The position numbers and the translations under genes are program-made. DNA of 64,000 bases from a virus (Duplodnaviria; Caudoviricetes), in IMG/VR virus record IMGVR_UViG_3300021255_000062, positions 32,001 through 96,000 of that record; one strand, 5' to 3'. The notes beneath the pieces are model-generated. The model did no database searches. It was not told the origin of the DNA and saw only the letters and a program-made list of their open reading frames with translations. This document shows, one piece after another, positions 1 through 64,000 of the stretch (within the stretch, counting starts at the first letter, position 1; each line of letters starts with the position of its first letter).

Positions 1-320
1 TTTACTATAAATTCATACCATTTATTATCATAATGTAATTTTACCTTTCGTTCATTAGTTAAAAGAGACACAAAAGGATTTATAATCTCATCGTTTCCAA
101 TATATGGGTCAAAATATTTATATTTTAAAGAAAAAGTTAATGTTCTTTCTCCATTAGCCTTCTTATTAAAAACTGGATCATATACCCTATTTAATCCAGT
201 CATTTCATTTGAACCAATAACTGCTAATTTATTTTCTATAAACTTATATTCATTTCCGTTTTGAATGAGTCTATCTTCCCAAACGGAAATCTCGTATGGT
301 TTTATTAACTTTTCACTCAT
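1..320 (-). CDS. tail-associated (Tal/baseplate hub-like) protein, N-terminal part; continues beyond the window
   Basis: ATG at 320 after a GGAGGAAGGA SD; reads MSEKLIKPYEISVWEDRL...NGERTLTFSLKYKYFDPY; follows the Dit-like gene. Confidence 0.6.
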   Translation of the reverse strand, partial: MSEKLIKPYEISVWEDRLIQNGNEYKFIENKLAVIGSNEMTGLNRVYDPVFNKKANGERTLTFSLKYKYFDPYIGNDEIINPFVSLLTNERKVKLHYDNKWYEFIV

Positions 321-329
321 TCCTTCCTC

Positions 330-1352
330 CTAGAAATAAAGATAATCATAAAAAATTTCTATTCCTTCGATGCCGCCATTAATTTGTAAAGTAGCTCCAT
401 CATTTTTGCTATTTGGTTCTAAATGGAAAAAATAACCAGAATCAACGTATTTATTATAAAGATTCTTAGAGGTTTTATAAGAAGCATTACCGTCAGAATC
501 AATGTCAAATTCTTTTACTCCTACTACTAAGGCATTAGTAGTATCAATTAAAAAACCTATATCGTCCCCTTCTAAGGCAAAAGAATTTATTACTAACGAT
601 GCAGTATTACCATTTTCAAAACTATCTTTTTTATAAAATAGGGATAACTGCTCACTTGGCGCGCCAGGTATATATAAACGAAAACCGGTTTCTAAATCTC
701 CGCCATTGTAAATATTAATTATTCCGGTTTCAGAATCATACTTATCAATATTTTGATACTCACTAGCTGTCAAAATTCCACTAGAAGCAACCCACTCGCT
801 TTCTTCCTCTTCTATAGGTACACTTTTATAGACAGATTTGGCAAAAGGAAAATAACAAATAAAAGTTATAGTTCCTTCCCCTTTATAAATCCGCTCTTTT
901 TCATTGAGAACTTTATATGGAGTTACTTGCTCCCAAGAAACTTCGTTTCCTTCTCTAATGCGCCTAACGCCATCTCGAGCAGCATCTACTACTTTTTTAA
1001 ATGCATCAAAACAAACAAAAGAAAGTTCAACTGGACTTTCGATTTTTGCTATATATTTTTTATACGGCCACTCATCAAAAATAAGCTCACCGACTTTTTT
1101 TAAATTAAAAGTTTGCCTTAACTCTCTAAATTGATTTTCTTTAAGAGAATCAAAAGCTATTTTAACATTAATAGTTTTTGGTTTATAGTTAGAACCAAAA
1201 TAATAACCCCCGTCCAGCCCAGGTATTTCAACCGTTCTATCTTCTGTTTCTGGGTGTAACTCCATTTCATATCTATCGCCATCAGAAACCCTAATAATTC
1301 CTAATTCAGAGCTATGCTTATTACCAAATTTAAATCCAGTAAAATCTCCCAT
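330..1352 (-). CDS. distal tail (Dit-like) protein
   Basis: N-terminal FKFGNKHSSELGI...TVEIPGLDGGYY is typical of siphophage Dit proteins. Confidence 0.75.
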   Translation of the reverse strand: MGDFTGFKFGNKHSSELGIIRVSDGDRYEMELHPETEDRTVEIPGLDGGYYFGSNYKPKTINVKIAFDSLKENQFRELRQTFNLKKVGELIFDEWPYKKYIAKIESPVELSFVCFDAFKKVVDAARDGVRRIREGNEVSWEQVTPYKVLNEKERIYKGEGTITFICYFPFAKSVYKSVPIEEEESEWVASSGILTASEYQNIDKYDSETGIINIYNGGDLETGFRLYIPGAPSEQLSLFYKKDSFENGNTASLVINSFALEGDDIGFLIDTTNALVVGVKEFDIDSDGNASYKTSKNLYNKYVDSGYFFHLEPNSKNDGATLQINGGIEGIEIFYDYLYF

Positions 1353-1381
1353 CTCCTTTTCACTCCTAGTTAATCACTAAT

Positions 1382-1825
1382 CTATTTCTGAGCATGATCT
1401 AAAAAGTCATGCGTTGTTAAACATTGCTTATATACATCTCGAATAGTTGAAATTGCCAGTTCTGCCCTATTGTTTTCATAGTCCTTATGTTCTCTACAAT
1501 ATTTTTCATATAAATCTATATCTTCCAAAATCTCATCGAAATGCTCTTTAGAGTGGCGTTGTTTAAAAAGTATCTCGTCACAGAAGCGTAGAACGCGTTG
1601 CCTAGCACCTCGCACATTTTCTAATTCTTGTTGTTCTTTAAAACTATCCAATTCATTAGCTAAGTCGTCAACCTTCTTTAAAACTTCGCCATTAATTGTT
1701 CTACCAATTATTTTTCCTAACCATCCCCAAAGGTTAATTTGTAACGGGGGAATTTTTATTAAACCAATAAAAACCACCAGCAGGCTAGTAACTCCTGCTT
1801 GAATCATACCATTTATTTCTGTCAT
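1382..1825 (-). CDS. membrane protein, holin-like or lysis-associated phage family
   Basis: N-terminal hydrophobic segment followed by KIPPLQINLWGWLG; GGAGGG SD favours the ATG at 1825. Confidence 0.5.
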   Translation of the reverse strand: MTEINGMIQAGVTSLLVVFIGLIKIPPLQINLWGWLGKIIGRTINGEVLKKVDDLANELDSFKEQQELENVRGARQRVLRFCDEILFKQRHSKEHFDEILEDIDLYEKYCREHKDYENNRAELAISTIRDVYKQCLTTHDFLDHAQK

Positions 1826-1855
1826 AAGCCCTCCCTTTCCTATAGAACATCCTTT

Positions 1856-1905
1856 CTTCTGTATTAAGTAAAGTTTACCCATCAAAACTCTACTTTTTTA
1901 AAAGG
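1856..1905. promoter_or_regulatory. divergent pair of candidate late-promoter motifs (AAAC-N0-2-TACTT)
   Basis: minus strand AAACTTTACTTAATACAGA and plus strand AAACTCTACTT, each just upstream of an SD. Confidence 0.45.
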
Positions 1906-1917
1906 AGGTATGTACTG

Positions 1918-2322
1918 ATGAGTAAAGGAGAAGAAAAGATTGCAGCCTTATTAAGAAAAGGGAAGTATAAGTTTGAAAGAGAGAAGAGATTTAGTGATTT
2001 AAAACATGGAACTTATCGTTTTGACTTCTACGTATACGGCGGCCGCGCCAAACCTTGTTCGATAGAGTTACAAGGACAGCAGCACTACCAATATATATCA
2101 AAATTCTATCAATCTCGCGCCGACTTCAAAAAAGCACAAGAAAGAGATAGACAAAAAATAAGTTATTGCCTCGCCCACAATATACCCATATATATAATCC
2201 CCTATTGGGAACTAGATGGAATAAAATCTGCCGCAGACTTATTTCAGACTAAATTTTTAGCCTACTCTCGTTGGAAAAACGATAAAGATTGGCAACGATA
2301 TAAAAATTTGACTTTTAGGTAA
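1918..2322 (+). CDS. PD-(D/E)XK-like (DUF559/Vsr-like) endonuclease
   Basis: SKGE start, YRFDFY, IELQGQQHY, and D-x-x-K motifs. Confidence 0.7.
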   Translation: MSKGEEKIAALLRKGKYKFEREKRFSDLKHGTYRFDFYVYGGRAKPCSIELQGQQHYQYISKFYQSRADFKKAQERDRQKISYCLAHNIPIYIIPYWELDGIKSAADLFQTKFLAYSRWKNDKDWQRYKNLTFR

Positions 2323-2337
2323 AAAATTTGCTATAAT
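2308..2337 (+). promoter_or_regulatory. sigmaA-type promoter
   Basis: TTGACT-N18-TATAAT with extended TG. Confidence 0.65.
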
Positions 2338-2369
2338 AAAAGAGAAGAAAGAGAATTGAGGTAATTGAT

Positions 2370-3386
2370 ATGGATATGAATGTTATATTAATTGTATTAA
2401 TTATCCTTCTTTCTATAATATTAATAATATGTATTAAAAATATTAAAAAACAAAATCAAATAATTAATAGAATTAGAAGTGTTAAAAATGAAGAATTAAA
2501 AGATATATTTAAAGAAAGTTGGGATAATGAAGAAAAAAAGTTTAGTTTAAAAAAGGCAGATTTATTAATCCAAGAAGAAGAAATTGAGAATAAAATCGCC
2601 CAATTAAACACTATTTTCAGCGAAAAGGAAAATCAATATAAGGCAATCAATCAAGATTTAGATTTCTATCGAGAAGGTAAAATTGAAGAAATTGATAGGG
2701 CGGCCGCAGAGTACAAGAAGCGAAAGTTGTTACTTACGGACACAGAGCTTATTGATTATACTAAAAGCAAAACTAAAGAAATTAACAATTATTTAGATAC
2801 CTTAGAAGAAAAACAAAAAAAGAAAGAGTGGGAAATAAAACAAATACAGGAAGAATTAGAGGTTGAACGTAGTAAGCGCGCCGCTATAAATGAAGAGATA
2901 AGGAAGTCTGAGGAAAAAGAAAAATATAACGAAATTCACTCTGTTCAATTAACAGATAATGAAAAAGAAGATATTCACTTTCTTTTATCTTTAGAAGATA
3001 GGTTGCATAATAAGCAGCCGCTTTACAAATTGATTTGGTCCACATACTTACAACAAGCATATAAAAATACGTTTAATAATATATTAGGAAATCGAAGTCC
3101 CAAAAATGTGATTTACTGTATTGAAAATATTAATACTGGTAAAAAATATATAGGTAAAACCTCAGCAGAGGTTTCAAAAAGATGGACAGAACACATTAAA
3201 ACATCTTTAAATATAGGAACAATTAAAACCACTAATATACATAAAGCATTATATAACCATTGGGATGAATTTATCTTTTATATTTTAACTGAAACTGAAA
3301 AAGATAAATTATCTGAAATGGAAAAGTATTATATAAATTTTTATGAAAGTGACAAATATGGTTATAATATCAAAGCGGGCGGTTGA
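2370..3386 (+). CDS. membrane-anchored coiled-coil protein with C-terminal GIY-YIG nuclease
   Basis: N-terminal TM helix, long E/K-rich coil, then VIYCIEN...YIGKT...KRW...E...GYN. Confidence 0.75.
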   Translation: MDMNVILIVLIILLSIILIICIKNIKKQNQIINRIRSVKNEELKDIFKESWDNEEKKFSLKKADLLIQEEEIENKIAQLNTIFSEKENQYKAINQDLDFYREGKIEEIDRAAAEYKKRKLLLTDTELIDYTKSKTKEINNYLDTLEEKQKKKEWEIKQIQEELEVERSKRAAINEEIRKSEEKEKYNEIHSVQLTDNEKEDIHFLLSLEDRLHNKQPLYKLIWSTYLQQAYKNTFNNILGNRSPKNVIYCIENINTGKKYIGKTSAEVSKRWTEHIKTSLNIGTIKTTNIHKALYNHWDEFIFYILTETEKDKLSEMEKYYINFYESDKYGYNIKAGG

Positions 3387-3463
3387 TAACTCCGCGGCAG
3401 AAGCCGGGTATAAAAAATAAAAATAAACTTACGACAGTAAGGCCCGACAGGGTAAGGAGGATT

Positions 3464-4543
3464 ATGGAATTAACAAATATTCAAAAACGAATTATTGAAA
3501 CAGAAGAACCTAAGGTGGTTGTACTTAGTAGCGCGGCAAGTGGTAAAAGTAGAGTAATAGTTGAACGTATTCGTTATTTACTTGAAAAAGGGGTTGACCC
3601 TTCAAAAATTGTAGCAATTACCTTTACAAATAACGCAGCCTCGGTAATGTATGAACGTTTAGGTTCTCCAAACGGACTCTTCATCGGTACTGTACATTCA
3701 TACGCTAACTATTTACTTCGTGGCAGCGCCATTGATACAACTGATATTATAAAACAAGAAAGATTTGATGATTTATTTGAGGAAATTAAACATAATACAA
3801 ATTGTTTAAAAGAAGTGGAATATTTACTGCTCGATGAGGCACAAGATAGTACCAAAGTGCAATTTGAATTCTTTGAACTTATTAATCCGAAAAACTTTAT
3901 GTATGTGGGAGATGTAAAACAGACGATTTTTACGTTTAACGGTTCTGACCCAGACTATTTAATTAGACTATGGAATCAACCAGACGTAACCGTTTATAGA
4001 ATGTCGCAAAATTTTAGGAATCTTCCCGATATATTACACTTTGCAAAGAAGTTTCTATATAGACTCGGACCAGATTACAACGATGATTCTATTGCTATGC
4101 GGCGTCCGAATGGTGGGGATATAGTTCATGTATTAGAAGGCAGTTATACACCAACTGAAGCAGTTGAGTCGCTTATTCATACAAATAACCGCTTAGGCGC
4201 CAGGTGGGGAGACTGGTTCGTACTTTGTAGAACAAATAAAGATATAGAACTTTTCCAATTTTTATTTAATAAAAAGGATATACCAACAGATACATTTAAA
4301 CAATCAGATCTAACTAATTCACAGATTGAAAAGAAACTAAAAGAGAATACTGTTAAGGTGCTTACTGCACATAGCGCAAAAGGCATGGAAGCGCCGTGTG
4401 TGTTATCATATAATATACGAGCTTACAATGATGATGAAGCGCGCCTGTGCTATGTAGCAGCCACTCGTGCGAAAGACTTTCTAATCTGGGCAAAAATGCC
4501 ACCTAAAAGAAAGAGAAAAAGTAAAATTATAAATTGGGAATAA
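3464..4543 (+). CDS. UvrD/PcrA-like SF1 helicase (compact)
   Basis: AASGKS, ITFTN, DEAQD, VGDVKQTIF, HSAKGME and YVAATRA motifs; AAGGAGG SD supports the ATG at 3464. Confidence 0.9.
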   Translation: MELTNIQKRIIETEEPKVVVLSSAASGKSRVIVERIRYLLEKGVDPSKIVAITFTNNAASVMYERLGSPNGLFIGTVHSYANYLLRGSAIDTTDIIKQERFDDLFEEIKHNTNCLKEVEYLLLDEAQDSTKVQFEFFELINPKNFMYVGDVKQTIFTFNGSDPDYLIRLWNQPDVTVYRMSQNFRNLPDILHFAKKFLYRLGPDYNDDSIAMRRPNGGDIVHVLEGSYTPTEAVESLIHTNNRLGARWGDWFVLCRTNKDIELFQFLFNKKDIPTDTFKQSDLTNSQIEKKLKENTVKVLTAHSAKGMEAPCVLSYNIRAYNDDEARLCYVAATRAKDFLIWAKMPPKRKRKSKIINWE

Positions 4544-4544
4544 G

Positions 4545-4566
4545 TAAAACCTACTTGTAAATAGAA
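4545..4566 (+). promoter_or_regulatory. candidate late-promoter motif
   Basis: AAAACCTACTTGTAAATAGA upstream of the 4589 ORF. Confidence 0.4.
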
Positions 4567-4588
4567 TGAATTTACAGGAGGTATTTAT

Positions 4589-4867
4589 ATGGATATTAGT
4601 AGGCAAAGTGAAGATAGGATTAAGGATTTTCTGTGGATGCAAGAAGAAGTAGGACCAGGAGCATTAGCGACGAAAATTGCTATGAATCTGAAAAATCCAT
4701 ACTTATTTAAGGAGTTTATGAGTGGCGAAGGCGTAGACCCCAATCGAACAATATATTATGCATACGCCGCTGGATTAATTAGTAGAGCTGAAGCAGATTA
4801 TCTAAAAAATCCGCTTGGATTTGACGATAATGGAAATGATGATGAAAATGGCGGAGGAGTGCTATAA
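4589..4867 (+). CDS. hypothetical protein with acidic tail
   Basis: ORF with AGGAGG SD. Confidence 0.7.
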   Translation: MDISRQSEDRIKDFLWMQEEVGPGALATKIAMNLKNPYLFKEFMSGEGVDPNRTIYYAYAAGLISRAEADYLKNPLGFDDNGNDDENGGGVL

Positions 4868-4868
4868 T

Positions 4869-4898
4869 AAAAGACGGGTTTTAAACCCGTCTTTTTTT
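4869..4898. terminator. bidirectional intrinsic terminator
   Basis: AAAAGACGGGTTT-T-AAACCCGTCTTTTTTT between convergent genes. Confidence 0.85.
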
Positions 4899-4942
4899 AA
4901 TTAATAGACTACTAAATATCATGATTCATCACTGTTAAAACC

Positions 4943-5374
4943 TCAATCTGCATACTCCCAAGTAATTGTCATTGTTCCCTCACCAATAATAGTGGCAGAT
5001 ATAGTGTTGGCATCCCAACTAACACTTCCAGTAGCTACAACACCACTTGGAATACAATATCCACTATCTACATAACATACCATGTTGTCAAGCTTGCAAT
5101 ATCCATCGACAACTACTGCATATAATGTATCGTCAAACGCAGCTCCATCAGCTGTTTTGTAATCTGTATTATTAAGAGTTACATGTAAATCACCATAGGC
5201 ATTTTGAAAGACAGAACCATCGGGGACTATATGAGTAACAGGGATGGCAACAACAGAGATATCAGAACCTCCACTGCTACCACCACTCATTTGATCTAAC
5301 ATACTACCTAAAACGGCTTTATTAGTATTATGTGGTGTCTTTACCACGTAATCAATTATATCTTGTTTTGTCAT
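4943..5374 (-). CDS. TPHNTN-motif family protein 4
   Basis: MTKQDIIDYVVKTPHNTNKAVLGSMLDQ, Gly/Ser linker, beta-rich domain. Confidence 0.8.
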   Translation of the reverse strand: MTKQDIIDYVVKTPHNTNKAVLGSMLDQMSGGSSGGSDISVVAIPVTHIVPDGSVFQNAYGDLHVTLNNTDYKTADGAAFDDTLYAVVVDGYCKLDNMVCYVDSGYCIPSGVVATGSVSWDANTISATIIGEGTMTITWEYAD

Positions 5375-5407
5375 TAAATTACCTCCAATAAATTATATAG
5401 TTTCTCT

Positions 5408-5830
5408 TTATCTTGAGTCTGAGAATGTGATTTCACAATCTCCACAAATAACTACTATGTCATATTCTCCTTCATGGATAACTTCTGCATTTCCACTTTC
5501 AACAGTGGTATTGACTTCACTTGTTAACAAACCCGAATACAGTATTGACTTGCCTTTATACAATGGGACCTTAGCACTATATGGAGATGTAGCATCAAAT
5601 GGAATGTATGGATTTATAATTTCTTCATACGACTCATAATCATAAATGTTAGGCACATTGATTCCTCTATCAAAAACAGATTGACTGGATGTATCTGTCA
5701 ATGTCACATTTGCAATTGCGAAATCACTATCTTCGCCACCTGCTAACTGATCTAACATTTCATTTAAAATCGCCTTATTTGTATTATGTGGCGTTGTCGT
5801 TACATAATTAATTATATCTTGTTTTGTCAT
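5408..5830 (-). CDS. TPHNTN-motif family protein 3
   Basis: MTKQDIINYVTTTPHNTNKAILNEMLDQ, linker, variable domain. Confidence 0.8.
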   Translation of the reverse strand: MTKQDIINYVTTTPHNTNKAILNEMLDQLAGGEDSDFAIANVTLTDTSSQSVFDRGINVPNIYDYESYEEIINPYIPFDATSPYSAKVPLYKGKSILYSGLLTSEVNTTVESGNAEVIHEGEYDIVVICGDCEITFSDSR

Positions 5831-5847
5831 TAATTATATCCTCCATA

Positions 5848-6303
5848 TTAATTGTCATAGGAATGAAATATGCTGTCGCTATAAACCCAAACAAATTCAC
5901 TAGAACCATCATGAGCTTCCCAAAGATAACCATTATTTTTTTGTGAAAAGCTACCAAAATCCATCGGTTTCGCGCCATTACCATCGGCAGAATAAAATTC
6001 TATATCTTGTCCCTCATGCTCAAAAACCCAATTACTAATATCTTGTTCTGTTTTTAATGACGTTCTAGTTGTGTCAAAACCATTTTCATAACCACTTAAA
6101 AAATAAATTTTGTGGGGTAATTCAAACTTGTCACTACTCTCACCAATTATTTTTAATACATTCCAATTCGTATTTTTAGGCGTCTCTTTTAAATATGCCC
6201 TAATCTCCTCTGTTAGCTCAACTTCATTTTCTTCAAAAATTTGAGGTAAGATATTCCAGTTAAGATTAGGAAGACTTCTATTTATATATTCTTTTAAATT
6301 CAT
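5848..6303 (-). CDS. TPHNTN-motif family protein 2 (duplicated motif)
   Basis: YINRSLPNLNWNIL and YLKETPKNTNWNVL. Confidence 0.75.
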   Translation of the reverse strand: MNLKEYINRSLPNLNWNILPQIFEENEVELTEEIRAYLKETPKNTNWNVLKIIGESSDKFELPHKIYFLSGYENGFDTTRTSLKTEQDISNWVFEHEGQDIEFYSADGNGAKPMDFGSFSQKNNGYLWEAHDGSSEFVWVYSDSIFHSYDN

Positions 6304-6305
6304 CT

Positions 6306-6776
6306 TTATTTCTCCACATGTGCCTCAGGTATAATTGTTATTCTAACTGAATATGTTCCTTCTTCTTTAGTATATAGAGCATCTTCCGTATTACCCCCTT
6401 CGTGACAGCTTATACCACAAGGATAATCAGAATTTGAAAAGTCTGGATGGCCGCTATTAAATTTCTCATCTGGGCCATAAAATGCTACACCAACACCCGA
6501 TGATGAAGCCAATGGTAAAATATAATCTTTTCCATCAAAAGTTATATGAACTTTTGGAATAAATGGTGATATCAATACAGCACTAGGAATTGAAGCGCTG
6601 TAAGCCACTCCACTCATTGAAGAATAAGTTTGTTTAGTTGTTAATTCACCTTCATAAATTAAAATTGTTCCATCTGAAGACCCTGAACCAGCATCTCCTA
6701 ACATAGTTTTAACCACATTAACATTAGTATTATGTGGTGTTTCTCTTAAATATTGTAATATATCTTTATTTGCCAT
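6306..6776 (-). CDS. TPHNTN-motif family protein 1
   Basis: MANKDILQYLRETPHNTNVNVVKTMLGD followed by a GSGSS linker. Confidence 0.8.
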   Translation of the reverse strand: MANKDILQYLRETPHNTNVNVVKTMLGDAGSGSSDGTILIYEGELTTKQTYSSMSGVAYSASIPSAVLISPFIPKVHITFDGKDYILPLASSSGVGVAFYGPDEKFNSGHPDFSNSDYPCGISCHEGGNTEDALYTKEEGTYSVRITIIPEAHVEK

Positions 6777-6811
6777 TTTAATTTCCTCCTAAAATCATTT
6801 TTACATAATCC

Positions 6812-6835
6812 TTCTTATATAAGTAGTTTTCCCGC
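6812..6835 (-). promoter_or_regulatory. candidate late-promoter motif for the TPHNTN operon
   Basis: AAAACTACTTATATAAGA upstream of the SD; no TTGACA/TATAAT pair seen on this strand. Confidence 0.45.
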
Positions 6836-6890
6836 AAATACTCTACGTACATCGCGGCCGAGTCATAAAATTATCGAACAAATTGTAAAT

Positions 6891-6919
6891 TTGCAATTTT
6901 CTTAAAAATTTGATATAAT
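6891..6919 (+). promoter_or_regulatory. sigmaA-type promoter
   Basis: TTGCAA-N17-TATAAT with extended TG. Confidence 0.75.
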
Positions 6920-6947
6920 TATAACAAAATAGAAAAGGAGAAAACCT

Positions 6948-7133
6948 ATGATACCAATAGCAACAGGGGATAAAATTAAAATTATACGAATGATAGGAGA
7001 ACCGCAATATTCTGAAAAAGAGGGAATAGTAACTAACATTGATTCAATGGACCGAATCCGTGGAACTTGGGGTGAATATGCGTTAATTCCAGGAATAGAT
7101 CAATTTGTAGTAATAGAAAAGAGGGAGGAATAG
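6948..7133 (+). CDS. small SH3-like protein (DUF4314-like)
   Basis: GDKIKIIRM...EGIVTNID...WGEYALIPGID. Confidence 0.55.
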   Translation: MIPIATGDKIKIIRMIGEPQYSEKEGIVTNIDSMDRIRGTWGEYALIPGIDQFVVIEKREE

Positions 7134-7136
7134 ATA

Positions 7137-7340
7137 ATGACGGTACGGCCAAAATTCACATGGTCAGATGAGGTTGATGATTATATATATGATAGTGTCG
7201 ATATAAAATGCTCTGTTGAAGAAATTTTAATAATTAACAAAGCATTGTCTATAATTGCTAATTATAATGGGGCAAACCCATATGATAGAACGAAAGCTAG
7301 AGAATTAATGGAAGTAATAAAAAAAGGAGTGAGTGAATAA
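7137..7340 (+). CDS. hypothetical protein
   Basis: ORF with SD, within operon. Confidence 0.6.
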   Translation: MTVRPKFTWSDEVDDYIYDSVDIKCSVEEILIINKALSIIANYNGANPYDRTKARELMEVIKKGVSE

Positions 7341-7536
7341 AATGCTTAGAGATAGAGTTTCAAAAATTGAATTTCACATTACTTATAATCAATTAGAAGA
7401 TTTCATACTGCGGGCCGCAGAATTAATAAAAGACAACTATGAAATAGAGCAAATTGACGTAAACTCTATGAGTATTGGCTGTCTTACAGAGCCAGAACCA
7501 CCTTATCACATCACTTTTATAAAACGGAGTAAATAA
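7333..7536 (+). CDS. hypothetical protein
   Basis: ORF with SD, translationally coupled. Confidence 0.6.
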   Translation: MNKMLRDRVSKIEFHITYNQLEDFILRAAELIKDNYEIEQIDVNSMSIGCLTEPEPPYHITFIKRSK

Positions 7537-7728
7537 ATGATTACAATTACAATAGATAACTATAAAGGGAAAAAATATACTTGTACAATGCCAGATACCG
7601 CAACAATAGAAATAACATCAGAAAATGTTTTTCTAACAAATGGTGAGTTACTTAAAACTGGTCTTACTATTGACGCAAATTGCGCGGCTGGCATTAGATT
7701 AAAAAAAGAGGATATAATAAATGACTAA
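7537..7728 (+). CDS. hypothetical protein
   Basis: ORF within operon. Confidence 0.6.
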   Translation: MITITIDNYKGKKYTCTMPDTATIEITSENVFLTNGELLKTGLTIDANCAAGIRLKKEDIIND

Positions 7729-9577
7729 ATATGGAGCAGAAAGTGTTCAACAATTAAACTTCGTCGAAGCTTGTCGAAAACGTATCGGTATTTATCTTGG
7801 CTCCGCAGACCATACTGGAGTAATTGCGGGGCTTTTAGAGTTAGTAAATAATGCTACCGATGAGGCGTTGGTTTGTCCCACTGCAACAAAAATAGAAATA
7901 GAAATTGGTCCGGATTGGGCAAGTTGTCGTGATTATGGTCGTGGTATGCCGCATGGTCCAAATGATTTCTCCAATGAGGTAATGATAAATCTTCTAACTG
8001 AAAACCATTCTGGTGCAAAATTCGATGACAACGCATATGGTGGCAAGTCGCGTGGACTCAATGGAACCGGCAGCGCCGCAACATGCTGTTCGTCTGATTG
8101 GTTTAAAATATCAAGTTACCGTGATGGCGCCGAGTGGTATATGGAGTTTGAAAAAGGAATTCCTAAGTGGAATAGATGTCAGAAGAAACCTTTGAACGGC
8201 CGCGCGCAAGGTACGTATATCGTATACAAACCAAGTCAGGATGTTTTTAATGCTGAATCGATACATTTTGATTTTAATGAAATTTGTAGTATAATAGAAG
8301 AATATTCATATTTTAATAAAGGTGTTGAATTTATTGTTACTAATGCAGAAACTAAGGAGAAGAAGTCTTATATTAGTAATAATGGTCTTATGGATTTTGC
8401 CGACACGAAAGTGCCAAAACGAATTCATAAACACCCAATCCATATTCAAACTACCGAAGATGATATTGATATAGAAATTATACTCAATTGGACCACTGGC
8501 AGAGAAAAGTTTTATTTATTCTCTAATGGTGGCGAAAATGAAAATGGCGGCACTCCAATAACAGGTATTAAAACCGCATTAACCAACTTCTTTAAAAAGA
8601 AAGTTAAAAATTTGGGTTCTGGTGATGTAGTACGTGCAGGCCTGGTCTATATATGTTCGGTCAACCTTAAGAACCCAATATACGATGGCCAAACCAAAAA
8701 CAAAATTACAAATCCAGAACTTAGGGGTCTAGCGCAAAGATGTACAACTCAAATGCTTGAGGATTTTAATCGACGCTTTCCAAATGAGTTTGATCAAATA
8801 GTTGAATTGCTTACTAAAGAACTTAAAGCTGAGCGTGCCGCAGAACGAGCACGTAAACAAGTTCTTGAAGCATCAAAAGAAATTGAAAAAAATCAAAAGA
8901 AAAAAGTTTTTGCTTCTGACAAACTTAAAGATGCGGAATTTCTCGGACAAAATTCAACGCTTTTATTAGTTGAGGGTCTATCCGCCGCTTCTTCAATTGC
9001 TATGGCGCGAGACGAAAAGAAGTACGGTATTCTTGCACTTAGGGGAAAAATGATAAATTGTTTCTCTAATCCTGAAGAAAAAATTTATCAGAATGAAGAG
9101 GTCAAACTCTTTCTTAGTGCCATGAATATTGTGCCTGGCAAATACGATGCTAAAAAACTTCGCTATGGACGCGTGGGTATATGTACTGACGCCGATGCCG
9201 ATGGCTACTCGATAGGTTTACTTATAATGTGTGCTATTTATACCTTTGCACCACAATTCATCGAAGAAGGTCGCTTATATTGGCTGCGTTCACCACTATA
9301 CGTAGTCAAAAATAAAAAAAGTGAGTCCTACTACTTTACCGATGAAGAATTTAATAAGGCTAAGCCCAAGGGTGAAATCAACCGTGCCAAAGGATTAGGA
9401 GCTTTATCTGCAGACCAAGCGCGCCGCTCCATGTTTACAGAAGAGTTTCAGAGAATGGATCAGCTTCTTCCAGATGAAGACTCTTTGTATCTACTTTCAC
9501 AATTAATGGGAAAAGATAGTGAACCCAAAAGAAACTTTGTTTTTGAAAATGTGGATTTTTCGGAGATAAGAGAATAA
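7721..9577 (+). CDS. gyrB: type IIA topoisomerase B subunit (GyrB-like)
   Basis: GHKL motifs ELVNNATDE, DYGRGMP, HSGAKF; TOPRIM motifs LVEGLSA, ALRGK, DADADG, KGLG. Confidence 0.93.
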   Translation: MTKYGAESVQQLNFVEACRKRIGIYLGSADHTGVIAGLLELVNNATDEALVCPTATKIEIEIGPDWASCRDYGRGMPHGPNDFSNEVMINLLTENHSGAKFDDNAYGGKSRGLNGTGSAATCCSSDWFKISSYRDGAEWYMEFEKGIPKWNRCQKKPLNGRAQGTYIVYKPSQDVFNAESIHFDFNEICSIIEEYSYFNKGVEFIVTNAETKEKKSYISNNGLMDFADTKVPKRIHKHPIHIQTTEDDIDIEIILNWTTGREKFYLFSNGGENENGGTPITGIKTALTNFFKKKVKNLGSGDVVRAGLVYICSVNLKNPIYDGQTKNKITNPELRGLAQRCTTQMLEDFNRRFPNEFDQIVELLTKELKAERAAERARKQVLEASKEIEKNQKKKVFASDKLKDAEFLGQNSTLLLVEGLSAASSIAMARDEKKYGILALRGKMINCFSNPEEKIYQNEEVKLFLSAMNIVPGKYDAKKLRYGRVGICTDADADGYSIGLLIMCAIYTFAPQFIEEGRLYWLRSPLYVVKNKKSESYYFTDEEFNKAKPKGEINRAKGLGALSADQARRSMFTEEFQRMDQLLPDEDSLYLLSQLMGKDSEPKRNFVFENVDFSEIRE

Positions 9578-9579
9578 CA

Positions 9580-9849
9580 ATGAAAATTAAAAAAGATTGT
9601 AATAATTGTAAGTATTATTCAAAGTTAGGTAGATGCTTACATTCTGAAATATGTAGGCTTAAAACCCTTGAATACTGGGAACCGAAAGAACCATTTGATA
9701 GATATGATATTACTGGCATGATCATAGACCCATGCCCTTTAAAATCTTGGTGTCCAAACAAAACAGCTCCTTGCAGTATAATGCCACCTGACGAAGGGTG
9801 CTATTGGTATAGATATTTTAAAAATTTAATAGAGAATAAAGATTCTTAA
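9580..9849 (+). CDS. Cys-rich hypothetical protein
   Basis: eight Cys, including CxxC. Confidence 0.6.
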   Translation: MKIKKDCNNCKYYSKLGRCLHSEICRLKTLEYWEPKEPFDRYDITGMIIDPCPLKSWCPNKTAPCSIMPPDEGCYWYRYFKNLIENKDS

Positions 9850-9911
9850 AATTTTACTTTTCTTCAAAATTTTATTATAATATAAATATAAAACGAAAGG
9901 AGAAAACTGAT

Positions 9912-10334
9912 ATGAATATTGTACAAGTAAAATTCGAAGGAACTCCGCATAAAACCTATGCCTTTAATACTGATCTTTATCTAATGAAAGATGGTATTTA
10001 TGAAATTATTGCAGATAATCGAACAAACTATGATAATAAGATTAAAGTAACAGGAATTTATCCAAATCAAAAGGATAATAGACTTAGAACTATTACTTCT
10101 GCAAAGCTTATTCAGGCACCCAAAAAACCTGAAAAGCTCTATAAAAAAATTATCGCCAACATTGATAAAGAAACAATTTGTGTTCTTTGGAGAGATGGAA
10201 CTAAGACGGTAATGAGACCCCAACCGGAAGATACCTTTGATTTAGAAAAAGGAGTTGCCATGTGTTTTATGAAGAGGTGGTATGATAATCGAGGATGTTT
10301 TAACGATGTCTTCAAAGATGTTGAGGTGGTATAA
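9912..10334 (+). CDS. conserved phage hypothetical protein
   Basis: TICVLWRDGTKTV...DTFDLEKGVAMC motif; own promoter-like sequence at about 9853-9881. Confidence 0.7.
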   Translation: MNIVQVKFEGTPHKTYAFNTDLYLMKDGIYEIIADNRTNYDNKIKVTGIYPNQKDNRLRTITSAKLIQAPKKPEKLYKKIIANIDKETICVLWRDGTKTVMRPQPEDTFDLEKGVAMCFMKRWYDNRGCFNDVFKDVEVV

Positions 10335-12682
10335 TGTCCAATTTAACAGAAGTAATTAACGACAGTTTCATACAATTTAGTGGCGCGGTTCTTCAGAGTC
10401 GCGCCCTAGTAGACGTTAGAGACTGTATTAAGCCCTCCACACGTCAAGTATTATATTGTATGTATACTGATAAATTTATACATTCAAAACCTTTTCAAAA
10501 AACACTTAAAGCAATTGGTAGTGCTTTTCGCATCTATATTCATGGTGATTCTTCAGTAGAAGGAATTATAATGCGCGCGGGCCAACCTTTTGCTTATCGT
10601 TATCCATTAGTAGAAGTGGAGGGTTCATATGGAACACTTATTGAATCGGGAAGCTGGTCTGCCCCTCGATACACTGCAGCAAGACTTAGCCCACTCGCAG
10701 AGTATCTCTTCAAAGACCTTGCAAAAGATACTATTAACGAGTGGCGACTTAATTATGATGATACCGAAAAATATCCAGCAGTCCTTCCATCAAAAGGATT
10801 CTACAATCTCGTCAATGGGACTTTCGGACTCGGAGTGGGTGCAGCGAGTTCAATCCCACAGTACAATCTCAGAGAACTTAATAGAGCGTTACAACGATTA
10901 TTACTTAATCCCGATGCAGGGTTTGATGAAATATATTGTCCACCAGATTTTGCTACCGGAGGAATATTATTAAATGCTGACGAGGTAAAAGAGAGTCATA
11001 AAAAAGGAACTGGATTCGCTTGCAAGTTGCGCGCGGTTGTAGAATACGATAAAAAAGAGAAAGTTTTCACCGTTACGCAACTTCCTTTCATGCTGTATAC
11101 AAATACTATTTGTAAAGAATTGGAAGAAATTATCAATAGTGAGGAAAATCCAGGTGTTGAACGTTTTAATGACTTAACAGGAGAAAATGTAAATTTAAAA
11201 ATTTATCTATCTAAAAAAGCAAATCCTGATAAAGTGTTAAAGTATCTTTATAAGAATACCTCACTTCAAACTCATTATGGTATTAATTTTACTATATTAG
11301 AAGATGGACGTTTTCCCAAAGTATACGGATGGAGAGAGCTTCTTCAAGCCCATATCAACCACGAAAAAGAAATATATAGACGAGGATATGAGTTTGATCT
11401 TCGAAAAATTGAAAATCGTCTTCACATAATAGAAGGTCTTCTTAAGGTAATTGAAAATATTGATGAAGTAGTTCATTTAATTAAAACGTCTGAGTCGCCA
11501 GCTGTAGCAAAAAAACGATTAGCAGAAAAATATGAATTGGATGATGAGCAGACTAAAGCTATTCTTGATATGAAACTGTCAAGACTTGCTCACCTAGAGG
11601 TTGAAAAATTAATCACAGAGCAAGAAAAGTTGCATACTCAAAAAGCAATTATAGTTTCAATCTTATCAACTCCAGAATTATTCAATGAAGAATTAGTCAA
11701 GGGGTGGCAAGAAGTTGCCGACAAATTTGGGGACAATCGTAGAACTCAAATCCTCAATATTTTAAAAGATGAAGAAGAACCTACTGAAGAACAGGAGCTT
11801 CTTGTAAATTTATCTAATCAAAATAATATTTATGTTACAACAACTTCTACCTTATATACTCAGCGCCGAGGTGGTGTTGGTAATAAGTTTAAGATGAGTA
11901 AAGGTGAATATGTAATAGCTACTGCATCGGGAACTAATTTAGACACAATATTATTATTTTCTAATAATGGAAATTGCTTTCATCTTAAAGCTTCTGAGCT
12001 ACCCTTTGAAGAAGTAATTCCAATTGAAAGTCTAGTAGAAATTGGAGCAAATGAGTCTATTAAGCAACTTGTTTTCCTTAATAAAAAGAAACAAAAAGAA
12101 CATATCGTTTTCTTTACTAAAAATGGTATATTAAAGAAAAGTAAACTCTCCGACTACAATATTAAACGTAGAGGTGGAGTAAAAGCCTTAAATTTAGATA
12201 GTGATGACGAAATAATTTCAATTCTTTTTATGGATGAAGAACAAGTAGGTATGATGACTGCGCGCGGTCAGTTCGTAGTCTGTGAAACTAAAGACATACG
12301 TGCAATAGGACGTGTAGCTAGGGGAGTTAAAGGAATTACTTTAAATAAAGGCGACGAATTAGTAGCTGCTAAAGCGATTCCTCCTTCTACGAAAGAATAT
12401 CTTAGTGTAAGCGAAAAAGGATATATTAAGAGAACATCTGCCAAAGAATTTACTATTACGGGTAGAGGAACAAAAGGCGGAAAAATTCATGCTCTCAAAG
12501 ATGCTGATGATAAATTAATAAATTTTGTTCCTTTGACAAATGAAAGAGAAGTTATAGTTGTGTCTTCTCACTCTCAAATTAAGATTAACTTAAACGAAAT
12601 TAACCTTTTATCTAAAGGGGCGCAAGGTACAAAATCAATGAAACTTCAAAATTCCAAAATTATTGGTTTATTAGCATTTTAG
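10334..12682 (+). CDS. gyrA: type IIA topoisomerase A subunit (GyrA-like)
   Basis: HGDSS, catalytic APRYT, C-terminal beta-pinwheel repeats and GyrA-box QRRGGVG. Confidence 0.93.
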   Translation: MSNLTEVINDSFIQFSGAVLQSRALVDVRDCIKPSTRQVLYCMYTDKFIHSKPFQKTLKAIGSAFRIYIHGDSSVEGIIMRAGQPFAYRYPLVEVEGSYGTLIESGSWSAPRYTAARLSPLAEYLFKDLAKDTINEWRLNYDDTEKYPAVLPSKGFYNLVNGTFGLGVGAASSIPQYNLRELNRALQRLLLNPDAGFDEIYCPPDFATGGILLNADEVKESHKKGTGFACKLRAVVEYDKKEKVFTVTQLPFMLYTNTICKELEEIINSEENPGVERFNDLTGENVNLKIYLSKKANPDKVLKYLYKNTSLQTHYGINFTILEDGRFPKVYGWRELLQAHINHEKEIYRRGYEFDLRKIENRLHIIEGLLKVIENIDEVVHLIKTSESPAVAKKRLAEKYELDDEQTKAILDMKLSRLAHLEVEKLITEQEKLHTQKAIIVSILSTPELFNEELVKGWQEVADKFGDNRRTQILNILKDEEEPTEEQELLVNLSNQNNIYVTTTSTLYTQRRGGVGNKFKMSKGEYVIATASGTNLDTILLFSNNGNCFHLKASELPFEEVIPIESLVEIGANESIKQLVFLNKKKQKEHIVFFTKNGILKKSKLSDYNIKRRGGVKALNLDSDDEIISILFMDEEQVGMMTARGQFVVCETKDIRAIGRVARGVKGITLNKGDELVAAKAIPPSTKEYLSVSEKGYIKRTSAKEFTITGRGTKGGKIHALKDADDKLINFVPLTNEREVIVVSSHSQIKINLNEINLLSKGAQGTKSMKLQNSKIIGLLAF

Positions 12683-12695
12683 AGCAAGTGAAAAT

Positions 12696-12724
12696 TTGAA
12701 AATGTTTTCAAAATATAGTATAAT
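12696..12724 (+). promoter_or_regulatory. sigmaA-type promoter
   Basis: TTGAAA-N17-TATAAT. Confidence 0.7.
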
Positions 12725-12802
12725 AATTATAGAAAGTTAAGGAAAGGCTTTCTAAGTATACAATATAACATCAATAAATTTAAAAAAAAGGAGAAAAGAA
12801 TT

Positions 12803-13048
12803 ATGAAACTTACAGAAAAATCAAATGAAGTATTCGAGTATGTGAAAGCAAATGGTGGCAAGGTATCTATCCCGGAGTTAGCTCAGGCGCTTGATAGAAC
12901 AGAGAGATCTGTAGGCGCAAATGTTACAGATTTAACGAAGAAGGGACTGGCAGAGAGAGAAAAGGTAGAAGTTGAGGGTGAAGATAAGCCCATTACTTAT
13001 GTAGTTCTGACAGATGAAGGTCATAACTTTGTTCCGACAGAGGAGTAA
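12803..13048 (+). CDS. winged-helix DNA-binding protein
   Basis: SIPELAQALDRTERSVGANVTDLTKKGL...YVVLTDEG. Confidence 0.75.
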   Translation: MKLTEKSNEVFEYVKANGGKVSIPELAQALDRTERSVGANVTDLTKKGLAEREKVEVEGEDKPITYVVLTDEGHNFVPTEE

Positions 13049-13151
13049 GTAAACAAAAATAGAAGGTGGAGGAAAATATTATAACCTCCTCCTTCATTGT
13101 TTAGTTTAAATGAACATAGGATATAAAACAAACAAACAAAAGGGGAAAAAT

Positions 13152-14069
13152 ATGTTAAGACAAGCAGAAAACAAGGTTAAAATTGAAGGAACTTTAGCAG
13201 AAATTGATATTAGACCAGGTTCATTTAATAAGAACGGACAGATGATGGAATCTATTGGTGGTTCCATTATTGTAAAAGTGGTTCAGAAAATTAGTGGAGT
13301 AGAAAAAGAATTATCTATTCCTGTTCATATGTTTGCCTCTAAACTTACAAATAGAGGAACACCAAATCCAGCATATGAATCTATTAAAAAAATTGCAGAT
13401 GAATATGTAAGTATTGCAGCTTCTGAGAATGGAGAAGAAGGAGCAGATAGAATTCGTATTACAAGCGGTAACGTAAGAATGAATGAGTATTACAGTCAGG
13501 ATGGAAGATTAATTTCTTTTCCGAGGATTAATGCATCATTTGTTACTCGAATTAACAAGGCTGACTGTAAACCAGAAGCAACCTATACAGCAGAGTTTGT
13601 AGTAGCAAACAAAAGCGAAGAAGTCGATAGAAACGACGAGCCGACAGGAAGGTATAGAATTGATGCTATTCTTCCGCAGTATGGCGGTAGAGTAGATGTA
13701 ATTCCTATGTACGCTCAGAGCGCGGGTGTCATTGATGCAATTTCTACATATTGGAATATTGGTGATACTGTAAAAGCTAATGGTAGGCTTGATTTTTCTG
13801 CGACAACAGAAACAACTATTGAAGAAGTTGATTTTGGAGAACCGATTGAAAGAACTAGGACTATCAATAGGAGCGATTTAATTATTACTGGTGGTTCTCA
13901 GGAGCCGCTTGAAGGAGATTTTGCTTTTGATAGTGGTGAAATTCAGTCTGCATTAGCAGATAGAAAAAATAGACTTGAAGCCCAGAAGGATAGAGATATG
14001 TCAAAGGCTGCTTCTCGAAAAGCTCCCGCAAAAAACGTTAGTAATGGTTTTGCAGATTTAGGGTTTTAA
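13152..14069 (+). CDS. single-stranded DNA-binding protein (two OB folds)
   Basis: NKVKIEGTL start, acidic/aromatic ADLGF tail, adjacent to the Sak4-like gene. Confidence 0.65.
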   Translation: MLRQAENKVKIEGTLAEIDIRPGSFNKNGQMMESIGGSIIVKVVQKISGVEKELSIPVHMFASKLTNRGTPNPAYESIKKIADEYVSIAASENGEEGADRIRITSGNVRMNEYYSQDGRLISFPRINASFVTRINKADCKPEATYTAEFVVANKSEEVDRNDEPTGRYRIDAILPQYGGRVDVIPMYAQSAGVIDAISTYWNIGDTVKANGRLDFSATTETTIEEVDFGEPIERTRTINRSDLIITGGSQEPLEGDFAFDSGEIQSALADRKNRLEAQKDRDMSKAASRKAPAKNVSNGFADLGF

Positions 14070-14085
14070 ACAAGGAGAATAACTT

Positions 14086-15060
14086 ATGGCTGGAATTGAT
14101 ATTCTTAATTTAGAGCCATCAGTTATTTCAAGAGATTTGCGTGGGAAGTTTGTTTGCCTTTATAGTTTACCTAAGGTAGGCAAGACTTCCCTTGCTTGCC
14201 AATTTCCTAAAAATTTACTTTTGGGATTTGAGCACGGTTGGAACGCAATCTCTGGAGCTATGGCTATTGACATAAAAAAATGGGCAGATTTTCGATTGGT
14301 TCTTCGACAGCTTGAAAAACCAGAAGCACAAGCAAAATATAATACGATTACCATTGATACTGTTGGAATTGCATGGGATTTGTGTGAACAATATATTTGC
14401 GCACAACACGCGGTCCAGTCCATTTCAGATATTCCTTGGGGTGGAGGATATGCAGCAGCAAAACGAGAATTTGAATCTTGTTTAAGAAAAATTACTCAGT
14501 TAGGTTATGGACTTGTTATCATCGCTCATGTAGAAAAAAGAATTGAAAAAAGGGCTGATGATTCAGAAGTAGAGATCCTCGGTCCCGCCATTCCAAAAAG
14601 AGCTTATGATATTGTAAATCAATTAGTGGATATTATAGGATATATTGATATTACATGGGATGAAGATGGTAATGCTGAACGTTGGCTTTATACAAGAAAA
14701 ACTCCTACAGTTATGGCGGGCAGTCGATTTAAATATCTTGCACCAAAGATTAAATTTGGTTATCAAGAATTAGTAGATGCTATTATAAAAGCTATTGAAA
14801 AAAGTGAACAAATAGATGGTGCTACGGTTGTAGATAAACAAGAGGTCGAAGTAGAAGAAGAACTTAATTTTGATGCTATCAGAGATGAAGCTTCTAAATT
14901 ATGGGCAAAACTTGTTAATGCTGATACGTCAAATGCAGAACGTATTCTGAAAAAAGTTGAAATGATTTTTGGTAGAAAAATTAAATTATCTGAAATTACT
15001 GAAGATCAAAAAGATTTATTTAATCTTGTTCTTCTTGAAATGAAAGATATGGCTCAATAA
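14086..15060 (+). CDS. AAA_24 / Sak4-like ATPase (recombinase)
   Basis: PKVGKT, ITIDT, VIIAH and DIIGY motifs. Confidence 0.8.
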   Translation: MAGIDILNLEPSVISRDLRGKFVCLYSLPKVGKTSLACQFPKNLLLGFEHGWNAISGAMAIDIKKWADFRLVLRQLEKPEAQAKYNTITIDTVGIAWDLCEQYICAQHAVQSISDIPWGGGYAAAKREFESCLRKITQLGYGLVIIAHVEKRIEKRADDSEVEILGPAIPKRAYDIVNQLVDIIGYIDITWDEDGNAERWLYTRKTPTVMAGSRFKYLAPKIKFGYQELVDAIIKAIEKSEQIDGATVVDKQEVEVEEELNFDAIRDEASKLWAKLVNADTSNAERILKKVEMIFGRKIKLSEITEDQKDLFNLVLLEMKDMAQ

Positions 15061-15070
15061 AAATAAGGTA

Positions 15071-15103
15071 AAAAGGAGTAGGCAGGATCTGTCTACTCTT
15101 TTT
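15071..15103 (+). terminator. intrinsic terminator
   Basis: GAGTAGGCAG-loop-CTGTCTACTC followed by a T-run. Confidence 0.7.
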
Positions 15104-15107
15104 AAAT

Positions 15108-15136
15108 TTGACTTTTTCTTATAATTATGATATAAT
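15108..15136 (+). promoter_or_regulatory. sigmaA-type promoter
   Basis: TTGACT-N17-TATAAT with extended TG. Confidence 0.8.
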
Positions 15137-15165
15137 ATAATAAATAGGAAAGAAAGGAGTTTAAT

Positions 15166-15687
15166 ATGGCTAAATGTAGATTATGTGAAGCTATTATTGA
15201 TAAAGAAAAAGACGATTGGGTTATGCCAAGTAAAAATTATTATTATCATAGACAATGCTATAATAATTGGAAAAAAGCCCAACCAAAAAATGATGAAGGT
15301 TATATTGATTTAATTTATGACTTTATTGCAAGAGATTTGAAGGCATCTTATGATTGGCACATTTGTGAAGCCCAAAGAAAAAAATTTATAAAAGAAAATA
15401 AAATGACCAATAAGGGTATTTTATTTGCGTTGAAATATTTTTATGAAATTAAACATGGCAATTGGGAAAAGGGACATGGCGGAATTGGTATCGTTCCTTT
15501 TATATATAGTGATTCTTGTGCTTATTGGGCGGCAAGAGAAAGACAATCTGCTGGGACAATTGCAGTAATTGAGCGTCAAATGCGCGAAGCCGCAAATAGA
15601 AAAACGATTTCGATAAAAAAGAAAGAAACAAAATCAAAATATGAGATTGATTTTAGTGTGTTGGATGATTTGGAGGATGAAGAGTGA
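15166..15687 (+). CDS. Zn-finger protein preceding the helicase (possible loader/initiator)
   Basis: CxxC...HxxC; position in operon. Confidence 0.55.
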   Translation: MAKCRLCEAIIDKEKDDWVMPSKNYYYHRQCYNNWKKAQPKNDEGYIDLIYDFIARDLKASYDWHICEAQRKKFIKENKMTNKGILFALKYFYEIKHGNWEKGHGGIGIVPFIYSDSCAYWAARERQSAGTIAVIERQMREAANRKTISIKKKETKSKYEIDFSVLDDLEDEE

Positions 15688-18323
15688 TAGATAAACGAGA
15701 TACTCAACAAATACTCGGCTGTCTAATGAAGAAACCGCAGTTATTAAGTGAGATTGATAAATATTCATTTATCTTAACTGATTTTCCTACCAGGTTTGAA
15801 CGGTCGATATTTATGGCAATAAATGGGCTGTATAGGAATGGAGCCACGAAAATACAGCCTATTGATATAGAAAATTTTATAGAACCAGACCAAGTATCAG
15901 CGAAATTATTTAAAGATAAAAATGGAATTGAATATCTACAGGATATAATAGAATTATCAGAAATTGATAATTTTGACTTCTATTATAACAGATTTAAAAT
16001 GTTTAACCTGTTGAAAGATTTAAAAAAACAGGGATTTGATACAACTGAGTTTTATTGTGAGGATTTAACAAACCCAAAAGCTGAAGAAATTAATCAGGCT
16101 TTTAATATGTTAAGTCCGAAGATAATAACTGATGCGGTTAGAAAAAAATTATTAGGTGTTGAAGCAAAATATGAAACAACTGATGAGATAGAAATTGAAG
16201 AAGCCGCAAAAGGAATGAAAAAGCTAATCAATGAACTTGGCGCGGCATATGAAATTGGTATGCCAATACAAGGTGAAATTTTTAATCAAGTTATTGATGG
16301 AGCAAAGAAAGGGACTCTGACAATTAGGTCTGCCGCATCTGGGGTAGGAAAGGCATTACCAAATAGTACAATTATACCTACGCCAAGCGGAAAAAGAAAA
16401 GTTTCCGATATAAAAGTTGGAGATTATCTTTTTGATGCTTTTGGAAAACCGACCAGAGTATTAGGAGTATATCCGCAGGGTCGAAAGGAAGTTTTATATA
16501 TTCGTTTTAAAGACGGACGAGTGGCTAGATGTTGTGAAGATCATCTTTGGAGCTATTGTACTAGAGGGCAAAAAGAATATAGTAAAAAAGAACGCAAATT
16601 CTATACAAAAACATTAAAGGAAATTAGACAATTATCACTTCAAGATTCGCGTGGTGCTTATAATATTTTAGTACCAATGAATTATGCAGTTGAATATGAA
16701 GAACAGTATTATTATATTCCACCATATATAATGGGATTAGCTCTTGGTGATGGAAGTTTTAGACAAAATGAATCTAATAAAGCTTTTCAATTCTCAAGTG
16801 AAGATGAATTTTTACCAAATTATATTGGTTTTCATATGAATTGGGAAGTAAAGAAAAATAAAGCTAATTTTGGATGGTATTTTAGTTTTAATGAAAAAAC
16901 ACCACATAAAAATGTTTGGGTTCAAGATTTTCTAAAACAATATCCGAAACTGTTAAACACTAAATCTGAGACAAAGTTTATTCCGGAAGAATATTTATAT
17001 GGAAGTGTAGAGCAGCGTTTTGATTTACTAAGTGGTTTATTAGACACTGATGGCAGTGTAGATTCAAAGGGTCGAATTAGTTATTATACAATTAGTCCTT
17101 TCTTGCGCGATAATGTAGTAGAATTATGTCATAGTTTAGGTTTTAAAACAACTGTTTTAGTTGACAGCCATAAAGATACAAATATCGGATTTGTTATTCG
17201 AATAACAGGTAGACCAGAGGATAAGATAAAATTATTTAAATTACCTCGTAAAAAAGAAATAATTCAAACGTGGTACAATAACAATACAAGAAAAGAATCT
17301 AACGAATTTAATCCAATAATTGAAATCGGTAGCTGTGGTTATACAGAAGAAATGACTTGCTTTATGGTTGATAATAAAGAACATCTTTTCTTAACTGAAG
17401 ATTATATTGTAACTCACAATACGAGGAACGCAGTAGCCGATGCTTGTTATTTAGCTTATCCAATTAGATATAATAGCACAACTTGCGAATGGGAACAGGT
17501 TGGAAACTGCGAAAGAGTTTTATTCATTGTGACAGAGCAAAGATTTAAAGAAGTCAGAACTATGATTTTAGCTTATTTAACAGATATAAATGCAACAAGA
17601 TTTAAATACGCAGATTTTTCTGACAGAGAACGCGCGGTTATAACACAAGCGATTGCATTGATGGAGAAGTATAATAATTTAATTCTTGTAAAAATGCCTA
17701 ATCCGACAATTGAGTCGGTTAAAGCGATTGTGAGAGAAAATTGTATTGTATATGATATAGGTTATGTTTTTTACGATTATATATTTATTGGACCGTCATT
17801 GTTAAGCGAATTTAAAGGTTTTGCTTTAAGAAATGATGAGGTGCTGCTGATGTTTGCAACAGCGCTGAAAGATTTAGCAGTTGAATTGAACGTAGCAATG
17901 TTTACGTCAACCCAGCTTAATGCAAAAGGTGATGATAATAAAGACATAAGAAATGAAGGTTCATTAGCGGGCGGCCGCAGTACGATTAATAAGGCTGATA
18001 ATGGCGCAATTATGGCAAGACCAACAAAAGAAGAGTTAGAAGTTCTTGCACCGCTATATGAAAATCACCCAGAGAATAAACCGAATTTGGTTACTGATAT
18101 TTTTAAGGTTAGAAGTGGCGAATGGACTCAAGTAAGAATTTGGTCTGATATGAATTTGGGAACCTTAAAGAAAAGAGATTTATTTATAACGGATTCGCGG
18201 ATGGACCCAGTTGAAGATTTCTATACAAGAACTGATTATAATATTAAAAGTTGGGAAGATTCGGAAGATGAATATTTAAAGATAATAGTAGAAAGGTTAA
18301 ATAATGGTGAGATAATTGATTGA
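15684..18323 (+). CDS. dnaB: DnaB-like replicative helicase containing an intein
   Basis: Walker A ASGVGK|T split by the intein; FYDYI, STQLN and KVRSG motifs. Confidence 0.88.
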   Translation: MIDKRDTQQILGCLMKKPQLLSEIDKYSFILTDFPTRFERSIFMAINGLYRNGATKIQPIDIENFIEPDQVSAKLFKDKNGIEYLQDIIELSEIDNFDFYYNRFKMFNLLKDLKKQGFDTTEFYCEDLTNPKAEEINQAFNMLSPKIITDAVRKKLLGVEAKYETTDEIEIEEAAKGMKKLINELGAAYEIGMPIQGEIFNQVIDGAKKGTLTIRSAASGVGKALPNSTIIPTPSGKRKVSDIKVGDYLFDAFGKPTRVLGVYPQGRKEVLYIRFKDGRVARCCEDHLWSYCTRGQKEYSKKERKFYTKTLKEIRQLSLQDSRGAYNILVPMNYAVEYEEQYYYIPPYIMGLALGDGSFRQNESNKAFQFSSEDEFLPNYIGFHMNWEVKKNKANFGWYFSFNEKTPHKNVWVQDFLKQYPKLLNTKSETKFIPEEYLYGSVEQRFDLLSGLLDTDGSVDSKGRISYYTISPFLRDNVVELCHSLGFKTTVLVDSHKDTNIGFVIRITGRPEDKIKLFKLPRKKEIIQTWYNNNTRKESNEFNPIIEIGSCGYTEEMTCFMVDNKEHLFLTEDYIVTHNTRNAVADACYLAYPIRYNSTTCEWEQVGNCERVLFIVTEQRFKEVRTMILAYLTDINATRFKYADFSDRERAVITQAIALMEKYNNLILVKMPNPTIESVKAIVRENCIVYDIGYVFYDYIFIGPSLLSEFKGFALRNDEVLLMFATALKDLAVELNVAMFTSTQLNAKGDDNKDIRNEGSLAGGRSTINKADNGAIMARPTKEELEVLAPLYENHPENKPNLVTDIFKVRSGEWTQVRIWSDMNLGTLKKRDLFITDSRMDPVEDFYTRTDYNIKSWEDSEDEYLKIIVERLNNGEIID
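16353..17420 (+). mobile_element. class-3 (Ala1, W-C-T) intein with LAGLIDADG homing endonuclease, 356 aa
   Basis: starts ALPNST; block B DHLW; block F MTCFMV; block G IVTHN|T; EN blocks GLALGDG and GLLDTDG. Confidence 0.88.
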
Positions 18324-19368
18324 TTATAAAGGTATAATTGAACAATTAGATACACAAAAAGTTATTCAACTAATGGAAACATTAGGCGTGGATAATTATA
18401 TAGAAAAACCAGGATACATAATTTTCCCCACTATATGTCATAATGAAGATTCGGAAGAAGCATCAATGAAATTATATTACTATGAAAATAGTCATATATT
18501 TCAATGCTACACTGAATGTAGTTCAATGTCTATTTTTCAATTTCTCAAAAATTATTATGAAGCTCGATCTTATGATTATGATTGGTATGAAGATATTTAT
18601 AAAGTAATACTCAATTGTAGTAATTATCGACAACTGAATGGTTTCGCACCAAAGAAGTATAAAAGCGTACGTTCTATTTATATGACCCATCAGGAAGTAA
18701 AACTACCAACTTACTCCAATGGAATTATAGACTGTTTTACTAAATTTTATCCACCCGAATGGCTGAATGATGGAATTACTAAACAATCGATGGATAATTT
18801 TAATATACGCTACTCAGTCCCTCAGAATAAAATAATTATTCCTCATTATAATGCTAAGGGTGAATTAGTAGGAATACGAGGGCGCGCCCTCAATGAATGG
18901 GAAGTTGAAAATGTAGGCAAATATATGCCTGTTCAAATAGAGGGTAAGTGGTATAGTCATCCACTTTCACTAAATCTTTATGGATTAAATAAAACAAAAG
19001 AAAATATTAAAAGAATTGGAGTGTGTTTTCTTTGTGAAGGAGAAAAATCTGTTTTACAAATGGAAGGGTGGGACTTTGCCAATTGCGGAGTTGCAGTATG
19101 TGGTAGTCAATTTAATAAGCATGCCCTTAAGCTTCTATTAAAAGAAGCACGACCACGAGAAATTGTAATTTGTTTCGACAAAGAAGAAGAACCGGGTAGT
19201 GAAAAATATTTTAATAAACTTTATTCTATAGGAGAAAAATACAAAAATTATTGTGATTTTTCTTTTATATATGATAGAGAAAAATTATTAGATATGAAGG
19301 ATTCACCAACAGATAAGGGAAGCGAAATCTTTTGGAAACTATATAAAAAAAGAGTGAGGGTTAAATAA
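18316..19368 (+). CDS. DNA primase
   Basis: Zn-binding TICH...CYTEC, IIIP...GIRGR, TOPRIM CEGEKS and CFD. Confidence 0.85.
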   Translation: MIDYKGIIEQLDTQKVIQLMETLGVDNYIEKPGYIIFPTICHNEDSEEASMKLYYYENSHIFQCYTECSSMSIFQFLKNYYEARSYDYDWYEDIYKVILNCSNYRQLNGFAPKKYKSVRSIYMTHQEVKLPTYSNGIIDCFTKFYPPEWLNDGITKQSMDNFNIRYSVPQNKIIIPHYNAKGELVGIRGRALNEWEVENVGKYMPVQIEGKWYSHPLSLNLYGLNKTKENIKRIGVCFLCEGEKSVLQMEGWDFANCGVAVCGSQFNKHALKLLLKEARPREIVICFDKEEEPGSEKYFNKLYSIGEKYKNYCDFSFIYDREKLLDMKDSPTDKGSEIFWKLYKKRVRVK

Positions 19369-19547
19369 TGCCAAACAAAGACAAAATAGAAATTTTAAAT
19401 AAAATAATGAAATCTTTAAATAATTTAGATAAACTAGTGGTAATTAATGGATATGAAGATCTTTGGACAGCAAAACAATTAACGGCCACTTTAATTACAA
19501 TTTTAACTATTGAGGAGAAGATGGATGAAAACACGATTAGTAAATAA
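19368..19547 (+). CDS. hypothetical protein (59 aa, not in ORF track)
   Basis: TAATG-coupled to primase; MPNKDKIEILNK...ENTISK. Confidence 0.55.
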   Translation: MPNKDKIEILNKIMKSLNNLDKLVVINGYEDLWTAKQLTATLITILTIEEKMDENTISK

Positions 19548-21279
19548 AGATATTAGAAATAATTATACCAAAGAATTACTTATTGAGCGGGGATTAACCC
19601 AAGAGGAAATTGAATACTTTTTTAATGTACCAAATGATTCGTACCTCCAGAGCCCCTCAATGTTATATAATATTACTTCAGGTTTTATTGACTTTCAAGT
19701 AATGTCGAATCTTTCTGAAGAAGATAGGATTGTGGTGGTTGTTGATAGTGACTGTGATGGGTTTGCTTCTGCCGCGATCTTCATACAATATCTACGGAAA
19801 TTCAATCAAAAAGTACAAATTGAATATGTGCTCCATGAAGGAAAAGGACATGGATTAAGTGATACCATTGATGTAATATTAGAAAAGCAAGATAAAAACC
19901 CTAATATTCGATGGGTTGTTTTACCCGATTCTTCAAGCAATGACTACGAATATCATGAAGAACTTGGTGCAGAAGGAATGAGAGTCTTAGTCCTTGACCA
20001 TCATCTTGTAGAGCCAGATACAAAATTTTCAAAAAACGCGGTTATTATAAACAATCAACTTTCCCCAGACTATATAAATAAAGACCTGTGTGGCGCCGGA
20101 GTAGTATGGCAATTTTGTAGATGGTGTGATCAGATGTTTAATACTAACTATGCAGATGAGTTTATTGATTTAGCCGCATTTGCAGAAATTAGTGATATGA
20201 TGTCGATGCTATCACTTGAAAATCGCTATATTGTACATACTGGATTAAGTAGAATTACTAATTATTTTCTCCGCGCGATGTGCGAAAAACAAGCCTATTC
20301 AATGGGAGGAAAAATCACTCCAATTACAATTGCCTTTTATATAACTCCTTTAGTTAATGCTATGATTAGAGCTGGTACAATGGAAGAAAAGCGACGTTGT
20401 TTTGAAGCTTTTATTGATGGTCATAAAATGGTCGAATCACATAAGCGTGGAGCAAAAGGTACTTTTGAAGAACTTGCAATAGAATCAGCAAGAGAATGTA
20501 CAAATGCAAGAGCGAAACAAAATAGAATTTTAGATAAAGTAGTTGAGCAGCTTGAAATTAAAATTCATAAATATAATTTATTAGAAAACAAAATTTTATT
20601 TATTCGACTAGACGATGAAGATTTTCCGCCTGAATTAAATGGACTTTGCGCAATGAAGCTTGCAGCCAAATATCAACGCCCAACTATTGTAGCAAGATTG
20701 AATGACGACGGAGAAATCAAGGGTTCATTAAGAGGATTAAATGAATCTGAGCTTACTTCATTTAAAGATTTTTTAGACCAAAGTGGATTTTTTACCTTTA
20801 CTGCAGGCCATCCAAATGCTGCTGGATGCGGAATTCTTGATAAAAATTTAGATAGTTTCCATAAATATGCTAATGAAAAACTTGCTAATATTGATTTTGG
20901 TGAAAGCTGGTATGAAGTTAATTTTGAACGTATCGCTGCAGATCCAGACATTCGAGATTTAATTGTAGATATTACTTCTCACGAAGATATTTGGGGACAA
21001 CACAATAATGAACCTCTTATTTACATTAAAGATATTAATATTACTAATAAAGATATTAGAATAATGGGGCGAAATCTTGATACGGTTAAGATAGAAAAAT
21101 TTGGAGTTGCTTATATGAAATTTCACGCTAAAGACTTTATTAAAGAATTAAATCAGTATAAAGGAGAAATAAAACTAGAAATAGTGGGTAGAGCTAATCT
21201 CAACGAGTGGAATGGTACTTATACACCACAAATTTTTATTACAAACTATCAAATTAGTGATAATACCCTAGGGTTTTAG
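19525..21279 (+). CDS. recJ: RecJ-like DHH ssDNA exonuclease
   Basis: DSDCDG, LDHH, LCGAGV, GSLR and AGHPNAAG motifs. Confidence 0.9.
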   Translation: MKTRLVNKDIRNNYTKELLIERGLTQEEIEYFFNVPNDSYLQSPSMLYNITSGFIDFQVMSNLSEEDRIVVVVDSDCDGFASAAIFIQYLRKFNQKVQIEYVLHEGKGHGLSDTIDVILEKQDKNPNIRWVVLPDSSSNDYEYHEELGAEGMRVLVLDHHLVEPDTKFSKNAVIINNQLSPDYINKDLCGAGVVWQFCRWCDQMFNTNYADEFIDLAAFAEISDMMSMLSLENRYIVHTGLSRITNYFLRAMCEKQAYSMGGKITPITIAFYITPLVNAMIRAGTMEEKRRCFEAFIDGHKMVESHKRGAKGTFEELAIESARECTNARAKQNRILDKVVEQLEIKIHKYNLLENKILFIRLDDEDFPPELNGLCAMKLAAKYQRPTIVARLNDDGEIKGSLRGLNESELTSFKDFLDQSGFFTFTAGHPNAAGCGILDKNLDSFHKYANEKLANIDFGESWYEVNFERIAADPDIRDLIVDITSHEDIWGQHNNEPLIYIKDINITNKDIRIMGRNLDTVKIEKFGVAYMKFHAKDFIKELNQYKGEIKLEIVGRANLNEWNGTYTPQIFITNYQISDNTLGF

Positions 21280-21285
21280 GAGAAA

Positions 21286-21489
21286 ATGATTATGGAATGG
21301 GAAGAATATAAAAACCAAGAAAAAGATAAGTTTAAAATATCTGGTTCAAACGACTGGGTGAAAACCGAAATAACATGCCCCAAATGTGGAAGCTCTGTAT
21401 ATAAAAACATAGAGGTAGTTTTAACCAGCTATCCTCCGCACTATCAGTATAAATGTATTAGCTGTGATTGGGTAGGCACGTGGTATTAA
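21286..21489 (+). CDS. small Zn-ribbon protein
   Basis: CPKC...CISC. Confidence 0.7.
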   Translation: MIMEWEEYKNQEKDKFKISGSNDWVKTEITCPKCGSSVYKNIEVVLTSYPPHYQYKCISCDWVGTWY

Positions 21490-21490
21490 T

Positions 21491-21519
21491 TTGTTTTTTT
21501 AATAAAATTTTGATATAAT
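21491..21519 (+). promoter_or_regulatory. sigmaA-type promoter for HNH-dnaE
   Basis: TTGTTT-N17-TATAAT with extended TG. Confidence 0.65.
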
Positions 21520-21555
21520 ATATATAGAATAAATAGAGGAGGCGTGTGAAAACTT

Positions 21556-22188
21556 ATGCAAGGAATTGATATAACTGGACAACGCTTTGGTCATTTAGTT
21601 GCTTTAAAGTTAATACCCAAAGAAGAACGTACTTGGAGTAATAAAGAAAGGGCTTGGTTATGTAAGTGTGATTGTGGTAATGAAGTCATAGTGCGACAAA
21701 GAAATTTATTAAGCAGTAGACCAACCCGTTCTTGTGGATGTTTGCGTAAAAAAGAAGCGTTCAAGTCAACTAATATGATAAAAGGGTTAGAAGATGAATT
21801 TTTAGATAGTTTTAATGATTTTGATAAATTTCTTTTTATTCATAGAACTATTCGCACTGCAATAGGAAATTTTAGTAGTTTAGAAAAGGATAAATATAAA
21901 GAACTAATAAACCACTTTTATAATCAAAAACAATTTAATGATATATATAATTTTTGGTTATCTCAAGAAAAAACTGATACTTTTTATGATTGGGCAAAAC
22001 CTTCTATTGACCATATTATTCCCAAAGCAAAGGGAGGCACTAATGATTTAAACAACTTACAATATCTTACAGTTTTTGAGAATTTAAACAAACGAGATAT
22101 GACAATGAATGAGTGGAATAATTTTAAAAAACTAACTCACACAAGTAGTGATTATTTTTATGAGTCAATTAAGGAGGTGATGCAATGA
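21556..22188 (+). CDS. free-standing HNH homing endonuclease
   Basis: N-terminal DITGQRFGHL...WLCKCDCG...SCGC; C-terminal SIDHIIPKAKGGTNDLNNLQ...ENLNK. Confidence 0.85.
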   Translation: MQGIDITGQRFGHLVALKLIPKEERTWSNKERAWLCKCDCGNEVIVRQRNLLSSRPTRSCGCLRKKEAFKSTNMIKGLEDEFLDSFNDFDKFLFIHRTIRTAIGNFSSLEKDKYKELINHFYNQKQFNDIYNFWLSQEKTDTFYDWAKPSIDHIIPKAKGGTNDLNNLQYLTVFENLNKRDMTMNEWNNFKKLTHTSSDYFYESIKEVMQ

Positions 22189-25100
22189 AAAATCAGTTAA
22201 GATACCCAGGATCGCTCCATAATCATACTGATTTTTCTTAGGTGATCCAATTTTCGTTTGCGTGACAGTATTAACACTGTCGAGTCATTAATAGATTATG
22301 CAATAGAACTTGGTCATGAAGTAGTAGCGATTACTGAACATGATACAATAGCTAGTGCTATCAGAGCGGAAAAATATTATAGCAAAATTAAAAAGAATAA
22401 TCCGGACTTTAAACTTATTAGAGGTAATGAGATTTATCTTGTAAGAAATGGATTAAATAATGATAACTTTAAAAAAGAAACAGATAGATATTTTCATTTT
22501 ATTCTGTTAGCAAAGGATCTCGAAGGTCATAGACAGATTCGCGAGATTTCTTCGCGTGCTTGGATGAGAAGTTACATGGCGCGCCGTATGAGAAGGGTCC
22601 CAACTTATTATCAAGATTTAATTGATGTAATTGGAAAGAATCCTGGCCATGTGGTTGGGTGTACGGCATGTTTAGGTGGGTGTCTTCCAACTCAACTTAT
22701 CCGTAATAGAGATACTGGCGCACCGAGTATGGACTTGATTAAACGATGGATTGTTCAGATGCAAGGTATTTTTGGAATAGATGACTTTTATTTCGAAATG
22801 CAACCATCATTTAATAAAGACCAGATTTATGTAAACAAAAAATTAGTTGAACTTAGTGAAGAAATGGGTATCAAATATATTATAACTAACGATGCTCATT
22901 ATTTAAAAAAAGAAGATAGACCAATTCATAAGGCTTTTCTTAATGCTCAGCAAGGAGATAGAGAAGTTGACGATTTCTATGCAACGACCTATTTAATGAG
23001 TGATGAAGAAATTTATCACTATATGGAAGAATCATTAGGAGAAACAGTTTTACAAAAAGCATATCAAACAATAGAAGAAATTAAAGATAAGTGTGAAGAC
23101 TATTCATTAATGAAACCGCTAAAGATTCCAAGATTGAATTGGAAGACTTTTGATGTCAAATCAGATGCGGTAAAATTTTTAAGTGATAAAATCCCTTATT
23201 TAAAAAGATTTCTCGAATCAGAATATGCAGAGGACAGACATTTAGCATATGCAATTATTGATAGATTAACCAATAGTAAAGCAGAAGATGAATTATGGAA
23301 CAAAGAAACTTATGAAGAAATTAATGCATGTCTTAAAGATACGTGGGTATCATCAGAAGTAAACGGAAGTAGATGGAGTGCTTATTTCTTAAATCTTCAA
23401 AATATAATTGATGCTTGTTGGGACGCAGGAACTCTTGTTGGCTGCGGCCGAGGCTCTGGAGTTGGTTTTATTTTGTTATATCTATTAGGTATAACTCAGA
23501 TAAATCCACTAAGAGAAAAAAGTCAAACCAAAAGATGGAGATTTCTTAATCCAGAGCGTGTGTCAGTCCTTGATGTAGATATTGATATCGAGGGCGGACG
23601 GCGTGCAGACGTATTAAAAAAGTTTCGTAAAATTTATGGAGAAGATAGGGTCGCTAATGTATTAACATTAAAAACAGAAAAATCTAAGTCTGCAATTCAA
23701 ACAGCTTGTCGTGGATTGGGAGTAGACAGTGATATATCTGCATATCTTTCTTCATTCATTCAAGCTGATAGAGGACAGCTTCGAACTCTTAAACAAACTT
23801 TTTACGGAGATCCCGATAATGGGATTAGTGCCTCCCATCAGTTCAAATTAGAAATGGAAGAGAACTATCCAGAAGTCTGGGAAGTGGCGCAAAGAATTGA
23901 AGGATTAATCAATGGCTGTGGGGTTCACGCGGGTGGAGTTATCTTTGTAGATGAGCCTTTCACAAAGTCAACCGCATTAATGCGAGCGCCAAAAGGAGAA
24001 ATTATAACTCAATTTGATCTCCATGATGCGGAAGATACAGGACTTATTAAATATGATATCCTATCCGTTGAAGCATTGGATAAAATTCACAATTGTATTG
24101 ATTTGATTTGTAAATATGGCTATGAAAAAAGAGAAGAAACATTAAAAGATACCTATGAAAAAATTATTGGTATATATAATCTTGAACGTGAAGCGCCAGA
24201 GATGTGGCAGATGTGTTGGAATCATGAGGTAATGAGTTTGTTCCAAATGGAAAAACAATCTGGAGTAAACGGAATTGCAGCAATGAAACCAACTTCTGTA
24301 GATGACTTGGCAATTCTCAATTCAGCAATTCGTCTTATGGCGACAGAAAAAGGTGGAGAAATGCCAGTTAATAAATTAGCTAGATTTAAAGCGCATCCAT
24401 CTGATTGGGATTATGAATTACAAAAATATGGACTTGGCGCTGAAGCAAAAGAAATTCTTGAACCAGTTCTTAATGTATCTTACGGTTTATGTATTGCTCA
24501 GGAACAATTTATGCAACTTGTACAGCTACCTGAATTAGGTGGATTCAACCTAACCTGGGCAGACAAGTTAAGAAAGTCAATTGCAAAAAAGAATCCGGCA
24601 CAGTATGAAGAGTTAACCAAAGAATATTTCAAGGTTATAAAAGAAAAAGGTTTAGATGAGCGACTTTGTACTTATGTATGGAATGTACTTATTGCAATGA
24701 GTAAAGGTTATGGATTTAACTTATCTCATACGTTGGCTTATTCATTAATCGGATTGCAAGAGTTAAATCTTGCATATCGTTATCCAACAATTTTATGGGA
24801 TTGCGCTTGTCTTATCTCTGATAGCGGCGGTGTCGATAAAGAAGAAGAGGAAGAAGATGGAAATAACGAAGAAACAACTAGAGGAAATGTTTGGGATTCG
24901 TTTGATGACATATCAATGGGTGTTTTTACAGATGATGAAGATGGAGAAGTGGGAGACATTGATTTATCTCCCACCAAGAAGAAATCGTCAAACAGAACTG
25001 CTAACTATGGCAAAATTGCTACAGCAATTGGAAAAATAAGTCAAGAAGGTGTAGAAATTATAGCCACAAATATAAATAAGTCTGAATACACCTTTGCACC

Positions 25101-26205
25101 AGATGTAGATAATAATAGAATTATTTATGGTTTAAGTGGTATAACTAGAGTTGGTGATGATTTAATTCGTTTAATTATGAATAATAGACCGTATGAGTCA
25201 ATAGAAGATTTTATTGGTAAAGTTAAAGTTAATAAACCACAAATGATTAATTTGATTAAGTCAGGCGCATTTGATGAGTTATATGGCGGCGATCGTGTAG
25301 TTGCAATGAATAAGTATATTGATTTAATTGCCGACAAAAAGAAAAGAATGACATTACAAAATATGCAAATGTTAATTAATTTTGGTTTCATTCCAGAGGA
25401 ATATGATTTTCAATGTAGGGTTTACAACTTTAACAAATATTTGAAAAAACATAAAATTGATAATTCATATGGTATTGATAATGTTGCTCTAACTTTTTAT
25501 TCAAACAATTTTGATATGGATTTATTAACTCCTTCTGATGAATATGTATTTACTATAAAGCAAACTGATTGGGATAAAATTTACAAAAAGCAAATGGATA
25601 TTATTCGTCCATTTATTAAAGAGAACAATCAAGAGTTGTTAGATAAAGTAAATAATAAACTTAGACAAGATTTATGGGATAAATATTGCTCTGGAACTTT
25701 AAGTCAATGGGAAATGGATTCTATTTCTTGCTATATTCATGACCATGAATTAAAGAATCTTAAAAATGGATTTTATGGATTTGCAGAATATAGTAAACTA
25801 CCAGAGAATCCGATAGTAAGTTATGAATTTCGTTCTAAAGAAACTGGTCAAAAGATTCCATTATTTAAAATTTGTCGTATTGCTGGAACAGTATTAGACA
25901 AAGATAAAAATAAGAAAATGATTACTTTGTTAACCAATGATAGTGTTGTAACTGTAAAAATATTTGGTGATGCTTTTACTCATTATGATAGACAAATATC
26001 AGAAAAGCAACCAAATGGAACTAAAAAGGTAGTAGAAAAGTCTTGGTTATCAAGAGGAAATAAAATTATAGTAACGGGGATTAGAAGAGAAAATAATTTT
26101 ATAGCGAAAAAATATAAAAATACTCCATATCATTTAGTTGAATTAATAACTTCAATTAGTGATGATGGTTATATTACAACTCAAAAGGAGCGAGTTGAAG
26201 TATGA
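22185..26205 (+). CDS. dnaE: DNA polymerase III alpha (DnaE), interrupted by a 10-nt gap at 22239-22248
   Basis: ATG 22185 with AAGGAGG SD encodes MKNQLRYPGSLHNHTDFS, then TAG; the +1 frame continues NFRLRDSIN...; GRGSG, DVDID, HAGG, KYDIL and GYGFNLSH motifs. Confidence 0.9.
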
Positions 26206-26375
26206 TAAAAACAATTGGTGATTTAATAGAAGAATTAAAAAAGTATCCTCAAGATGCTTTAATATTTGATTTAAATGGAGAACGTCTTGAAGGTCTAAAA
26301 TATTGTGAAGAAATTTATTTGGGAGATCCAGCGAATCCCCGAGTTGAAATTACCGAAGGATATAAACTAGTATGA
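26202..26375 (+). CDS. hypothetical protein (57 aa, not in ORF track)
   Basis: MIKTIGDLIEELKKYPQDA..., overlaps both neighbours by ATGA. Confidence 0.65.
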   Translation: MIKTIGDLIEELKKYPQDALIFDLNGERLEGLKYCEEIYLGDPANPRVEITEGYKLV

Positions 26376-27490
26376 GTTATGGACTTTATGATGCTGATTT
26401 ACAATTTTATCCAATTCCATTCTACAACTTGGAATTAATGAAGCTATCCTCCTATTATAAACACAAAAGAGAAATAGTCGGGTTATCTCCCGACTTTTCT
26501 CCCCAAAGATATAGTAATTTTATTGTACGCCAAGATTTTTATAATCCACATACCCAAATCTATAGGGGAAATAATATCACCTATGGCGGCCGCGCATTCG
26601 ACGGTGAAAAATATAAGCCTCTTCCCCTAGAGATAGAAATGATGCAACCAGATATTTCTATATATGAAAGAATAAAACTACGTAATATCAAATGGAATAA
26701 TAAATCAGCAATAAATACAATGCGGCGAGCTGAACATATTCGTCTTTCCCTAGATGAAAAAACCATATGGAAAAACTTTGAAAAACAACTTTCTCATAAC
26801 CCGAAGTGCTTTGGAATTATATTTCATGATTATAACTTAAATCAAATTGACGGTGCATATGAGTTAATAAAAAAAGAATTACCAAATTGGATACCAAATC
26901 AAATCGGACGAAGGATTGGTATGAAATTTCCAGTTCAAGTAAATAATAAAACCGATCTATGTAAGTGGCTGTCTTTAAAATCACTAAACAAATATTTTTC
27001 TTTAAACCATAATGGATTAATTACTAATGATTACATACCAGAATTAGATGAAATCAGAAAACAAAGTCTTAGTTTTAAACAAGCCACTATGGATATATCC
27101 AAGACTTATACTCAAGAAGAACTCATAAATGGAGGAATTCAACGTATTTTCCGCACTATTATAAATTTACGTAGTTATCGATTAGTTTTTCCACTTATAT
27201 ATGATGAGAATCTTTTTGTTGATGAAGAGTGGAAAAAAGTAATGCAATTGATTAATCGTTATAATATTCATTTAATTAAAAGCTATGATAACGATTTTTT
27301 TAGAAGAGTAGAACCTTTTGAAACTCTTTTTAGTTACTGTTATGCAATCATTAGACAACCAAAAATTAAAGAATCTTTACTTAGTAAAGAATCAATAGAA
27401 TCAATTTTTCAATTCGTAAGAGAAAATAATTATGAATTATTTAAAGACTTCTATGAATATAGAGGAGGAGAGGTAAGAAATGACAGGTAA
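26372..27490 (+). CDS. hypothetical protein, resembles a degenerate phage radical-SAM-family protein
   Basis: NLELMKLSSYYK...GG...LPLEIEMMQPDISIY; no CxxxCxxC. Confidence 0.4.
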   Translation: MSYGLYDADLQFYPIPFYNLELMKLSSYYKHKREIVGLSPDFSPQRYSNFIVRQDFYNPHTQIYRGNNITYGGRAFDGEKYKPLPLEIEMMQPDISIYERIKLRNIKWNNKSAINTMRRAEHIRLSLDEKTIWKNFEKQLSHNPKCFGIIFHDYNLNQIDGAYELIKKELPNWIPNQIGRRIGMKFPVQVNNKTDLCKWLSLKSLNKYFSLNHNGLITNDYIPELDEIRKQSLSFKQATMDISKTYTQEELINGGIQRIFRTIINLRSYRLVFPLIYDENLFVDEEWKKVMQLINRYNIHLIKSYDNDFFRRVEPFETLFSYCYAIIRQPKIKESLLSKESIESIFQFVRENNYELFKDFYEYRGGEVRNDR

Positions 27491-27674
27491 AGAAATTAAA
27501 GAAAAAATTAATTTCAATAACAAGAAGATTCAATCCATATTGGATCCGACAGTATTTATTTTACAACCAGAAGTTCAAAAATACATGGAAGAAAACGAAT
27601 ATTTAAAAAGTATTTGTGAACATGAATATGAAAACGGAGTTTGTATCTACTGTGGTAAGCCAATAAATCCTTAA
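27480..27674 (+). CDS. small Zn-binding protein
   Basis: CEHEY...CIYCG. Confidence 0.6.
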   Translation: MTGKEIKEKINFNNKKIQSILDPTVFILQPEVQKYMEENEYLKSICEHEYENGVCIYCGKPINP

Positions 27675-27703
27675 AATAATTTATATATCTAGGAGGCGTT
27701 ATC

Positions 27704-29962
27704 ATGCAACACGTTAAAAAAAGAGATGGCAGAATCGTTAAATTTAATAAGAATAAAATTGTAGATGCTATATTAAAAGCTTTTAAACAAGTAGACGGTG
27801 AAATTTCCGACTACGCTTTAGAAAAAGCAAATAATATAGCTGATTTTATTAAAAACACAGACGATGAAATTTTAAATGTAGAAGAGATTCAAGACCTTGT
27901 AGAAAATGGATTGATGAGTCTAAAGAAAAAAGATGTAGCAAGGGCATATATTCTTTATCGTCAAGAAAGAGCTAGAATAAGAAATTGGAATACCGCTACA
28001 ATGGGTAAAATGGCAGAAAAACTAAATGCCTTAAACGTTCAAAATCAAAATGCTAATGTCGATGAATATTCATTTGGCGGCCGCAGAGGTGAGGCGGATT
28101 CAGTTATTTTTAAACAATATGCTCTTGATAATTTAATGAGTGAAACATCTCGCAATAACCATTTAAACAATGAAATTTATATTCATGATTTAGATAGTTA
28201 TGCACTTGGTATGCATAACTGTTTATCAATTCCTTTTGATGATTTATTAGCAAATGGTTTTAATACAAGGCAAACTGATGTACGACCAGCCAATTCTATT
28301 AATACAGCCTTTCAATTAGTTGCGGTTATTTTTCAGCTTCAATCACTTCAACAGTTTGGAGGTTGTTCTGCTACACATTTGGATTGGACTATGGTTCCAT
28401 ATGTAAGAAAAAGTTTTAGAAAACATTATATTGATGGTTTAAAATATATAGAGAACTTTAATGATGAAGAATATTTTAACCATATTCCTGAAAATGCATG
28501 CATTGAAGATGCAGAATACAAAAGTCGACCAAAAGCATATCGCTATGCCATGGATATGACCGAAAAAGAACTGCGCCAGGCGGTTGAGGGTATGTATCAT
28601 AATCTAAATACACTTCAATCTCGCAGTGGCAATCAATTACCATTCACTTCTATCAACTACGGTACTTGTACTTTACCAGAGGGGCGCATGGTAATTAAAG
28701 CTTTATTAGAGGGCAGTATCAATGGTGTAGGTAAACTTCATAAAACCCCAATTTTCCCATGTGGAATTTTTCAATGTATGAAAGGAGTAAATCGTGAACC
28801 TAGAGATCCCAATTATGACCTTTATAAACTCGCTCTCAAATCAACTGCCAAACGACTTTATCCTAACTATGCCAACGTGGACTGGTCAGGAAATGCAGGA
28901 TATGATCGTAACGATCCATGCACCTATTTCTCTACAATGGGATGCCGCACGGCAAACGGTTTTGATATCAATGGGTTTGGACAACTCAAAGATGGCAGGG
29001 GAAATATCTGTCCAGTAACAATTATTCTACCAACATTGGCTATGGAAGCTAGAGAGAAAGTTGAACAAGATAATAAGTATACTCCTTTTGCAATTACTAC
29101 AGCAGAAGATTGGGGAATAGAACATGATAGTTATGTGGAAGAATTTATAAATCTTCTTGATGAAAAAATTCATGAAGCTAAAGATATGTTAATTGAACGT
29201 TTCGAATATATTTGTTCCCAAGACGCATCGAGTGCAAAGTTCATGTATGAAAATGGGACAATGTTGGGATATAAACCAGAAGAAGGAATTAGAAGTGCAT
29301 TAAAGCATGGTACATTAGTAATTGGACAATTAGGACTTGCCGAAACATTGCAAATTCTTATTGGTAAAGATCATACGACTCCAGAAGGAATGGAAATTGC
29401 TAAACGTATTGAACAACTTTTTAAAGATAGGTGCGCTGAATTTAAGCAAAAATATAAACTAAATTTTGGCGTATACTACACACCAGCTGAAAATCTTTGC
29501 TATACAGCTATGAAAAAATTTAAAGAAACTTATGGTGAAATTCCTAATGTAAGCGATAGAGAATATTTTACTAACTCAATGCATGTACCTGTATGGAAAG
29601 AAATTTCTCCATTTGATAAAATTGACATAGAAGCAGAATTAACTGGTTACTCTAGTGCTGGATGTATTACTTATATAGAATTAGAGGGCGCAGTATTGAA
29701 GAATCTACCCGCCCTTGAACAAATTGTTAATTATGCCATGGATAAAGATATCCCATATTTTGCAATTAACGTTCCTAATGATACTTGTCTTGAATGTGGA
29801 TGGACTGGTGAAATAGGAGAACAATGTCCGGAATGTGGTTCTAAATCTATACAAAGACTTAGAAGAGTAACCGGATACTTAACTGGTGACTATAAAACTG
29901 CTTTTAATTATGGAAAACAGAAAGAAGTCGAAGAAAGATTCAGACATAGTGATAAATTATGA
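27704..29962 (+). CDS. nrdD: anaerobic (class III) ribonucleotide reductase
   Basis: ATP cone VKKRDG, YIHDLD, MGCRT, CxxC/CxxC, glycyl-radical loop RVTGYL. Confidence 0.95.
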   Translation: MQHVKKRDGRIVKFNKNKIVDAILKAFKQVDGEISDYALEKANNIADFIKNTDDEILNVEEIQDLVENGLMSLKKKDVARAYILYRQERARIRNWNTATMGKMAEKLNALNVQNQNANVDEYSFGGRRGEADSVIFKQYALDNLMSETSRNNHLNNEIYIHDLDSYALGMHNCLSIPFDDLLANGFNTRQTDVRPANSINTAFQLVAVIFQLQSLQQFGGCSATHLDWTMVPYVRKSFRKHYIDGLKYIENFNDEEYFNHIPENACIEDAEYKSRPKAYRYAMDMTEKELRQAVEGMYHNLNTLQSRSGNQLPFTSINYGTCTLPEGRMVIKALLEGSINGVGKLHKTPIFPCGIFQCMKGVNREPRDPNYDLYKLALKSTAKRLYPNYANVDWSGNAGYDRNDPCTYFSTMGCRTANGFDINGFGQLKDGRGNICPVTIILPTLAMEAREKVEQDNKYTPFAITTAEDWGIEHDSYVEEFINLLDEKIHEAKDMLIERFEYICSQDASSAKFMYENGTMLGYKPEEGIRSALKHGTLVIGQLGLAETLQILIGKDHTTPEGMEIAKRIEQLFKDRCAEFKQKYKLNFGVYYTPAENLCYTAMKKFKETYGEIPNVSDREYFTNSMHVPVWKEISPFDKIDIEAELTGYSSAGCITYIELEGAVLKNLPALEQIVNYAMDKDIPYFAINVPNDTCLECGWTGEIGEQCPECGSKSIQRLRRVTGYLTGDYKTAFNYGKQKEVEERFRHSDKL

Positions 29963-30447
29963 ATAGATATAATACAATAATTAAAAATGACATCGTAAAC
30001 GGAGAGGGAGTTTGTGTCTCCTTCTTCGTTCAGGGGTGTCCACATAGGTGCAAGGGATGTTTCAATCCCGAAACATGGAATTTTGAAAGCGGAAAACCAT
30101 ATACTGAAGAGACAAAGAAAGAAATTATTGAAGCTATCTCAGCAAATGGCATACAACGAAATTTTTCGGTCCTTGGCGGTGAACCATTAACATTATATAA
30201 TTTAGAAATGACTGAAGATATTGTCCGTTCAGTGCGCGCGGCCTATCCAGACATTAAAATTTATTTATGGACGGGATATTCTTTTGAAAATGTATCACAT
30301 CCAGATATTTTTAAATATATAGATGTAATAATAGATGGAAAATTTGTTAAAGATTTAAAAAATTTAAATTTAAAACTACGTGGAAGCTCTAACCAAAGAA
30401 TTTGGACTAAAGACGAGGATGGATTTTGGAAGGTACAAAATGATTGA
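29959..30447 (+). CDS. nrdG: NrdD activase (radical SAM)
   Basis: GCPHRCKGCFN, LGGEP, RGSSNQR. Confidence 0.95.
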   Translation: MNRYNTIIKNDIVNGEGVCVSFFVQGCPHRCKGCFNPETWNFESGKPYTEETKKEIIEAISANGIQRNFSVLGGEPLTLYNLEMTEDIVRSVRAAYPDIKIYLWTGYSFENVSHPDIFKYIDVIIDGKFVKDLKNLNLKLRGSSNQRIWTKDEDGFWKVQND

Positions 30448-30646
30448 AGATATTACTAAAGTTAAAGTTACGAAAATAGAAAAGATTTGCGAGATCCTTA
30501 AAGATAATAAAGTTGAAGAAACTTCTTTTGAATTTGTTATTGGAAGCTTGTTTCCTAAGGTCTATGAAAATATAAAAGAAGAACTTAGACGGCAATATAC
30601 TCTTGGATATACTGCTGGGTTAAAAAATATTAAAACGCCGAATTAA
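30440..30646 (+). CDS. hypothetical protein
   Basis: ORF overlapping the nrdG end; ATG at 30440. Confidence 0.55.
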   Translation: MIEDITKVKVTKIEKICEILKDNKVEETSFEFVIGSLFPKVYENIKEELRRQYTLGYTAGLKNIKTPN

Positions 30647-30659
30647 TTTTCGGCGTTTT
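30632..30659 (+). terminator. intrinsic terminator
   Basis: AAAACGCCGAA...TTCGGCGTTTT. Confidence 0.7.
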
Positions 30660-30664
30660 AAATT

Positions 30665-30693
30665 TTGACAAAAAAATTTTTTTGTGATATAAT
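30665..30693 (+). promoter_or_regulatory. consensus sigmaA promoter
   Basis: TTGACA-N17-TATAAT with extended TG. Confidence 0.85.
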
Positions 30694-30737
30694 ATATATA
30701 GAAAGTAAGAAATAGGATATAAGGCTAAGGAGATTAT

Positions 30738-31481
30738 ATGAATTTTAAAAGTACTGAGGTTTTTAACTTTGAAGGAGCGATAAGAGGGATGAGAAATCCT
30801 CTTAATTCATGGAACAAAAGTGATAGTTTTCAATGTAATGGTAAAGAATGTCACTTTGAACAATGCTCGGAATACAGCAAGGCAATAGAAAAAGGTTGCG
30901 ACAAAATAAGTAAATACATTATAGGTAAAAAAGATTTAGGATTGGCTCAAAAATTGATTAAGTCAGGACCAGAACACGCAAAATTTCTACGACAAATTTT
31001 TGTAAGTGTTGATATAACTGCACCACTTTATTGGTGGAAGGAAGCAGATACTTACAAAGTAGGCACAACTGCAAACTCAACTTCTACAATGCACAAATTA
31101 ACATCTTATCCAATTACAAAAGAGATGTTTGAATTAGATGATTTCTCCAATATGGACTTTTATGTTGATGATAGTGGAGATGGAAAGCCAATTATGTGGT
31201 ATATAAATGATGATATAGAAGATTTTATTTGGTTTTTAGAAAGTTTACGTCAAAGATATTTAGAAACAAAGAATAAAACTTACTGGCGCGCACTTGTACA
31301 GTTGCTTCCACAAGGTTGGTTGCAAACTCGGACATGGACGGCTAATTATGCAATATTAAGAAATATATACTTTCAACGTAAAAATCATAAATTAAAAGAA
31401 TGGCATCAATTTTGTGACTGGATTAAAACACTTCCATATAGCAAAGAGCTAATCACTCTAGGAGATGAAAATGAAAGTTAA
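30738..31481 (+). CDS. ThyX-like (flavin-dependent thymidylate synthase fold) protein
   Basis: GMRNP, HAKFLRQI, STSTMHK, LLPQGW, QRKNHKL; lies among nucleotide-metabolism genes. Confidence 0.6.
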   Translation: MNFKSTEVFNFEGAIRGMRNPLNSWNKSDSFQCNGKECHFEQCSEYSKAIEKGCDKISKYIIGKKDLGLAQKLIKSGPEHAKFLRQIFVSVDITAPLYWWKEADTYKVGTTANSTSTMHKLTSYPITKEMFELDDFSNMDFYVDDSGDGKPIMWYINDDIEDFIWFLESLRQRYLETKNKTYWRALVQLLPQGWLQTRTWTANYAILRNIYFQRKNHKLKEWHQFCDWIKTLPYSKELITLGDENES

Positions 31482-31722
31482 AGTTTTTACTAAAAATCAA
31501 AATGATAAAATTGAATTCACAGAAGATGAATTACGAAAATTACTTGATGAAATTTATAACGAGGGGTATTTAGATGGAAGAAAAAATAATTATATTTATA
31601 CTACCCCATATACTCATACATATCCATATACCGTTCGTTCAACTTCTACATCTGCTACTTCAGTAGATTGTTCAAATGAATTAAAAGCTACACTTAATAC
31701 CGAAGGAGAAATAAATAAATGA
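31471..31722 (+). CDS. hypothetical protein
   Basis: ORF with AGGAG SD. Confidence 0.6.
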   Translation: MKVKVFTKNQNDKIEFTEDELRKLLDEIYNEGYLDGRKNNYIYTTPYTHTYPYTVRSTSTSATSVDCSNELKATLNTEGEINK

Positions 31723-31940
31723 GATTAATTGAAAAAACAGAAAAATATGTCGTAGACAGCGAAAATGAAGCTATTGAGTTAATAAAGACATCAAAAAAAG
31801 ATGCTGAGGAAAAAAATTATACCCTTGGTTCTAGCGGTTATACTTATAAAACTAAAAAAGCAAAAGGCGAAATTATCGGAGAAGCTTGGGTAGTTTCAAT
31901 TAAAAAAATACTTGGCGGAGTGTGGGATGATTATGAATAA
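31719..31940 (+). CDS. hypothetical protein
   Basis: coupled ORF with SD. Confidence 0.65.
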   Translation: MRLIEKTEKYVVDSENEAIELIKTSKKDAEEKNYTLGSSGYTYKTKKAKGEIIGEAWVVSIKKILGGVWDDYE

Positions 31941-32820
31941 TGAATTAAATAACAAAGAAAAATCCATGGAGCAATTAGAAGAACTTTATAAAAACAATCC
32001 ACAATTTGCAGAAATGCTTGGCGGTTTAGAGGTTTTTAGTACCTTATTTGAAATGAATGAGGAAGATTTTATTAAAATTGCTCCATCAATTTATCAAATT
32101 TATAACGAAACTCTTAATGAACCCGCCACAGAAGCAGAATTTTCTACTTTGTTTGCATCTGGACAGTGGCAAATAGATGATTTAGAAAAGGAAGTTAATA
32201 TTGCCTACCTCGCCATTGATGATATAGAAGAATTAGAAAGTGTAAAAAAAGATTTCTTTAAAAGATTAGTTTCAACACTTGCTAATAAAATTAGAGAAGT
32301 ATATCATCGTAAAGCAATAGATATTCCATGTGAACTTAGCAACAATGTAAAACTACCTACCTATGCTAGACCAGGGGACGCGGGGATGGATATTGTTTCG
32401 CCGGAAGAATACACAATTAACCCAGGAGAAACAGTGATAATTCCGACTGGAATTAAAGTTGCAATCCCAGAAGGTTATGCAATTCTTATACAGCCGCGCA
32501 GTGGTCAATCAGTCAAAACAAAACTTCGAATTGCAAATAGTCCAGGGCTTATTGATTCAGGATATAGAGATGAAATTGGAGTCATTGTTGAAAATATTGA
32601 CCCACCTTTTAAAGACATAGATTATGAATTTGACAATAATGGAGAAATTCATATTAAATCTATTCTCCACGGACAACCTTATACTATCGCCAAAGGACAA
32701 AAATTCGCTCAAATGAGATTAGTAAGAGTGCCGACAATTAATTTTGTAAAAGTAGATTCGGTACAAAATATTGGAGAAAACCGTGGCGGAGGCTTCGGAC
32801 ATACTGATTTAAGTGAGTAA
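31933..32820 (+). CDS. dut: trimeric dUTPase with N-terminal extension
   Basis: AGMD, PRSG, GLIDSGYRDEI, AQ and RGGGFGHT motifs; start codon uncertain. Confidence 0.9.
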   Translation: MNNELNNKEKSMEQLEELYKNNPQFAEMLGGLEVFSTLFEMNEEDFIKIAPSIYQIYNETLNEPATEAEFSTLFASGQWQIDDLEKEVNIAYLAIDDIEELESVKKDFFKRLVSTLANKIREVYHRKAIDIPCELSNNVKLPTYARPGDAGMDIVSPEEYTINPGETVIIPTGIKVAIPEGYAILIQPRSGQSVKTKLRIANSPGLIDSGYRDEIGVIVENIDPPFKDIDYEFDNNGEIHIKSILHGQPYTIAKGQKFAQMRLVRVPTINFVKVDSVQNIGENRGGGFGHTDLSE

Positions 32821-33544
32821 AATTAAAATAGAAGATATAAGAAAGGCGGCGATAGAACATAATTGGACTTTACTTTCAGAAGAATATAAGAATTTAGATT
32901 CTGAATTAATATTTCGATGCAATGAAAGCCATAAAATTTATTTACCTTATAAAAAGGTAAGAGATAAATGGGAGTGTCCAATTTGTAAGCAAAATCAATA
33001 TAATAATTTTTCAAATGAAATAATACCTAAGAAAAAATCTACTCAGCGTACAATTGGTCTTGATCAAGCGACACATATAACAGGATATTCAATTTTCGAT
33101 GATGGAGAATTGGTTTATGCGGGAATTTTTGAAACTTGTGAAGAAGATGAAATATCTCGTGATATAGAAATAAAAAATTGGTTAATCCAATTGATTCAAA
33201 ATTGGAAACCAGACATAGTTGCATTAGAAGGAATACAACTTCAACAATTTAATAATAAAATGATAGGAGTTACAACTTATCAAACTCTTGCTAGATTACA
33301 GGGAATACTTATGGCAACTTGTCACGAACAAAAAATTGAATATGTAATTGTGCCGCCTGCTACGTGGCGCGCACACTGTCAGGTGAAGGGTAGAACCCGC
33401 GCAGATAGAAAGCGTTCAATGCAGATGAAAGTAAAGGAATGGTTTGATATAACTGTTTCTGATGATGTAGCTGATGCAATAGGTATTGGTAAATACGCAA
33501 ATGATAAACATAGAAGAAAAATAGAAATATTTAATTGGGAATAG
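32813..33544 (+). CDS. RuvC-like Holliday junction resolvase with N-terminal Zn domain
   Basis: IGLDQAT..TGYSI, VALE and DDVADAIGIG motifs. Confidence 0.8.
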   Translation: MSKIKIEDIRKAAIEHNWTLLSEEYKNLDSELIFRCNESHKIYLPYKKVRDKWECPICKQNQYNNFSNEIIPKKKSTQRTIGLDQATHITGYSIFDDGELVYAGIFETCEEDEISRDIEIKNWLIQLIQNWKPDIVALEGIQLQQFNNKMIGVTTYQTLARLQGILMATCHEQKIEYVIVPPATWRAHCQVKGRTRADRKRSMQMKVKEWFDITVSDDVADAIGIGKYANDKHRRKIEIFNWE

Positions 33545-33553
33545 GGGGTTATT

Positions 33554-33940
33554 ATGATAACTATTACAATGAAACAAGTCATTGATTTTAGAAATAACGA
33601 GGAATTTCTCACTAGGGCTAATCTTCCTTTGAAAGGTGCATATAAAATTAATAAAATTAGGAAGGCCCTTGAAAAAGAAGGGGATTTTTATTCTACCAAA
33701 TTTCAAGAAATTATTAATACGTATGCGAAAAAAGATGAAAATGGAGAATTAATTTTTAGTGAAGATGGAGAACAAATTATAATTCAAGATGATAAAATTG
33801 AAGAGTGCAATCAGGCTCTTGTAGAACTTCAAGAACTAAAAATAGAGGTTGATAACTATAACTTAACTATTGATGATTTAGGGGAAGATTTAAAATGCAC
33901 TCCTGATGAATTAGAAGCATTAATGCCATTTTTGAGTTAA
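33554..33940 (+). CDS. conserved phage protein (DUF1617-like)
   Basis: AYKINK...YAKKDENGE pattern. Confidence 0.5.
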   Translation: MITITMKQVIDFRNNEEFLTRANLPLKGAYKINKIRKALEKEGDFYSTKFQEIINTYAKKDENGELIFSEDGEQIIIQDDKIEECNQALVELQELKIEVDNYNLTIDDLGEDLKCTPDELEALMPFLS

Positions 33941-33943
33941 TTT

Positions 33944-33977
33944 AAAAAGAGGTCGTTTTATAAACGACCTCTTTTTT
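33944..33977. terminator. bidirectional terminator between replication and structural modules
   Basis: AAAAAGAGGTCGTTT-TAT-AAACGACCTCTTTTTT. Confidence 0.88.
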
Positions 33978-33978
33978 A

Positions 33979-36900
33979 TTATCTAAAATTTCGTACTTGA
34001 GCTACATTCCTATAACCAGCACTTTTAACAATTTCTTTTTTAACCTTTGTTATAATTCTGTTTACGTCATAATCATCAGCAATTTTATCAACATTAATAT
34101 TTATATTAAATTCACTGTTGGCATAAGAATTATTACTTGAATTGGTTGATCCAATTACTTTGCTCAATATATCTCGAAGTGCTATAAAATTTTTAGTATC
34201 TGTTGAATTAAGTACCAATTCTGGTTTAGATGGAGTACCATCAAGCCAAGCAGGACCAGTATAATTCGCTAAACCACCTGTTGCAAATTTTAAAGCGGTA
34301 GCATTTTTATAATTTTTATGTTTTTTAATCTCAGCATAAGTATTAGGATTATTTTTCAAAGTCTTGATTGCACTAGCTAAACTTCCATTTCCATCCGGCC
34401 ATGTCTTGACTAAATTATACCTATCAATTCCTTCGGCACCTAAAATAGCTTTAAAAATATTATTCCAAGTAAATGGATCAGAACCACCTGTTCCATCAAC
34501 TAAATGCTGTAAGACGGAAGCTTTACCATAGCCTGCCTTTGATCCTAAGTCAAATAAATCATTAATATGCTCTTTCTTTACACTTGCTGGTTTAATTTGT
34601 TTTACTTCTCTTAATTTATTAATATAAGCATCATATTTAGCCTGTTTATCAGCAGCGGCCTTTGCAGCAGCGGCTTTCTCTGCCGCTTCCTTTTCTGCTT
34701 TTGCTGCGGCCGCAGCCTTTGCAGACTCATCAGCTGCCGCCTTTGTTTTTTCAACAGTAGCCTCGGTATATCCTCCCTTTTCAAGCTCATCCAAAGTGAA
34801 ACCTGCGGATTTTGCATTTCCATAAGATACATTTCCTGATTTAAAGGCTGAAGCCCCAAAACCTGCTTGTTTAATTTGTTGGTAAGAATAGCCCGATTGT
34901 TGAAAATCATTAACAGTATATTTACCTACCGTACGTAAATCACTCAAAGAAGCGCCATATATCTTTTGCGCTTGTGCAGCAGTATATTTATCTTGTTTTG
35001 CCGTTGCCAAGGTTTGAGTTTGTTGTTTTACATAAGTTTCAATAGTTGATATAATACTTTCTATGCTTTGGATTTTTGTGCCCAAATCATTTTGTTTCTG
35101 TTGGTTGGTTATTAAACCATTATAGAATTCATTAAATTCTGTTTCAATTTGCTCTCGTTCAGCTTTAGTAACTTCATCGTAATCATTTTTTGAATAATAG
35201 GCAGCACGAATTTCTTCCCCAAAAGCTTCCGGATTTGCCATCCACTCATTAACTTTTTCTATATTATTAACAGAATCAACTAATGTTTCTTGTAACTCAA
35301 TTTGACGTTCTCTCTGCTCTGCCGCGAGATCGGCTTGCTGTTGAAGTTTATCTAATAATTGATCTTCAAGAGAAGTTTGATAACTTTGTTGTGCTTCAGA
35401 GATTTCTTTTTCTAACTGAGCAATTTCAACTTGATTTCCTCCAGAAGTATCAGCACGTAATGCCGCTAATCTTTGCTGTTTCTGACTAATATCTCGTTCA
35501 GTTTTGGTATTCTCCTCTTGCTTTCTTCGCTCGTCAAGTTTTCCTTTAACATCATCTAAAAGTTTATTTAATGCTTCTTTAACTGAATCAGATAATTGTT
35601 TGATTTTATCTATTTTTTCTTTTTCATAGGTTTCACTTATTTCGGTTAGTTCTTTACCATAGTTTGCCCATTCATCCTGTAAAGATTCAAGTTGAGTATA
35701 ATATTCGGTAGCTTCTTTTGTAAGCTCTTCATAATTTTTCTGCAAGTCGGTGCTAGCTTCTTGTAATTTCTTCACCCAATCTTGTACGGCTTTAGCCATA
35801 TCACTGGTAATATTACCATTTGAACGTTCATTTTCAAAGGCTGTGGTATCAAACTGTATATCAATAGTGCCATCAGCTCGTTGAGTTATATTAGTAAACC
35901 TACGAGCCATATCTTCGGCAGACAGTTGTTTTTCAAGTTCTTCCTTATACTGCTTGTAGCCTGCTCGCTGAGTTTCATTTAAGGCAATACCACTTGCAGT
36001 TTCATTATATTCCTGTTGTAATTTGTTAATTTGATTTGCTAAGGCTGTATTATCGTTAATGGTTTTATTGTAATCAGTTATCTGTTTTTTCAGATTGTTT
36101 TGTTGAGTTTTTAAATTCTTGAGTTCTTTTTTCTGAGCCTTAGAAAGTTTTTTCTTCTTATTTAATTTATTAATTTTTTCTTGAACCTTATCAAGATTAG
36201 CTTGAGTAACTTCTCTATTCTTTACCGCATTATCATAATTTGTTTTTGCTTGTTTAGCTTGGTCAAGTTTAGCTTTTTTATTAGCTTTTTGAGTCGCTTG
36301 TGCATCTGCATTTAGTCTACTATTTACATCGGCTAAGAATTTCTTTTCATCTCCCGAATTTAAAATATTTTGTAGATTCTGTTGGCTCGCAGCGATTGCA
36401 TCTTGTCTATCTTCTAATAATTGATTTTGGGTTTCTAATTTACTTCTAAAATTAGTTAAATCTTTACTTTTTGAACCAGCCCCCGCAGCTAATTTTCCAG
36501 TAGAAAGCTGAGCCTTTAATAATTCTTCATAAGCATCATTTCTACTCATACGAGATTGAGCTTGGTCAATCCTTTGAGTTATATTCCAAATTCTAGTTAA
36601 CTCATTTTCCCAAGCAAAGAAAGTATTGTATAACTCTTCGCTAAACTTTTCAAGCGCCTCTTGAGCTTTCTCAATGTTATCTTCAGCGGTGTTTCTCTTT
36701 GAAATTCTATCATTGATTTCTTTATTAAGTGCATCTCTTAAGGCTTTACGTTCATCTTTGTTTTTAACCTTATTAAGCGCGGCTTGGTCAATAACATAAG
36801 TACCGTCTTGCTCTTTTATATAGCCAGCAGTAGCAACAGTTTTATTAACTGTTTTCTTTTTCTTGCCGCCCTTACTATAAGAAATTTGAACTGCTCCGCC

Positions 36901-39900
36901 TTCTTCAGCATTAAAAGCATCTTTATTAGCATTTTTCTTTTTAGCTTGTTGCGCAGCAGTACCTTTATCTAAATTAGTTAATTCTTTTCTAGCTTGATTT
37001 AACTGATCGGTATATAACTTAATTGCTTTTCTTGTATTATCAATAAAAGCATTACCGCCGCCAGTTGTGCCAGTAGTTTTTAATGTTGCTCGAAGTTCTT
37101 TAAGATATTTTTCGTAGGTTTTTTGATTTTTATCTGCTCTACGCTGCGCAGCATCGGCTAAACGTGTGATGTTTTCCCACCATACAACGATGTTAGAGAT
37201 TGCTGCTACGTTAGCTGCATCTTTCGAACTTCCGGTACCTTTTTTACTACTTTTACTCTTTTTAGATTTTTTACTGCTTTTACTACTTTTACTGCTTTTA
37301 CTACTCTTATTAGTACTTTTTGAAGGCTTGCGCCGCCCGCTATGAGAACCAGCATCAATACTTTTTCTCTTAAGTATATCCTCAGACTGCTCGTGTGTAT
37401 ATACAACAGCATCTTCGGGCAAGGTGATCATCTGAGGTCCACCAACACCCAAAATCATAGAACGATTCTCTGATGGAAGCCAAGCAATTTCATAGCCTTT
37501 TTCACCAGTTAACGTTAAACCACCCTTGTCTTTTGGCCCAATAGTACCATAAGGTCCTCTAGCAGCTGAACCAAAGGTCGGAGCAGAATGATATTGAATA
37601 TGATTATTTTTACCAGTTGCAGCCTTAGTAATTTTAACAGATTTAGTCCAAGGACCTCTAAAATCCGCAGTAATAGGAACTTTTAAATGGGGTACTTTCG
37701 ATTTTAAAGCATTCAAAGCATTTCTAGCACCGTTGTCTATTGCTGTCGGTATTTTTATAAGCTTAGCCTTTATAGAATTAATTGTATTTTGTGCGGTATT
37801 TGTAGCTTTAGTTTGAACAGTATGTGTAGATGTCGTATTTTTTGGTTGTGATGTCTGTTGTTTAGTTTGTTTTTGTTGCTTTGATTGAGTAGTTTTGGTT
37901 GTTACGTTAGTAACAACACCACTTAATTTAACTGGTTCACCAGAAACTTGACCATTTTTTTCTATCTTAGAAATAGAACCCTCTACGCCTTTTATTTTTT
38001 TCGCTTCATCCGCTACCTTAAGCGAGGTAGCTTCAACAAGAGCTTTAACAGTTGGCCCTTGTTTATTTCCACCAAATAATTTGCTAAGAGGATTTCCTTT
38101 CTCTTGCTCGCCAAATTCAAGTTTTCCTATAACAGAAACTGTAGGTTTGGTTGCAGGTTCTATAGTTTCTATTACATTTCCAATAATGTCCATTGTTCCA
38201 GTTCCAGGAATCTTAAGACCACCCGTTCCTCCCGTTCCTCCTGCCATCGTACCAACGGGAGTAATTCCTCTGGCTCCAGTTCCAACACGACCTACTGAAC
38301 CACTATTCTTTTTAATACGTTTTGTTTGATCGGCGTTCCAAACAACGGCATCTTTAGATATGTTAGCAAATTGCGGGCCATTAGAGCCGACCATATAGGC
38401 TTCATTACGCTTTGGCTCCCATACAAGTTCTTCTCCTTCTTCTCCAGTAAGGGTTGGACGTCCAGAAATTGTATATCCACCACGAGAGCCTCGTGCCATC
38501 GTGCCTGTTCGATGGAAAGCAGAATTGGGATTGTTTTGACCTGAAGCCTTTGCCGACTGTACACCACTTTTTACGTCTGTAATATTTGCGGTGGCATTGA
38601 TTTCAAAAGTTGTGTTTTTTAACTGATCCTGTAATGCTTTTTGGTTAAGAGTGACATTTCCCTCTTTTCCGGTAAGATCTCCCTCTTTAAATTTAGTACC
38701 AAGTCCATCATTGATGGCTTTTCTCATACTTTCGGGATCTATCTTCCATTCGTTCATTTTATTGACTATACCATTGATAGCATCACGTTGCTGAGATTCG
38801 TTTAGATTAGAAAGTTCTTGTCTATGTTCGGCTAAGTATGAACTTACTGCATTAGCAATATCTTTTCCAGTAGCTTCTCCGTTCTCTTCTTTGGTTTTAT
38901 TGTATACGTTTTGTAGTCCTTTATCATTAACATTATTCGCACCAAAAGTAAAGCCCGGTCCAAAAAGTTGGGAAGAGGTTGTTTGATTTAGATTAGATTC
39001 TTCGGATTTTTTTATTAATGCAGACCAATCAATTGATTTCATGGCATTAACAATTTGATCACCAATGGTTTGTCCAACTGTAACCCACTGGCTAGATTCG
39101 GTCATAGAGCTAATTTGTTCTTTAAACTCTTCAAGATTTAAACCCTCATCTAACCTTTGTCCTTCATAAGAAAAATCCTTTTTTGCATTTTGAGCTTGCT
39201 CATAAGCTTTATAAGCCATTTGAATGGCCTGCTCGTCATCCATACCCCTTTGTTTTGCATCGGATTGTACTTTTGAAATATCAAATCTTTTATTTTCATC
39301 TAAAAATTGTTCTTGTTTATAAAGGGGCTTTCCTTTAAAAACTTTTTTCTGATATTCACTAAATAATTTATCGTAATTAGTTATAGCCTTTCCGTCTTTG
39401 GTAACTTGTAAAGCATGAGCTTTTAATGCATCTACAGAAGTACCCGCAGCTGCAGCTAACTCTGCTAAAGCCTCCTCACCACCAGGAGCGCTTTCAATCA
39501 TTTCTATCTCACTGTTTGATAAAACTAATTTTCCATTCGTATCCTTATGTTCGTCTTTAAAATCATCTGTCGTAATAGCCTTTTTTAAATCATTGGCTGC
39601 TAACTTTGTCGCTTCAGTTTCATTATAATTTAAAATATCTTGTAAAAATAGCTTGGCATACTCTTCAGAAACTCCATAAGCTTTTTGGAAATAAGTCTCC
39701 AACTCATCGGTAGTTAACTCACCAAAATTCCATTGCATAAATCCATTCTTATCCCAACGGACCCTAAGGTCTTTAAATTTATTTCCGAGTGTTTCACTTA
39801 TCTCTTTTTCACTTACGGCTTTATCTATATTACTAATAATACTTTTTCCATTTATTCCTTTTTTAGCCATGATATCATCATAAGCTGCTTGGAAACCATT

Positions 39901-42900
39901 TTCAAATTTTGTAACATATTGATCTAAATCTTGAGTAGCTAATTTTACATCACCGTGACGCCTATTAATAGCTGCAGTCCAACGATCTTCGCCCGCGGCC
40001 AACTTAATATAATTTTGGAGTTGTTCATTTCCCCATTCGTTATTGGCCATATATTCTTTGACAGCCTTAGCATTTTCTTTAACAAAATCTTCGCCTTCAC
40101 CAGTATCAATTCCGGCATCAAAATTTTGAATAATATTATGAGCTTCTAAAGCAACATCCTTTAGTCTATTAATACTGCTTAATAATTTAAGCATAGACTC
40201 ATTCAGGGTAGAAAATTTTCCAGATTCAATACCATTTAATGCCGCTGCTAATCCATTTGCTGAAACTTCTCCGCTGTCTAGTAAAGCCTTAAGAGAACGA
40301 CTCTGCTCAGCTGCCTTTAAAATGCCGGCACCGTCAATTTCTCCTACCGCATTTTTAAAATCATCTGCGTTTTCTTGAAGTTCGGTCCAGTCGCTACCAA
40401 GAAATTCATCAAAGGTATCTCCCAAAAGATTGGCCCCACTTGCAGTTTCTCGCATAGTCTGTCCCATCTCTTGCAAATCTTCATCACTGGAATTGATTAA
40501 TTTTGTATATGTTTCTAAACGTGATGCAGGAGACTCCCAGGTAACTCCCTCAATGATATCATTAAATTTTTGAATCTGTTTTTCATCACCAGATATGTAT
40601 ATATCAGAAGCTTGATCCAAAAAGGTTCTCATAGCTTCAGGACCGGCACTTTCATCTAATTTCTTTCCGATGGTAGCTAAAGTATTAACCTGCTCAGAAC
40701 TCATTTTATCCAAATAATTCTGAGCAATTTCTGTAGCATGGTCTTGTCCCTTTTCACCATCTAATTCAGAACGATCAAATTTAGAAGTTGCAAGCATTGC
40801 TCCCAAGTCTTCATAGGTTTGTCTTTCTGTATCTAGAATTGCTTGCGCGCGATCCTGAACCCAATCGCCCAATTCTTTTCTATATTTATCATCAGAAGCA
40901 TTAGTAACCTCTTCTGGGCTAACTCTCATCAAAGCAGCGACTTCTTCATTTTTTAGTTGACTAATGGCCTCCGACAATTGACCGGGATCGCCAACAATAT
41001 CTTTAAGTGCGTCACGATCAACATCAATATTACTACTTAAGATATCAGACAATAAACTACCAGAATTTTCATAAGTTCCCTTTAGTCCTTCAGAAAATTT
41101 TCGATCAATAGTATCTAATACATCATCTAAATTTGAGCCATCTACATTAAAATCTGTTAATACACTAATTTTTGGAAAGGCATCTTTTATAGTCTTTTCA
41201 TAATCTATCTCTTCTCCGTTTTGATCAGTTACTTTTTTTGAAACCGCGTCATAATTATATCCGTAAAAATCTGCGTATGCTTCTTTTTGCTTTTCTTTAT
41301 TAACAAATTTTGCTTCAGCCTCAGCTTGCTTAAGTGCTGTGTCATAAGTATTAGCATAAATACCAGCAATTTTATCTCTTCGTCCTACTTCTACTTCTGT
41401 AAGAGAATTACTAATTGCCTGTTGGTTTGCCAAATTCTCAGCATTCTTTGCACTATCTTCATAAAGTTTAACCTCTTTTTCTAGGGTCTTTACTCTTTTT
41501 TCCTCTTCAGCGGTTAAAGTCTTTTCAATTTTAACATTATTTATCGCGGCCGCTGGATTGGTTGGGCCAGTAATTTGATTAATTTTATTTTGGCTACGTT
41601 CTGCTTCCTGTCTATCTTCTTCAGCCTTTAAACGAGCACTTTGAAGAATATTTAATGCTGAAGCATTGCCAACCCTTTGTGCCTGCTGTTTTTTGATAAA
41701 ATTGACGCCCTCTTCATTTATATGTTTTAATCCATTTTTATCTGTAGATAAATATTTAGGATTATTTAATTCAGGATATTTTAAAAGTAATTCATCAATT
41801 TGATGGTTAGCCTCAGTTAACTTCTCATTAAATTCAGCAGTACCAGCAACCAAACTTTCAAAAGCTTCTTCATTAGTTTTAATTTGTTCTAAGGAATCAT
41901 TCAATTCAGAAGACTCTTGTTTTAAAGAATTATAAGCATCTGAAGCGGTTTTGGCGGTATTAGTAAATCTTTCCATTCGCTCTGCATCTGTTTCTATAGC
42001 AGCATCAAGTGCTTTATATATAACTATTGCAGCACCTATAACAGCAATAATAGCTAAAAGCGGAACCATGGTACTCCGAATACTCGTAGCAAGAGCTTTA
42101 AAAGTATTACCTAAAGTTAAATTAGTCCCCGCCTGAACTATCTCTTCACCAGTGAGCTGTTGAGTCGCAGCGGCATCTAGTTGTTTAGCCAAAGCGTCTG
42201 CTCTTGCGGCTTCAAAATTCTTAATAAAGCCTGTCGATAGCGCCCCTAGGGTTGTACCTAAAGTTGTCATAACCGATCCAATCGCCGAAAGCATTCCACC
42301 AAATGGCCCCATTTTTGCGCCGACTTGTTGAAGAACTATTCCCATTTGTGTTAAACTGGTTGTAAAAGTACCAGTTTTTTGAGTCAAACTATCTAGCCTA
42401 CTCTCGGTAGGTTTCATACTGTTAAAAATACCCTGGGCTTGTTCTGGAGAGAGTTCTCCATTTTGAACCATTCCAGTTAATGTAGCAGTAACTTTTGTTC
42501 TTTTTTGAACTGTTAATTCGTCATTTCCAATCTCATTTTTAATTTTTGTTTTAACTTGTTCATCTAAATCTAAAGAATCTATATGCTCTAAAACAGTATC
42601 AACATTTACTGGTTGCTTTGCAGTTAAAGGTGCCATCGCTCTGCTAGATAACCTTTTCTCAACTTTATCGCGATATGCCTGTTGTATTTTAGCCTCATCT
42701 GGTCCCGCATTGACTCCAAAACCGCTCGTAAAATTTTTTCTAAAATTTCCTTCGTTACTCCACCAACCAGCGCCTGCCATTATTGATCCACGAGTAAACT
42801 TTTTAGCAAAATTTAATCCAGCTAAAGTTGCCCCCAATGTTAAAAATGACTTGGTAAAACCTTTCATCGGTCCAGTTACACGACTTAAAGTATCAATAAT

Positions 42901-44808
42901 TTTATTAACAATAGAGAAAAATCCTGTTAAACCGTCTACTCCCGCCTTTAAAATTTTATTATTCATTAGCCCCATCGTAAATTGATTCCAAGCATTTTTC
43001 AGCTGATTCAATTTAGATGACATTGAATCCATGGTTTTTTCAAACTGTTTCTGAGATGCGCCTGCACTATTATTAGCCTCTTCAACCAGTTCCATAGTAC
43101 GATCATAGTTACTCATCATCGCAATAAAACGAGATTGCTGTCTAGAACCTGCTGCGGTTGTAGCGATATATCTCTGCTGACCTTGACTTAAAGAGTCCCA
43201 TTTTTCAGAAATTTCTAAAAATACATCATCAAGATCTCTAAATTCACCCTTAGTATTAGTAAGAGATACACCTATGGTTTTTAAGGCAGTATCGACCTTA
43301 TTAACGTCCATGGCAACGCCTTCAGAATCCACTAGCTTGGTGGGGTCTTGTTTCATCTCCTGGAATCGCGCGATAATAGTTTTCATCGCTGTACCAAGAT
43401 TTTCGGGTGCCTCTCGAGTCGTTTCAATCATTTGAGCCAAGAAAGCTGAGGTTGTTTCAAAATCCATATTGGCAGAATTCGCAAGAGAAGCTGTTTTTTC
43501 CATCGCAGTACCGAGCTCTTGTGTATTTGAAGCAGTAATTGCTGCTAACTTAGAATACACATCATTAATTCTTTGTGCCGATACTTGATTGATTTCCATA
43601 TTGAAACCACGAAGTGCAGCGGTCATCATATCCGTAGCTTCTGCTGCATCCATACCCGCGATACGAGCCATTTTAAGAGTCTCATTGGCAAGACCCATAG
43701 CTTGATTTTGATTTAATCCCTGTTGATAGTAAAGAGTTGCAGCATCATATACGTCTTTAATAGTTGACCCTAACTGATTTGCTTGTGCAGTATAAGTAGG
43801 AAGCATCTCCCACATATCACCAACGTCAAAATTAGTTACAACCGCTGTTTCAGTCATAGCCTGGTCTAATTCTTTAACAGTATTAAAGGCACTTTTAGCA
43901 ATATTACCAACCTTTCGAATCATTTGTGACAAGCCAAAATAACTTTGAACTTGACGATCTATCATTTGAACTTGTCTATTAAAATCAAATTCTTTATCAT
44001 GTATATTTTGTAAAGATTTGACAACACTTTCGGCGCCCTGTTCGGTATCCCTTAAACCTTTTTGAACGTCACCGAAAGCAGACATACCCTTAGAGCCAGT
44101 AGAAATTAATTCATTATTAAGTTCTGTTATCTTGCCCATTAAGGGAGCGGCAGATTTTTCCGCAGCTTCAAGTTCAATTCGCATATCTCGGAGAGAGTTA
44201 CCCCATTTTAGATCTGTATTTTCAGACATTTGAGATTTAAAGCGAGCATAGTGATTCTCTAATTCAGTAAGAGCCTCTCTAGCTTTTACCAGACCATCTG
44301 GCCCTCCACCCGTTAAACCTTCTTGAAAAACATTAAGCAATCCGTCCGGCCCAACAATTTTATTGGACTTGGTCAATCCTCTAATTTGCTCTAATGGTCC
44401 GGTTATTTTACTTGGGTCAACCTTAATTTTATCTAATTCTGCCTGCACGCCTCTAATTTTATTAGTGATAGAAGCGAAAGCACCTTCATCTAATTTAAAA
44501 AGCTCCTTAAAATCCTTAGGCTTTATTTTATTAAAATCATTAACAATTTTCTGATAGGAGCTTAACATCGAACTTAAACTCCTATTTACAGCATTATTAT
44601 CCCCTTGAGTTTTAATTCCACCCGAAAGCTTTTGCTGATATCTATCATATTCCCTCATAAAGTTAGAAATATTTTGAGTTAAATTATTTCCTAACTTATC
44701 AGGTACTTTTAACTTAGTCAATGCCCTTTGGACACTATTGACGTTACTTACAACGTCACTAAAATCGCCTATACCTTTTATGGTAATACCAATAACTTGA
44801 TCGGCCAT
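33979..44808 (-). CDS. tail tape measure protein (3609 aa)
   Basis: TP901-type TMP core (ELDQAMTE...AGSRQQSRFIAMM), hydrophobic segments, long coiled coils; follows the tail tube genes. Confidence 0.9.
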   Translation of the reverse strand: MADQVIGITIKGIGDFSDVVSNVNSVQRALTKLKVPDKLGNNLTQNISNFMREYDRYQQKLSGGIKTQGDNNAVNRSLSSMLSSYQKIVNDFNKIKPKDFKELFKLDEGAFASITNKIRGVQAELDKIKVDPSKITGPLEQIRGLTKSNKIVGPDGLLNVFQEGLTGGGPDGLVKAREALTELENHYARFKSQMSENTDLKWGNSLRDMRIELEAAEKSAAPLMGKITELNNELISTGSKGMSAFGDVQKGLRDTEQGAESVVKSLQNIHDKEFDFNRQVQMIDRQVQSYFGLSQMIRKVGNIAKSAFNTVKELDQAMTETAVVTNFDVGDMWEMLPTYTAQANQLGSTIKDVYDAATLYYQQGLNQNQAMGLANETLKMARIAGMDAAEATDMMTAALRGFNMEINQVSAQRINDVYSKLAAITASNTQELGTAMEKTASLANSANMDFETTSAFLAQMIETTREAPENLGTAMKTIIARFQEMKQDPTKLVDSEGVAMDVNKVDTALKTIGVSLTNTKGEFRDLDDVFLEISEKWDSLSQGQQRYIATTAAGSRQQSRFIAMMSNYDRTMELVEEANNSAGASQKQFEKTMDSMSSKLNQLKNAWNQFTMGLMNNKILKAGVDGLTGFFSIVNKIIDTLSRVTGPMKGFTKSFLTLGATLAGLNFAKKFTRGSIMAGAGWWSNEGNFRKNFTSGFGVNAGPDEAKIQQAYRDKVEKRLSSRAMAPLTAKQPVNVDTVLEHIDSLDLDEQVKTKIKNEIGNDELTVQKRTKVTATLTGMVQNGELSPEQAQGIFNSMKPTESRLDSLTQKTGTFTTSLTQMGIVLQQVGAKMGPFGGMLSAIGSVMTTLGTTLGALSTGFIKNFEAARADALAKQLDAAATQQLTGEEIVQAGTNLTLGNTFKALATSIRSTMVPLLAIIAVIGAAIVIYKALDAAIETDAERMERFTNTAKTASDAYNSLKQESSELNDSLEQIKTNEEAFESLVAGTAEFNEKLTEANHQIDELLLKYPELNNPKYLSTDKNGLKHINEEGVNFIKKQQAQRVGNASALNILQSARLKAEEDRQEAERSQNKINQITGPTNPAAAINNVKIEKTLTAEEEKRVKTLEKEVKLYEDSAKNAENLANQQAISNSLTEVEVGRRDKIAGIYANTYDTALKQAEAEAKFVNKEKQKEAYADFYGYNYDAVSKKVTDQNGEEIDYEKTIKDAFPKISVLTDFNVDGSNLDDVLDTIDRKFSEGLKGTYENSGSLLSDILSSNIDVDRDALKDIVGDPGQLSEAISQLKNEEVAALMRVSPEEVTNASDDKYRKELGDWVQDRAQAILDTERQTYEDLGAMLATSKFDRSELDGEKGQDHATEIAQNYLDKMSSEQVNTLATIGKKLDESAGPEAMRTFLDQASDIYISGDEKQIQKFNDIIEGVTWESPASRLETYTKLINSSDEDLQEMGQTMRETASGANLLGDTFDEFLGSDWTELQENADDFKNAVGEIDGAGILKAAEQSRSLKALLDSGEVSANGLAAALNGIESGKFSTLNESMLKLLSSINRLKDVALEAHNIIQNFDAGIDTGEGEDFVKENAKAVKEYMANNEWGNEQLQNYIKLAAGEDRWTAAINRRHGDVKLATQDLDQYVTKFENGFQAAYDDIMAKKGINGKSIISNIDKAVSEKEISETLGNKFKDLRVRWDKNGFMQWNFGELTTDELETYFQKAYGVSEEYAKLFLQDILNYNETEATKLAANDLKKAITTDDFKDEHKDTNGKLVLSNSEIEMIESAPGGEEALAELAAAAGTSVDALKAHALQVTKDGKAITNYDKLFSEYQKKVFKGKPLYKQEQFLDENKRFDISKVQSDAKQRGMDDEQAIQMAYKAYEQAQNAKKDFSYEGQRLDEGLNLEEFKEQISSMTESSQWVTVGQTIGDQIVNAMKSIDWSALIKKSEESNLNQTTSSQLFGPGFTFGANNVNDKGLQNVYNKTKEENGEATGKDIANAVSSYLAEHRQELSNLNESQQRDAINGIVNKMNEWKIDPESMRKAINDGLGTKFKEGDLTGKEGNVTLNQKALQDQLKNTTFEINATANITDVKSGVQSAKASGQNNPNSAFHRTGTMARGSRGGYTISGRPTLTGEEGEELVWEPKRNEAYMVGSNGPQFANISKDAVVWNADQTKRIKKNSGSVGRVGTGARGITPVGTMAGGTGGTGGLKIPGTGTMDIIGNVIETIEPATKPTVSVIGKLEFGEQEKGNPLSKLFGGNKQGPTVKALVEATSLKVADEAKKIKGVEGSISKIEKNGQVSGEPVKLSGVVTNVTTKTTQSKQQKQTKQQTSQPKNTTSTHTVQTKATNTAQNTINSIKAKLIKIPTAIDNGARNALNALKSKVPHLKVPITADFRGPWTKSVKITKAATGKNNHIQYHSAPTFGSAARGPYGTIGPKDKGGLTLTGEKGYEIAWLPSENRSMILGVGGPQMITLPEDAVVYTHEQSEDILKRKSIDAGSHSGRRKPSKSTNKSSKSSKSSKSSKKSKKSKSSKKGTGSSKDAANVAAISNIVVWWENITRLADAAQRRADKNQKTYEKYLKELRATLKTTGTTGGGNAFIDNTRKAIKLYTDQLNQARKELTNLDKGTAAQQAKKKNANKDAFNAEEGGAVQISYSKGGKKKKTVNKTVATAGYIKEQDGTYVIDQAALNKVKNKDERKALRDALNKEINDRISKRNTAEDNIEKAQEALEKFSEELYNTFFAWENELTRIWNITQRIDQAQSRMSRNDAYEELLKAQLSTGKLAAGAGSKSKDLTNFRSKLETQNQLLEDRQDAIAASQQNLQNILNSGDEKKFLADVNSRLNADAQATQKANKKAKLDQAKQAKTNYDNAVKNREVTQANLDKVQEKINKLNKKKKLSKAQKKELKNLKTQQNNLKKQITDYNKTINDNTALANQINKLQQEYNETASGIALNETQRAGYKQYKEELEKQLSAEDMARRFTNITQRADGTIDIQFDTTAFENERSNGNITSDMAKAVQDWVKKLQEASTDLQKNYEELTKEATEYYTQLESLQDEWANYGKELTEISETYEKEKIDKIKQLSDSVKEALNKLLDDVKGKLDERRKQEENTKTERDISQKQQRLAALRADTSGGNQVEIAQLEKEISEAQQSYQTSLEDQLLDKLQQQADLAAEQRERQIELQETLVDSVNNIEKVNEWMANPEAFGEEIRAAYYSKNDYDEVTKAEREQIETEFNEFYNGLITNQQKQNDLGTKIQSIESIISTIETYVKQQTQTLATAKQDKYTAAQAQKIYGASLSDLRTVGKYTVNDFQQSGYSYQQIKQAGFGASAFKSGNVSYGNAKSAGFTLDELEKGGYTEATVEKTKAAADESAKAAAAAKAEKEAAEKAAAAKAAADKQAKYDAYINKLREVKQIKPASVKKEHINDLFDLGSKAGYGKASVLQHLVDGTGGSDPFTWNNIFKAILGAEGIDRYNLVKTWPDGNGSLASAIKTLKNNPNTYAEIKKHKNYKNATALKFATGGLANYTGPAWLDGTPSKPELVLNSTDTKNFIALRDILSKVIGSTNSSNNSYANSEFNININVDKIADDYDVNRIITKVKKEIVKSAGYRNVAQVRNFR

Positions 44809-44847
44809 CTACTTTCCCTCCAATAAAAAAATGACGCTAATTAAAAA

Positions 44848-45648
44848 TTAACGCCATTCTGAATCCTTATCTATATCATCATCCAAAAAGTATATCTCTA
44901 ATGCTTTTGATTGTTTGCGCGCCCCTGTTGAAAAAGCTGTGGCACTAAACTGTCCCACAACTGGTTGCGCTTTTTTACCTAAAGTGAGATTAAAACCTGA
45001 CGTAATTTTTAATTTTGGAATATAGATAATCGCAGTATGAGTTTCCCCAGTTATATCATCTTTAAATCTCGTTCTACCTTCTAAACTCACATAATTTTCA
45101 AAGATGTCTTCTCCAACGAAACTTACATCTGCGCCATTATCATAAGCATATTCATAATCTACAATAACATCTTTATAAATTAAGGGAGTTTGAAGTGTTT
45201 GTTGATCTACAAAAGTTAGACCTGTCAGTTTCTCACCGGTTTCTTTATTATAAACAAAAATCCATGAATCTATTGGAACATGAGTTAATGTTATTTTTCC
45301 TTCATCATTTGTTTCTAGTTCATCTCGTTGTGCAATTCGCACTATCTGATTATCTTTTAAAGAAATAAGACGCATATTATTCATTAGTGCTAATTGCGTT
45401 TTAGAAAAGACTCCTTGTGTAAAAACTAAATCTACTCCCTCAGTTTTATTCCAAACTACCAACTTACGATTCTGATAGCCACCCTGTGCAGAAGCTTCTT
45501 TATGAATTTCATGAAAGTTAGCAATTAGAATTTTATCAAACGCTGCGATTACCTCTCCTGCAGCGATTTGTTTTCCTTTTATCTCTATAGGATAAGTAGA
45601 TTTTAGTTGCACAAAGTATAGTTCTTGTAAACCAAATTCTTTATCCAT
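44848..45648 (-). CDS. tail tube paralog (minor tail protein)
   Basis: aligns by eye to 45716-46696: FGLQE~YGIKE, AQGG..NRKLVVW~ATGG..NVKLLTW, IPKLKI~VPKGKV. Confidence 0.65.
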   Translation of the reverse strand: MDKEFGLQELYFVQLKSTYPIEIKGKQIAAGEVIAAFDKILIANFHEIHKEASAQGGYQNRKLVVWNKTEGVDLVFTQGVFSKTQLALMNNMRLISLKDNQIVRIAQRDELETNDEGKITLTHVPIDSWIFVYNKETGEKLTGLTFVDQQTLQTPLIYKDVIVDYEYAYDNGADVSFVGEDIFENYVSLEGRTRFKDDITGETHTAIIYIPKLKITSGFNLTLGKKAQPVVGQFSATAFSTGARKQSKALEIYFLDDDIDKDSEWR

Positions 45649-45715
45649 CTATTTAGTTCCTCATAAAAACAAAACGGAGGAGCTTACCGCCCCTCCGCCA
45701 TCAAATTTTATTTAA

Positions 45716-46696
45716 TTAACCTTCGTCTGTAACATTAGCACCCTCAGTTAAAGAAGCACCAGTAATAGTAGAAGCATTAGTAGCATAAGCATCTCTCTGA
45801 TTTGGTCCATTATAATGGTCTAATACAGAAGCTACACCCTTATTAGTACCAGCACCTGTACCTTCAGCACCAAGTGTATACTTAACAAGTTTAATCATGG
45901 AGCCGTCTGTAGCTTTCAGACAGTTAACTGTCATAGAGAAAGTAGCGGGATCTCCATCTGCTTCCATTGTAAGAGAAACGTCCTCAGCAGAAACTTTTCC
46001 CTTCGGAACGATAAACTGAAGGAACTCATCCTTACCAGACTCAAAGTTTCTAGCAAATGTATCACCAGTAATATAATAAGTATTGGCATCAAAATTAGAT
46101 GTAATATCAATAGTAATACCATTAGAAACAATACCATTTGCACTTATCGTTCCATCAGCTCCAACTTTAACTGCATCAAGCAGATCAAAAGTAACAAAAT
46201 CCCAAGCAACAGGGGAAGCCTTTGTAGCATCCTCTACTTTTACCGGAGAAGGAGTTGTTTGGCCACTAGTATAAACAAAATAAGTACATTTTGTTTTATC
46301 AATAGCATAAGTTCCATCTTTAATAGTAAACTTCCAATAAGCAGTAGATCCACTACCAGTTGCAGTAGTAACCTCGCTGAATTTTAAAGTTTTAAGAACC
46401 TCCTGGCTACTACCATTGTCCTTCATAGTACCACCGAACATGATACCAAGAGACTTAGCACTAAACAGAGCGTCCTCAAGTGTCAGTTTAATTTCCTTAT
46501 TTGTATCCCAAGTAAGCAGCTTAACATTACCCTTACCACCTGTGGCATCTACAGTTTCAGCGGACTGCTCAATTGTAGAAACCTTTAAAGAATCAAGGTA
46601 AAGAGCGGGAGCAGAAGGTGCGCCCTTAGAGTCTAACTCATAGAACACTACGTCAGCAACTTCTTTAATACCATATTTATCAAGAATACTCGCCAT
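45716..46696 (-). CDS. major tail tube protein
   Basis: position in operon; followed by a terminator-like hairpin. Confidence 0.7.
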   Translation of the reverse strand: MASILDKYGIKEVADVVFYELDSKGAPSAPALYLDSLKVSTIEQSAETVDATGGKGNVKLLTWDTNKEIKLTLEDALFSAKSLGIMFGGTMKDNGSSQEVLKTLKFSEVTTATGSGSTAYWKFTIKDGTYAIDKTKCTYFVYTSGQTTPSPVKVEDATKASPVAWDFVTFDLLDAVKVGADGTISANGIVSNGITIDITSNFDANTYYITGDTFARNFESGKDEFLQFIVPKGKVSAEDVSLTMEADGDPATFSMTVNCLKATDGSMIKLVKYTLGAEGTGAGTNKGVASVLDHYNGPNQRDAYATNASTITGASLTEGANVTDEG

Positions 46697-46720
46697 ATTA
46701 AATAGCCTCCTATAATTCTT

Positions 46721-47470
46721 TTAGTCTAAATTTTTAATCCAATATTTCGGTTTAACTTTTTTACTATCCGCGCCAGCTAATAAAGCTCGTATATCAACAT
46801 CATATTCTTCATTCTGTTGATACATAGCTATTAACCACTGTACACACGCATAGCTCATCTCTCCAATATTAAGTGGATTTAAACCAATCCCCATACAACA
46901 AATTGCAGCAAGTAAGGTTCCTAAAGTTGGAGCAGTTTTTGCTTTTTTAGAATTGAGAATTTTTTCACGTTCTTTAATCTTCATTTTCCATCGCTTAACC
47001 CGTGGATCTTCAATTTCTTCATCCTCTGTTAAAACAATAGGTTTTAATCCTATTGATAAGCGTATTTTGTTTTGAAAATCAAAGAAATTTTCTTCTGTTA
47101 TTAATCGAGGATTCTCCAAATCAACATCTGGATCTATTTCTTCCTCTTTTTTACCTATGAGTAGCATTTCAATTTCTGGAACTATAGTAACTGATTCATG
47201 GATAAATAATTCAAAGGCATTTTCTATATAACTTCTCATTTTTTCTTCAGCGTAATAATTCATCATTAGATATTGAAATGGAGTAGGAATATGTTTAACA
47301 GATTCGTCTTTTAAATAAATCTCATCTAATTCTTCTTGTGTAATTGTAAAAATTGACAAATACACATTAAAATTCTCATTGCCAACAACATCATTTACTT
47401 TTGGTGGATAAACCATACAAATATCTTCAAATTTTATTGGGTAGCCAAGAAAAATTTTATCATTAATCAT
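46721..47470 (-). CDS. structural-module protein (possible tail assembly chaperone)
   Basis: position in operon; acidic. Confidence 0.45.
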   Translation of the reverse strand: MINDKIFLGYPIKFEDICMVYPPKVNDVVGNENFNVYLSIFTITQEELDEIYLKDESVKHIPTPFQYLMMNYYAEEKMRSYIENAFELFIHESVTIVPEIEMLLIGKKEEEIDPDVDLENPRLITEENFFDFQNKIRLSIGLKPIVLTEDEEIEDPRVKRWKMKIKEREKILNSKKAKTAPTLGTLLAAICCMGIGLNPLNIGEMSYACVQWLIAMYQQNEEYDVDIRALLAGADSKKVKPKYWIKNLD

Positions 47471-47954
47471 ATGAAGTCAGTGTGAACGTTTGTTCATAAT
47501 CTGAAATTTCTTCAGTTAAAAAGTTCAAATCAAAGTCTCCGCCTGTTAATTTTCCTAGCCCCTCAATTTTTTTATCATTTAAAGATTTTTGAATTTCCCC
47601 CATAATGGCAAAAGGTCTTAAATTAGTTCCCTTAATTATCCATTGAGTCATTGGCACGAAAGTTTCCACATTAACTATAACACTTTTAAACTCACTATTT
47701 GTTACTAAACCACGACCGCGCGAGATACGTATCGCGACTATGGAATGAGCAGTTTCTTTTGGTCCGACACGTGGAACTATTTTAATTAATTTTTCAAATA
47801 TCTCATTCTGTATTTGTTCTTGGGTCAAATCCTCATGACTCAAAGGATCCTTATCGGTATAGTACAATAGCTTTAACAAGTTTTGATTAGCCATAAGTCT
47901 CTTTACTATATATTGCGCGTTTACTCCTATGTCAGAACAATTTCTTACTCCCAT
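47463..47954 (-). CDS. putative tail terminator/completion protein
   Basis: position and size. Confidence 0.5.
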   Translation of the reverse strand: MGVRNCSDIGVNAQYIVKRLMANQNLLKLLYYTDKDPLSHEDLTQEQIQNEIFEKLIKIVPRVGPKETAHSIVAIRISRGRGLVTNSEFKSVIVNVETFVPMTQWIIKGTNLRPFAIMGEIQKSLNDKKIEGLGKLTGGDFDLNFLTEEISDYEQTFTLTSYD

Positions 47955-48691
47955 TATTCTACACCCCCATTAATCCAAAAGAAGTCATCATCACTATCTC
48001 CTTCTTGTTTTTTAGGTGGGGGAGTCAAATCGCGAATATATTGTGGGTCAACAGACACAAATTCAACACCGGGTGTCGATTGTGTATCATAACCAGTAAC
48101 TACATAGGCTTCTTTAATAGACTCCAATTTTTTACCAGCGTTTACCTCTAAATAATCATCTTTTCTAATGTTTTCATTTAAAGGCATAATAAAGAAACTT
48201 AATTTTAAATTCTCCGTATATAAAACTTTACTTCTACTGCGCGATTTTAATTCATCTTTTAGCATATTATCTTCTTGTCCATAAAAATAAGCCCAAGAAG
48301 TTTGTAATGTGCCTTGTCTATCTTTCCATGAAAGCATATGCGTCATTTTTAATACAATGTATCTATTATATCCACTAGCTTTCATATCTTCTAAATAATA
48401 AATAAGCCATGGTTGTAATTCATTATTTTTATCTGGAATAAAGAGAAGAGTTCCACTCGGCATATCCAAATGAACATTTGTTAGTAAATATTGCATAGTT
48501 TTTGTTTCATTTTGTCTCATCGGAGTTAATTCGCCCTCGCACATTTCATCTCCATATTGAAACTTAACATAATAAACTGATTTCATTAACTGTCGTCGAA
48601 AATTTTCTTCTCTTTGCCCCTGCATGCGAGATTGAAAATCTATTCCGTACCTATTCAACCTCTTTAAATATATATCTTCATAATATCCCAT
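47954..48691 (-). CDS. putative head closure/stopper protein
   Basis: position in neck module. Confidence 0.45.
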   Translation of the reverse strand: MGYYEDIYLKRLNRYGIDFQSRMQGQREENFRRQLMKSVYYVKFQYGDEMCEGELTPMRQNETKTMQYLLTNVHLDMPSGTLLFIPDKNNELQPWLIYYLEDMKASGYNRYIVLKMTHMLSWKDRQGTLQTSWAYFYGQEDNMLKDELKSRSRSKVLYTENLKLSFFIMPLNENIRKDDYLEVNAGKKLESIKEAYVVTGYDTQSTPGVEFVSVDPQYIRDLTPPPKKQEGDSDDDFFWINGGVE

Positions 48692-48965
48692 CTTCTACCT
48701 CCTCATATTTAGAAAGTAAAGACATACAATCGAAAATTGTACTTCTAAAATATTCATATCTTAAATATCTTAAAGAAGAGATTTTATGAAACAAAGTATA
48801 ATAGTTTATGGTTCTTTCTTCCGGTTCAAAACCGCTCAATTCAATAAGGATTGAATCTAAGAATTTCTCCCATTCTCTTCCCTTTTCATATTCGCAGAGT
48901 AATCCAAATAATTTATTTTTAAGACTATTTGCATAGCCCTCAGCCATACCAGGAATATACTTCAT
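48678..48965 (-). CDS. hypothetical neck-module protein
   Basis: ORF within operon; GGAG SD before the ATG at 48965. Confidence 0.55.
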   Translation of the reverse strand: MKYIPGMAEGYANSLKNKLFGLLCEYEKGREWEKFLDSILIELSGFEPEERTINYYTLFHKISSLRYLRYEYFRSTIFDCMSLLSKYEEVEDGIL

Positions 48966-48966
48966 T

Positions 48967-49395
48967 TTAATTCTCCGCCAATTCTCCATAAGTAAATGGC
49001 CGTCCTTTGCGAGAACGATAATAAATTCTCTCTAATTTTAATGCTTTATATTCCTCTCTTTCAAGTAACTGTTTTAGCTTATCTATTAAGTTAGCTTGAG
49101 AAAAGTCTCTTTCTACATATAGAGGTTTTACATTTTCCCAAGTAAGAATGGTCCTATTCAACCATTCGCATTTCATGTAAGTTGCAAGAATTTGGATTTC
49201 TTCATTAGCGACATTTTTGTCAACAAACTCGTCTCCATCTATTTCTAAGCTAACCCTAGGAAACTTAAAGTAAGGAATAGCAGCATCCAAAAGGGCGCGC
49301 CAATCTTCTTCTCTTTCTTCTTCTGTCCAATTTAACCATTCGTCTTCCAACATTTTTGCCAAAAAGGCATCATATACATCATAGACTGAAGCCAT
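48967..49395 (-). CDS. putative head-tail adaptor
   Basis: position; helical protein with DFSQANL motif. Confidence 0.55.
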   Translation of the reverse strand: MASVYDVYDAFLAKMLEDEWLNWTEEEREEDWRALLDAAIPYFKFPRVSLEIDGDEFVDKNVANEEIQILATYMKCEWLNRTILTWENVKPLYVERDFSQANLIDKLKQLLEREEYKALKLERIYYRSRKGRPFTYGELAEN

Positions 49396-49405
49396 TTTAT
49401 TTCTC

Positions 49406-49888
49406 CTATTTGGAATCCGCCCTATCTGCTCTATTTAATTCAATAGCCTTCATTATATCAACATTTATATACTGCTGAATAATATCAGACTTATCATAAT
49501 CCATAATTTCATTAGCAATAGCATATGCAGCTAATTCATTGATCTGTTCAATAGGAAGTTCTTTTATTTTTTGTTTAAACTCAGCTACAGGCATCACTGT
49601 TAAATAACGTTTTCTCTGTGCATCATTTAAAGTAATAATATTGACTGGAGCTTTCGCGCCCTCTGGCTCTAGACCCAGAGCAATTTTAACTTCCATATCA
49701 TCAATTCCAAGGATTCCATTTTTAAATAAATTTTCTACTCCTGGGCTATACATAGCTTCTTCTAACTGCTCAAAAGGAATAACCATTGTGGCGCCCTTTC
49801 TTTCCCAAACTCTTCGAAGTCTTAATTCGGGAACAGTTAAAATAACTCTTTGAGAAACTAAACTTACAACTTTTACCTTTTTATCCAT
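49406..49888 (-). CDS. hypothetical virion-module protein
   Basis: ORF downstream of the major capsid gene; AGGAG SD before the ATG at 49888. Confidence 0.6.
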   Translation of the reverse strand: MDKKVKVVSLVSQRVILTVPELRLRRVWERKGATMVIPFEQLEEAMYSPGVENLFKNGILGIDDMEVKIALGLEPEGAKAPVNIITLNDAQRKRYLTVMPVAEFKQKIKELPIEQINELAAYAIANEIMDYDKSDIIQQYINVDIMKAIELNRADRADSK

Positions 49889-49954
49889 TTTAAATACTCC
49901 TTTTAACTCCAATAATAAAGATGAGGGAGGGTGTACCCCTCCCCATCAATCAAA

Positions 49955-51016
49955 TTATACGTTCGGGTACATTTCTTTATAAGTCTGAGTAATACCTTCG
50001 TTTTTATAAATTCCCCAATTGTGATAAGCAAGGATTGCTGTTCCAAGCTTTCTATAAGTGTGAATTTCCATTGACTGATCAGCATTAACGAAATCCCAAA
50101 TCTGGGTCTGTCCTTCGAACACGACCTTAACAACTCTTTCCCCGCCTGTCGGAAGCACATAAGCAAGCTGCGGGTCAATCCAAGTTTCTACATTGTCGCT
50201 ATCAACAAATGACTGCGGAATTTGAACAATCGGTGTTCCTCTAAATAAATTAATATATCCAGTATTATGAATAGCATCAATATCTTGAGGATGATATACT
50301 CCACCATAGTTACCGTTAGCTGCAACAGGAACAATTGCATCTGCGCCCATAGCAGCGATAAACTCCGGAGGAGCAAAAATAACAGCGCCAGAACCATAAG
50401 CCCTAACAGTTGAAATCAGCTTCATCATCTCTTGTCCGTCGAAATCATTTCCAACTGTAACATTAGCTCTATTATTTGCGGGAACACCCTGTTGACTTAC
50501 AGCCTTACGTAAAGCTCTTTGAACCTCTTGATATACTGCATCAGTTTGAGCTTCTGTCAGTATATTAACAAGTTCAGCCATATCTTCTGCACCATCGAGC
50601 ATTCTTTCAAAATCAATTGTACAAGCTCCACCAATAGCATGAGCGCTTACTTCGAAAGTACTGTTATCAAGTCTAAAACTCTCATAAACTCCAGAAAGAC
50701 CAACTTGAGTAAGGAACTTCTTAGCTCTATTCTTTCCTAATCTTGTTCTAAACAGAGCCTTCTGTCCTTGACCAACCTGTCTAACTTCAGCAAAAATGCC
50801 TACGGCATCAATAACTTTATTGGGTACTACTTCATCAGCAGCCTCAATTATAATTTCGTAAATATCATATCTATTTTTCATAAACTGGTTAACAGAACCA
50901 GCCAGCTCTCTTAAACCCTCAACTAAAGCATCATTAACATTCTCCATTGTATAATTAGCCGGAGCACTATTCTTAGCCGCGTGAAGGGCTAATTCTTTCA
51001 TTTCTTTAATAGTCAT
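49955..51016 (-). CDS. major capsid protein
   Basis: 353 aa; follows protease/scaffold and decoration genes; followed by a hairpin. Confidence 0.8.
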   Translation of the reverse strand: MTIKEMKELALHAAKNSAPANYTMENVNDALVEGLRELAGSVNQFMKNRYDIYEIIIEAADEVVPNKVIDAVGIFAEVRQVGQGQKALFRTRLGKNRAKKFLTQVGLSGVYESFRLDNSTFEVSAHAIGGACTIDFERMLDGAEDMAELVNILTEAQTDAVYQEVQRALRKAVSQQGVPANNRANVTVGNDFDGQEMMKLISTVRAYGSGAVIFAPPEFIAAMGADAIVPVAANGNYGGVYHPQDIDAIHNTGYINLFRGTPIVQIPQSFVDSDNVETWIDPQLAYVLPTGGERVVKVVFEGQTQIWDFVNADQSMEIHTYRKLGTAILAYHNWGIYKNEGITQTYKEMYPNV

Positions 51017-51032
51017 AATTTATTACCCCCTA

Positions 51033-51584
51033 TTACGCAGTTAATACCTGAAATTTAAATGCAAATTGTCCATCGGGCATTGTTGTTTTTTCTACAGCTT
51101 TTAATACCGGGCCTTTCTCTGGAGCAGTTTTTGTTAAGAGAATGGCACCCTGTCCACTAATACCGCCAAACACATCAGTAGTGGTAAGATCCACTTTTTC
51201 AACCGCATCGTCATCAGCAAAATCAGCATCATATCCAAAGCAATTAGTTGTAAACAGTTCACCAGGTGAAAGGAAACCAAGTCTAGGATAGAATGTACCT
51301 CTTTCAAGAGAGAAATCCTTCAGCGCATTAGCTCTTTCATCATACATATGTTCCGTTGTATAATTAATGGCAACAGGCATAGTTTCAACATTGTCTTCTG
51401 TAGCAAACTTAATAGTTCTATTCACCCTATCAACCGCAAGAAGCATACCGTTTTCAGCCGGTACGTCAGCAAAATCAGTTGCATCTAAAGCACACTGAGC
51501 TTCAACCCTGCCGTCTCTACGGAAGGCTACTTGATTTAATTCCAATTGACCAAAACCGTCAATTACAAATCTTTTAAAGGCCAT
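51033..51584 (-). CDS. putative capsid decoration/cement protein
   Basis: ENGMLLAVD motif; lies between scaffold and capsid genes. Confidence 0.6.
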   Translation of the reverse strand: MAFKRFVIDGFGQLELNQVAFRRDGRVEAQCALDATDFADVPAENGMLLAVDRVNRTIKFATEDNVETMPVAINYTTEHMYDERANALKDFSLERGTFYPRLGFLSPGELFTTNCFGYDADFADDDAVEKVDLTTTDVFGGISGQGAILLTKTAPEKGPVLKAVEKTTMPDGQFAFKFQVLTA

Positions 51585-51598
51585 AATAAATCCTCCAT

Positions 51599-52996
51599 TT
51601 ATTTCTTCTTATTTTTCTGTCTCTCTAAAATAGCTTCAATTCCAGTTAAAACAGGCTCATCCTTCGGAATGAAACCATTATCATTATCGGAAAAAATAGC
51701 TGACTTAGATTGAACAAGAACGAAAGCAAGTTCCTTATCTAACTGTTCTTTAGTAAACGAATCGATTCTATCTCTAAAATCTTTAAGTTGCTCTTCTTCA
51801 AGAAGGGTTACATACTTATCAATAACTGACTCTTTTTCTTTTAGCTCTGCGGCAAGTTTAAACTCATTTAAACTATCTTTTTCAGAGGTAAGAGTTTCGA
51901 TTGTTTCTAAAGCAGTTGTATAATTACCATTTACTTCTTCTAATTCATTCTCAAGTTTTTCTTTATCCTGTTGTAAAGTAGCAATTGTAGAATTGTTCTC
52001 TTCAATTTTGGAGTTAAAATTTTCTACTTCAGTTTGAAGACCAGTTACTACTTCATCAAGTTTCTCATAAGTATTGTTATTCATAGCATGAAGAACGTCA
52101 AGCGCGTGTTTTTCTTCTTCATTTACGTCTACAATATAACAGGTTTCTAATCTATCAATACTAAGAGAATCTGTTTCATCATTTTTAGTATAATACGCTC
52201 TTTCATATTCACCAGATTCAAATTTAAAAACTACTGCATATTCGTCATATACGTCACAAAGTGCGTAATCCATAATATACTCGTTTTCTTCATTGAATCT
52301 TGGATTAAGTAAAGTCCAAAGCATATTATATTTCTGATTATCAGAAAGTTTAAAGTTCATATGTTTTTCTCCTCCCAAGTTTTGCTTTTGAAATATTTCT
52401 GCACTTTCTAAATTATTCATCAAAGCCTTTACAGAATCTACTAGTGTATAAAATGATGCTCCCTCAAAACAAGGCTCATAATCTTCTCCAAGGGCCTGAA
52501 GTCCAAGGAAACGCCCTGCCGTAAAAACAAAATATTTTTTCCCTTCGATGAATTGCCATTCTCCTTCAATAGAATCAACATACAACTCCATTGATTGAGA
52601 TTTCCCAATTATATCAAAAGCTTCTTGTTTGTAAAGTCCAGTAAAAAGATATATGTCAGTACACGCATAAGTTCTTTCTACTCCATCTGTATCAAGATGC
52701 TTCTCCCAAGAAAAATTTGGATTTTCTGGAACAATACCATAAATACGCCCTTCGTATCTTTCTCTTCCATGGTCTGTAAAGTCATCTTTCATGGTATCAT
52801 ATATTCCCTTAACAGGAACATAAGGCAAGGTTGTTACTAATTTCTCAGCAAATTCTTCTGTAATATAAGTACCATTACGATTTGCACCAGTATAAAAAAT
52901 TCGACATCTTGCTTTTGATAAGACTTCATTATAATCAGTAATATTGCCATAAATAGAAAGAGAAAAAGTTGTTATTTTATCCTTTTCTATATCCAT
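51599..52996 (-). CDS. prohead protease-scaffold protein
   Basis: NRNG...H...QSMEL...PCFE protease domain plus C-terminal coiled coil. Confidence 0.75.
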   Translation of the reverse strand: MDIEKDKITTFSLSIYGNITDYNEVLSKARCRIFYTGANRNGTYITEEFAEKLVTTLPYVPVKGIYDTMKDDFTDHGRERYEGRIYGIVPENPNFSWEKHLDTDGVERTYACTDIYLFTGLYKQEAFDIIGKSQSMELYVDSIEGEWQFIEGKKYFVFTAGRFLGLQALGEDYEPCFEGASFYTLVDSVKALMNNLESAEIFQKQNLGGEKHMNFKLSDNQKYNMLWTLLNPRFNEENEYIMDYALCDVYDEYAVVFKFESGEYERAYYTKNDETDSLSIDRLETCYIVDVNEEEKHALDVLHAMNNNTYEKLDEVVTGLQTEVENFNSKIEENNSTIATLQQDKEKLENELEEVNGNYTTALETIETLTSEKDSLNEFKLAAELKEKESVIDKYVTLLEEEQLKDFRDRIDSFTKEQLDKELAFVLVQSKSAIFSDNDNGFIPKDEPVLTGIEAILERQKNKKK

Positions 52997-54465
52997 TATT
53001 TAGAACCCCCACGATCTAACGACTCCTCATTAGCAACTGTTTTAGCACTTTTATCTTGCGTATCTTTTTCAGGACGTCCTACGTTTCCTGTTTCTGTAAA
53101 AGCGGTACTTAAAGGTAGAAGTTTTTCTTTCAAATTTAAAACATCATTCTCTAAATCTTTTATACTATTTAATTCGCGCTGAGAAATATCCATAGCCAAC
53201 GCCGGCAATAAAAAACTATAACCAGAATTGGCTAGTTTTAAACTTGTTTCTACATAATCTTTTTGATTATAATATGATATAGGTAAAATCTTATATGTAA
53301 AAGTTATATTTGTATTACCATATCGCTCATTTATAATCGAGGTTATAAAACTCTCAAGTTTGCGCGCCAATACCATCATCAACGCCATATCGTTAGTAAT
53401 AGAAGTACTTAATGAAAGGTTAGAATCTGTGCCAAATAATTGACTACTAGAACCAGACTCAGCATAAATATTAGACAAAGCCTTATCTACAGAATTAAGA
53501 GCATTGTCATTAGAAGTTTTAGAAACAATCGCGTCTACATCGGTATATGTCGTTAACACACTTAAATTCTCATTCTTTTTAAGCATATCAACTGCGCCAC
53601 GATGCATTTCTAAGGCTTCCTCGGGTTCGAAAAGTAATCCACCATCTTGCAGATGAGGTATTCTCTGAACGAGAATTTTTCTAATTTCTTCTAAGTCACG
53701 TTCCTTATTAATATCTTTTGCATCTTCGTATTCTAATTCCGCAGTAATAATATTTAAAAATATTGGCCTATCTTCAAGTAAAGACATACAAATTCCTATA
53801 CTAGGAGAAACATAACACCACGGATCATTAATTTTTCTATTTTTATAACGTCTATACCAGTTAACCACTTCTTTTGGATATGTTGCTAAAGCTTTTTTTC
53901 GATATTCTCCATCGGTTATGGTGTCAAAATAAGTAACATTAAATTCAATTATATCATTACCCTCTTTATCCTTAAAGCGTGAACGACAATAAAAAACAGG
54001 CAAGTCTAAAATAGAAATTGATTTATCTGTTACTTCTTGAATCACCCCATAATAGCAACCATCGCGTAAAACTTTGATTGCTATATGAGTAAATAATTTA
54101 GGTAGTTTTGCATTATCTATAAAAGTAACTGCATTATTATACTTTTTTACAATATACTGTTCGGAGAGATTTTTACCAAAACTTGGATTAGGAATTAGTA
54201 AACCAGTATATTTTAATAAAGTAGCATAGTGCAATAACAATCTTTGATAAAAACCACCCCTTCTAAAATAGTTACGAGAAAGAATAATTTGAGCCTCAGT
54301 AGAACCGGAATCAATAATTTTTTCTATTTCTTCTAAGGTATATTCCCTAACTCTTTCATATCTATTTCTTCCCCAACGTGTCAAATTATAGGATGATTCA
54401 TTTTTAGCAACCATATTTGAAATTGCTCTTGTAAAAGTTGCTAACATATTTTTTTGTTCATCCAT
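52996..54465 (-). CDS. portal protein
   Basis: 489 aa directly after the terminase; GRP near the C-terminus. Confidence 0.8.
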   Translation of the reverse strand: MDEQKNMLATFTRAISNMVAKNESSYNLTRWGRNRYERVREYTLEEIEKIIDSGSTEAQIILSRNYFRRGGFYQRLLLHYATLLKYTGLLIPNPSFGKNLSEQYIVKKYNNAVTFIDNAKLPKLFTHIAIKVLRDGCYYGVIQEVTDKSISILDLPVFYCRSRFKDKEGNDIIEFNVTYFDTITDGEYRKKALATYPKEVVNWYRRYKNRKINDPWCYVSPSIGICMSLLEDRPIFLNIITAELEYEDAKDINKERDLEEIRKILVQRIPHLQDGGLLFEPEEALEMHRGAVDMLKKNENLSVLTTYTDVDAIVSKTSNDNALNSVDKALSNIYAESGSSSQLFGTDSNLSLSTSITNDMALMMVLARKLESFITSIINERYGNTNITFTYKILPISYYNQKDYVETSLKLANSGYSFLLPALAMDISQRELNSIKDLENDVLNLKEKLLPLSTAFTETGNVGRPEKDTQDKSAKTVANEESLDRGGSK

Positions 54466-56276
54466 TATCTTCCTCCTGAGAAGAATACTAATTGTCGACT
54501 ACCTCTGCGCCGGCGGTGGCTTGTCTTATAGTAGTCTTCTTCAAGTTCCTTAATTCTCCATAACCCATAAGAAAAGCTAGAATACTTATCTTTAGGAAAT
54601 CTCGAATTAATTCGTTCAAGAACTATATCCAAGCTTGTTCCAGTTCGTTTTAGTCGAAGATTAGCCATTTCTTCAAATAACTTTGTTGTCATCTCATGCG
54701 GCATCAAACGTACCACACGTTGTTCTACGGTCATTTTTTGACCCTTTTTTGTAGCAAGTAAAGCACTTTTAGCTTCTTGCTCCTTTATTAAGAAGCGAAC
54801 TAAGCCGCTTGTTAATCGTGAATAACAATTTCCATGAATCTTTGAATTAAGTGATGTGTTAGCTTTAATACCATAAAGAATTTTTGGTGCATCTTTAGGC
54901 TGAATCAATTTATAATTATCATCATTAATAAAACCATAAGCAGGAAGCAGATTCCCCATTTCATCATAATGAGGTTTAATCATTTCATCTGCCAAACCAA
55001 CACCTAACCCATTGGTATCAATTACGACCTCGCGCGGATTGAATTGAGCGATGATTTTTTTCAAGTCAACCGCCTGAACAGTAAAAGGTTTAGTTTGTGG
55101 CGTCCTACCTAAAACAATCAAGTTTACTAAGGTTGAATAAAACTTTCCTTTCACTATATTAACCCTAAATACGCTAACTGCGGTTTGATCAGAAATTCTA
55201 CCTACGTCCACTGATATTAAGTAAAATTGTTCGGAATCAGGTCTATTAATTGCGTGCGTTTCTGGATTCTTTAACTTTCTATAACGCGATAGCTTTTCGT
55301 AGGAAAACCATGCATCTTCGCTAGAACCTTGCCAAAGACTTAAATATTCAGTTGCAAAAGATTCAGCATTATAAGATGGACTCATTTTAAGTTTATTAAT
55401 ATATTGCTTATCAATAAGTCCATGCATCGCTGGTAATCGCCAGTCGCATCCAAACATAAAAGCATGTTGTGGATCAATTATAGCATTTTCAAAAGTATCT
55501 ATAAGACGATCATAAGCAAAAGAAGTTTTGCTTCCCGCGCTAGTAGCAGCGATAATTTGTTGATTAGGCTCTTTTTCATTCACTGTATTATTTGGAAGTC
55601 TACGAGATACATTAACCAAAGGAATAACTACAGAGTTAATCATCTCCTCATCACCATCACGTATCTCATCAATCATACCACCCTGGCGACGTCCGCCACG
55701 AGCGGCATCACCAGCAAGCACAACGTCAAAAACAGAGCCATTTCGAAATTTTAAAGTCACATAGTCTTTACCAAAATTACCGGGGTATTCATTCAATTCC
55801 CAACCAATAATTTCCTTCTTTAAAAGAGGCCAATGATCATATATTTCATAAATTTTTTCTTTTGTAATTTGCGCCGCCTGCTGTTTTGTATTAGCAGTCA
55901 TAAATACTTTTCGACCGGGGATGAAAATACATTGTAAGAATAGACCAAGAATAATAATAAAAGACTTTGAGTATGCTCTAGGGGCTGTCAAAAAGACATC
56001 CTTAAAACGCATTACCACTCTTAAAGTTAATCTCTGATAGAAAAACAAAGCAAATTCAGAATCAGCAGGTTTAATAATATCTAAATAAATATCCGGATAA
56101 GCAGTGAAAAAATTAACCCACTTACATAGGCTTTCATAATTTCTATTTAAATATTCATTGGTAATCGCTGCGCCTTTCTCGAGTTCAATACCGTCGCGCT
56201 CTGCTCGTTCAACGAAATCATTTGGAGTTAATTGTTGGCGTTTTGACAGGATAACTTTTTTCCTTTTTTCTTGCAT
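54465..56276 (-). CDS. terL: terminase large subunit
   Basis: Walker A PRAYSKS, Walker B MIDE, ATSAG coupling motif, nuclease SVDVGR and KDKYSS. Confidence 0.9.
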   Translation of the reverse strand: MQEKRKKVILSKRQQLTPNDFVERAERDGIELEKGAAITNEYLNRNYESLCKWVNFFTAYPDIYLDIIKPADSEFALFFYQRLTLRVVMRFKDVFLTAPRAYSKSFIIILGLFLQCIFIPGRKVFMTANTKQQAAQITKEKIYEIYDHWPLLKKEIIGWELNEYPGNFGKDYVTLKFRNGSVFDVVLAGDAARGGRRQGGMIDEIRDGDEEMINSVVIPLVNVSRRLPNNTVNEKEPNQQIIAATSAGSKTSFAYDRLIDTFENAIIDPQHAFMFGCDWRLPAMHGLIDKQYINKLKMSPSYNAESFATEYLSLWQGSSEDAWFSYEKLSRYRKLKNPETHAINRPDSEQFYLISVDVGRISDQTAVSVFRVNIVKGKFYSTLVNLIVLGRTPQTKPFTVQAVDLKKIIAQFNPREVVIDTNGLGVGLADEMIKPHYDEMGNLLPAYGFINDDNYKLIQPKDAPKILYGIKANTSLNSKIHGNCYSRLTSGLVRFLIKEQEAKSALLATKKGQKMTVEQRVVRLMPHEMTTKLFEEMANLRLKRTGTSLDIVLERINSRFPKDKYSSFSYGLWRIKELEEDYYKTSHRRRRGSRQLVFFSGGR

Positions 56277-56280
56277 TTAT

Positions 56281-57270
56281 CTATCCTCCCAAATCGGCCT
56301 CAAATTCATCATCTTTAAAAAGCTGTTCAAAGCCTTCATTCTCATAGTTATCAAAATCTGTATTTTTATCATTTAAATCATAATACGACTCTAGCTCAGC
56401 CGCAGTCTTCAAAGCTTGAATACGTTGAGTTATTTCATCACCAATCCCAGATTCATTTGTATATAACCTTTGATTCCAAGATTGAATGTTCTTAATAGTC
56501 TCGTCAACGACGTCTCTTGTTTCCCCATCGTAAAAATTATTAACAAATCCTTTCTTTTCAAGCCATCGACAAAGCTCTCCCATTGATTCGAAATCGCTCG
56601 CATTTTTAACGTTTTTAGGAGTAAACTCTCCCGTTTTAACTAACTTATCATATGAAGCAAGCAGCTTATCAAAATCTGCTCCTTCTCTAATCCTACAATC
56701 TATCTCATAAGAAATCTTACAAATTTTCAAGGCTTGGTCGCCTTGAAGCGCGCCATTAATATTTTGAGTCAGGAGCAATCCATCATATAAATTTTCTAAA
56801 TAGTTCAAAGCCTCATCATCATAATTAAAGCCCCATTTCTCTTGAAGTCGATGTCTTTTTTCTTCCGCCAATCCGGGTATTACTTCATCAAGGGCGCCCG
56901 CAGCGTTAAGTTCTTCGTATGCTTCTTGGTAAGACTTCCAATCTATATTCTCATAACTCTCACCAAAATAAATTAAATTATATGCCTTCAATAGCTCCGC
57001 CGCAGTATGATTGGGGAACAACTCAACAAATTTTTTTGGCTCAAAAGGAATATCTAAAAACTGGCAAATCTTATCCATCGCATTCCAATCATATATTTCT
57101 TTTTCCTCTGTTTTAATTCTTTCTCCTAAACAGTCTACACATACATCTATATATCCGGTTGGATACATAAAAGACTTGGTTCGCAAATAAGAAAAAGAAT
57201 CTTTCATCTGGCCGCAGCAAACGCATTTCTTTGAAGAGAAATCTATATCAAAATGTGGATTTAAAGCCAT
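56281..57270 (-). CDS. Zn-finger protein upstream of terL (terminase small subunit candidate)
   Basis: CVCC...CVDC; position. Confidence 0.5.
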   Translation of the reverse strand: MALNPHFDIDFSSKKCVCCGQMKDSFSYLRTKSFMYPTGYIDVCVDCLGERIKTEEKEIYDWNAMDKICQFLDIPFEPKKFVELFPNHTAAELLKAYNLIYFGESYENIDWKSYQEAYEELNAAGALDEVIPGLAEEKRHRLQEKWGFNYDDEALNYLENLYDGLLLTQNINGALQGDQALKICKISYEIDCRIREGADFDKLLASYDKLVKTGEFTPKNVKNASDFESMGELCRWLEKKGFVNNFYDGETRDVVDETIKNIQSWNQRLYTNESGIGDEITQRIQALKTAAELESYYDLNDKNTDFDNYENEGFEQLFKDDEFEADLGG

Positions 57271-57271
57271 T

Positions 57272-57544
57272 TTATTTCCCTCTTTTAATTACTTTACTTA
57301 CTAATCTGTTCAAATTTATTCGGCGGGTTCTGCTTAAATTTTCAACTTTGTCGCACAAATCACACCAAATGTCAGTAAAATCGCGGGCTGATTGGTTCAT
57401 ATGCTTATCATCTGCATCTTTATTTAAAGACTCATCTACATTATATAAATCAACCCCTAAAATTTTACAGACTCCAAGAAATTCTACAGTATCTAGTTTG
57501 ACAATCTTTTTTAATAAATCTTCTGAACTATTTCTACCAATCAT
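57272..57544 (-). CDS. hypothetical protein
   Basis: coupled ORF with SD. Confidence 0.6.
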   Translation of the reverse strand: MIGRNSSEDLLKKIVKLDTVEFLGVCKILGVDLYNVDESLNKDADDKHMNQSARDFTDIWCDLCDKVENLSRTRRINLNRLVSKVIKRGK

Positions 57545-58857
57545 AATTTACTCCTTTTCTTCTTTCGAACTTCTCTCTCGCACCTCTTACATCTATTTTG
57601 AAAACCATCTTTATTTCTGCTCTTCTTAATCCAGTTCCTTCCGTCTAACAGTAAAATTCTACCGCAATCAGTACATTTTTTAAAGTTCTCTGGAAAAAAA
57701 CAGTTTTCAATAGTATCTTGATGAATTCTTGCCGCCTCATTAATTTTTGTAATAATTTTTTGCTTAAAAATAGTACTAATATAATTTGCAGTATAACTCT
57801 TCCCATATTTTTTATTAATATAATTAGCTATATCAATATTTTTTTCTTTTTTCTCTTTTAAACGTAAAATTTCCTTTTGTACATCTGTTAAATCAGCAAT
57901 AGATTCATAAAATTTCAATGTTTTTAAAAGACTATCTAAATTATTTTCCACTATATAATTAGATTTAACTCGAGCAATCCTATCTTCAAAGTCTTCTTTA
58001 AATAAGTAAAGCTGATAGACCATATCGAGTTCTCTAAAGTCAAAAACTTTTGAATCTTTAAAATCTATTTCTTTTTTCTTCCATATTAAATCATTAATTG
58101 TTTTTAGTTGTTTTTCGCTGAGGGCGCCGGGGTCAAAATCAGTATTAAAAATAAGCTCGCCCGCTTCTCCCTCTATTAATCCCAAAGGCAATACCTGTAT
58201 ATCGCAGTCAAAAACCAATGTATCATCTTTTGGACTATAAATAGACTGAGTAATGTTAAAAGTACTCTTATAAGAATCTCTAATCGTAAATTGTTCTGTT
58301 CTAAGTTCGCGCAATCGATGTCGCAATTTAAGATAGTTATATTGACTAAGTTTTTGACTGCGCGCACGTATAAGTTCAGCCTCTTCGTCGGTGAATCGTT
58401 TTAATAACTCATCTCTTGGTGGCTTGTCTCTTTTTCCAGACGCTATCTCATAAAAATTGATTTCCAATTCAGTCTCATCAATATTTCTCCATAATTTTTC
58501 AAAAGTTTCAATTAAATATTGTGGAGCCTGGCGTCGAGCTTCGCTTCTACTAAAAACCTTTCTATTCTTTTTTAAAACAACTGCATCGTTAAGTGAGTAG
58601 AGCTGTATGTTGGCTAGAGCTGGATTTTCTAAAACCGCATCTAATGATTCTACGTCGTTTGTTTTGGCCCATCTGGTTTTTAAATCTGTACCTGCACCAA
58701 TTGGGGTACCATCTTCGGTCTTGCCCCATAGTAAATAGTCTGCAATTGTGGTGGCTTCTGTTGAAGTCAAATCGGAAAATTGTGCCACATAATCGTTAAT
58801 AAAGTTAACTCGTTCTTCCACTGTTTCTAGGCTGAAGTCAAGCTTCAATCTATTCAT
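57541..58857 (-). CDS. putative transcription factor (sigma region-4-like HTH plus Zn ribbon)
   Basis: LTDVQKEILRL...NIDIANYIN...YTANYIS HTH; C-terminal CTDC...CKRC. Confidence 0.55.
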   Translation of the reverse strand: MNRLKLDFSLETVEERVNFINDYVAQFSDLTSTEATTIADYLLWGKTEDGTPIGAGTDLKTRWAKTNDVESLDAVLENPALANIQLYSLNDAVVLKKNRKVFSRSEARRQAPQYLIETFEKLWRNIDETELEINFYEIASGKRDKPPRDELLKRFTDEEAELIRARSQKLSQYNYLKLRHRLRELRTEQFTIRDSYKSTFNITQSIYSPKDDTLVFDCDIQVLPLGLIEGEAGELIFNTDFDPGALSEKQLKTINDLIWKKKEIDFKDSKVFDFRELDMVYQLYLFKEDFEDRIARVKSNYIVENNLDSLLKTLKFYESIADLTDVQKEILRLKEKKEKNIDIANYINKKYGKSYTANYISTIFKQKIITKINEAARIHQDTIENCFFPENFKKCTDCGRILLLDGRNWIKKSRNKDGFQNRCKRCEREVRKKKRSKL

Positions 58858-58879
58858 ATGTGTTACCTCCCATATCTAT

Positions 58880-58908
58880 AGTATACCACAGCGCGCCGCA
58901 GAAGTCAA
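58880..58908 (-). promoter_or_regulatory. sigmaA-type promoter
   Basis: TTGACT-N17-TATACT with extended TG. Confidence 0.75.
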
Positions 58909-59008
58909 ATTTTGAGAAACTCCTAAAATTTGACTTTTCTTTAAAAAACTTTTATTATTAATATAAGGAAACAAATTAAATTAAAATTCATAAGTGAGGA
59001 TATATTGA

Positions 59009-59740
59009 ATGAATTGTAGAGTAAGTCTTACAACGAAAATTGATTCTTCTACTTTAGAAGAGGGAACTGAAATTCTTGTTCTTAATCCCGATGATTACGA
59101 TTTAGGTTCAATAGAACAAATTAAAACTAAGGGATATAAGGTGTTAGCCTATTTATCAATTGGTACAATTAAGAAAGACCACCCATGGTATTTTAAATAT
59201 AAGCGATATAAGTTGGGAGAATTGAATAGTCAGTTAAATGAAATCTATGTTGATGTGAGAGAGAGGGACTGGAGAGATTTTGTTGTTGAGTGCGCGCGAG
59301 TGATTAGAGAGAAGGGTTTCGACGGTTGGTGGTTAGATAACTTAGACATTTATGAACACTATAAGTCTGCGAAAATGTTTATTGCTTGTAATTTGTTGAT
59401 AAAGAAGATAAAACGGCTTGGCGGTTATGTGATGGTGAGTGGGGGAAGTGAGTTTTTTGATTTTGCAATTGATCAGGACGTAGATTTGTCGATGGTTGAT
59501 GGGGTTATGCAGGGAGAGGTTTTCTCGTTAATAACGTCATATGAAAGGGGTGGAAAGTTTTCAAAACAAAAGAAAACGCGAAGAGAGTTCTATGAGAAGC
59601 TTTTACGAAGGTTGCGCAAGGGTGGAATTGATATATTTTTATTGGAGTATACGAGAAGCGAGAAAGTGAAAGATGAGATAAAAAGGTGGGCAAAAGAGAA
59701 TAAGGCGAGTTATTGTATAGCGGATGAAATAGTTTTATAA
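59009..59740 (+). CDS. GH114/PelA-like glycoside hydrolase (TIM barrel)
   Basis: GYKVLAYLSIG, YVDVR...W, KGFDGWWLDNLD-x-Y and LLEY motifs. Confidence 0.7.
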   Translation: MNCRVSLTTKIDSSTLEEGTEILVLNPDDYDLGSIEQIKTKGYKVLAYLSIGTIKKDHPWYFKYKRYKLGELNSQLNEIYVDVRERDWRDFVVECARVIREKGFDGWWLDNLDIYEHYKSAKMFIACNLLIKKIKRLGGYVMVSGGSEFFDFAIDQDVDLSMVDGVMQGEVFSLITSYERGGKFSKQKKTRREFYEKLLRRLRKGGIDIFLLEYTRSEKVKDEIKRWAKENKASYCIADEIVL

Positions 59741-59771
59741 AATGACCTGGTCGAAAGACCGGGTTATTTTT
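59741..59771 (+). terminator. intrinsic terminator
   Basis: AATGACCTGGTC-GAAA-GACCGGGTTATT followed by T-run. Confidence 0.8.
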
Positions 59772-59819
59772 ATTTCGTGGATATTATGTTCAATTTTTTA
59801 TTTCGTGGATATTATGTTC
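59767..59819. repeat. perfect 25-bp direct repeat, two copies
   Basis: TTTTTATTTCGTGGATATTATGTTC at 59767 and 59795. Confidence 0.9.
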
Positions 59820-60159
59820 CAGGCATCGAACATTTGTTCGGGTCAAAACGGGCCACTTCCCATAAGCATGGGCCCACTACCAATATTTTACAATTCAAGC
59901 GAGCGAAAATAAAAACTATTCCTCTTACTGGAAAATTTTTACAATTGCTCACACCGAAAAATTTCAATTTTTATTTTTCCAATTTTTTACAGTGGAAAAA
60001 TTTTTTTCGAAAAAATTTCATTTACATATTTTTACAGTGGTAAAATTTGACAGGGGAGATTTTCCTAAAATAAAGGTACTACTAGATTTTAAGACTACCA
60101 TTTTTAAAAAGTGGTACAGTATCAAAATGATACTGGGGGATAGAGAAGAAGCAAGGATT

Positions 60160-60660
60160 TTAAGTCCTTGCCTCGAACCATTTTTCAATGGCTTCTCTTT
60201 GTACGTTTGTCGGTTTCGGTCCTCTGATAACCTTTCGGCTTTTTTCGTATCTTGCGAATCTGTAAAGGAATTGATTGAACTCGTCGGCGTTCATGTTGTA
60301 GATTATCAATTCTTCTTCTTCCTTCCAACCGAAGTCGAAGTTTGTGCTTTCTACTTCTTTCCAGTAGGTTTCAAGTATTGCTTCGAAGGTGTTGCCTTTA
60401 ATCGGTGCTAATGTGAATTCCCAACTTTTACAACTTGTGTGTGTTTCTTCAATGTCGCTTCCCTCGTTGTATTTTCCGTTTCCGTCCTTGTGGGTGTCGT
60501 ACCCTTTAACGAATTTATCTGCTATCTCGAAGAAGTCGCCTGCGTTGCCTCTTTTGTATTCGTTTAGAAGAGTGTCAAACCATTCGTATTTGCTCCCTCT
60601 TCTAGTGTTATCAAACTTGTAGTCAAGTCCTCTTAAGTTATAAACTGTCTTTGTTGCCAT
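60160..60660 (-). CDS. hypothetical protein (166 aa)
   Basis: GAGGAGG SD before the ATG at 60660; TTCTAA-N17-TATAAT upstream. Confidence 0.7.
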   Translation of the reverse strand: MATKTVYNLRGLDYKFDNTRRGSKYEWFDTLLNEYKRGNAGDFFEIADKFVKGYDTHKDGNGKYNEGSDIEETHTSCKSWEFTLAPIKGNTFEAILETYWKEVESTNFDFGWKEEEELIIYNMNADEFNQFLYRFARYEKSRKVIRGPKPTNVQREAIEKWFEART

Positions 60661-60884
60661 TCTGTTGGCCTCCTCTCCTCTGTTCTTGAGTCTATTATAA
60701 GGCATAAACCGGCAGATTAGAAGGCACTTTATTGCTATCAATAGGTAAATACTTGTCACGTTTCAATGGATGATATGACAAGATAGTATCAGTTGCAGTC
60801 GGCGGATCCTTCGGTAGATACTTTATTACTTTAGTGTAGTGAAGTGTCCAGGCAGGTCCAGGATAGTAGCGTTTACTTTAGTGG

Positions 60885-60923
60885 TTTAAAGTATTAAAGT
60901 ACTGTGTACTTTAATACTTTAAA
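60885..60923. repeat. perfect 18-bp inverted repeat
   Basis: TTTAAAGTATTAAAGTAC-TGT-GTACTTTAATACTTTAAA. Confidence 0.9.
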
Positions 60924-60942
60924 GTGTTGAAGTGGTATACGT

Positions 60943-60970
60943 AAAAAAAAGAATCCTTGCGGATTCTTAT
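60943..60970 (-). terminator. intrinsic terminator
   Basis: AAGAATCC-GCAA-GGATTCTT followed by T-run on the minus strand. Confidence 0.85.
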
Positions 60971-61125
60971 TTATAAAGAAGTTCTTTTGTCTGATAAAGA
61001 TTGTCAGTGAAAATGTGACCGTAAACATATCTTGTGTATGCCATGTTAGTAACGTCTTTCTTTCTTCCCCTTGCTAACTCTTTTCCGTCCTTGTCTGTTA
61101 ATACCCATACTCTCCAGTTTTTCAT
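60967..61125 (-). CDS. small early protein (52 aa)
   Basis: AAAGGAG SD; MKNWRVWVLTDKDGKELARG...; own terminator. Confidence 0.75.
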   Translation of the reverse strand: MKNWRVWVLTDKDGKELARGRKKDVTNMAYTRYVYGHIFTDNLYQTKELLYK

Positions 61126-61445
61126 TTTGTTTTCTCCTTTCGTTTGATGCTTTCTTTAACTGTCTATATATTATCATATATTGAAATATTCGTACAGATA
61201 TTTTTTTGTTATTTCAGAGAAAATTCAGGTAAATAATTGTCAATTTATTTAGGTTATGAAAGTACTTTCCCACTTGCAAATGACAACATTCTACCCGCGC
61301 GGGCGGCCGGATTCGGTGTGGACGGATTTGGTGTAGACGGATTCTAATTGTAAATGATAGAATGAATCGGTATAGTTCGGCGGTCCTGCTGCCGCCGATG
61401 AATTGAATTATTAAGAGGCAGATAATCTGTTTTGTCTTTTAATCA

Positions 61446-61760
61446 GTTAGTTATAACTAATCTATTTTGAGTTTATAAAACTAAAACTAATTTAATTAAT
61501 TTAAATTGAACAAAACTAATTTAAATTAATTGGATTAATTTTAGATTAGATACTGGTATTTAAGTTAGTTGAAACTAATCAACTAATTAGATTGATTGCA
61601 TCTTATTCAAGTTAGTTGAAACTAACCAACTAATTAAGTTAGTTGTAATTAACCAATTAATTAAGTTAGTTGCAACTAACCAACTAACTCTAATTGGTTG
61701 GTTAGTTGCAACTAACCAATTAGCACTGACTAACCGAGTTAGTTGCAACTAACCAACTAT
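61446..61760. repeat. array of palindromic GTTAGTTGCAACTAAC-type repeats (iteron-like)
   Basis: copies at 61446, 61564, 61611, 61638, 61665, 61701 and 61738, next to an AT-rich tract. Confidence 0.85.
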
Positions 61761-61783
61761 TATAGGACAAATAAAAGAGAGGA

Positions 61784-62029
61784 TTATAAATCCTCTCCCA
61801 TGTAGTCCTCGTAGCAAAGCGAGCAAATATACTCGCCTTCTTCAAAGTCGCAAGTCCAAGCTTCTAAGTCGAAGTAAGTAACCATTCTGCCACAATCTGA
61901 GCATTTGAAGACTCTCGCTTTATCAGATTCAAGAATCTTACGCAACTCTTTACATCTGTCTTTTCTTCCTGCCTTGTATTCTGCTTCCCATTCGTTTGCT
62001 ATTGCCATTACTTCATTGATTGTCATCAT
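61784..62029 (-). CDS. small early Zn-finger protein
   Basis: CSDC...CSLC; promoter TTGACA(62110)-N17-TAAGAT(62087). Confidence 0.75.
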   Translation of the reverse strand: MMTINEVMAIANEWEAEYKAGRKDRCKELRKILESDKARVFKCSDCGRMVTYFDLEAWTCDFEEGEYICSLCYEDYMGEDL

Positions 62030-62232
62030 TTTGTTTTCTCCTTTTCTTTTGTGTTTTTGTTTGCCTTCCTTAATTGCCTATATCTTATCACATACCGGCC
62101 TACTTGTCAATAGATTTTGAAAATAAAGTTGCACAAAAGATTAGATTTGTTTTTGTGCAATCTGCTGATCTCTGGCCGGCCTGCGGGTAAGTGAATTACT
62201 TGTCAACCATCAACAAATAAAAAACTGGAATC

Positions 62233-62328
62233 TTAGGATTCCAGTTCTTCTAACTCGATACCGAGCAGTTCTGCGATGTCTTCAAGTGTTGCGCCAAAAT
62301 CAAGAGCCTCTTCAATTGTGTAATTCAT
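62233..62328 (-). CDS. 31-aa highly acidic early peptide
   Basis: AAGGAGG SD; MNYTIEEALDFGATLEDIAELLGIELEELES; promoter at 62369-62397; terminator overlaps the stop. Confidence 0.7.
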   Translation of the reverse strand: MNYTIEEALDFGATLEDIAELLGIELEELES

Positions 62329-62410
62329 TTTTATTCCTCCTTTTGTGTTGCCTTCCTTAACTGTCTATATCTTATCATATTTCGGCTTATTTGTCAACAA
62401 CTTTTTGAGG

Positions 62411-62554
62411 TCAACGGCGAAGATTTTCATCTTCGCCGTTGACCTTTATGTATTCTCTTGAATACTCGTGTTCGTGATCGAACCGGACTACCACGTGGTA
62501 ATCATTCTCTTTAACAACAGTGCCCCAACCATATCTTGCATCGTATACTCTCAT
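62411..62554 (-). CDS. 47-aa SH3-like early protein
   Basis: MRVYDARYGWGTVV...VVVRFD; SD; promoter TTGACA-N17-TATAAT at 62584-62612. Confidence 0.7.
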   Translation of the reverse strand: MRVYDARYGWGTVVKENDYHVVVRFDHEHEYSREYIKVNGEDENLRR

Positions 62555-62656
62555 GTTTTTGTCTCCTTTCTTTTGATAGTTTTATTATAGCAGACAATGG
62601 GTATTTTGTCAATACCTTTTTTAATTTTTTAAAAAAAATTTTTCAATGGCGGCCGG

Positions 62657-62733
62657 AAAAAAATCAGACCGAAGGCGACGGAACCCCTTCGGCCCTAGAT
62701 GTTAAGGACGTTTCTATACCTCCTTAACTCTGT
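62657..62733 (-). ncRNA. candidate small non-coding RNA (about 75 nt)
   Basis: promoter TTGACA(62766)-N17-TATACT(62743) with extended TG; two hairpins and a U-tract; no start codon. Confidence 0.55.
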
Positions 62734-62773
62734 ATTAAGTATAACATGTTTAGGCTAGTTTGTCAAGAACCTT

Positions 62774-62920
62774 TTAAATTAATTTTCTTAATTCCTTAAG
62801 TTCCCTTTCGATTTCGAATAACTCTCTTCTGTCTTTTTCTCTCCAGTGGTCAATCATGTGGATTAAAAATTCTTTATCTTCTAACTCTTTAATTCTTTTT
62901 AAAATTTCTTCTCTTGTCAT
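62774..62920 (-). CDS. 48-aa coiled-coil early protein
   Basis: MTREEILKRIKELEDKEF...; SD; promoter at 62953-62981. Confidence 0.7.
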   Translation of the reverse strand: MTREEILKRIKELEDKEFLIHMIDHWREKDRRELFEIERELKELRKLI

Positions 62921-63066
62921 TGTTTTTATCTCCTTTCTTTGTTTCTATCTAAATTATAATATATATTTTTAAATTTGTCAAGTCTTTTTAAAAAAATTTT
63001 TTGAATTTTTTCTATTTCGATCCTGCAAAATTAGACGGCCGGCCAACGAAAAAAGTATCAGATGAA

Positions 63067-63369
63067 TTAATTCATCTGATACCCACTGTAAGTAATTTCT
63101 AAAATTACGTCATCTGTGATATTTTCAGTTCCACAAGTTCCCATTAAGCAACAAAGTAAATCACCTTTTACGTTATCTTCACAACCGTAAAACTGCCATT
63201 CATAACCTACTGCATCAACGCAAGTAACAAGGTCTTTATCATAGTCTAAGTCAACAACTTCCATACACCGCATATAAGTTTCGGGCATCTTTGTTTTTGC
63301 TGAGGTGTGGATTGTGGGAACGAGGGCTAAAACAACTAAACTAAATACTAATACTTTTAAAATCTTCAT
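63067..63369 (-). CDS. secreted or membrane early protein
   Basis: N-terminal signal-like hydrophobic stretch; promoter at 63400-63427. Confidence 0.7.
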   Translation of the reverse strand: MKILKVLVFSLVVLALVPTIHTSAKTKMPETYMRCMEVVDLDYDKDLVTCVDAVGYEWQFYGCEDNVKGDLLCCLMGTCGTENITDDVILEITYSGYQMN

Positions 63370-63525
63370 TTTTTGTATCTCCTTTCTTTATCTATATGTA
63401 TTATATCACATATAAGAGAAATGTCAATAGTTTTTTTAAAAAAAATAAAAGTTAGTTATGTCCAATCTTTTGGCCGGCCGACTTGAAAAAGTCTTGCGAC
63501 TTTTACAAGTACTCAGCATGATTAA

Positions 63526-63711
63526 TTAAGCATTTCTTAAAACTTTAAGTGAAAAGCCTAATTTTAAAACAGAAAGAACTTCATAGACTTGACTATTGTA
63601 AATATTAGTCTCATTAAAAAAGAAATGGATTCTTTTAAAAAGAAAGCCTTTAAAACCATATTCCCACCAAATTTTCCCAGTTTCAGTATTTAAAACTTTT
63701 ATTTTATACAT
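63526..63711 (-). CDS. small early protein
   Basis: SD and promoter at 63763-63791. Confidence 0.65.
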   Translation of the reverse strand: MYKIKVLNTETGKIWWEYGFKGFLFKRIHFFFNETNIYNSQVYEVLSVLKLGFSLKVLRNA

Positions 63712-63856
63712 CTTATTTACTTCCTTTCTTTTATGTTGTGTTGTCTTTCCTTAACTGTCTTTATTATACACTATGTTTGTCTTTTTGTCAATACTTTTTT
63801 GAAATTTTTTAAATTTTGCCGATGGCGGCCGGCCCGCAACAAAAAAAGATGGACTT

Positions 63857-64000
63857 TTATAAGTCCATCAATCCTTTATATAAGTCTTTAATCATTCCAT
63901 CTGTGAAGTGTTTATCTTCCATTACGTTTGCAAAGTCAATTGTGAAAGAATGTTCAAAACCCCATTTTCTAATAATATTTGTAAGCATCTCTTCTCTTGT
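63857..64000 (-). CDS. small early protein, 5' end beyond the window
   Basis: TREEMLTNIIRKWGFEHSFTIDFAN...GLMDL*; terminator hairpin at about 63840-63869. Confidence 0.65.
   Translation of the reverse strand, partial: TREEMLTNIIRKWGFEHSFTIDFANVMEDKHFTDGMIKDLYKGLMDL

Follow-up and report, generated by a model that had tools for sequence, protein, structure and literature searches.

Comparative evidence for a likely short translational bypass, linked to a mobile endonuclease cassette, in the dnaE gene of an uncultured rumen phage

Introduction

Translational bypassing has one well-studied bacterial-type case, T4 gene 60, to which the byps of yeast mitochondria can be added. Our account of gene 60 draws on a review (PMC5009743) and on Manning and Atkins (bioRxiv 10.1101/2022.08.31.505936). 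In the gene 60/MobA system, the bypass insert blocks nicking by MobA, and in some cases a GIY-YIG enzyme stands in for the nuclease (bioRxiv 10.1101/2022.08.31.505936). Shorter natural counterparts had "long been presumed" according to the 2016 review, but were not known, and by the same account natural in-frame stop-hops were likewise unknown (PMC5009743). Low-efficiency stop-hops of the +5/+6 type, between matched codons around a stop, have been engineered in E. coli (Weiss et al. 1987, cited in PMC5009743). Bypass has also been described in the mitochondria of Magnusiomyces capitatus (PMC5009743) and proposed for Streptomyces phage terminase genes (PMC10732093; PMC5009743). In the literature that we searched, there was no description of short hop gaps in phage dnaE.

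In this study, we examined the 5′ end of dnaE in an uncultured rumen phage with a complete genome of 125.9 kb, the window analysed being a stretch of 64,000 nt. We consider it likely that full-length DnaE is made here through a short programmed translational bypass carried on a mobile endonuclease cassette. As in T4 gene 60, the insert interrupts an essential replication gene within a conserved catalytic motif, is linked to a free-standing HNH endonuclease that is swapped for a GIY-YIG enzyme in relatives, and has a patchy, mobile distribution. Unlike gene 60, with its gap of 50 nt, dnaE has a gap of only 10 nt (5–11 nt in relatives), the host gene does not encode a topoisomerase, the window gap lacks a take-off stem-loop, the 5′ arm of the dnaE hairpin covers the start codon, the two cassettes share no sequence homology, and the dnaE hop is without experimental evidence. 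A long nascent-peptide signal in the style of gene 60 is likewise impossible, because such a signal lies 25–30 residues from the P site and the first open reading frame (ORF1) of dnaE has only 18 codons. As part of the overall bypass reading, the dnaE system is probably a miniature analogue of gene 60/MobA; a homologue it is not.

The dnaE family shares matched codons around a stop with the synthetic stop-hops, and loci L069 and L137 (TCT TAG TCA/TCT) and L115 (AAT TA AAC) have exactly their geometry; the dnaE sites, in contrast, are natural, conserved, structured and located in an essential gene. The mitochondrial byps differ from the dnaE gaps in their length (27–55 nt), their unused A-site codon and the absence of an endonuclease link. 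The terminase candidate resembles dnaE in its short gap within a phage gene and in an SD-like element proposed as a helper, whereas its A site holds a rare UUA instead of a stop, a regulatory role has been proposed for it, and it has no endonuclease cassette.

Results

The interrupted reading frame of dnaE comprises the following features.

22171..22181, + strand: Shine-Dalgarno (SD) sequence of dnaE ORF1, AAGGAGGTGAT; the same SD block is present in all cassette-bearing loci
22185..22238, + strand: dnaE ORF1, 18 codons from the ATG at 22185, MKNQLRYPGSLHNHTDFS, with the HxH metal ligands of PHP motif I
22236..22238, + strand: take-off codon TCT (Ser), the final codon of ORF1
22239..22248, + strand: 10-nt gap, which we take to be untranslated, consisting of TAG (22239-41), GTGA and the landing codon TCC (22246-48)
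22249..26205, + strand: dnaE ORF2, from AAT onward, 1318 codons plus stop
22258..22260, + strand: TTG, the Leu codon of NFRLRD, a possible restart codon 11 nt past the SD-like gap

A preliminary description, made from the sequence alone, had already reported the SD-led ATG at 22185, the TCT-TAG end, the +1-frame TGA at 22243-45 and the TCC at 22246-48, and all of these held. The +1 frame, which is that of the dnaE body, contains this TGA followed by TCC AAT TTT CGT and is then open for 1319 codons, from 22246 to 26205. In the window sequence the site is crossed by no single reading frame, and the claim that neither readthrough nor a simple +1 shift rescues the protein held as well. So did the claims of some 1300 open codons with intact PHP motifs (all five, TEHD, GNE, FHF, ACLGG and NDAH, lie in the ORF2 frame), of take-off and landing codons matched as in gene 60 (TCT/TCC) with an adjacent stop (TAG), and of a restored LHNHTDFS-NFRLRDSI when 22239-22248 is skipped, which agrees letter for letter with uninterrupted relatives, L002 among them. 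In Thermus aquaticus Pol III alpha (2hpi), the aligned N-terminal counterpart of LHNHTDFS is LHQHTQFS, and residues 4-238 of that protein align to the N-terminus of L002 DnaE. A profile search identified the Pol III alpha core (PF07733, 185.8 bits), with the PHP metal-ligand motifs visible, and dnaE is the sole family A, B or C DNA polymerase gene found in the 125.9-kb genome.

The preliminary description had called for an alignment of related dnaE 5′ ends, and this alignment supports a hop over decay, plain frameshifting and readthrough. Our comparison set held 91 distinct 5′ ends, 67 uninterrupted and 24 gap-bearing (window included). The uninterrupted ends read LHNHTDFSNFRLRD, exactly the predicted joined product of the window. 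The gaps are 5, 6, 7, 8, 9, 10 or 11 nt long and so cover all three frame classes; within PHP motif I they follow the codon for His, Asn or Ser, and the stop (TGA, TAG or TAA) directly follows the take-off codon in 24/24 loci. In every one of these loci the joined product equals the uninterrupted consensus YPGSLHNHTDFSNFRLRDS. A hop fits all of these gap lengths, take-off positions and stops, which no single frameshift or readthrough does. The lengths are exemplified by L115 (5 nt), L069 (6 nt), L051 (7 nt), L004 (8 nt), L023 (9 nt), the window (10 nt) and L094 (11 nt). In 20/24 loci, the codon immediately preceding the one at which decoding would resume is cognate with that of take-off; in the others, the two agree at two of three bases. 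At Ser sites the landing codon is UCN in 8/9 loci and AGY in none, as against AGY for the same Ser in 34/66 uninterrupted and 11/13 Asn-site loci. It is possible that the matched codons are partly a by-product of how the inserts arose, as small duplications, which would count against a hop.

Synonymous sites vary around the gaps, whose own sequences are conserved, and the gap-bearing lineages are diverse, with gaps scattered across the DnaE tree such that at least 14 state changes are required. Between the window and L004, the last 12 codons of ORF1 differ by seven synonymous and no non-synonymous changes, on which basis we infer purifying selection; these C-terminal 12 residues are fixed by DnaE function. 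As the gap loci are mutually related, our statistics overstate independence. A search of IMG/VR for the exact 10-nt type of the window returned no second copy and one further 6-nt variant, L137. An SD-like GAGG was considered as a universal part of the gap and rejected, since by eye only about 14/24 gaps have it (those without it include L022, L084, L094, L069, L100/L101 and L115).

An endonuclease cassette occupies the region from upstream of dnaE to the gap; the preliminary description had not noticed this link.

21511..21542, + strand: leader read by eye, with a promoter-like TGATATAAT (21511-19) and the SD GAGGAGG (21536-42)
21539..22248, + strand: cassette of about 710 nt, comprising the HNH gene, a new dnaE SD, the start and 18 codons, and the 10-nt gap
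21556..22188, + strand: free-standing HNH endonuclease gene, 210 aa (PF01844, E 2.8e-5, above the cut-off)

The profile match places the window nuclease in the HNH superfamily, and only superfamily membership is shown. The TGA stop of this gene overlaps the ATG of dnaE (ATGA), and homologues with 78-88% identity occupy the same place in L004, L069 and L084, all three gap-bearing. The leader aligns with that upstream of dnaE in L002 (blastn, 86% over 42 nt); in uninterrupted relatives it adjoins dnaE directly, in the window it adjoins the HNH gene instead. A consensus promoter scan did not list the leader at 21511..21542, and the promoter and terminator scan was uninformative. The cassette has no counterpart in L002, the nearest dnaE relative, and is 84% identical to L084, whereas the dnaE body 3′ of it is closest to the gap-free L002 (86-91%) and only 75-84% identical to L084. 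The locus is therefore a mosaic of cassette and dnaE body with different ancestries. An HNH or GIY-YIG gene lies directly upstream in 13/18 gap loci with upstream context, compared with 2 of about 55 uninterrupted loci. These two, L058 and L109, have an intact dnaE beside a GIY-YIG gene, so a nuclease neighbour does not always need a gap. As part of the cassette-bypass reading, we consider it likely that the gap arrived together with the mobile endonuclease gene.

Also absent from the preliminary description was a co-varying hairpin ending at the take-off codon.

22187..22197, + strand: 5′ arm, GAAAAAUCAGU, overlapping the start codon
22227..22237, + strand: 3′ arm, ACUGAUUUUUC, ending inside the take-off codon

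In the window, this 11-bp helix pairs the start-codon region with the bases up to the take-off codon. A hairpin precedes each gap, and its position shifts along with that of take-off. Across the alignment 95% of cells are paired, with compensatory changes in three pairs; some compensatory changes extend to the stop codon, at its first two bases. In gap loci the duplex has a mean energy of -11.9 kcal/mol, compared with -5.8 to -7.0 for the corresponding positions of 64 uninterrupted loci (Mann-Whitney p about 1e-9, with independence overstated among related loci). No take-off stem-loop comprising take-off codon and stop was predicted in the window; in the 8-nt Ser relatives L004, L022, L064 and L059, an 11-12-bp hairpin encloses take-off codon, stop and landing codon.

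Discussion

The 10-nt hop inferred in the preliminary description is supported by our comparisons, and only by these, as there are no protein, RNA or reporter data. In the mechanism we propose, a cassette made up of the HNH gene, a replacement dnaE 5′ end and the 10-nt gap occupies the PHP motif I codons of the only polymerase. Ribosomes would initiate at ATG 22185, probably coupled to HNH termination through the ATGA overlap, and would stall after 18 codons, when UAG enters the A site while peptidyl-tRNA-Ser is paired to UCU. The tRNA would then detach, the mRNA slide by 10 nt, the same tRNA re-pair with UCC (22246-48) and decoding restart at AAU. On leaving the ribosome, the bases just 5′ of the take-off codon may re-pair with the start-codon region to form the 11-bp hairpin and favour forward movement; this role is inferred, by analogy with one suggested for the gene 60 5′ stem-loop in T4. 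A further probable effect of the gap is to ruin the nuclease's own target site, which would protect the cassette; this immunity is inferred from T4 MobA. A hop product would contain the tryptic junction peptide YPGSLHNHTDFSNFR, for which there are no proteomic data.

Several other explanations can be offered for such a locus. That the 10 nt are an assembly or sequencing artefact and absent from the phage DNA, a concern already raised in the preliminary description, might be suggested by the metagenomic origin of the assembly and by contigs of run X1, the probable source sample, which did not span the site; nor did those of X4 and X5, and all three runs are uninformative either way. The one run to span it, X6, comes from an independent study and yields a 295-nt contig over 22054-22348 with five substitutions, no indel and the 10 nt present. 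The 10 nt are thus genuine phage sequence, and with analogous gaps in 23 other distinct loci from many samples, an artefact is all but excluded; because these 23 relatives have their gaps at the same motif, the pattern is also far from what chance would give. The gene could instead simply be broken, inactivated or truncated by the cassette and tolerated because of a host polymerase, a defective particle or recency. Homing elements can indeed be parasitic, and three other short metagenome contigs (L067, L102 and L113) have plain in-frame stops in dnaE. Against this stand the 1319 open codons with 77-91% identity to relatives, the diversity of gap-bearing lineages, the conservation of gaps amid variable synonymous sites, the selection on ORF1 and the lack of any second polymerase gene in a complete genome; no relaxed selection (dN/dS near 1) was seen downstream of gaps. 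We regard a broken gene as very unlikely. Two further ideas were rejected, splicing because 10 nt is far too short for a self-splicing intron, and a suppressor tRNA or altered genetic code because the 16 phage tRNA genes include no suppressor and the frames differ across the gap.

The main rival for the window is a split gene, in which translation terminates at TAG 22239, releases an 18-residue peptide and, guided by the SD-like bases of the gap, re-initiates at TTG 22258, giving either a DnaE that lacks the HxH ligands or an enzyme in two pieces, with the peptide rebound. In its favour, and against a hop, the window gap resembles a ribosome-binding site: bases 22240-22247 (AGGTGATC) are an 8-nt copy of dnaE's own SD core, with the TTG 11 nt downstream. 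In L084 the TGA is immediately followed by ATG, and split proteins that reassemble are known beside homing endonucleases, e.g. T4 gp39/gp60 and Aeh1 NrdA (bioRxiv 10.1101/2022.08.31.505936). However, the window is the only gap locus with a start codon plus SD-like motif, in 9/23 gap loci checked the 25 codons past the landing codon include no ATG, GTG or TTG, and TTG 22258 is an ancestral Leu codon found in uninterrupted relatives too. Restart would require neither cognate landing codons nor a hairpin tracking take-off, yet both are conserved; and the PHP residues of ORF1 are under purifying selection, while an 18-residue peptide is an improbable stable subunit. Restart is accordingly unlikely, although it is not excluded for the window alone. 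Other recoding could involve, for example, two successive -1 slips on T runs in the window (GAUUUUU at 22230 and AAUUUU at 22249), or stop readthrough or a -1 frameshift in relatives, leaving a few extra residues inside motif I. As read from the sequence, the -1 frame runs open through the gap of the window and, in the 8-nt relatives, after a U run, and the 6- and 9-nt relatives are in frame. This would nevertheless demand a separate mechanism for each gap length, add 2-5 residues between invariant metal ligands and leave the cognate landing codons unexplained, and to our knowledge there is no precedent for two coupled -1 shifts within 20 nt. Taken jointly, these variants seem very unlikely.

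If the bypass reading is true, an 18-codon ORF and a hairpin suffice to reprogram the ribosome, and homing endonucleases gain a third route into essential genes, besides introns and inteins. Gene callers would mis-annotate such genes as broken or N-terminally truncated. A bolder reading, towards which we lean only slightly, is that short-range hopping is a natural, recurrent device of HNH, large HNH-like and GIY-YIG cassettes. Its minimal, self-contained module would consist of a start-to-take-off hairpin and a stop, then a spacer of 2-8 bases and a cognate landing codon, and would let the cassette sit in the most conserved catalytic codons of the polymerase with the protein unharmed, without a long nascent-peptide signal or a 50-nt gap. 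The 23 natural variants of the locus provide a ready mutational series for the minimal requirements of a hop, spanning gaps of seven different lengths, take-off from three codons and each of the three stops.

The related sequences all come from metagenomes. Among cultured phages there was no close DNA relative above 80% identity, and a protein search of them found no carrier of the gap family; in spot checks, dnaE was uninterrupted in both Enterocloster phage CB457P2 and Mycobacterium phage MontyDev. A scan of genome contigs gave matches in MAG bins only, and the phage host was not identified. Within the phage genome itself, a crude genome-wide scan for "codon, stop, short gap, same amino acid" left the dnaE site alone standing out.

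Reading frames at the dnaE start

Sequence comparison, without a bench test, makes it likely that full-length dnaE product arises by ribosomes hopping over a 10-nt gap (22239-22248). The IMG/VR phage record holding the window is 125.9 kb long, has direct terminal repeats and is rated complete; apart from dnaE, the whole genome has no polymerase gene of family A, B or C. Its start is laid out as follows.

22171-81, (+): dnaE SD, AAGGAGGTGAT, leading to ATG 22185
From ATG 22185, (+): dnaE ORF1, encoding MKNQLRYPGSLHNHTDFS and ending in TCT (22236) TAG (22239)

Relative to ATG 22185, the long stretch of dnaE lies in the +1 frame, which TGA 22243-45 closes upstream; TCC (22246) AAT TTT CGT follows, and the frame then stays open for 1319 codons, to 26205, with all later PHP and polymerase motifs present. 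No reading frame crosses the gap site. On re-reading the sequence, the preliminary description of these frames, of TAG 22239, TGA 22243-45 and TCC 22246, and of the open downstream dnaE held. The gap is also found in independent data: a Logan contig from run X6, of a 2025 bovine-gut study, covers 22054-22348 and differs from the window there by five substitutions and no indel. The probable source run yielded no contig over the gap site, which speaks neither for nor against the 10 nt.

Gap variants among related phages

Scans of IMG/VR and metagenome contigs gave 91 distinct dnaE 5′ ends, the window and locus L137 included. Uninterrupted sequence was found in 67, reading (Y/F)PGSLHNHTDFSNFRLRD, the exact product predicted when window bases 22239-22248 are skipped; the motif stretch aligns with PHP motif I of Thermus aquaticus Pol III alpha (2hpi), LHQHTQFS at that enzyme's N-terminus. 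The earlier claim that this skip gives a normal PHP motif I thus also held, and the alignment of related 5′ ends, which had been proposed as a check, shows the gap to be polymorphic: in 24 loci, window included, a short insert led by a stop follows the His, Asn or Ser codon. Skipped lengths are 5, 6, 7, 8, 9, 10 and 11 nt, representing all three frame classes, and in every gap locus the consensus protein is restored if the take-off codon (the last before the stop) is followed directly by the codon 3′ of the landing codon.

Table. Gap variants, from take-off to landing codon
His: CAT TGA CC CAA
Asn: AAC TGA GG AAC (seven distinct loci); AAC TGA GGA AAC; AAC TGA GGG AAC; AAT TGA G AAC; AAT TAG GG AGC; AAT TA-AAC
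Ser: TCT TAG GTGA TCC (window); TCT TGA GG TCT; TCT TGA AG TCT; TCT TAG TCA; TCT TAG TCT; TCT TGA ATG TCT (L084:1264-1333); TCT TAG CGAAA TCT; TCT TGA GG TTT

Separately, in three short metagenome contigs one in-frame stop replaces a sense codon of the relatives within the conserved N-terminal part of dnaE (L067:110-709, TAA for Tyr; L102:438-1037, TAG for Arg; L113:1649-2248, TAG for Lys). These stops could be errors, nonsense alleles or codons that the phages concerned recode.

Codon evidence for hopping

The landing codon is cognate with the take-off codon in 20 of the 24 gap loci and matches at two of three bases in the other four. At the Ser site it is UCN in 8/9 loci and AGY in none, whereas the same serine is AGY in 34/66 uninterrupted and 11/13 Asn-site loci. 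Drift of the landing codon is confined to synonyms (TCT, TCC, TCA; AAT, AAC), which suggests, from sequence alone, that selection acts on this codon even though it is not translated. ORF1 itself is under purifying selection, as its last 12 codons differ between the window and the related locus L004 by seven synonymous and no non-synonymous changes, one being TCG against AGT (Ser). In the proposed mechanism, peptidyl-tRNA would quit the take-off codon and re-pair with a cognate codon a few bases downstream; this single inferred mechanism would suit all gap lengths.

A hairpin accompanying the gap

22187-97, (+): 5′ arm of the window hairpin, GAAAAAUCAGU, overlapping the start codon
22227-37, (+): 3′ arm, ACUGAUUUUUC, ending inside the take-off codon

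A helix between start region and take-off site is present in all gap loci, its 3′ arm shifting along with the take-off position (Ser, ACNGAUUUUUC; Asn, GUCUUCAU(.AACUG); His, UAGUAGUUUNCAUU). Mean duplex energy is -11.9 kcal/mol in gap loci; 64 uninterrupted loci give -5.8 to -7.0 at the three corresponding positions (Mann-Whitney p ~1e-9; the loci are related, so independence is overstated). In the Ser helix 95% of cells are paired (41-60% when slid), with three compensatory pairs, for example AAA/UUU to AUA/UAU alongside a Phe-to-Tyr change; the Asn helix has 92% of cells paired (28-58% when slid), two compensatory pairs and an extension that tracks the stop codon (CAGU/ACUG with UGA; UAAU/AUUA with UAG). 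The hairpin is part of the element; its role is inferred to lie in forward movement, by analogy with the gene 60 5′ stem-loop, which has been proposed to push the ribosome ahead as it re-forms in its wake (PMC5009743). The 8-nt Ser relatives have a second hairpin, of 11-12 bp, enclosing take-off codon, stop and landing codon; hairpin prediction at the site gave none of this kind in the window.

A further hairpin, GACAGU-AUUAAC-ACUGUC (window 22263-22285), lies in the DSINTV codons just past the landing site. The uninterrupted locus L002 is predicted to have a hairpin at this place too, as is L003, though paired differently, so it is not gap-specific.

Alternative explanations

Restart at TTG 22258 after the stop is the main rival for the window, since the gap holds AGGTGATC, a repeat of dnaE's own SD core, with TTG 22258 11 nt downstream; in L084 (TGA ATG TCT) a start codon lies immediately 3′ of the stop, and there restart may occur instead of, or besides, a hop. 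Nevertheless, we regard it as unlikely: TTG 22258 is an ancestral Leu codon, among gap loci only the window combines a start codon with an SD-like motif, 9 of the 23 checked lack any start codon inside 25 codons, and both cognate landing codons and hairpin are left unexplained. Other recoding, a -1 shift for 8-nt gaps and readthrough for 6- and 9-nt gaps, could suit those lengths, but would require a separate mechanism per gap type, offers nothing simple for the 10-nt gap and would in each version insert residues between invariant metal ligands; we consider it very unlikely. Decay of dnaE is just as hard to credit, with 1319 codons open and conserved and diverse gap-bearing lineages, and an assembly artefact is all but excluded by the indel-free X6 contig and 23 other gap loci.

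A suppressor tRNA reading was rejected, as the phage's 16 tRNA genes include Ser(UGA) and Asn(GUU) and no suppressor.

G000:C1:115468-119149 (phage record coordinates, past the window end), (-): cluster of 16 tRNA genes, including Ser(UGA), Ser(GCU), Asn(GUU) and three Leu

Relation to known bypass systems

The dnaE element probably works like T4 gene 60 and its homing endonuclease MobA without being a member of that system, the hop being inferred. The start-to-take-off hairpin of the window family resembles the gene 60 5′ stem-loop, and gap loci L059, L073, L097 and L115, with no nuclease gene nearby, recall gene 60 relatives that lost MobA (bioRxiv 10.1101/2022.08.31.505936). Unlike in gene 60, the gap is five times shorter and, in the window, lacks a stem-loop, a long nascent-peptide signal is impossible, and the host gene is another (dnaE), with no homology. 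A synthetic 'stop-hop' was unknown in nature according to a 2016 review (PMC5009743); if they hop, the 6-nt dnaE relatives would be natural versions. We found no description of short hop gaps in dnaE in the literature searched.

A mobile cassette

21556-22188, (+): HNH endonuclease gene, 210 aa (PF01844), its end overlapping the dnaE start as ATGA

Of the 18 gap loci for which upstream sequence is available, 13 have an endonuclease gene directly upstream of dnaE; among uninterrupted loci the count is 2 of ~55 (L058, L109).

Table. Endonuclease genes upstream of gap-bearing dnaE
210-aa HNH: window, L004, L069, L084
406-456-aa HNH-like homing endonuclease, phrog_374/559 type: L014, L022, L064, L094
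238-241-aa GIY-YIG enzyme: L017, L023, L051, L071, L101

Gaps are dispersed over a quick DnaE tree: they need at least 14 state changes, and well-supported branches force 5 of these. The window cassette (~21539-22248) shares 84% identity with its L084 counterpart, whereas the window dnaE body is nearest to gap-free L002 (86-91%) and just 75-84% identical to L084; the promoter-like leader that precedes the HNH gene here leads directly into dnaE in L002. It is likely that the gap protects the cassette, an immunity inferred by analogy with MobA, for which the bypass insert blocks self-nicking (bioRxiv 10.1101/2022.08.31.505936).

A nuclease gene can lie upstream of dnaE without a gap, because L058:1623-2500 and L109:1606-2500 have a GIY-YIG gene directly upstream of uninterrupted dnaE; the L058 enzyme is 81% identical to that of gap-bearing L017. 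All cassette types have in common a near-identical SD block, AAGGAGGTGATGCA (window 22171-22200; L003, L014, L017, L022, L023), and an endonuclease stop/dnaE start overlap, ATGA or TAGTG, which together suggest, from sequence alone, that the two genes are translationally coupled and that the replacement dnaE 5′ ends share one origin. Ahead of the cassette, window 19510-21489 holds a gene for a RecJ-like exonuclease (DHH/DHHA1, 589 aa) and a zinc-ribbon ORF of 67 aa, both kept upstream of dnaE in most relatives. Free-standing homing endonuclease genes, either HNH-like with GxRFGxL repeats or GIY-YIG, have a hot spot in the interval from the RecJ-like gene to dnaE, also at loci whose dnaE is gap-free (L003, L006, L009, L010, L021, L024, L027, L087, L088, L091).

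Follow-up and report, generated by a model that had tools for sequence, protein, structure and literature searches.

Organization of the dnaE locus

In the window, i.e. the whole 64 kb stretch of DNA that was analysed, the reading frame of a DnaE/YorL-type Pol III alpha gene (dnaE) is broken after 18 codons by a 10-nt insert, directly downstream of a homing endonuclease gene. The genes and the elements at the interruption were located as follows.

21556..22188, + strand: free-standing HNH homing endonuclease gene, 210 aa (Pfam HNH, 2.8e-05; PHROG HNH endonuclease, 4e-21)
22171..22181, + strand: Shine-Dalgarno (SD) sequence of dnaE, AAGGAGGTGAT, with GGAGG 7 nt before ATG 22185
22185..22238, + strand: dnaE leader ORF of 18 codons, MKNQLRYPGSLHNHTDFS, encoding the first (HxH) motif of the PHP domain
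22236..22238, + strand: proposed take-off codon UCU (Ser), the last sense codon before an in-frame UAG
22239..22245, + strand: non-coding gap TAGGTGA; frame 0 ends at UAG 22239-41, frame +1 at UGA 22243-45
22246..22248, + strand: proposed landing codon UCC (Ser), 10 nt downstream of UCU; decoding would resume at AAU 22249
22249..26205, + strand: remainder of the polymerase ORF, ~1318 codons, intact

The phage with the interrupted dnaE is a cattle-gut phage with a record of 125.9 kb. DnaE was the only replicative polymerase found in this record. The polymerase ORF downstream of the gap returned Pfam matches to PHP, DNA_pol3_alpha, finger and HHH_6, the PHP match beginning at model position 6, as compared to position 2 in the uninterrupted relative L002. 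The two codons flanking the insert, UCU and UCC, both encode Ser and are readable by one tRNA, and the stop codon UAG stands directly 3′ of the first of them. Joining UCU to UCC gave LHNHTDFSNFRLRD, equal in length and sequence to the uninterrupted relatives. In the 18-aa leader the conserved part is the PHP motif itself, the N-terminal part being variable, and the codon differences in the leader, 540 synonymous versus 126 nonsynonymous, show purifying selection.

Contigs of four independent studies crossed positions 22236-48 without any indel, and the insert is therefore real DNA; one run labelled metatranscriptomic is probably DNA, and is represented by contigs only. Simple +1 and −2 frameshifts, including a +1 shift of the prfB type, were excluded by the UGA at 22243-45, which closes the +1 frame, so that at least 7 nt must be skipped. 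Stop-codon reassignment was likewise rejected, as frame 0 reaches a second stop (TGA 22263-65) eight codons past the UAG. Phage-encoded tRNAs able to explain suppression or hopping were not found in the window.

Endonuclease cassette

The stop codon of the HNH gene (TGA 22186-88) overlaps the dnaE start codon, and compared with L002, the closest relative without an interruption, the gene constitutes ~660 nt of inserted DNA. The alignment placed the other end of the cassette shortly after the landing codon.

22249..22256, + strand: approximate right-hand junction between cassette and recipient backbone; the window tracks the interrupted allele L084 up to AATTTT and the uninterrupted L002 thereafter

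Of 18 interrupted contexts, 12 had an HNH or GIY-YIG gene upstream of dnaE, as compared to 2 among 32 contexts without interruption. Pfam searches of the 406-456-aa upstream proteins gave nothing useful, and PHROGs identified these proteins as HNH-type homing endonucleases. The content of the gap changes quickly among alleles with the same HNH gene, and the SD string of dnaE is common to nearly all interrupted alleles.

Interrupted alleles in related phages

Among the matches listed, 28 of 108 related loci carried an interrupted dnaE, in addition to the window. The gaps of these 28 relatives were 2-8 nt long and were located at three sites in the HxH motif (LH|N|HTDFS|N), and every one of them opened with TGA, TAG or TAA straight after the take-off codon. 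The flanking codons were identical or synonymous in 25 of the 29 alleles (28 relatives and the window), and imperfect landing codons were confined to three allele types (L059, UCU to UUU; L097, AAU to AGC; L100/L101, CAU to CAA). Joining the flanking codons restored the uninterrupted protein length in all interrupted alleles listed, and the ORFs downstream of the gaps in the relatives were intact, with ~1310 aa. In the site-2 alleles with a TGAGG gap, slippage by −1 on the U run would likewise bring back the reading frame, with three additional residues in the product.

Interrupted alleles were scattered over the DnaE tree together with uninterrupted sisters (window/L002 at 91%, L017/L013), and the distribution of the interrupted form was patchy and mobile, independent of the DnaE phylogeny. 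A second allele of the window type (type A) was not met with: an exact 15-mer scan of viral contigs produced 56 matches, none in a dnaE context, and scans of metagenomes and genomes revealed no further type-A allele among the matches listed. Genome contigs contributed only uninterrupted MAG matches with at most 69% identity, Acutalibacteraceae and a probably mis-binned Bacteroidales contig included. A tblastn search against 50,697 phage records returned only relatives with at most 51% identity. Two late-starting matches from cultured phages, Enterocloster phage CB473P1 and Phass-1, were both uninterrupted (2 of 104 records examined).

Judged from their sequences, the 28 interrupted relatives and the window make up a putative family of natural short “stop-hops”, and the placing of the window insert in a bypass context is strongly supported by the relatives.

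Leader hairpin and take-off stem-loop

The leader of the window folds into a hairpin that extends from the start codon to the take-off codon.

22187..22197, + strand: 5′ arm of the leader hairpin, GAAAAAUCAGU, beginning at the G of the start codon
22227..22237, + strand: 3′ arm of the leader hairpin, ACUGAUUUUUC, its last two bases being the first two of the take-off codon

This hairpin comprised 11 bp with a z-score of −3.57, 1 of 200 shuffles being as good, and an arm-to-arm duplex energy of −13.0 kcal/mol. A leader hairpin was present in all 19 distinct interrupted leaders (median z −3.0), whereas 63 uninterrupted alleles were without it, the median z of their leader folds being 0.07 (Mann-Whitney p 1e-10); p-values here overstate independence because the interrupted alleles are related, with about five independent leader-stem designs. 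No arm-to-arm duplex of the interrupted leaders was weaker than −8 kcal/mol, the medians for comparison being −2.2 to −4.7. The stem sequences vary by class and move with the take-off site, the 3′ arm ending at most 2 nt from the take-off codon at all three sites, and the helix covers the start codon in every class. The aligned helix was 100% paired and had compensatory pairs in relatives; in the MAFFT alignment of the site-2 leaders, a misplaced length gap put three helix pairs out of register, and eight pairs were formally counted. The hairpin was retained in six interrupted alleles without an adjacent endonuclease and was absent from the uninterrupted L028, in which an adjacent endonuclease is present. 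Exceptions among the uninterrupted alleles were L027 and L067, with leader folds of z about −3. The leader hairpin can be regarded as an upstream stem-loop able to refold behind a sliding ribosome, on which it would be expected to have an effect.

All other site-2 alleles had in addition a take-off stem beginning at UCU (z −2.0 to −6.5). The local 3′ fold at the take-off site of the window reached −2.7 kcal/mol (z +0.95), with no take-off stem-loop spanning the take-off and stop codons. According to the alignment, the 3′ arm of this stem-loop was lost in the window at the cassette junction.

Complementarity of the gap to 16S rRNA

Two further elements had been singled out in the first-pass annotation of the sequence, as possible bypass-stimulating signals.

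22240..22248, + strand: AGGTGATCC, perfect 9-nt complement to the 16S rRNA 3′ tail GGAUCACCU, overlapping the landing codon
22209..22216, + strand: GGATCGCT, 5′ arm of a proposed outer stem with its partner at 22241-48, situated in the loop of the leader hairpin

GGAUCACCU is the conserved 3′ sequence of 16S rRNA, presumed to be that of the host as well. The exact complement to the anti-SD region at 22240-48 was confirmed and is far beyond chance, with one occurrence on both strands of the 64 kb against 0.19 expected, and the duplex of AGGTGATCC with the 16S tail (−16.1 kcal/mol) was stronger than those of all 1500 windows of the same coding sequence.

Its role as a bypass stimulator has partial support from the comparison of alleles. 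SD-like gaps (TGAGG, TGAGGG, TAGGGAG, TAGGTGA) recur at two sites, which favours such a role, and TGAGG itself arose at two different sites. On the other hand, 7 of 12 gap types were without an SD-like string, including TGAATG in the closest cassette relative, L084, and the complement stands 0 nt from the landing codon, which it abuts and overlaps. As only about half of the related alleles, and not L084, have an SD-like gap, the anti-SD match is optional at best. The 9-nt complement is peculiar to the window allele and no more than an auxiliary signal, perhaps one that makes up for the 3′ take-off stem-loop which disappeared at the recombination junction. The extraordinary strength of the match could mean more than an auxiliary role in the window.

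The 8-bp stem between 22209-16 and 22241-48 (GGTGATCC), enclosing an inner stem of AATCA (22221-25), TAC (22226-28) and TGATT (22229-33), is present as letters, and the structure is the minimum-energy fold of a 66-nt excerpt (−12.1 kcal/mol). It was no more stable than 31 of 200 shuffles (z −1.02), and in a context of 136 nt it was replaced by another hairpin in the best fold. With random bases at the four filler positions between invariant stop and landing codons, 2.8% of the inserts paired as well with the leader, a nominal and post hoc figure. The 5′ arm GGATCGCT is a G-S-L codon string of the ordinary kind, and the uninterrupted relatives L074, L080 and L087 have it as well. The inner stem and the conserved leader hairpin are mutually exclusive, and the outer stem together with the leader hairpin would form a pseudoknot, as GGATCGCT sits in the loop of the latter. 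Moreover, the 3′ arm would be located in the A site and entry channel at take-off and in the P and E sites at landing, and therefore could not pair during the hop. A stimulating function of this stem was thus not upheld, given its z-score, its absence from the best fold in context and the lack of comparative support. The stem is most likely fortuitous, and at most masks the internal SD-like stretch on ribosome-free mRNA.

Proposed mechanism and alternative readings

The 10-nt insert is probably the coding gap of a short programmed hop within an endonuclease cassette, with the hairpin from start to take-off codon as the conserved signal. Ribosomes would initiate at ATG 22185, translate 18 codons, and come to a halt when UAG enters the A site, peptidyl-tRNA(Ser) then being paired to UCU 22236-38. 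This tRNA would let go of the mRNA, which would slide by 10 nt, and would pair again on UCC 22246-48. Decoding would resume at AAU 22249, and the product would be a single full-length polymerase whose HxH motif is intact; the tryptic junction peptide expected from the UCU-to-UCC hop is YPGSLHNHTDFSNFR. Three conserved cis-signals would be involved: the matched take-off and landing codons, the stop directly 3′ of take-off, and the leader hairpin 22187-97/22227-37. At take-off, the 3′ arm of the hairpin would lie in the mRNA exit path, where it would pair anew with the 5′ arm, which is free, and thereby promote sliding in the forward direction or prevent a slide back. A more extended model is put forward tentatively: stop-hop cassettes may be modular and fast-evolving, the hairpin of the whole leader driving hops of 5-11 nt with gap content nearly free, and in the window the 9-nt duplex of mRNA and 16S rRNA, perhaps together with a loop-to-gap pseudoknot, may have replaced the take-off stem-loop lost by recombination.

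Since the start codon lies within the hairpin, the step that is controlled could be initiation of dnaE and not sliding, through occlusion of the start, coupling to translation of the endonuclease or spacing of ribosomes, and the SD-like gap would then be a neutral by-product, e.g. a templated copy of the cassette SD GGAGGTGAT made in break repair. The start codon inside the helix in every class, the overlap of the HNH stop with the dnaE start, and the rapid turnover of gap content among alleles sharing an HNH gene all agree with this, as do the gap strings AGGTGAT and GAGGT, which are substrings of the SD 60 nt upstream. We nevertheless consider it rather unlikely, since a pure start-codon occluder has no need of a 3′ arm that tracks the take-off codon at three sites, the hairpin occurs without an adjacent endonuclease and is missing from the endonuclease-bearing uninterrupted L028, and TGAGG arose at two different sites. 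The main reading of the first-pass annotation, in which the outer and inner stems and the anti-SD complement are both dedicated bypass stimulators, is judged improbable. The window may need substitute stimulators because it is without the 3′ take-off stem-loop of its relatives, SD-like gaps do recur, and besides the best fold of the short excerpt and the 2.8% of random fillers, the gaps of L023, L059, L084 and L097 form, in nominal terms, better pairings with the S-L-H codon region than random ones do. Against this stand the fold statistics and the loss of the stem in context, the competition of the inner stem with the conserved leader hairpin, the 5′ arm shared with uninterrupted alleles, the non-SD gap of the closest cassette relative L084, and the absence of covariation support, no second type-A allele having been found in the scans.

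The anti-SD complement had alternatively been proposed as an internal ribosome-binding site, with termination at UAG followed by re-initiation, or with de novo 30S binding, at a TTG downstream of the insert.

22258..22260, + strand: TTG, Leu codon of NFRLRD, the proposed re-initiation codon

The products would be an 18-aa peptide and a 1315-aa polymerase without the HxH motif. It is true that the strongest SD-like string of the gene is followed by an in-frame TTG 9 nt past its 3′ end, but the spacing is, as had been noted at the outset, long: GGTGAT ends 11 nt before TTG 22258 and 3 nt before the authentic ATG, the aligned spacing being 8 nt longer than at the authentic start, and the GGAGG-equivalent position lies 15 nt from the TTG. 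The codon is not conserved as a start, being CTT, CTC, TTA or CTA in most other interrupted alleles with no other start codon nearby; the leader codons are under purifying selection; and the product would begin inside the first PHP motif. A separate peptide would also be structurally senseless at site 1, where the gaps split H-N from H. Re-initiation at TTG 22258 was rejected on these grounds, and the internal ribosome-binding site as a whole is very unlikely. Least credible of all is an assembly error or a decaying pseudogene, which a lone frame-breaking insert of 10 nt would resemble, as an error or a fresh lesion; it is at odds with the agreement of the four independent studies, with the 28 additional interrupted alleles, which have intact leaders and ORFs of ~1310 aa, and with DnaE being the sole polymerase of the phage.

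Significance

Efficient translational bypass is to our knowledge known essentially from T4 gene 60 and its homologues and from the byps of yeast mitochondria. With the interrupted dnaE alleles, around a dozen natural variants of the gap would become available, 2-8 nt long, some in frame and others not, and spread over three sites of a single 12-codon motif. Each variant has a matched uninterrupted sister allele, and together they make a ready-made mutational series. This series addresses the minimal signals for a hop, the refolding of exiting mRNA as a drive for sliding, and the replacement of a take-off stem-loop by pairing of SD and anti-SD. If the 9-nt duplex did replace the take-off stem-loop, rRNA pairing and mRNA hairpins would be interchangeable bypass signals. 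The idea that an untranslated insert confers immunity to homing endonucleases might also be carried over to a second gene, as well as to further phage lineages and several families of endonucleases. The pattern also concerns annotation, in which such polymerase genes are now called truncated or split.

Comparison with known recoding systems

In the +1 frameshift of prfB (RF2), an SD sequence precedes the shift codon by 3 nt, and the codons paired before and after the shift overlap; the too-close pairing of rRNA and mRNA is thought to push the ribosome forward. The dnaE interruptions resemble prfB in having a stop codon in the A site and, in the SD-like alleles, a possible SD-like element, and differ in that the SD-like stretch lies downstream of the take-off codon, i.e. 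of the last zero-frame sense codon.

Synthetic stop-hops in Escherichia coli (Weiss, Dunn, Atkins and Gesteland 1987, as described in PMC5009743) were of low efficiency and made with artificial constructs. As in these, matched codons flank a stop in the dnaE alleles, with counterparts at +5 (L115), +6 (L069) and +9 (L084, L056 and L065); unlike them, the pattern is natural and conserved, and is found in an essential gene with a dedicated hairpin. According to the same review, of 2016, no natural in-frame stop-hop was known, and shorter natural counterparts of bypassing had long been expected and not found (PMC5009743).

The byps of Magnusiomyces capitatus (cited in PMC5009743 and PMC7026636) are mitochondrial and 27-55 nt long; the A site is occupied by a sense codon that is otherwise unused, and a link to homing endonucleases is not known. 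They share with the dnaE gaps the occurrence as many short mobile inserts skipped in translation, the matched take-off and landing codons, and a take-off hairpin.

A further parallel is T4 gene 60, where the bypass is associated with the mobA cassette (Bonocora et al. 2011, as cited in PMC5009743 and PMC7026636; homologues in bioRxiv 10.1101/2022.08.31.505936). There, refolding of the upstream mRNA prevents backward sliding (PMC7026636), and the gap holds a mini-SD together with a stop or hungry codon (bioRxiv 10.1101/2022.08.31.505936). Both systems have an untranslated insert in an essential replication gene beside a free-standing HNH endonuclease, matched take-off and landing codons with a stop right after take-off, an upstream stem-loop whose refolding can direct sliding, and a patchy, mobile occurrence among close relatives. 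A G-rich, SD-like stretch in the gap is shared by the window, and a take-off stem-loop including the stop codon by most same-site relatives, though not by the window. The two systems differ in several respects. The gap is 2-8 nt (a hop of 5-11 nt) and not 50 nt, and a leader of only 11-18 codons does not suffice for a nascent-peptide signal of the gene 60 type in the exit tunnel. The whole leader, start codon included, is taken up by the upstream hairpin, and the SD-like stretch abuts the landing codon, being ~6 nt before it in gene 60. Finally, the gene is a Pol III alpha, interrupted in its PHP motif, in Firmicutes-type phages with SPbeta-like gene content, and the endonucleases are of no fewer than three types, with three sites of insertion.

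The dnaE gene and its gap

The source viral record of the window is 125.9 kb long and carries direct terminal repeats. Its dnaE gene begins as a short leader ORF, separated by a gap, i.e. non-coding bases between a take-off and a landing codon, from a long downstream frame with PHP, DNA_pol3_alpha, finger and HHH_6 domains (Pfam).

Features of the dnaE start region
21556-22188, + strand: HNH endonuclease gene, ending on the dnaE start codon
22185, + strand: dnaE start ATG, with the strong SD AAGGAGGTGAT in front at 22171-22181
From 22185, + strand: leader ORF of 18 codons, translation MKNQLRYPGSLHNHTDFS, closed by UAG 22239-22241
22187-22197, + strand: 5′ arm GAAAAAUCAGU of the leader hairpin (11-bp helix), from the G of ATG
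22227-22237, + strand: 3′ arm ACUGAUUUUUC of the same 11-bp helix; its end covers bases 1 and 2 of the take-off codon
22246-26205, + strand: downstream dnaE frame from UCC, 1319 codons, DnaE/YorL-type Pol III alpha

The +1 frame of the leader contains UGA at 22243-22245 and is open from UCC 22246. A hop from UCU 22236-22238 to UCC 22246-22248 gives back LHNHTDFSNFRLRD exactly; joining the frames by a +1 or -2 shift was ruled out, because at least 7 nt need to be skipped. The PHP match starts at model position 6 in the downstream ORF versus position 2, on the LHNH residues, in an uninterrupted relative, which places the gap within the first metal-binding motif. Contigs of four independent studies span the region without indel, and thus the insert is real. 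No second replicative polymerase was found anywhere in the 125.9-kb record.

Gaps in related alleles

Scans of viral and metagenome contigs found 108 related loci, and the 28 interrupted ones all had the gap inside the same 12 codons.

Gap types (take-off codon/gap/landing codon)
Site 0, after the first His: CAT/TGACC/CAA
Site 1, after Asn: AAC/TGAGG/AAC with TGAGGA and TGAGGG variants, AAT/TGAG/AAC, AAT/TA/AAC, AAT/TAGGG/AGC
Site 2, after Ser: TCT/TGAGG/TCT, TCT/TGAAG/TCT, TCT/TAG/TCA, TCT/TGAATG/TCT, TCT/TAGCGAAA/TCT; in the window TCT/TAGGTGA/TCC

A stop codon forms the first bases of every gap, directly 3′ of the take-off codon, and hop lengths range from 5 to 11 nt, some of them in frame. 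When the gap flanks were joined, the uninterrupted protein length was always regained, and all full-length interrupted alleles retained ORFs of about 1310 codons. Within the motif part read before take-off, 540 synonymous versus 126 nonsynonymous codon differences were counted, and its Gly, Ser, His and Asn were invariant though each has several codons in use. From this it follows that the leader is translated and needed; both a pseudogene and a polymerase starting downstream thereby become less likely.

Re-initiation at TTG 22258, which the first-pass annotation had offered as an alternative role of the insert, was rejected as the main function: the GGTGAT of the gap is separated from this codon by 11 nt, versus 3 nt between the GGTGAT of the authentic SD and its ATG, most other interrupted alleles have no start codon in place of this Leu codon, no other start codon was found near its position in them, and at site-1 gaps re-initiation would strand His-Asn on a separate peptide. 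At most, a trace product might arise in the window allele.

Four gap types were in frame, TAG (+6 hop) and TGAATG, TGAGGA and TGAGGG (+9 hops) (L069:1450-1510, L084:1268-1340, L056 and L065 near position 1480), and would be natural in-frame stop-hops; readthrough, as the alternative, would place 2-3 extra residues within the HxH motif. Landing codons were imperfect at the gaps of L059, L097, L100 and L101 (UCU to UUU, AAU to AGC, CAU to CAA), the CAU to CAA mismatch being seen in two diverged contigs. The gaps of L059 and L097 are SD-like, in line with the published proposal that weak landing sites are helped by an SD.

A conserved leader hairpin

The leader helix of the window had a z-score of -3.57, with an equally good fold in 1 of 200 shuffles. 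The same fold was present in 19 of 19 distinct interrupted leaders (z -1.9 to -4.1, median -3.0) versus a median z of 0.07 in 63 distinct uninterrupted leaders (Mann-Whitney p 1e-10, although the sequences are related and p-values overstate independence). Every interrupted allele had an arm-to-arm duplex of -8 kcal/mol or lower, against uninterrupted medians of -2.2 to -4.7 at any mock take-off site. About five different stem designs occur, and the 3′ arm shifts along with the gap.

3′ arms of the leader hairpin
Site 2: ACYGAUUUUUC before UCU
L094: CGACUAUUC
Site 1: GUCUUCAU before AAY
Site 0: UGGUAGUUUACAU, CAU included

Where the site-2 helix was aligned, every cell was paired and two pairs were changed on both sides; one more compensatory pair, A-U to G-C (CAG/CUG versus CGG/CCG), lay outside the aligned register. 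Six interrupted alleles without an upstream endonuclease still have the hairpin, and uninterrupted L028 has such an endonuclease yet no hairpin, so that the hairpin tracks the gap and not the endonuclease. The uninterrupted L027 and L067, with an "MRM" double-ATG start, had leader folds of z about -3 in which the start region pairs with the S-L-H codons; these may be left over from a gap since lost, or else represent pre-adapted sites.

A different stem had been proposed as a possible stimulatory signal, GGAUCGCU/GGUGAUCC (22209-22216/22241-22248) around an inner AAUCA/UGAUU. It lies where described, as does the anti-SD complement at 22240-22248. A 66-nt excerpt folds best in this form, but with a z-score of only -1.02, and the stem disappears from the best fold once the whole leader is included. 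Its outer 5′ arm consists of ordinary codons for Gly-Ser-Leu, a string also found in uninterrupted alleles, and 2.8% of inserts with four randomised filler bases (stop and landing codons fixed; nominal, post hoc) pair equally well with the leader. The inner stem needs UGAUU 22229-22233 and is thus mutually exclusive with the conserved helix; the outer stem and the leader hairpin together would form a loop-to-downstream pseudoknot.

SD-likeness of the gaps

The anti-SD complement AGGTGATCC, by contrast, stands out: it occurs once in 64 kb, is the strongest anti-SD partner within dnaE, and at -16.1 kcal/mol beats all 1500 background windows. Among the related gaps, TGAGG types scored -6.3 to -6.8 kcal/mol (top 3-5% of windows), TGAGGG -10.2 and TAGGGAG -7.4 kcal/mol; TGAAG, TGAG, TAG, TGAATG, TAGCGAAA, TGACC and TA were unremarkable. 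TGAGG arose at two different sites, which indicates that G-rich, SD-like fillers are favoured; such fillers are nevertheless not required: L084, the nearest cassette relative, has TGAATG. The complement lies directly against the landing codon and so cannot be paired to the anti-SD while the ribosome takes off or lands; pairing could occur only 1-3 codons after landing, e.g. as a pawl against back-slippage.

The gap's AGGTGAT (22240-22246) is also contained in the SD of the gene itself, GGAGGTGAT (22173-22181), 60 nt upstream, and GAGGT of type-B gaps is likewise a substring of the cassette SD. A neutral origin of the SD-like content is possible, and the repeat could point to an insertion templated in the course of break repair.

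Take-off stem-loop lost from the window

All site-2 alleles other than the window have a stem-loop whose 5′ arm starts from the take-off UCU and takes in stop, gap and landing codon, e.g. the 12-bp UCUUGAGGUCUA/UAGACUUCGAGA (z between -5 and -6.5); those of L069, L084 and L094 had z -2.0 to -2.5. None is present in the 3′ local fold of the window (z +0.95). In alignment A5, the window tracks L084 through AATTTT past the landing codon and then the backbone of L002, its closest uninterrupted relative, reading CGTTTGCG in place of AGAYTNMGAGA, which indicates that the 3′ arm was lost at a recombination junction.

About 25 nt past the gap, the codons for RDSINTVE (22260-22285) form a 7-11-bp hairpin with covarying versions, UGACAGU/ACUGUCG (window), GAGACUCAA/UUGAGUCUC (L003) and GGGAUUCAA/UUGAAUCCC (L071). 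A similar palindrome in uninterrupted L013 suggests that it may be general to the dnaE 5′ end.

The mobile endonuclease cassette

An endonuclease gene lies upstream in 12 of 18 distinct interrupted contexts versus 2 of 32 scanned uninterrupted ones.

Upstream endonuclease genes
210-aa HNH: window, L004, L069, L084
406-456-aa HNH-type homing endonuclease (phrog_374 3.9e-99, phrog_9084): L014, L022, L064
GIY-YIG: L017, L023, L051, L071, L101

The DnaE tree places interrupted alleles beside uninterrupted sisters throughout. Compared with L002, the window has about 660 nt of extra sequence inserted, and after this comes a short stretch of low identity surrounding the gap.

The 406-456-aa proteins (L014:1273-2640, L022:562-1929, L064:157-1374), HNH or homing endonucleases by PHROGs with no Pfam match, consist of four or five tandem modules of about 60 aa and a nuclease-like C-terminus; the module (motif G-RFG-L-V...C-C-CG...SCGC) recurs as the N-terminus of the HNH protein in the window. 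Uninterrupted L028 has a GIY-YIG/NUMOD1 endonuclease upstream (1924-2766) and the altered motif LHCHSDHS, and may have gained immunity by substitution instead of an insert.

Proposed mechanism and comparison with known systems

Matched codons, an A-site stop, a hairpin abutting take-off, a selected and translated leader, and endonuclease association are established by sequence and comparison. In the stalled ribosome, the hairpin 3′ arm would sit in the mRNA path between P site and exit, with the 5′ arm free 30-50 nt upstream. A forward slide of 5-11 nt would allow most of the helix to form, so that refolding could favour forward and block backward movement; mRNA refolding behind the ribosome has been proposed to have such a directional role in gene 60 (PMC7026636; bioRxiv 10.1101/2024.12.09.627546). 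With the gap placed this early, in the first 11-18 codons, failed attempts would be cheap. The window's strong anti-SD match may make up for the missing take-off stem-loop.

An incomplete literature search returned gene 60 and metagenomic homologues, and nothing on short stop-hops occurring naturally in polymerase genes of phages; according to a 2016 review, shorter bypass counterparts had been expected but were missing, and in-frame stop-hops were not known from nature (PMC5009743). The 3′ stem-loop of the site-2 relatives resembles the take-off stem-loop of gene 60, unlike the window's allele, which is without one. The window cassette follows the same logic as described for T4 mobA/gene 60, in which the insert that is left untranslated is presumed to guard against the endonuclease (PMC5009743, PMC7026636).
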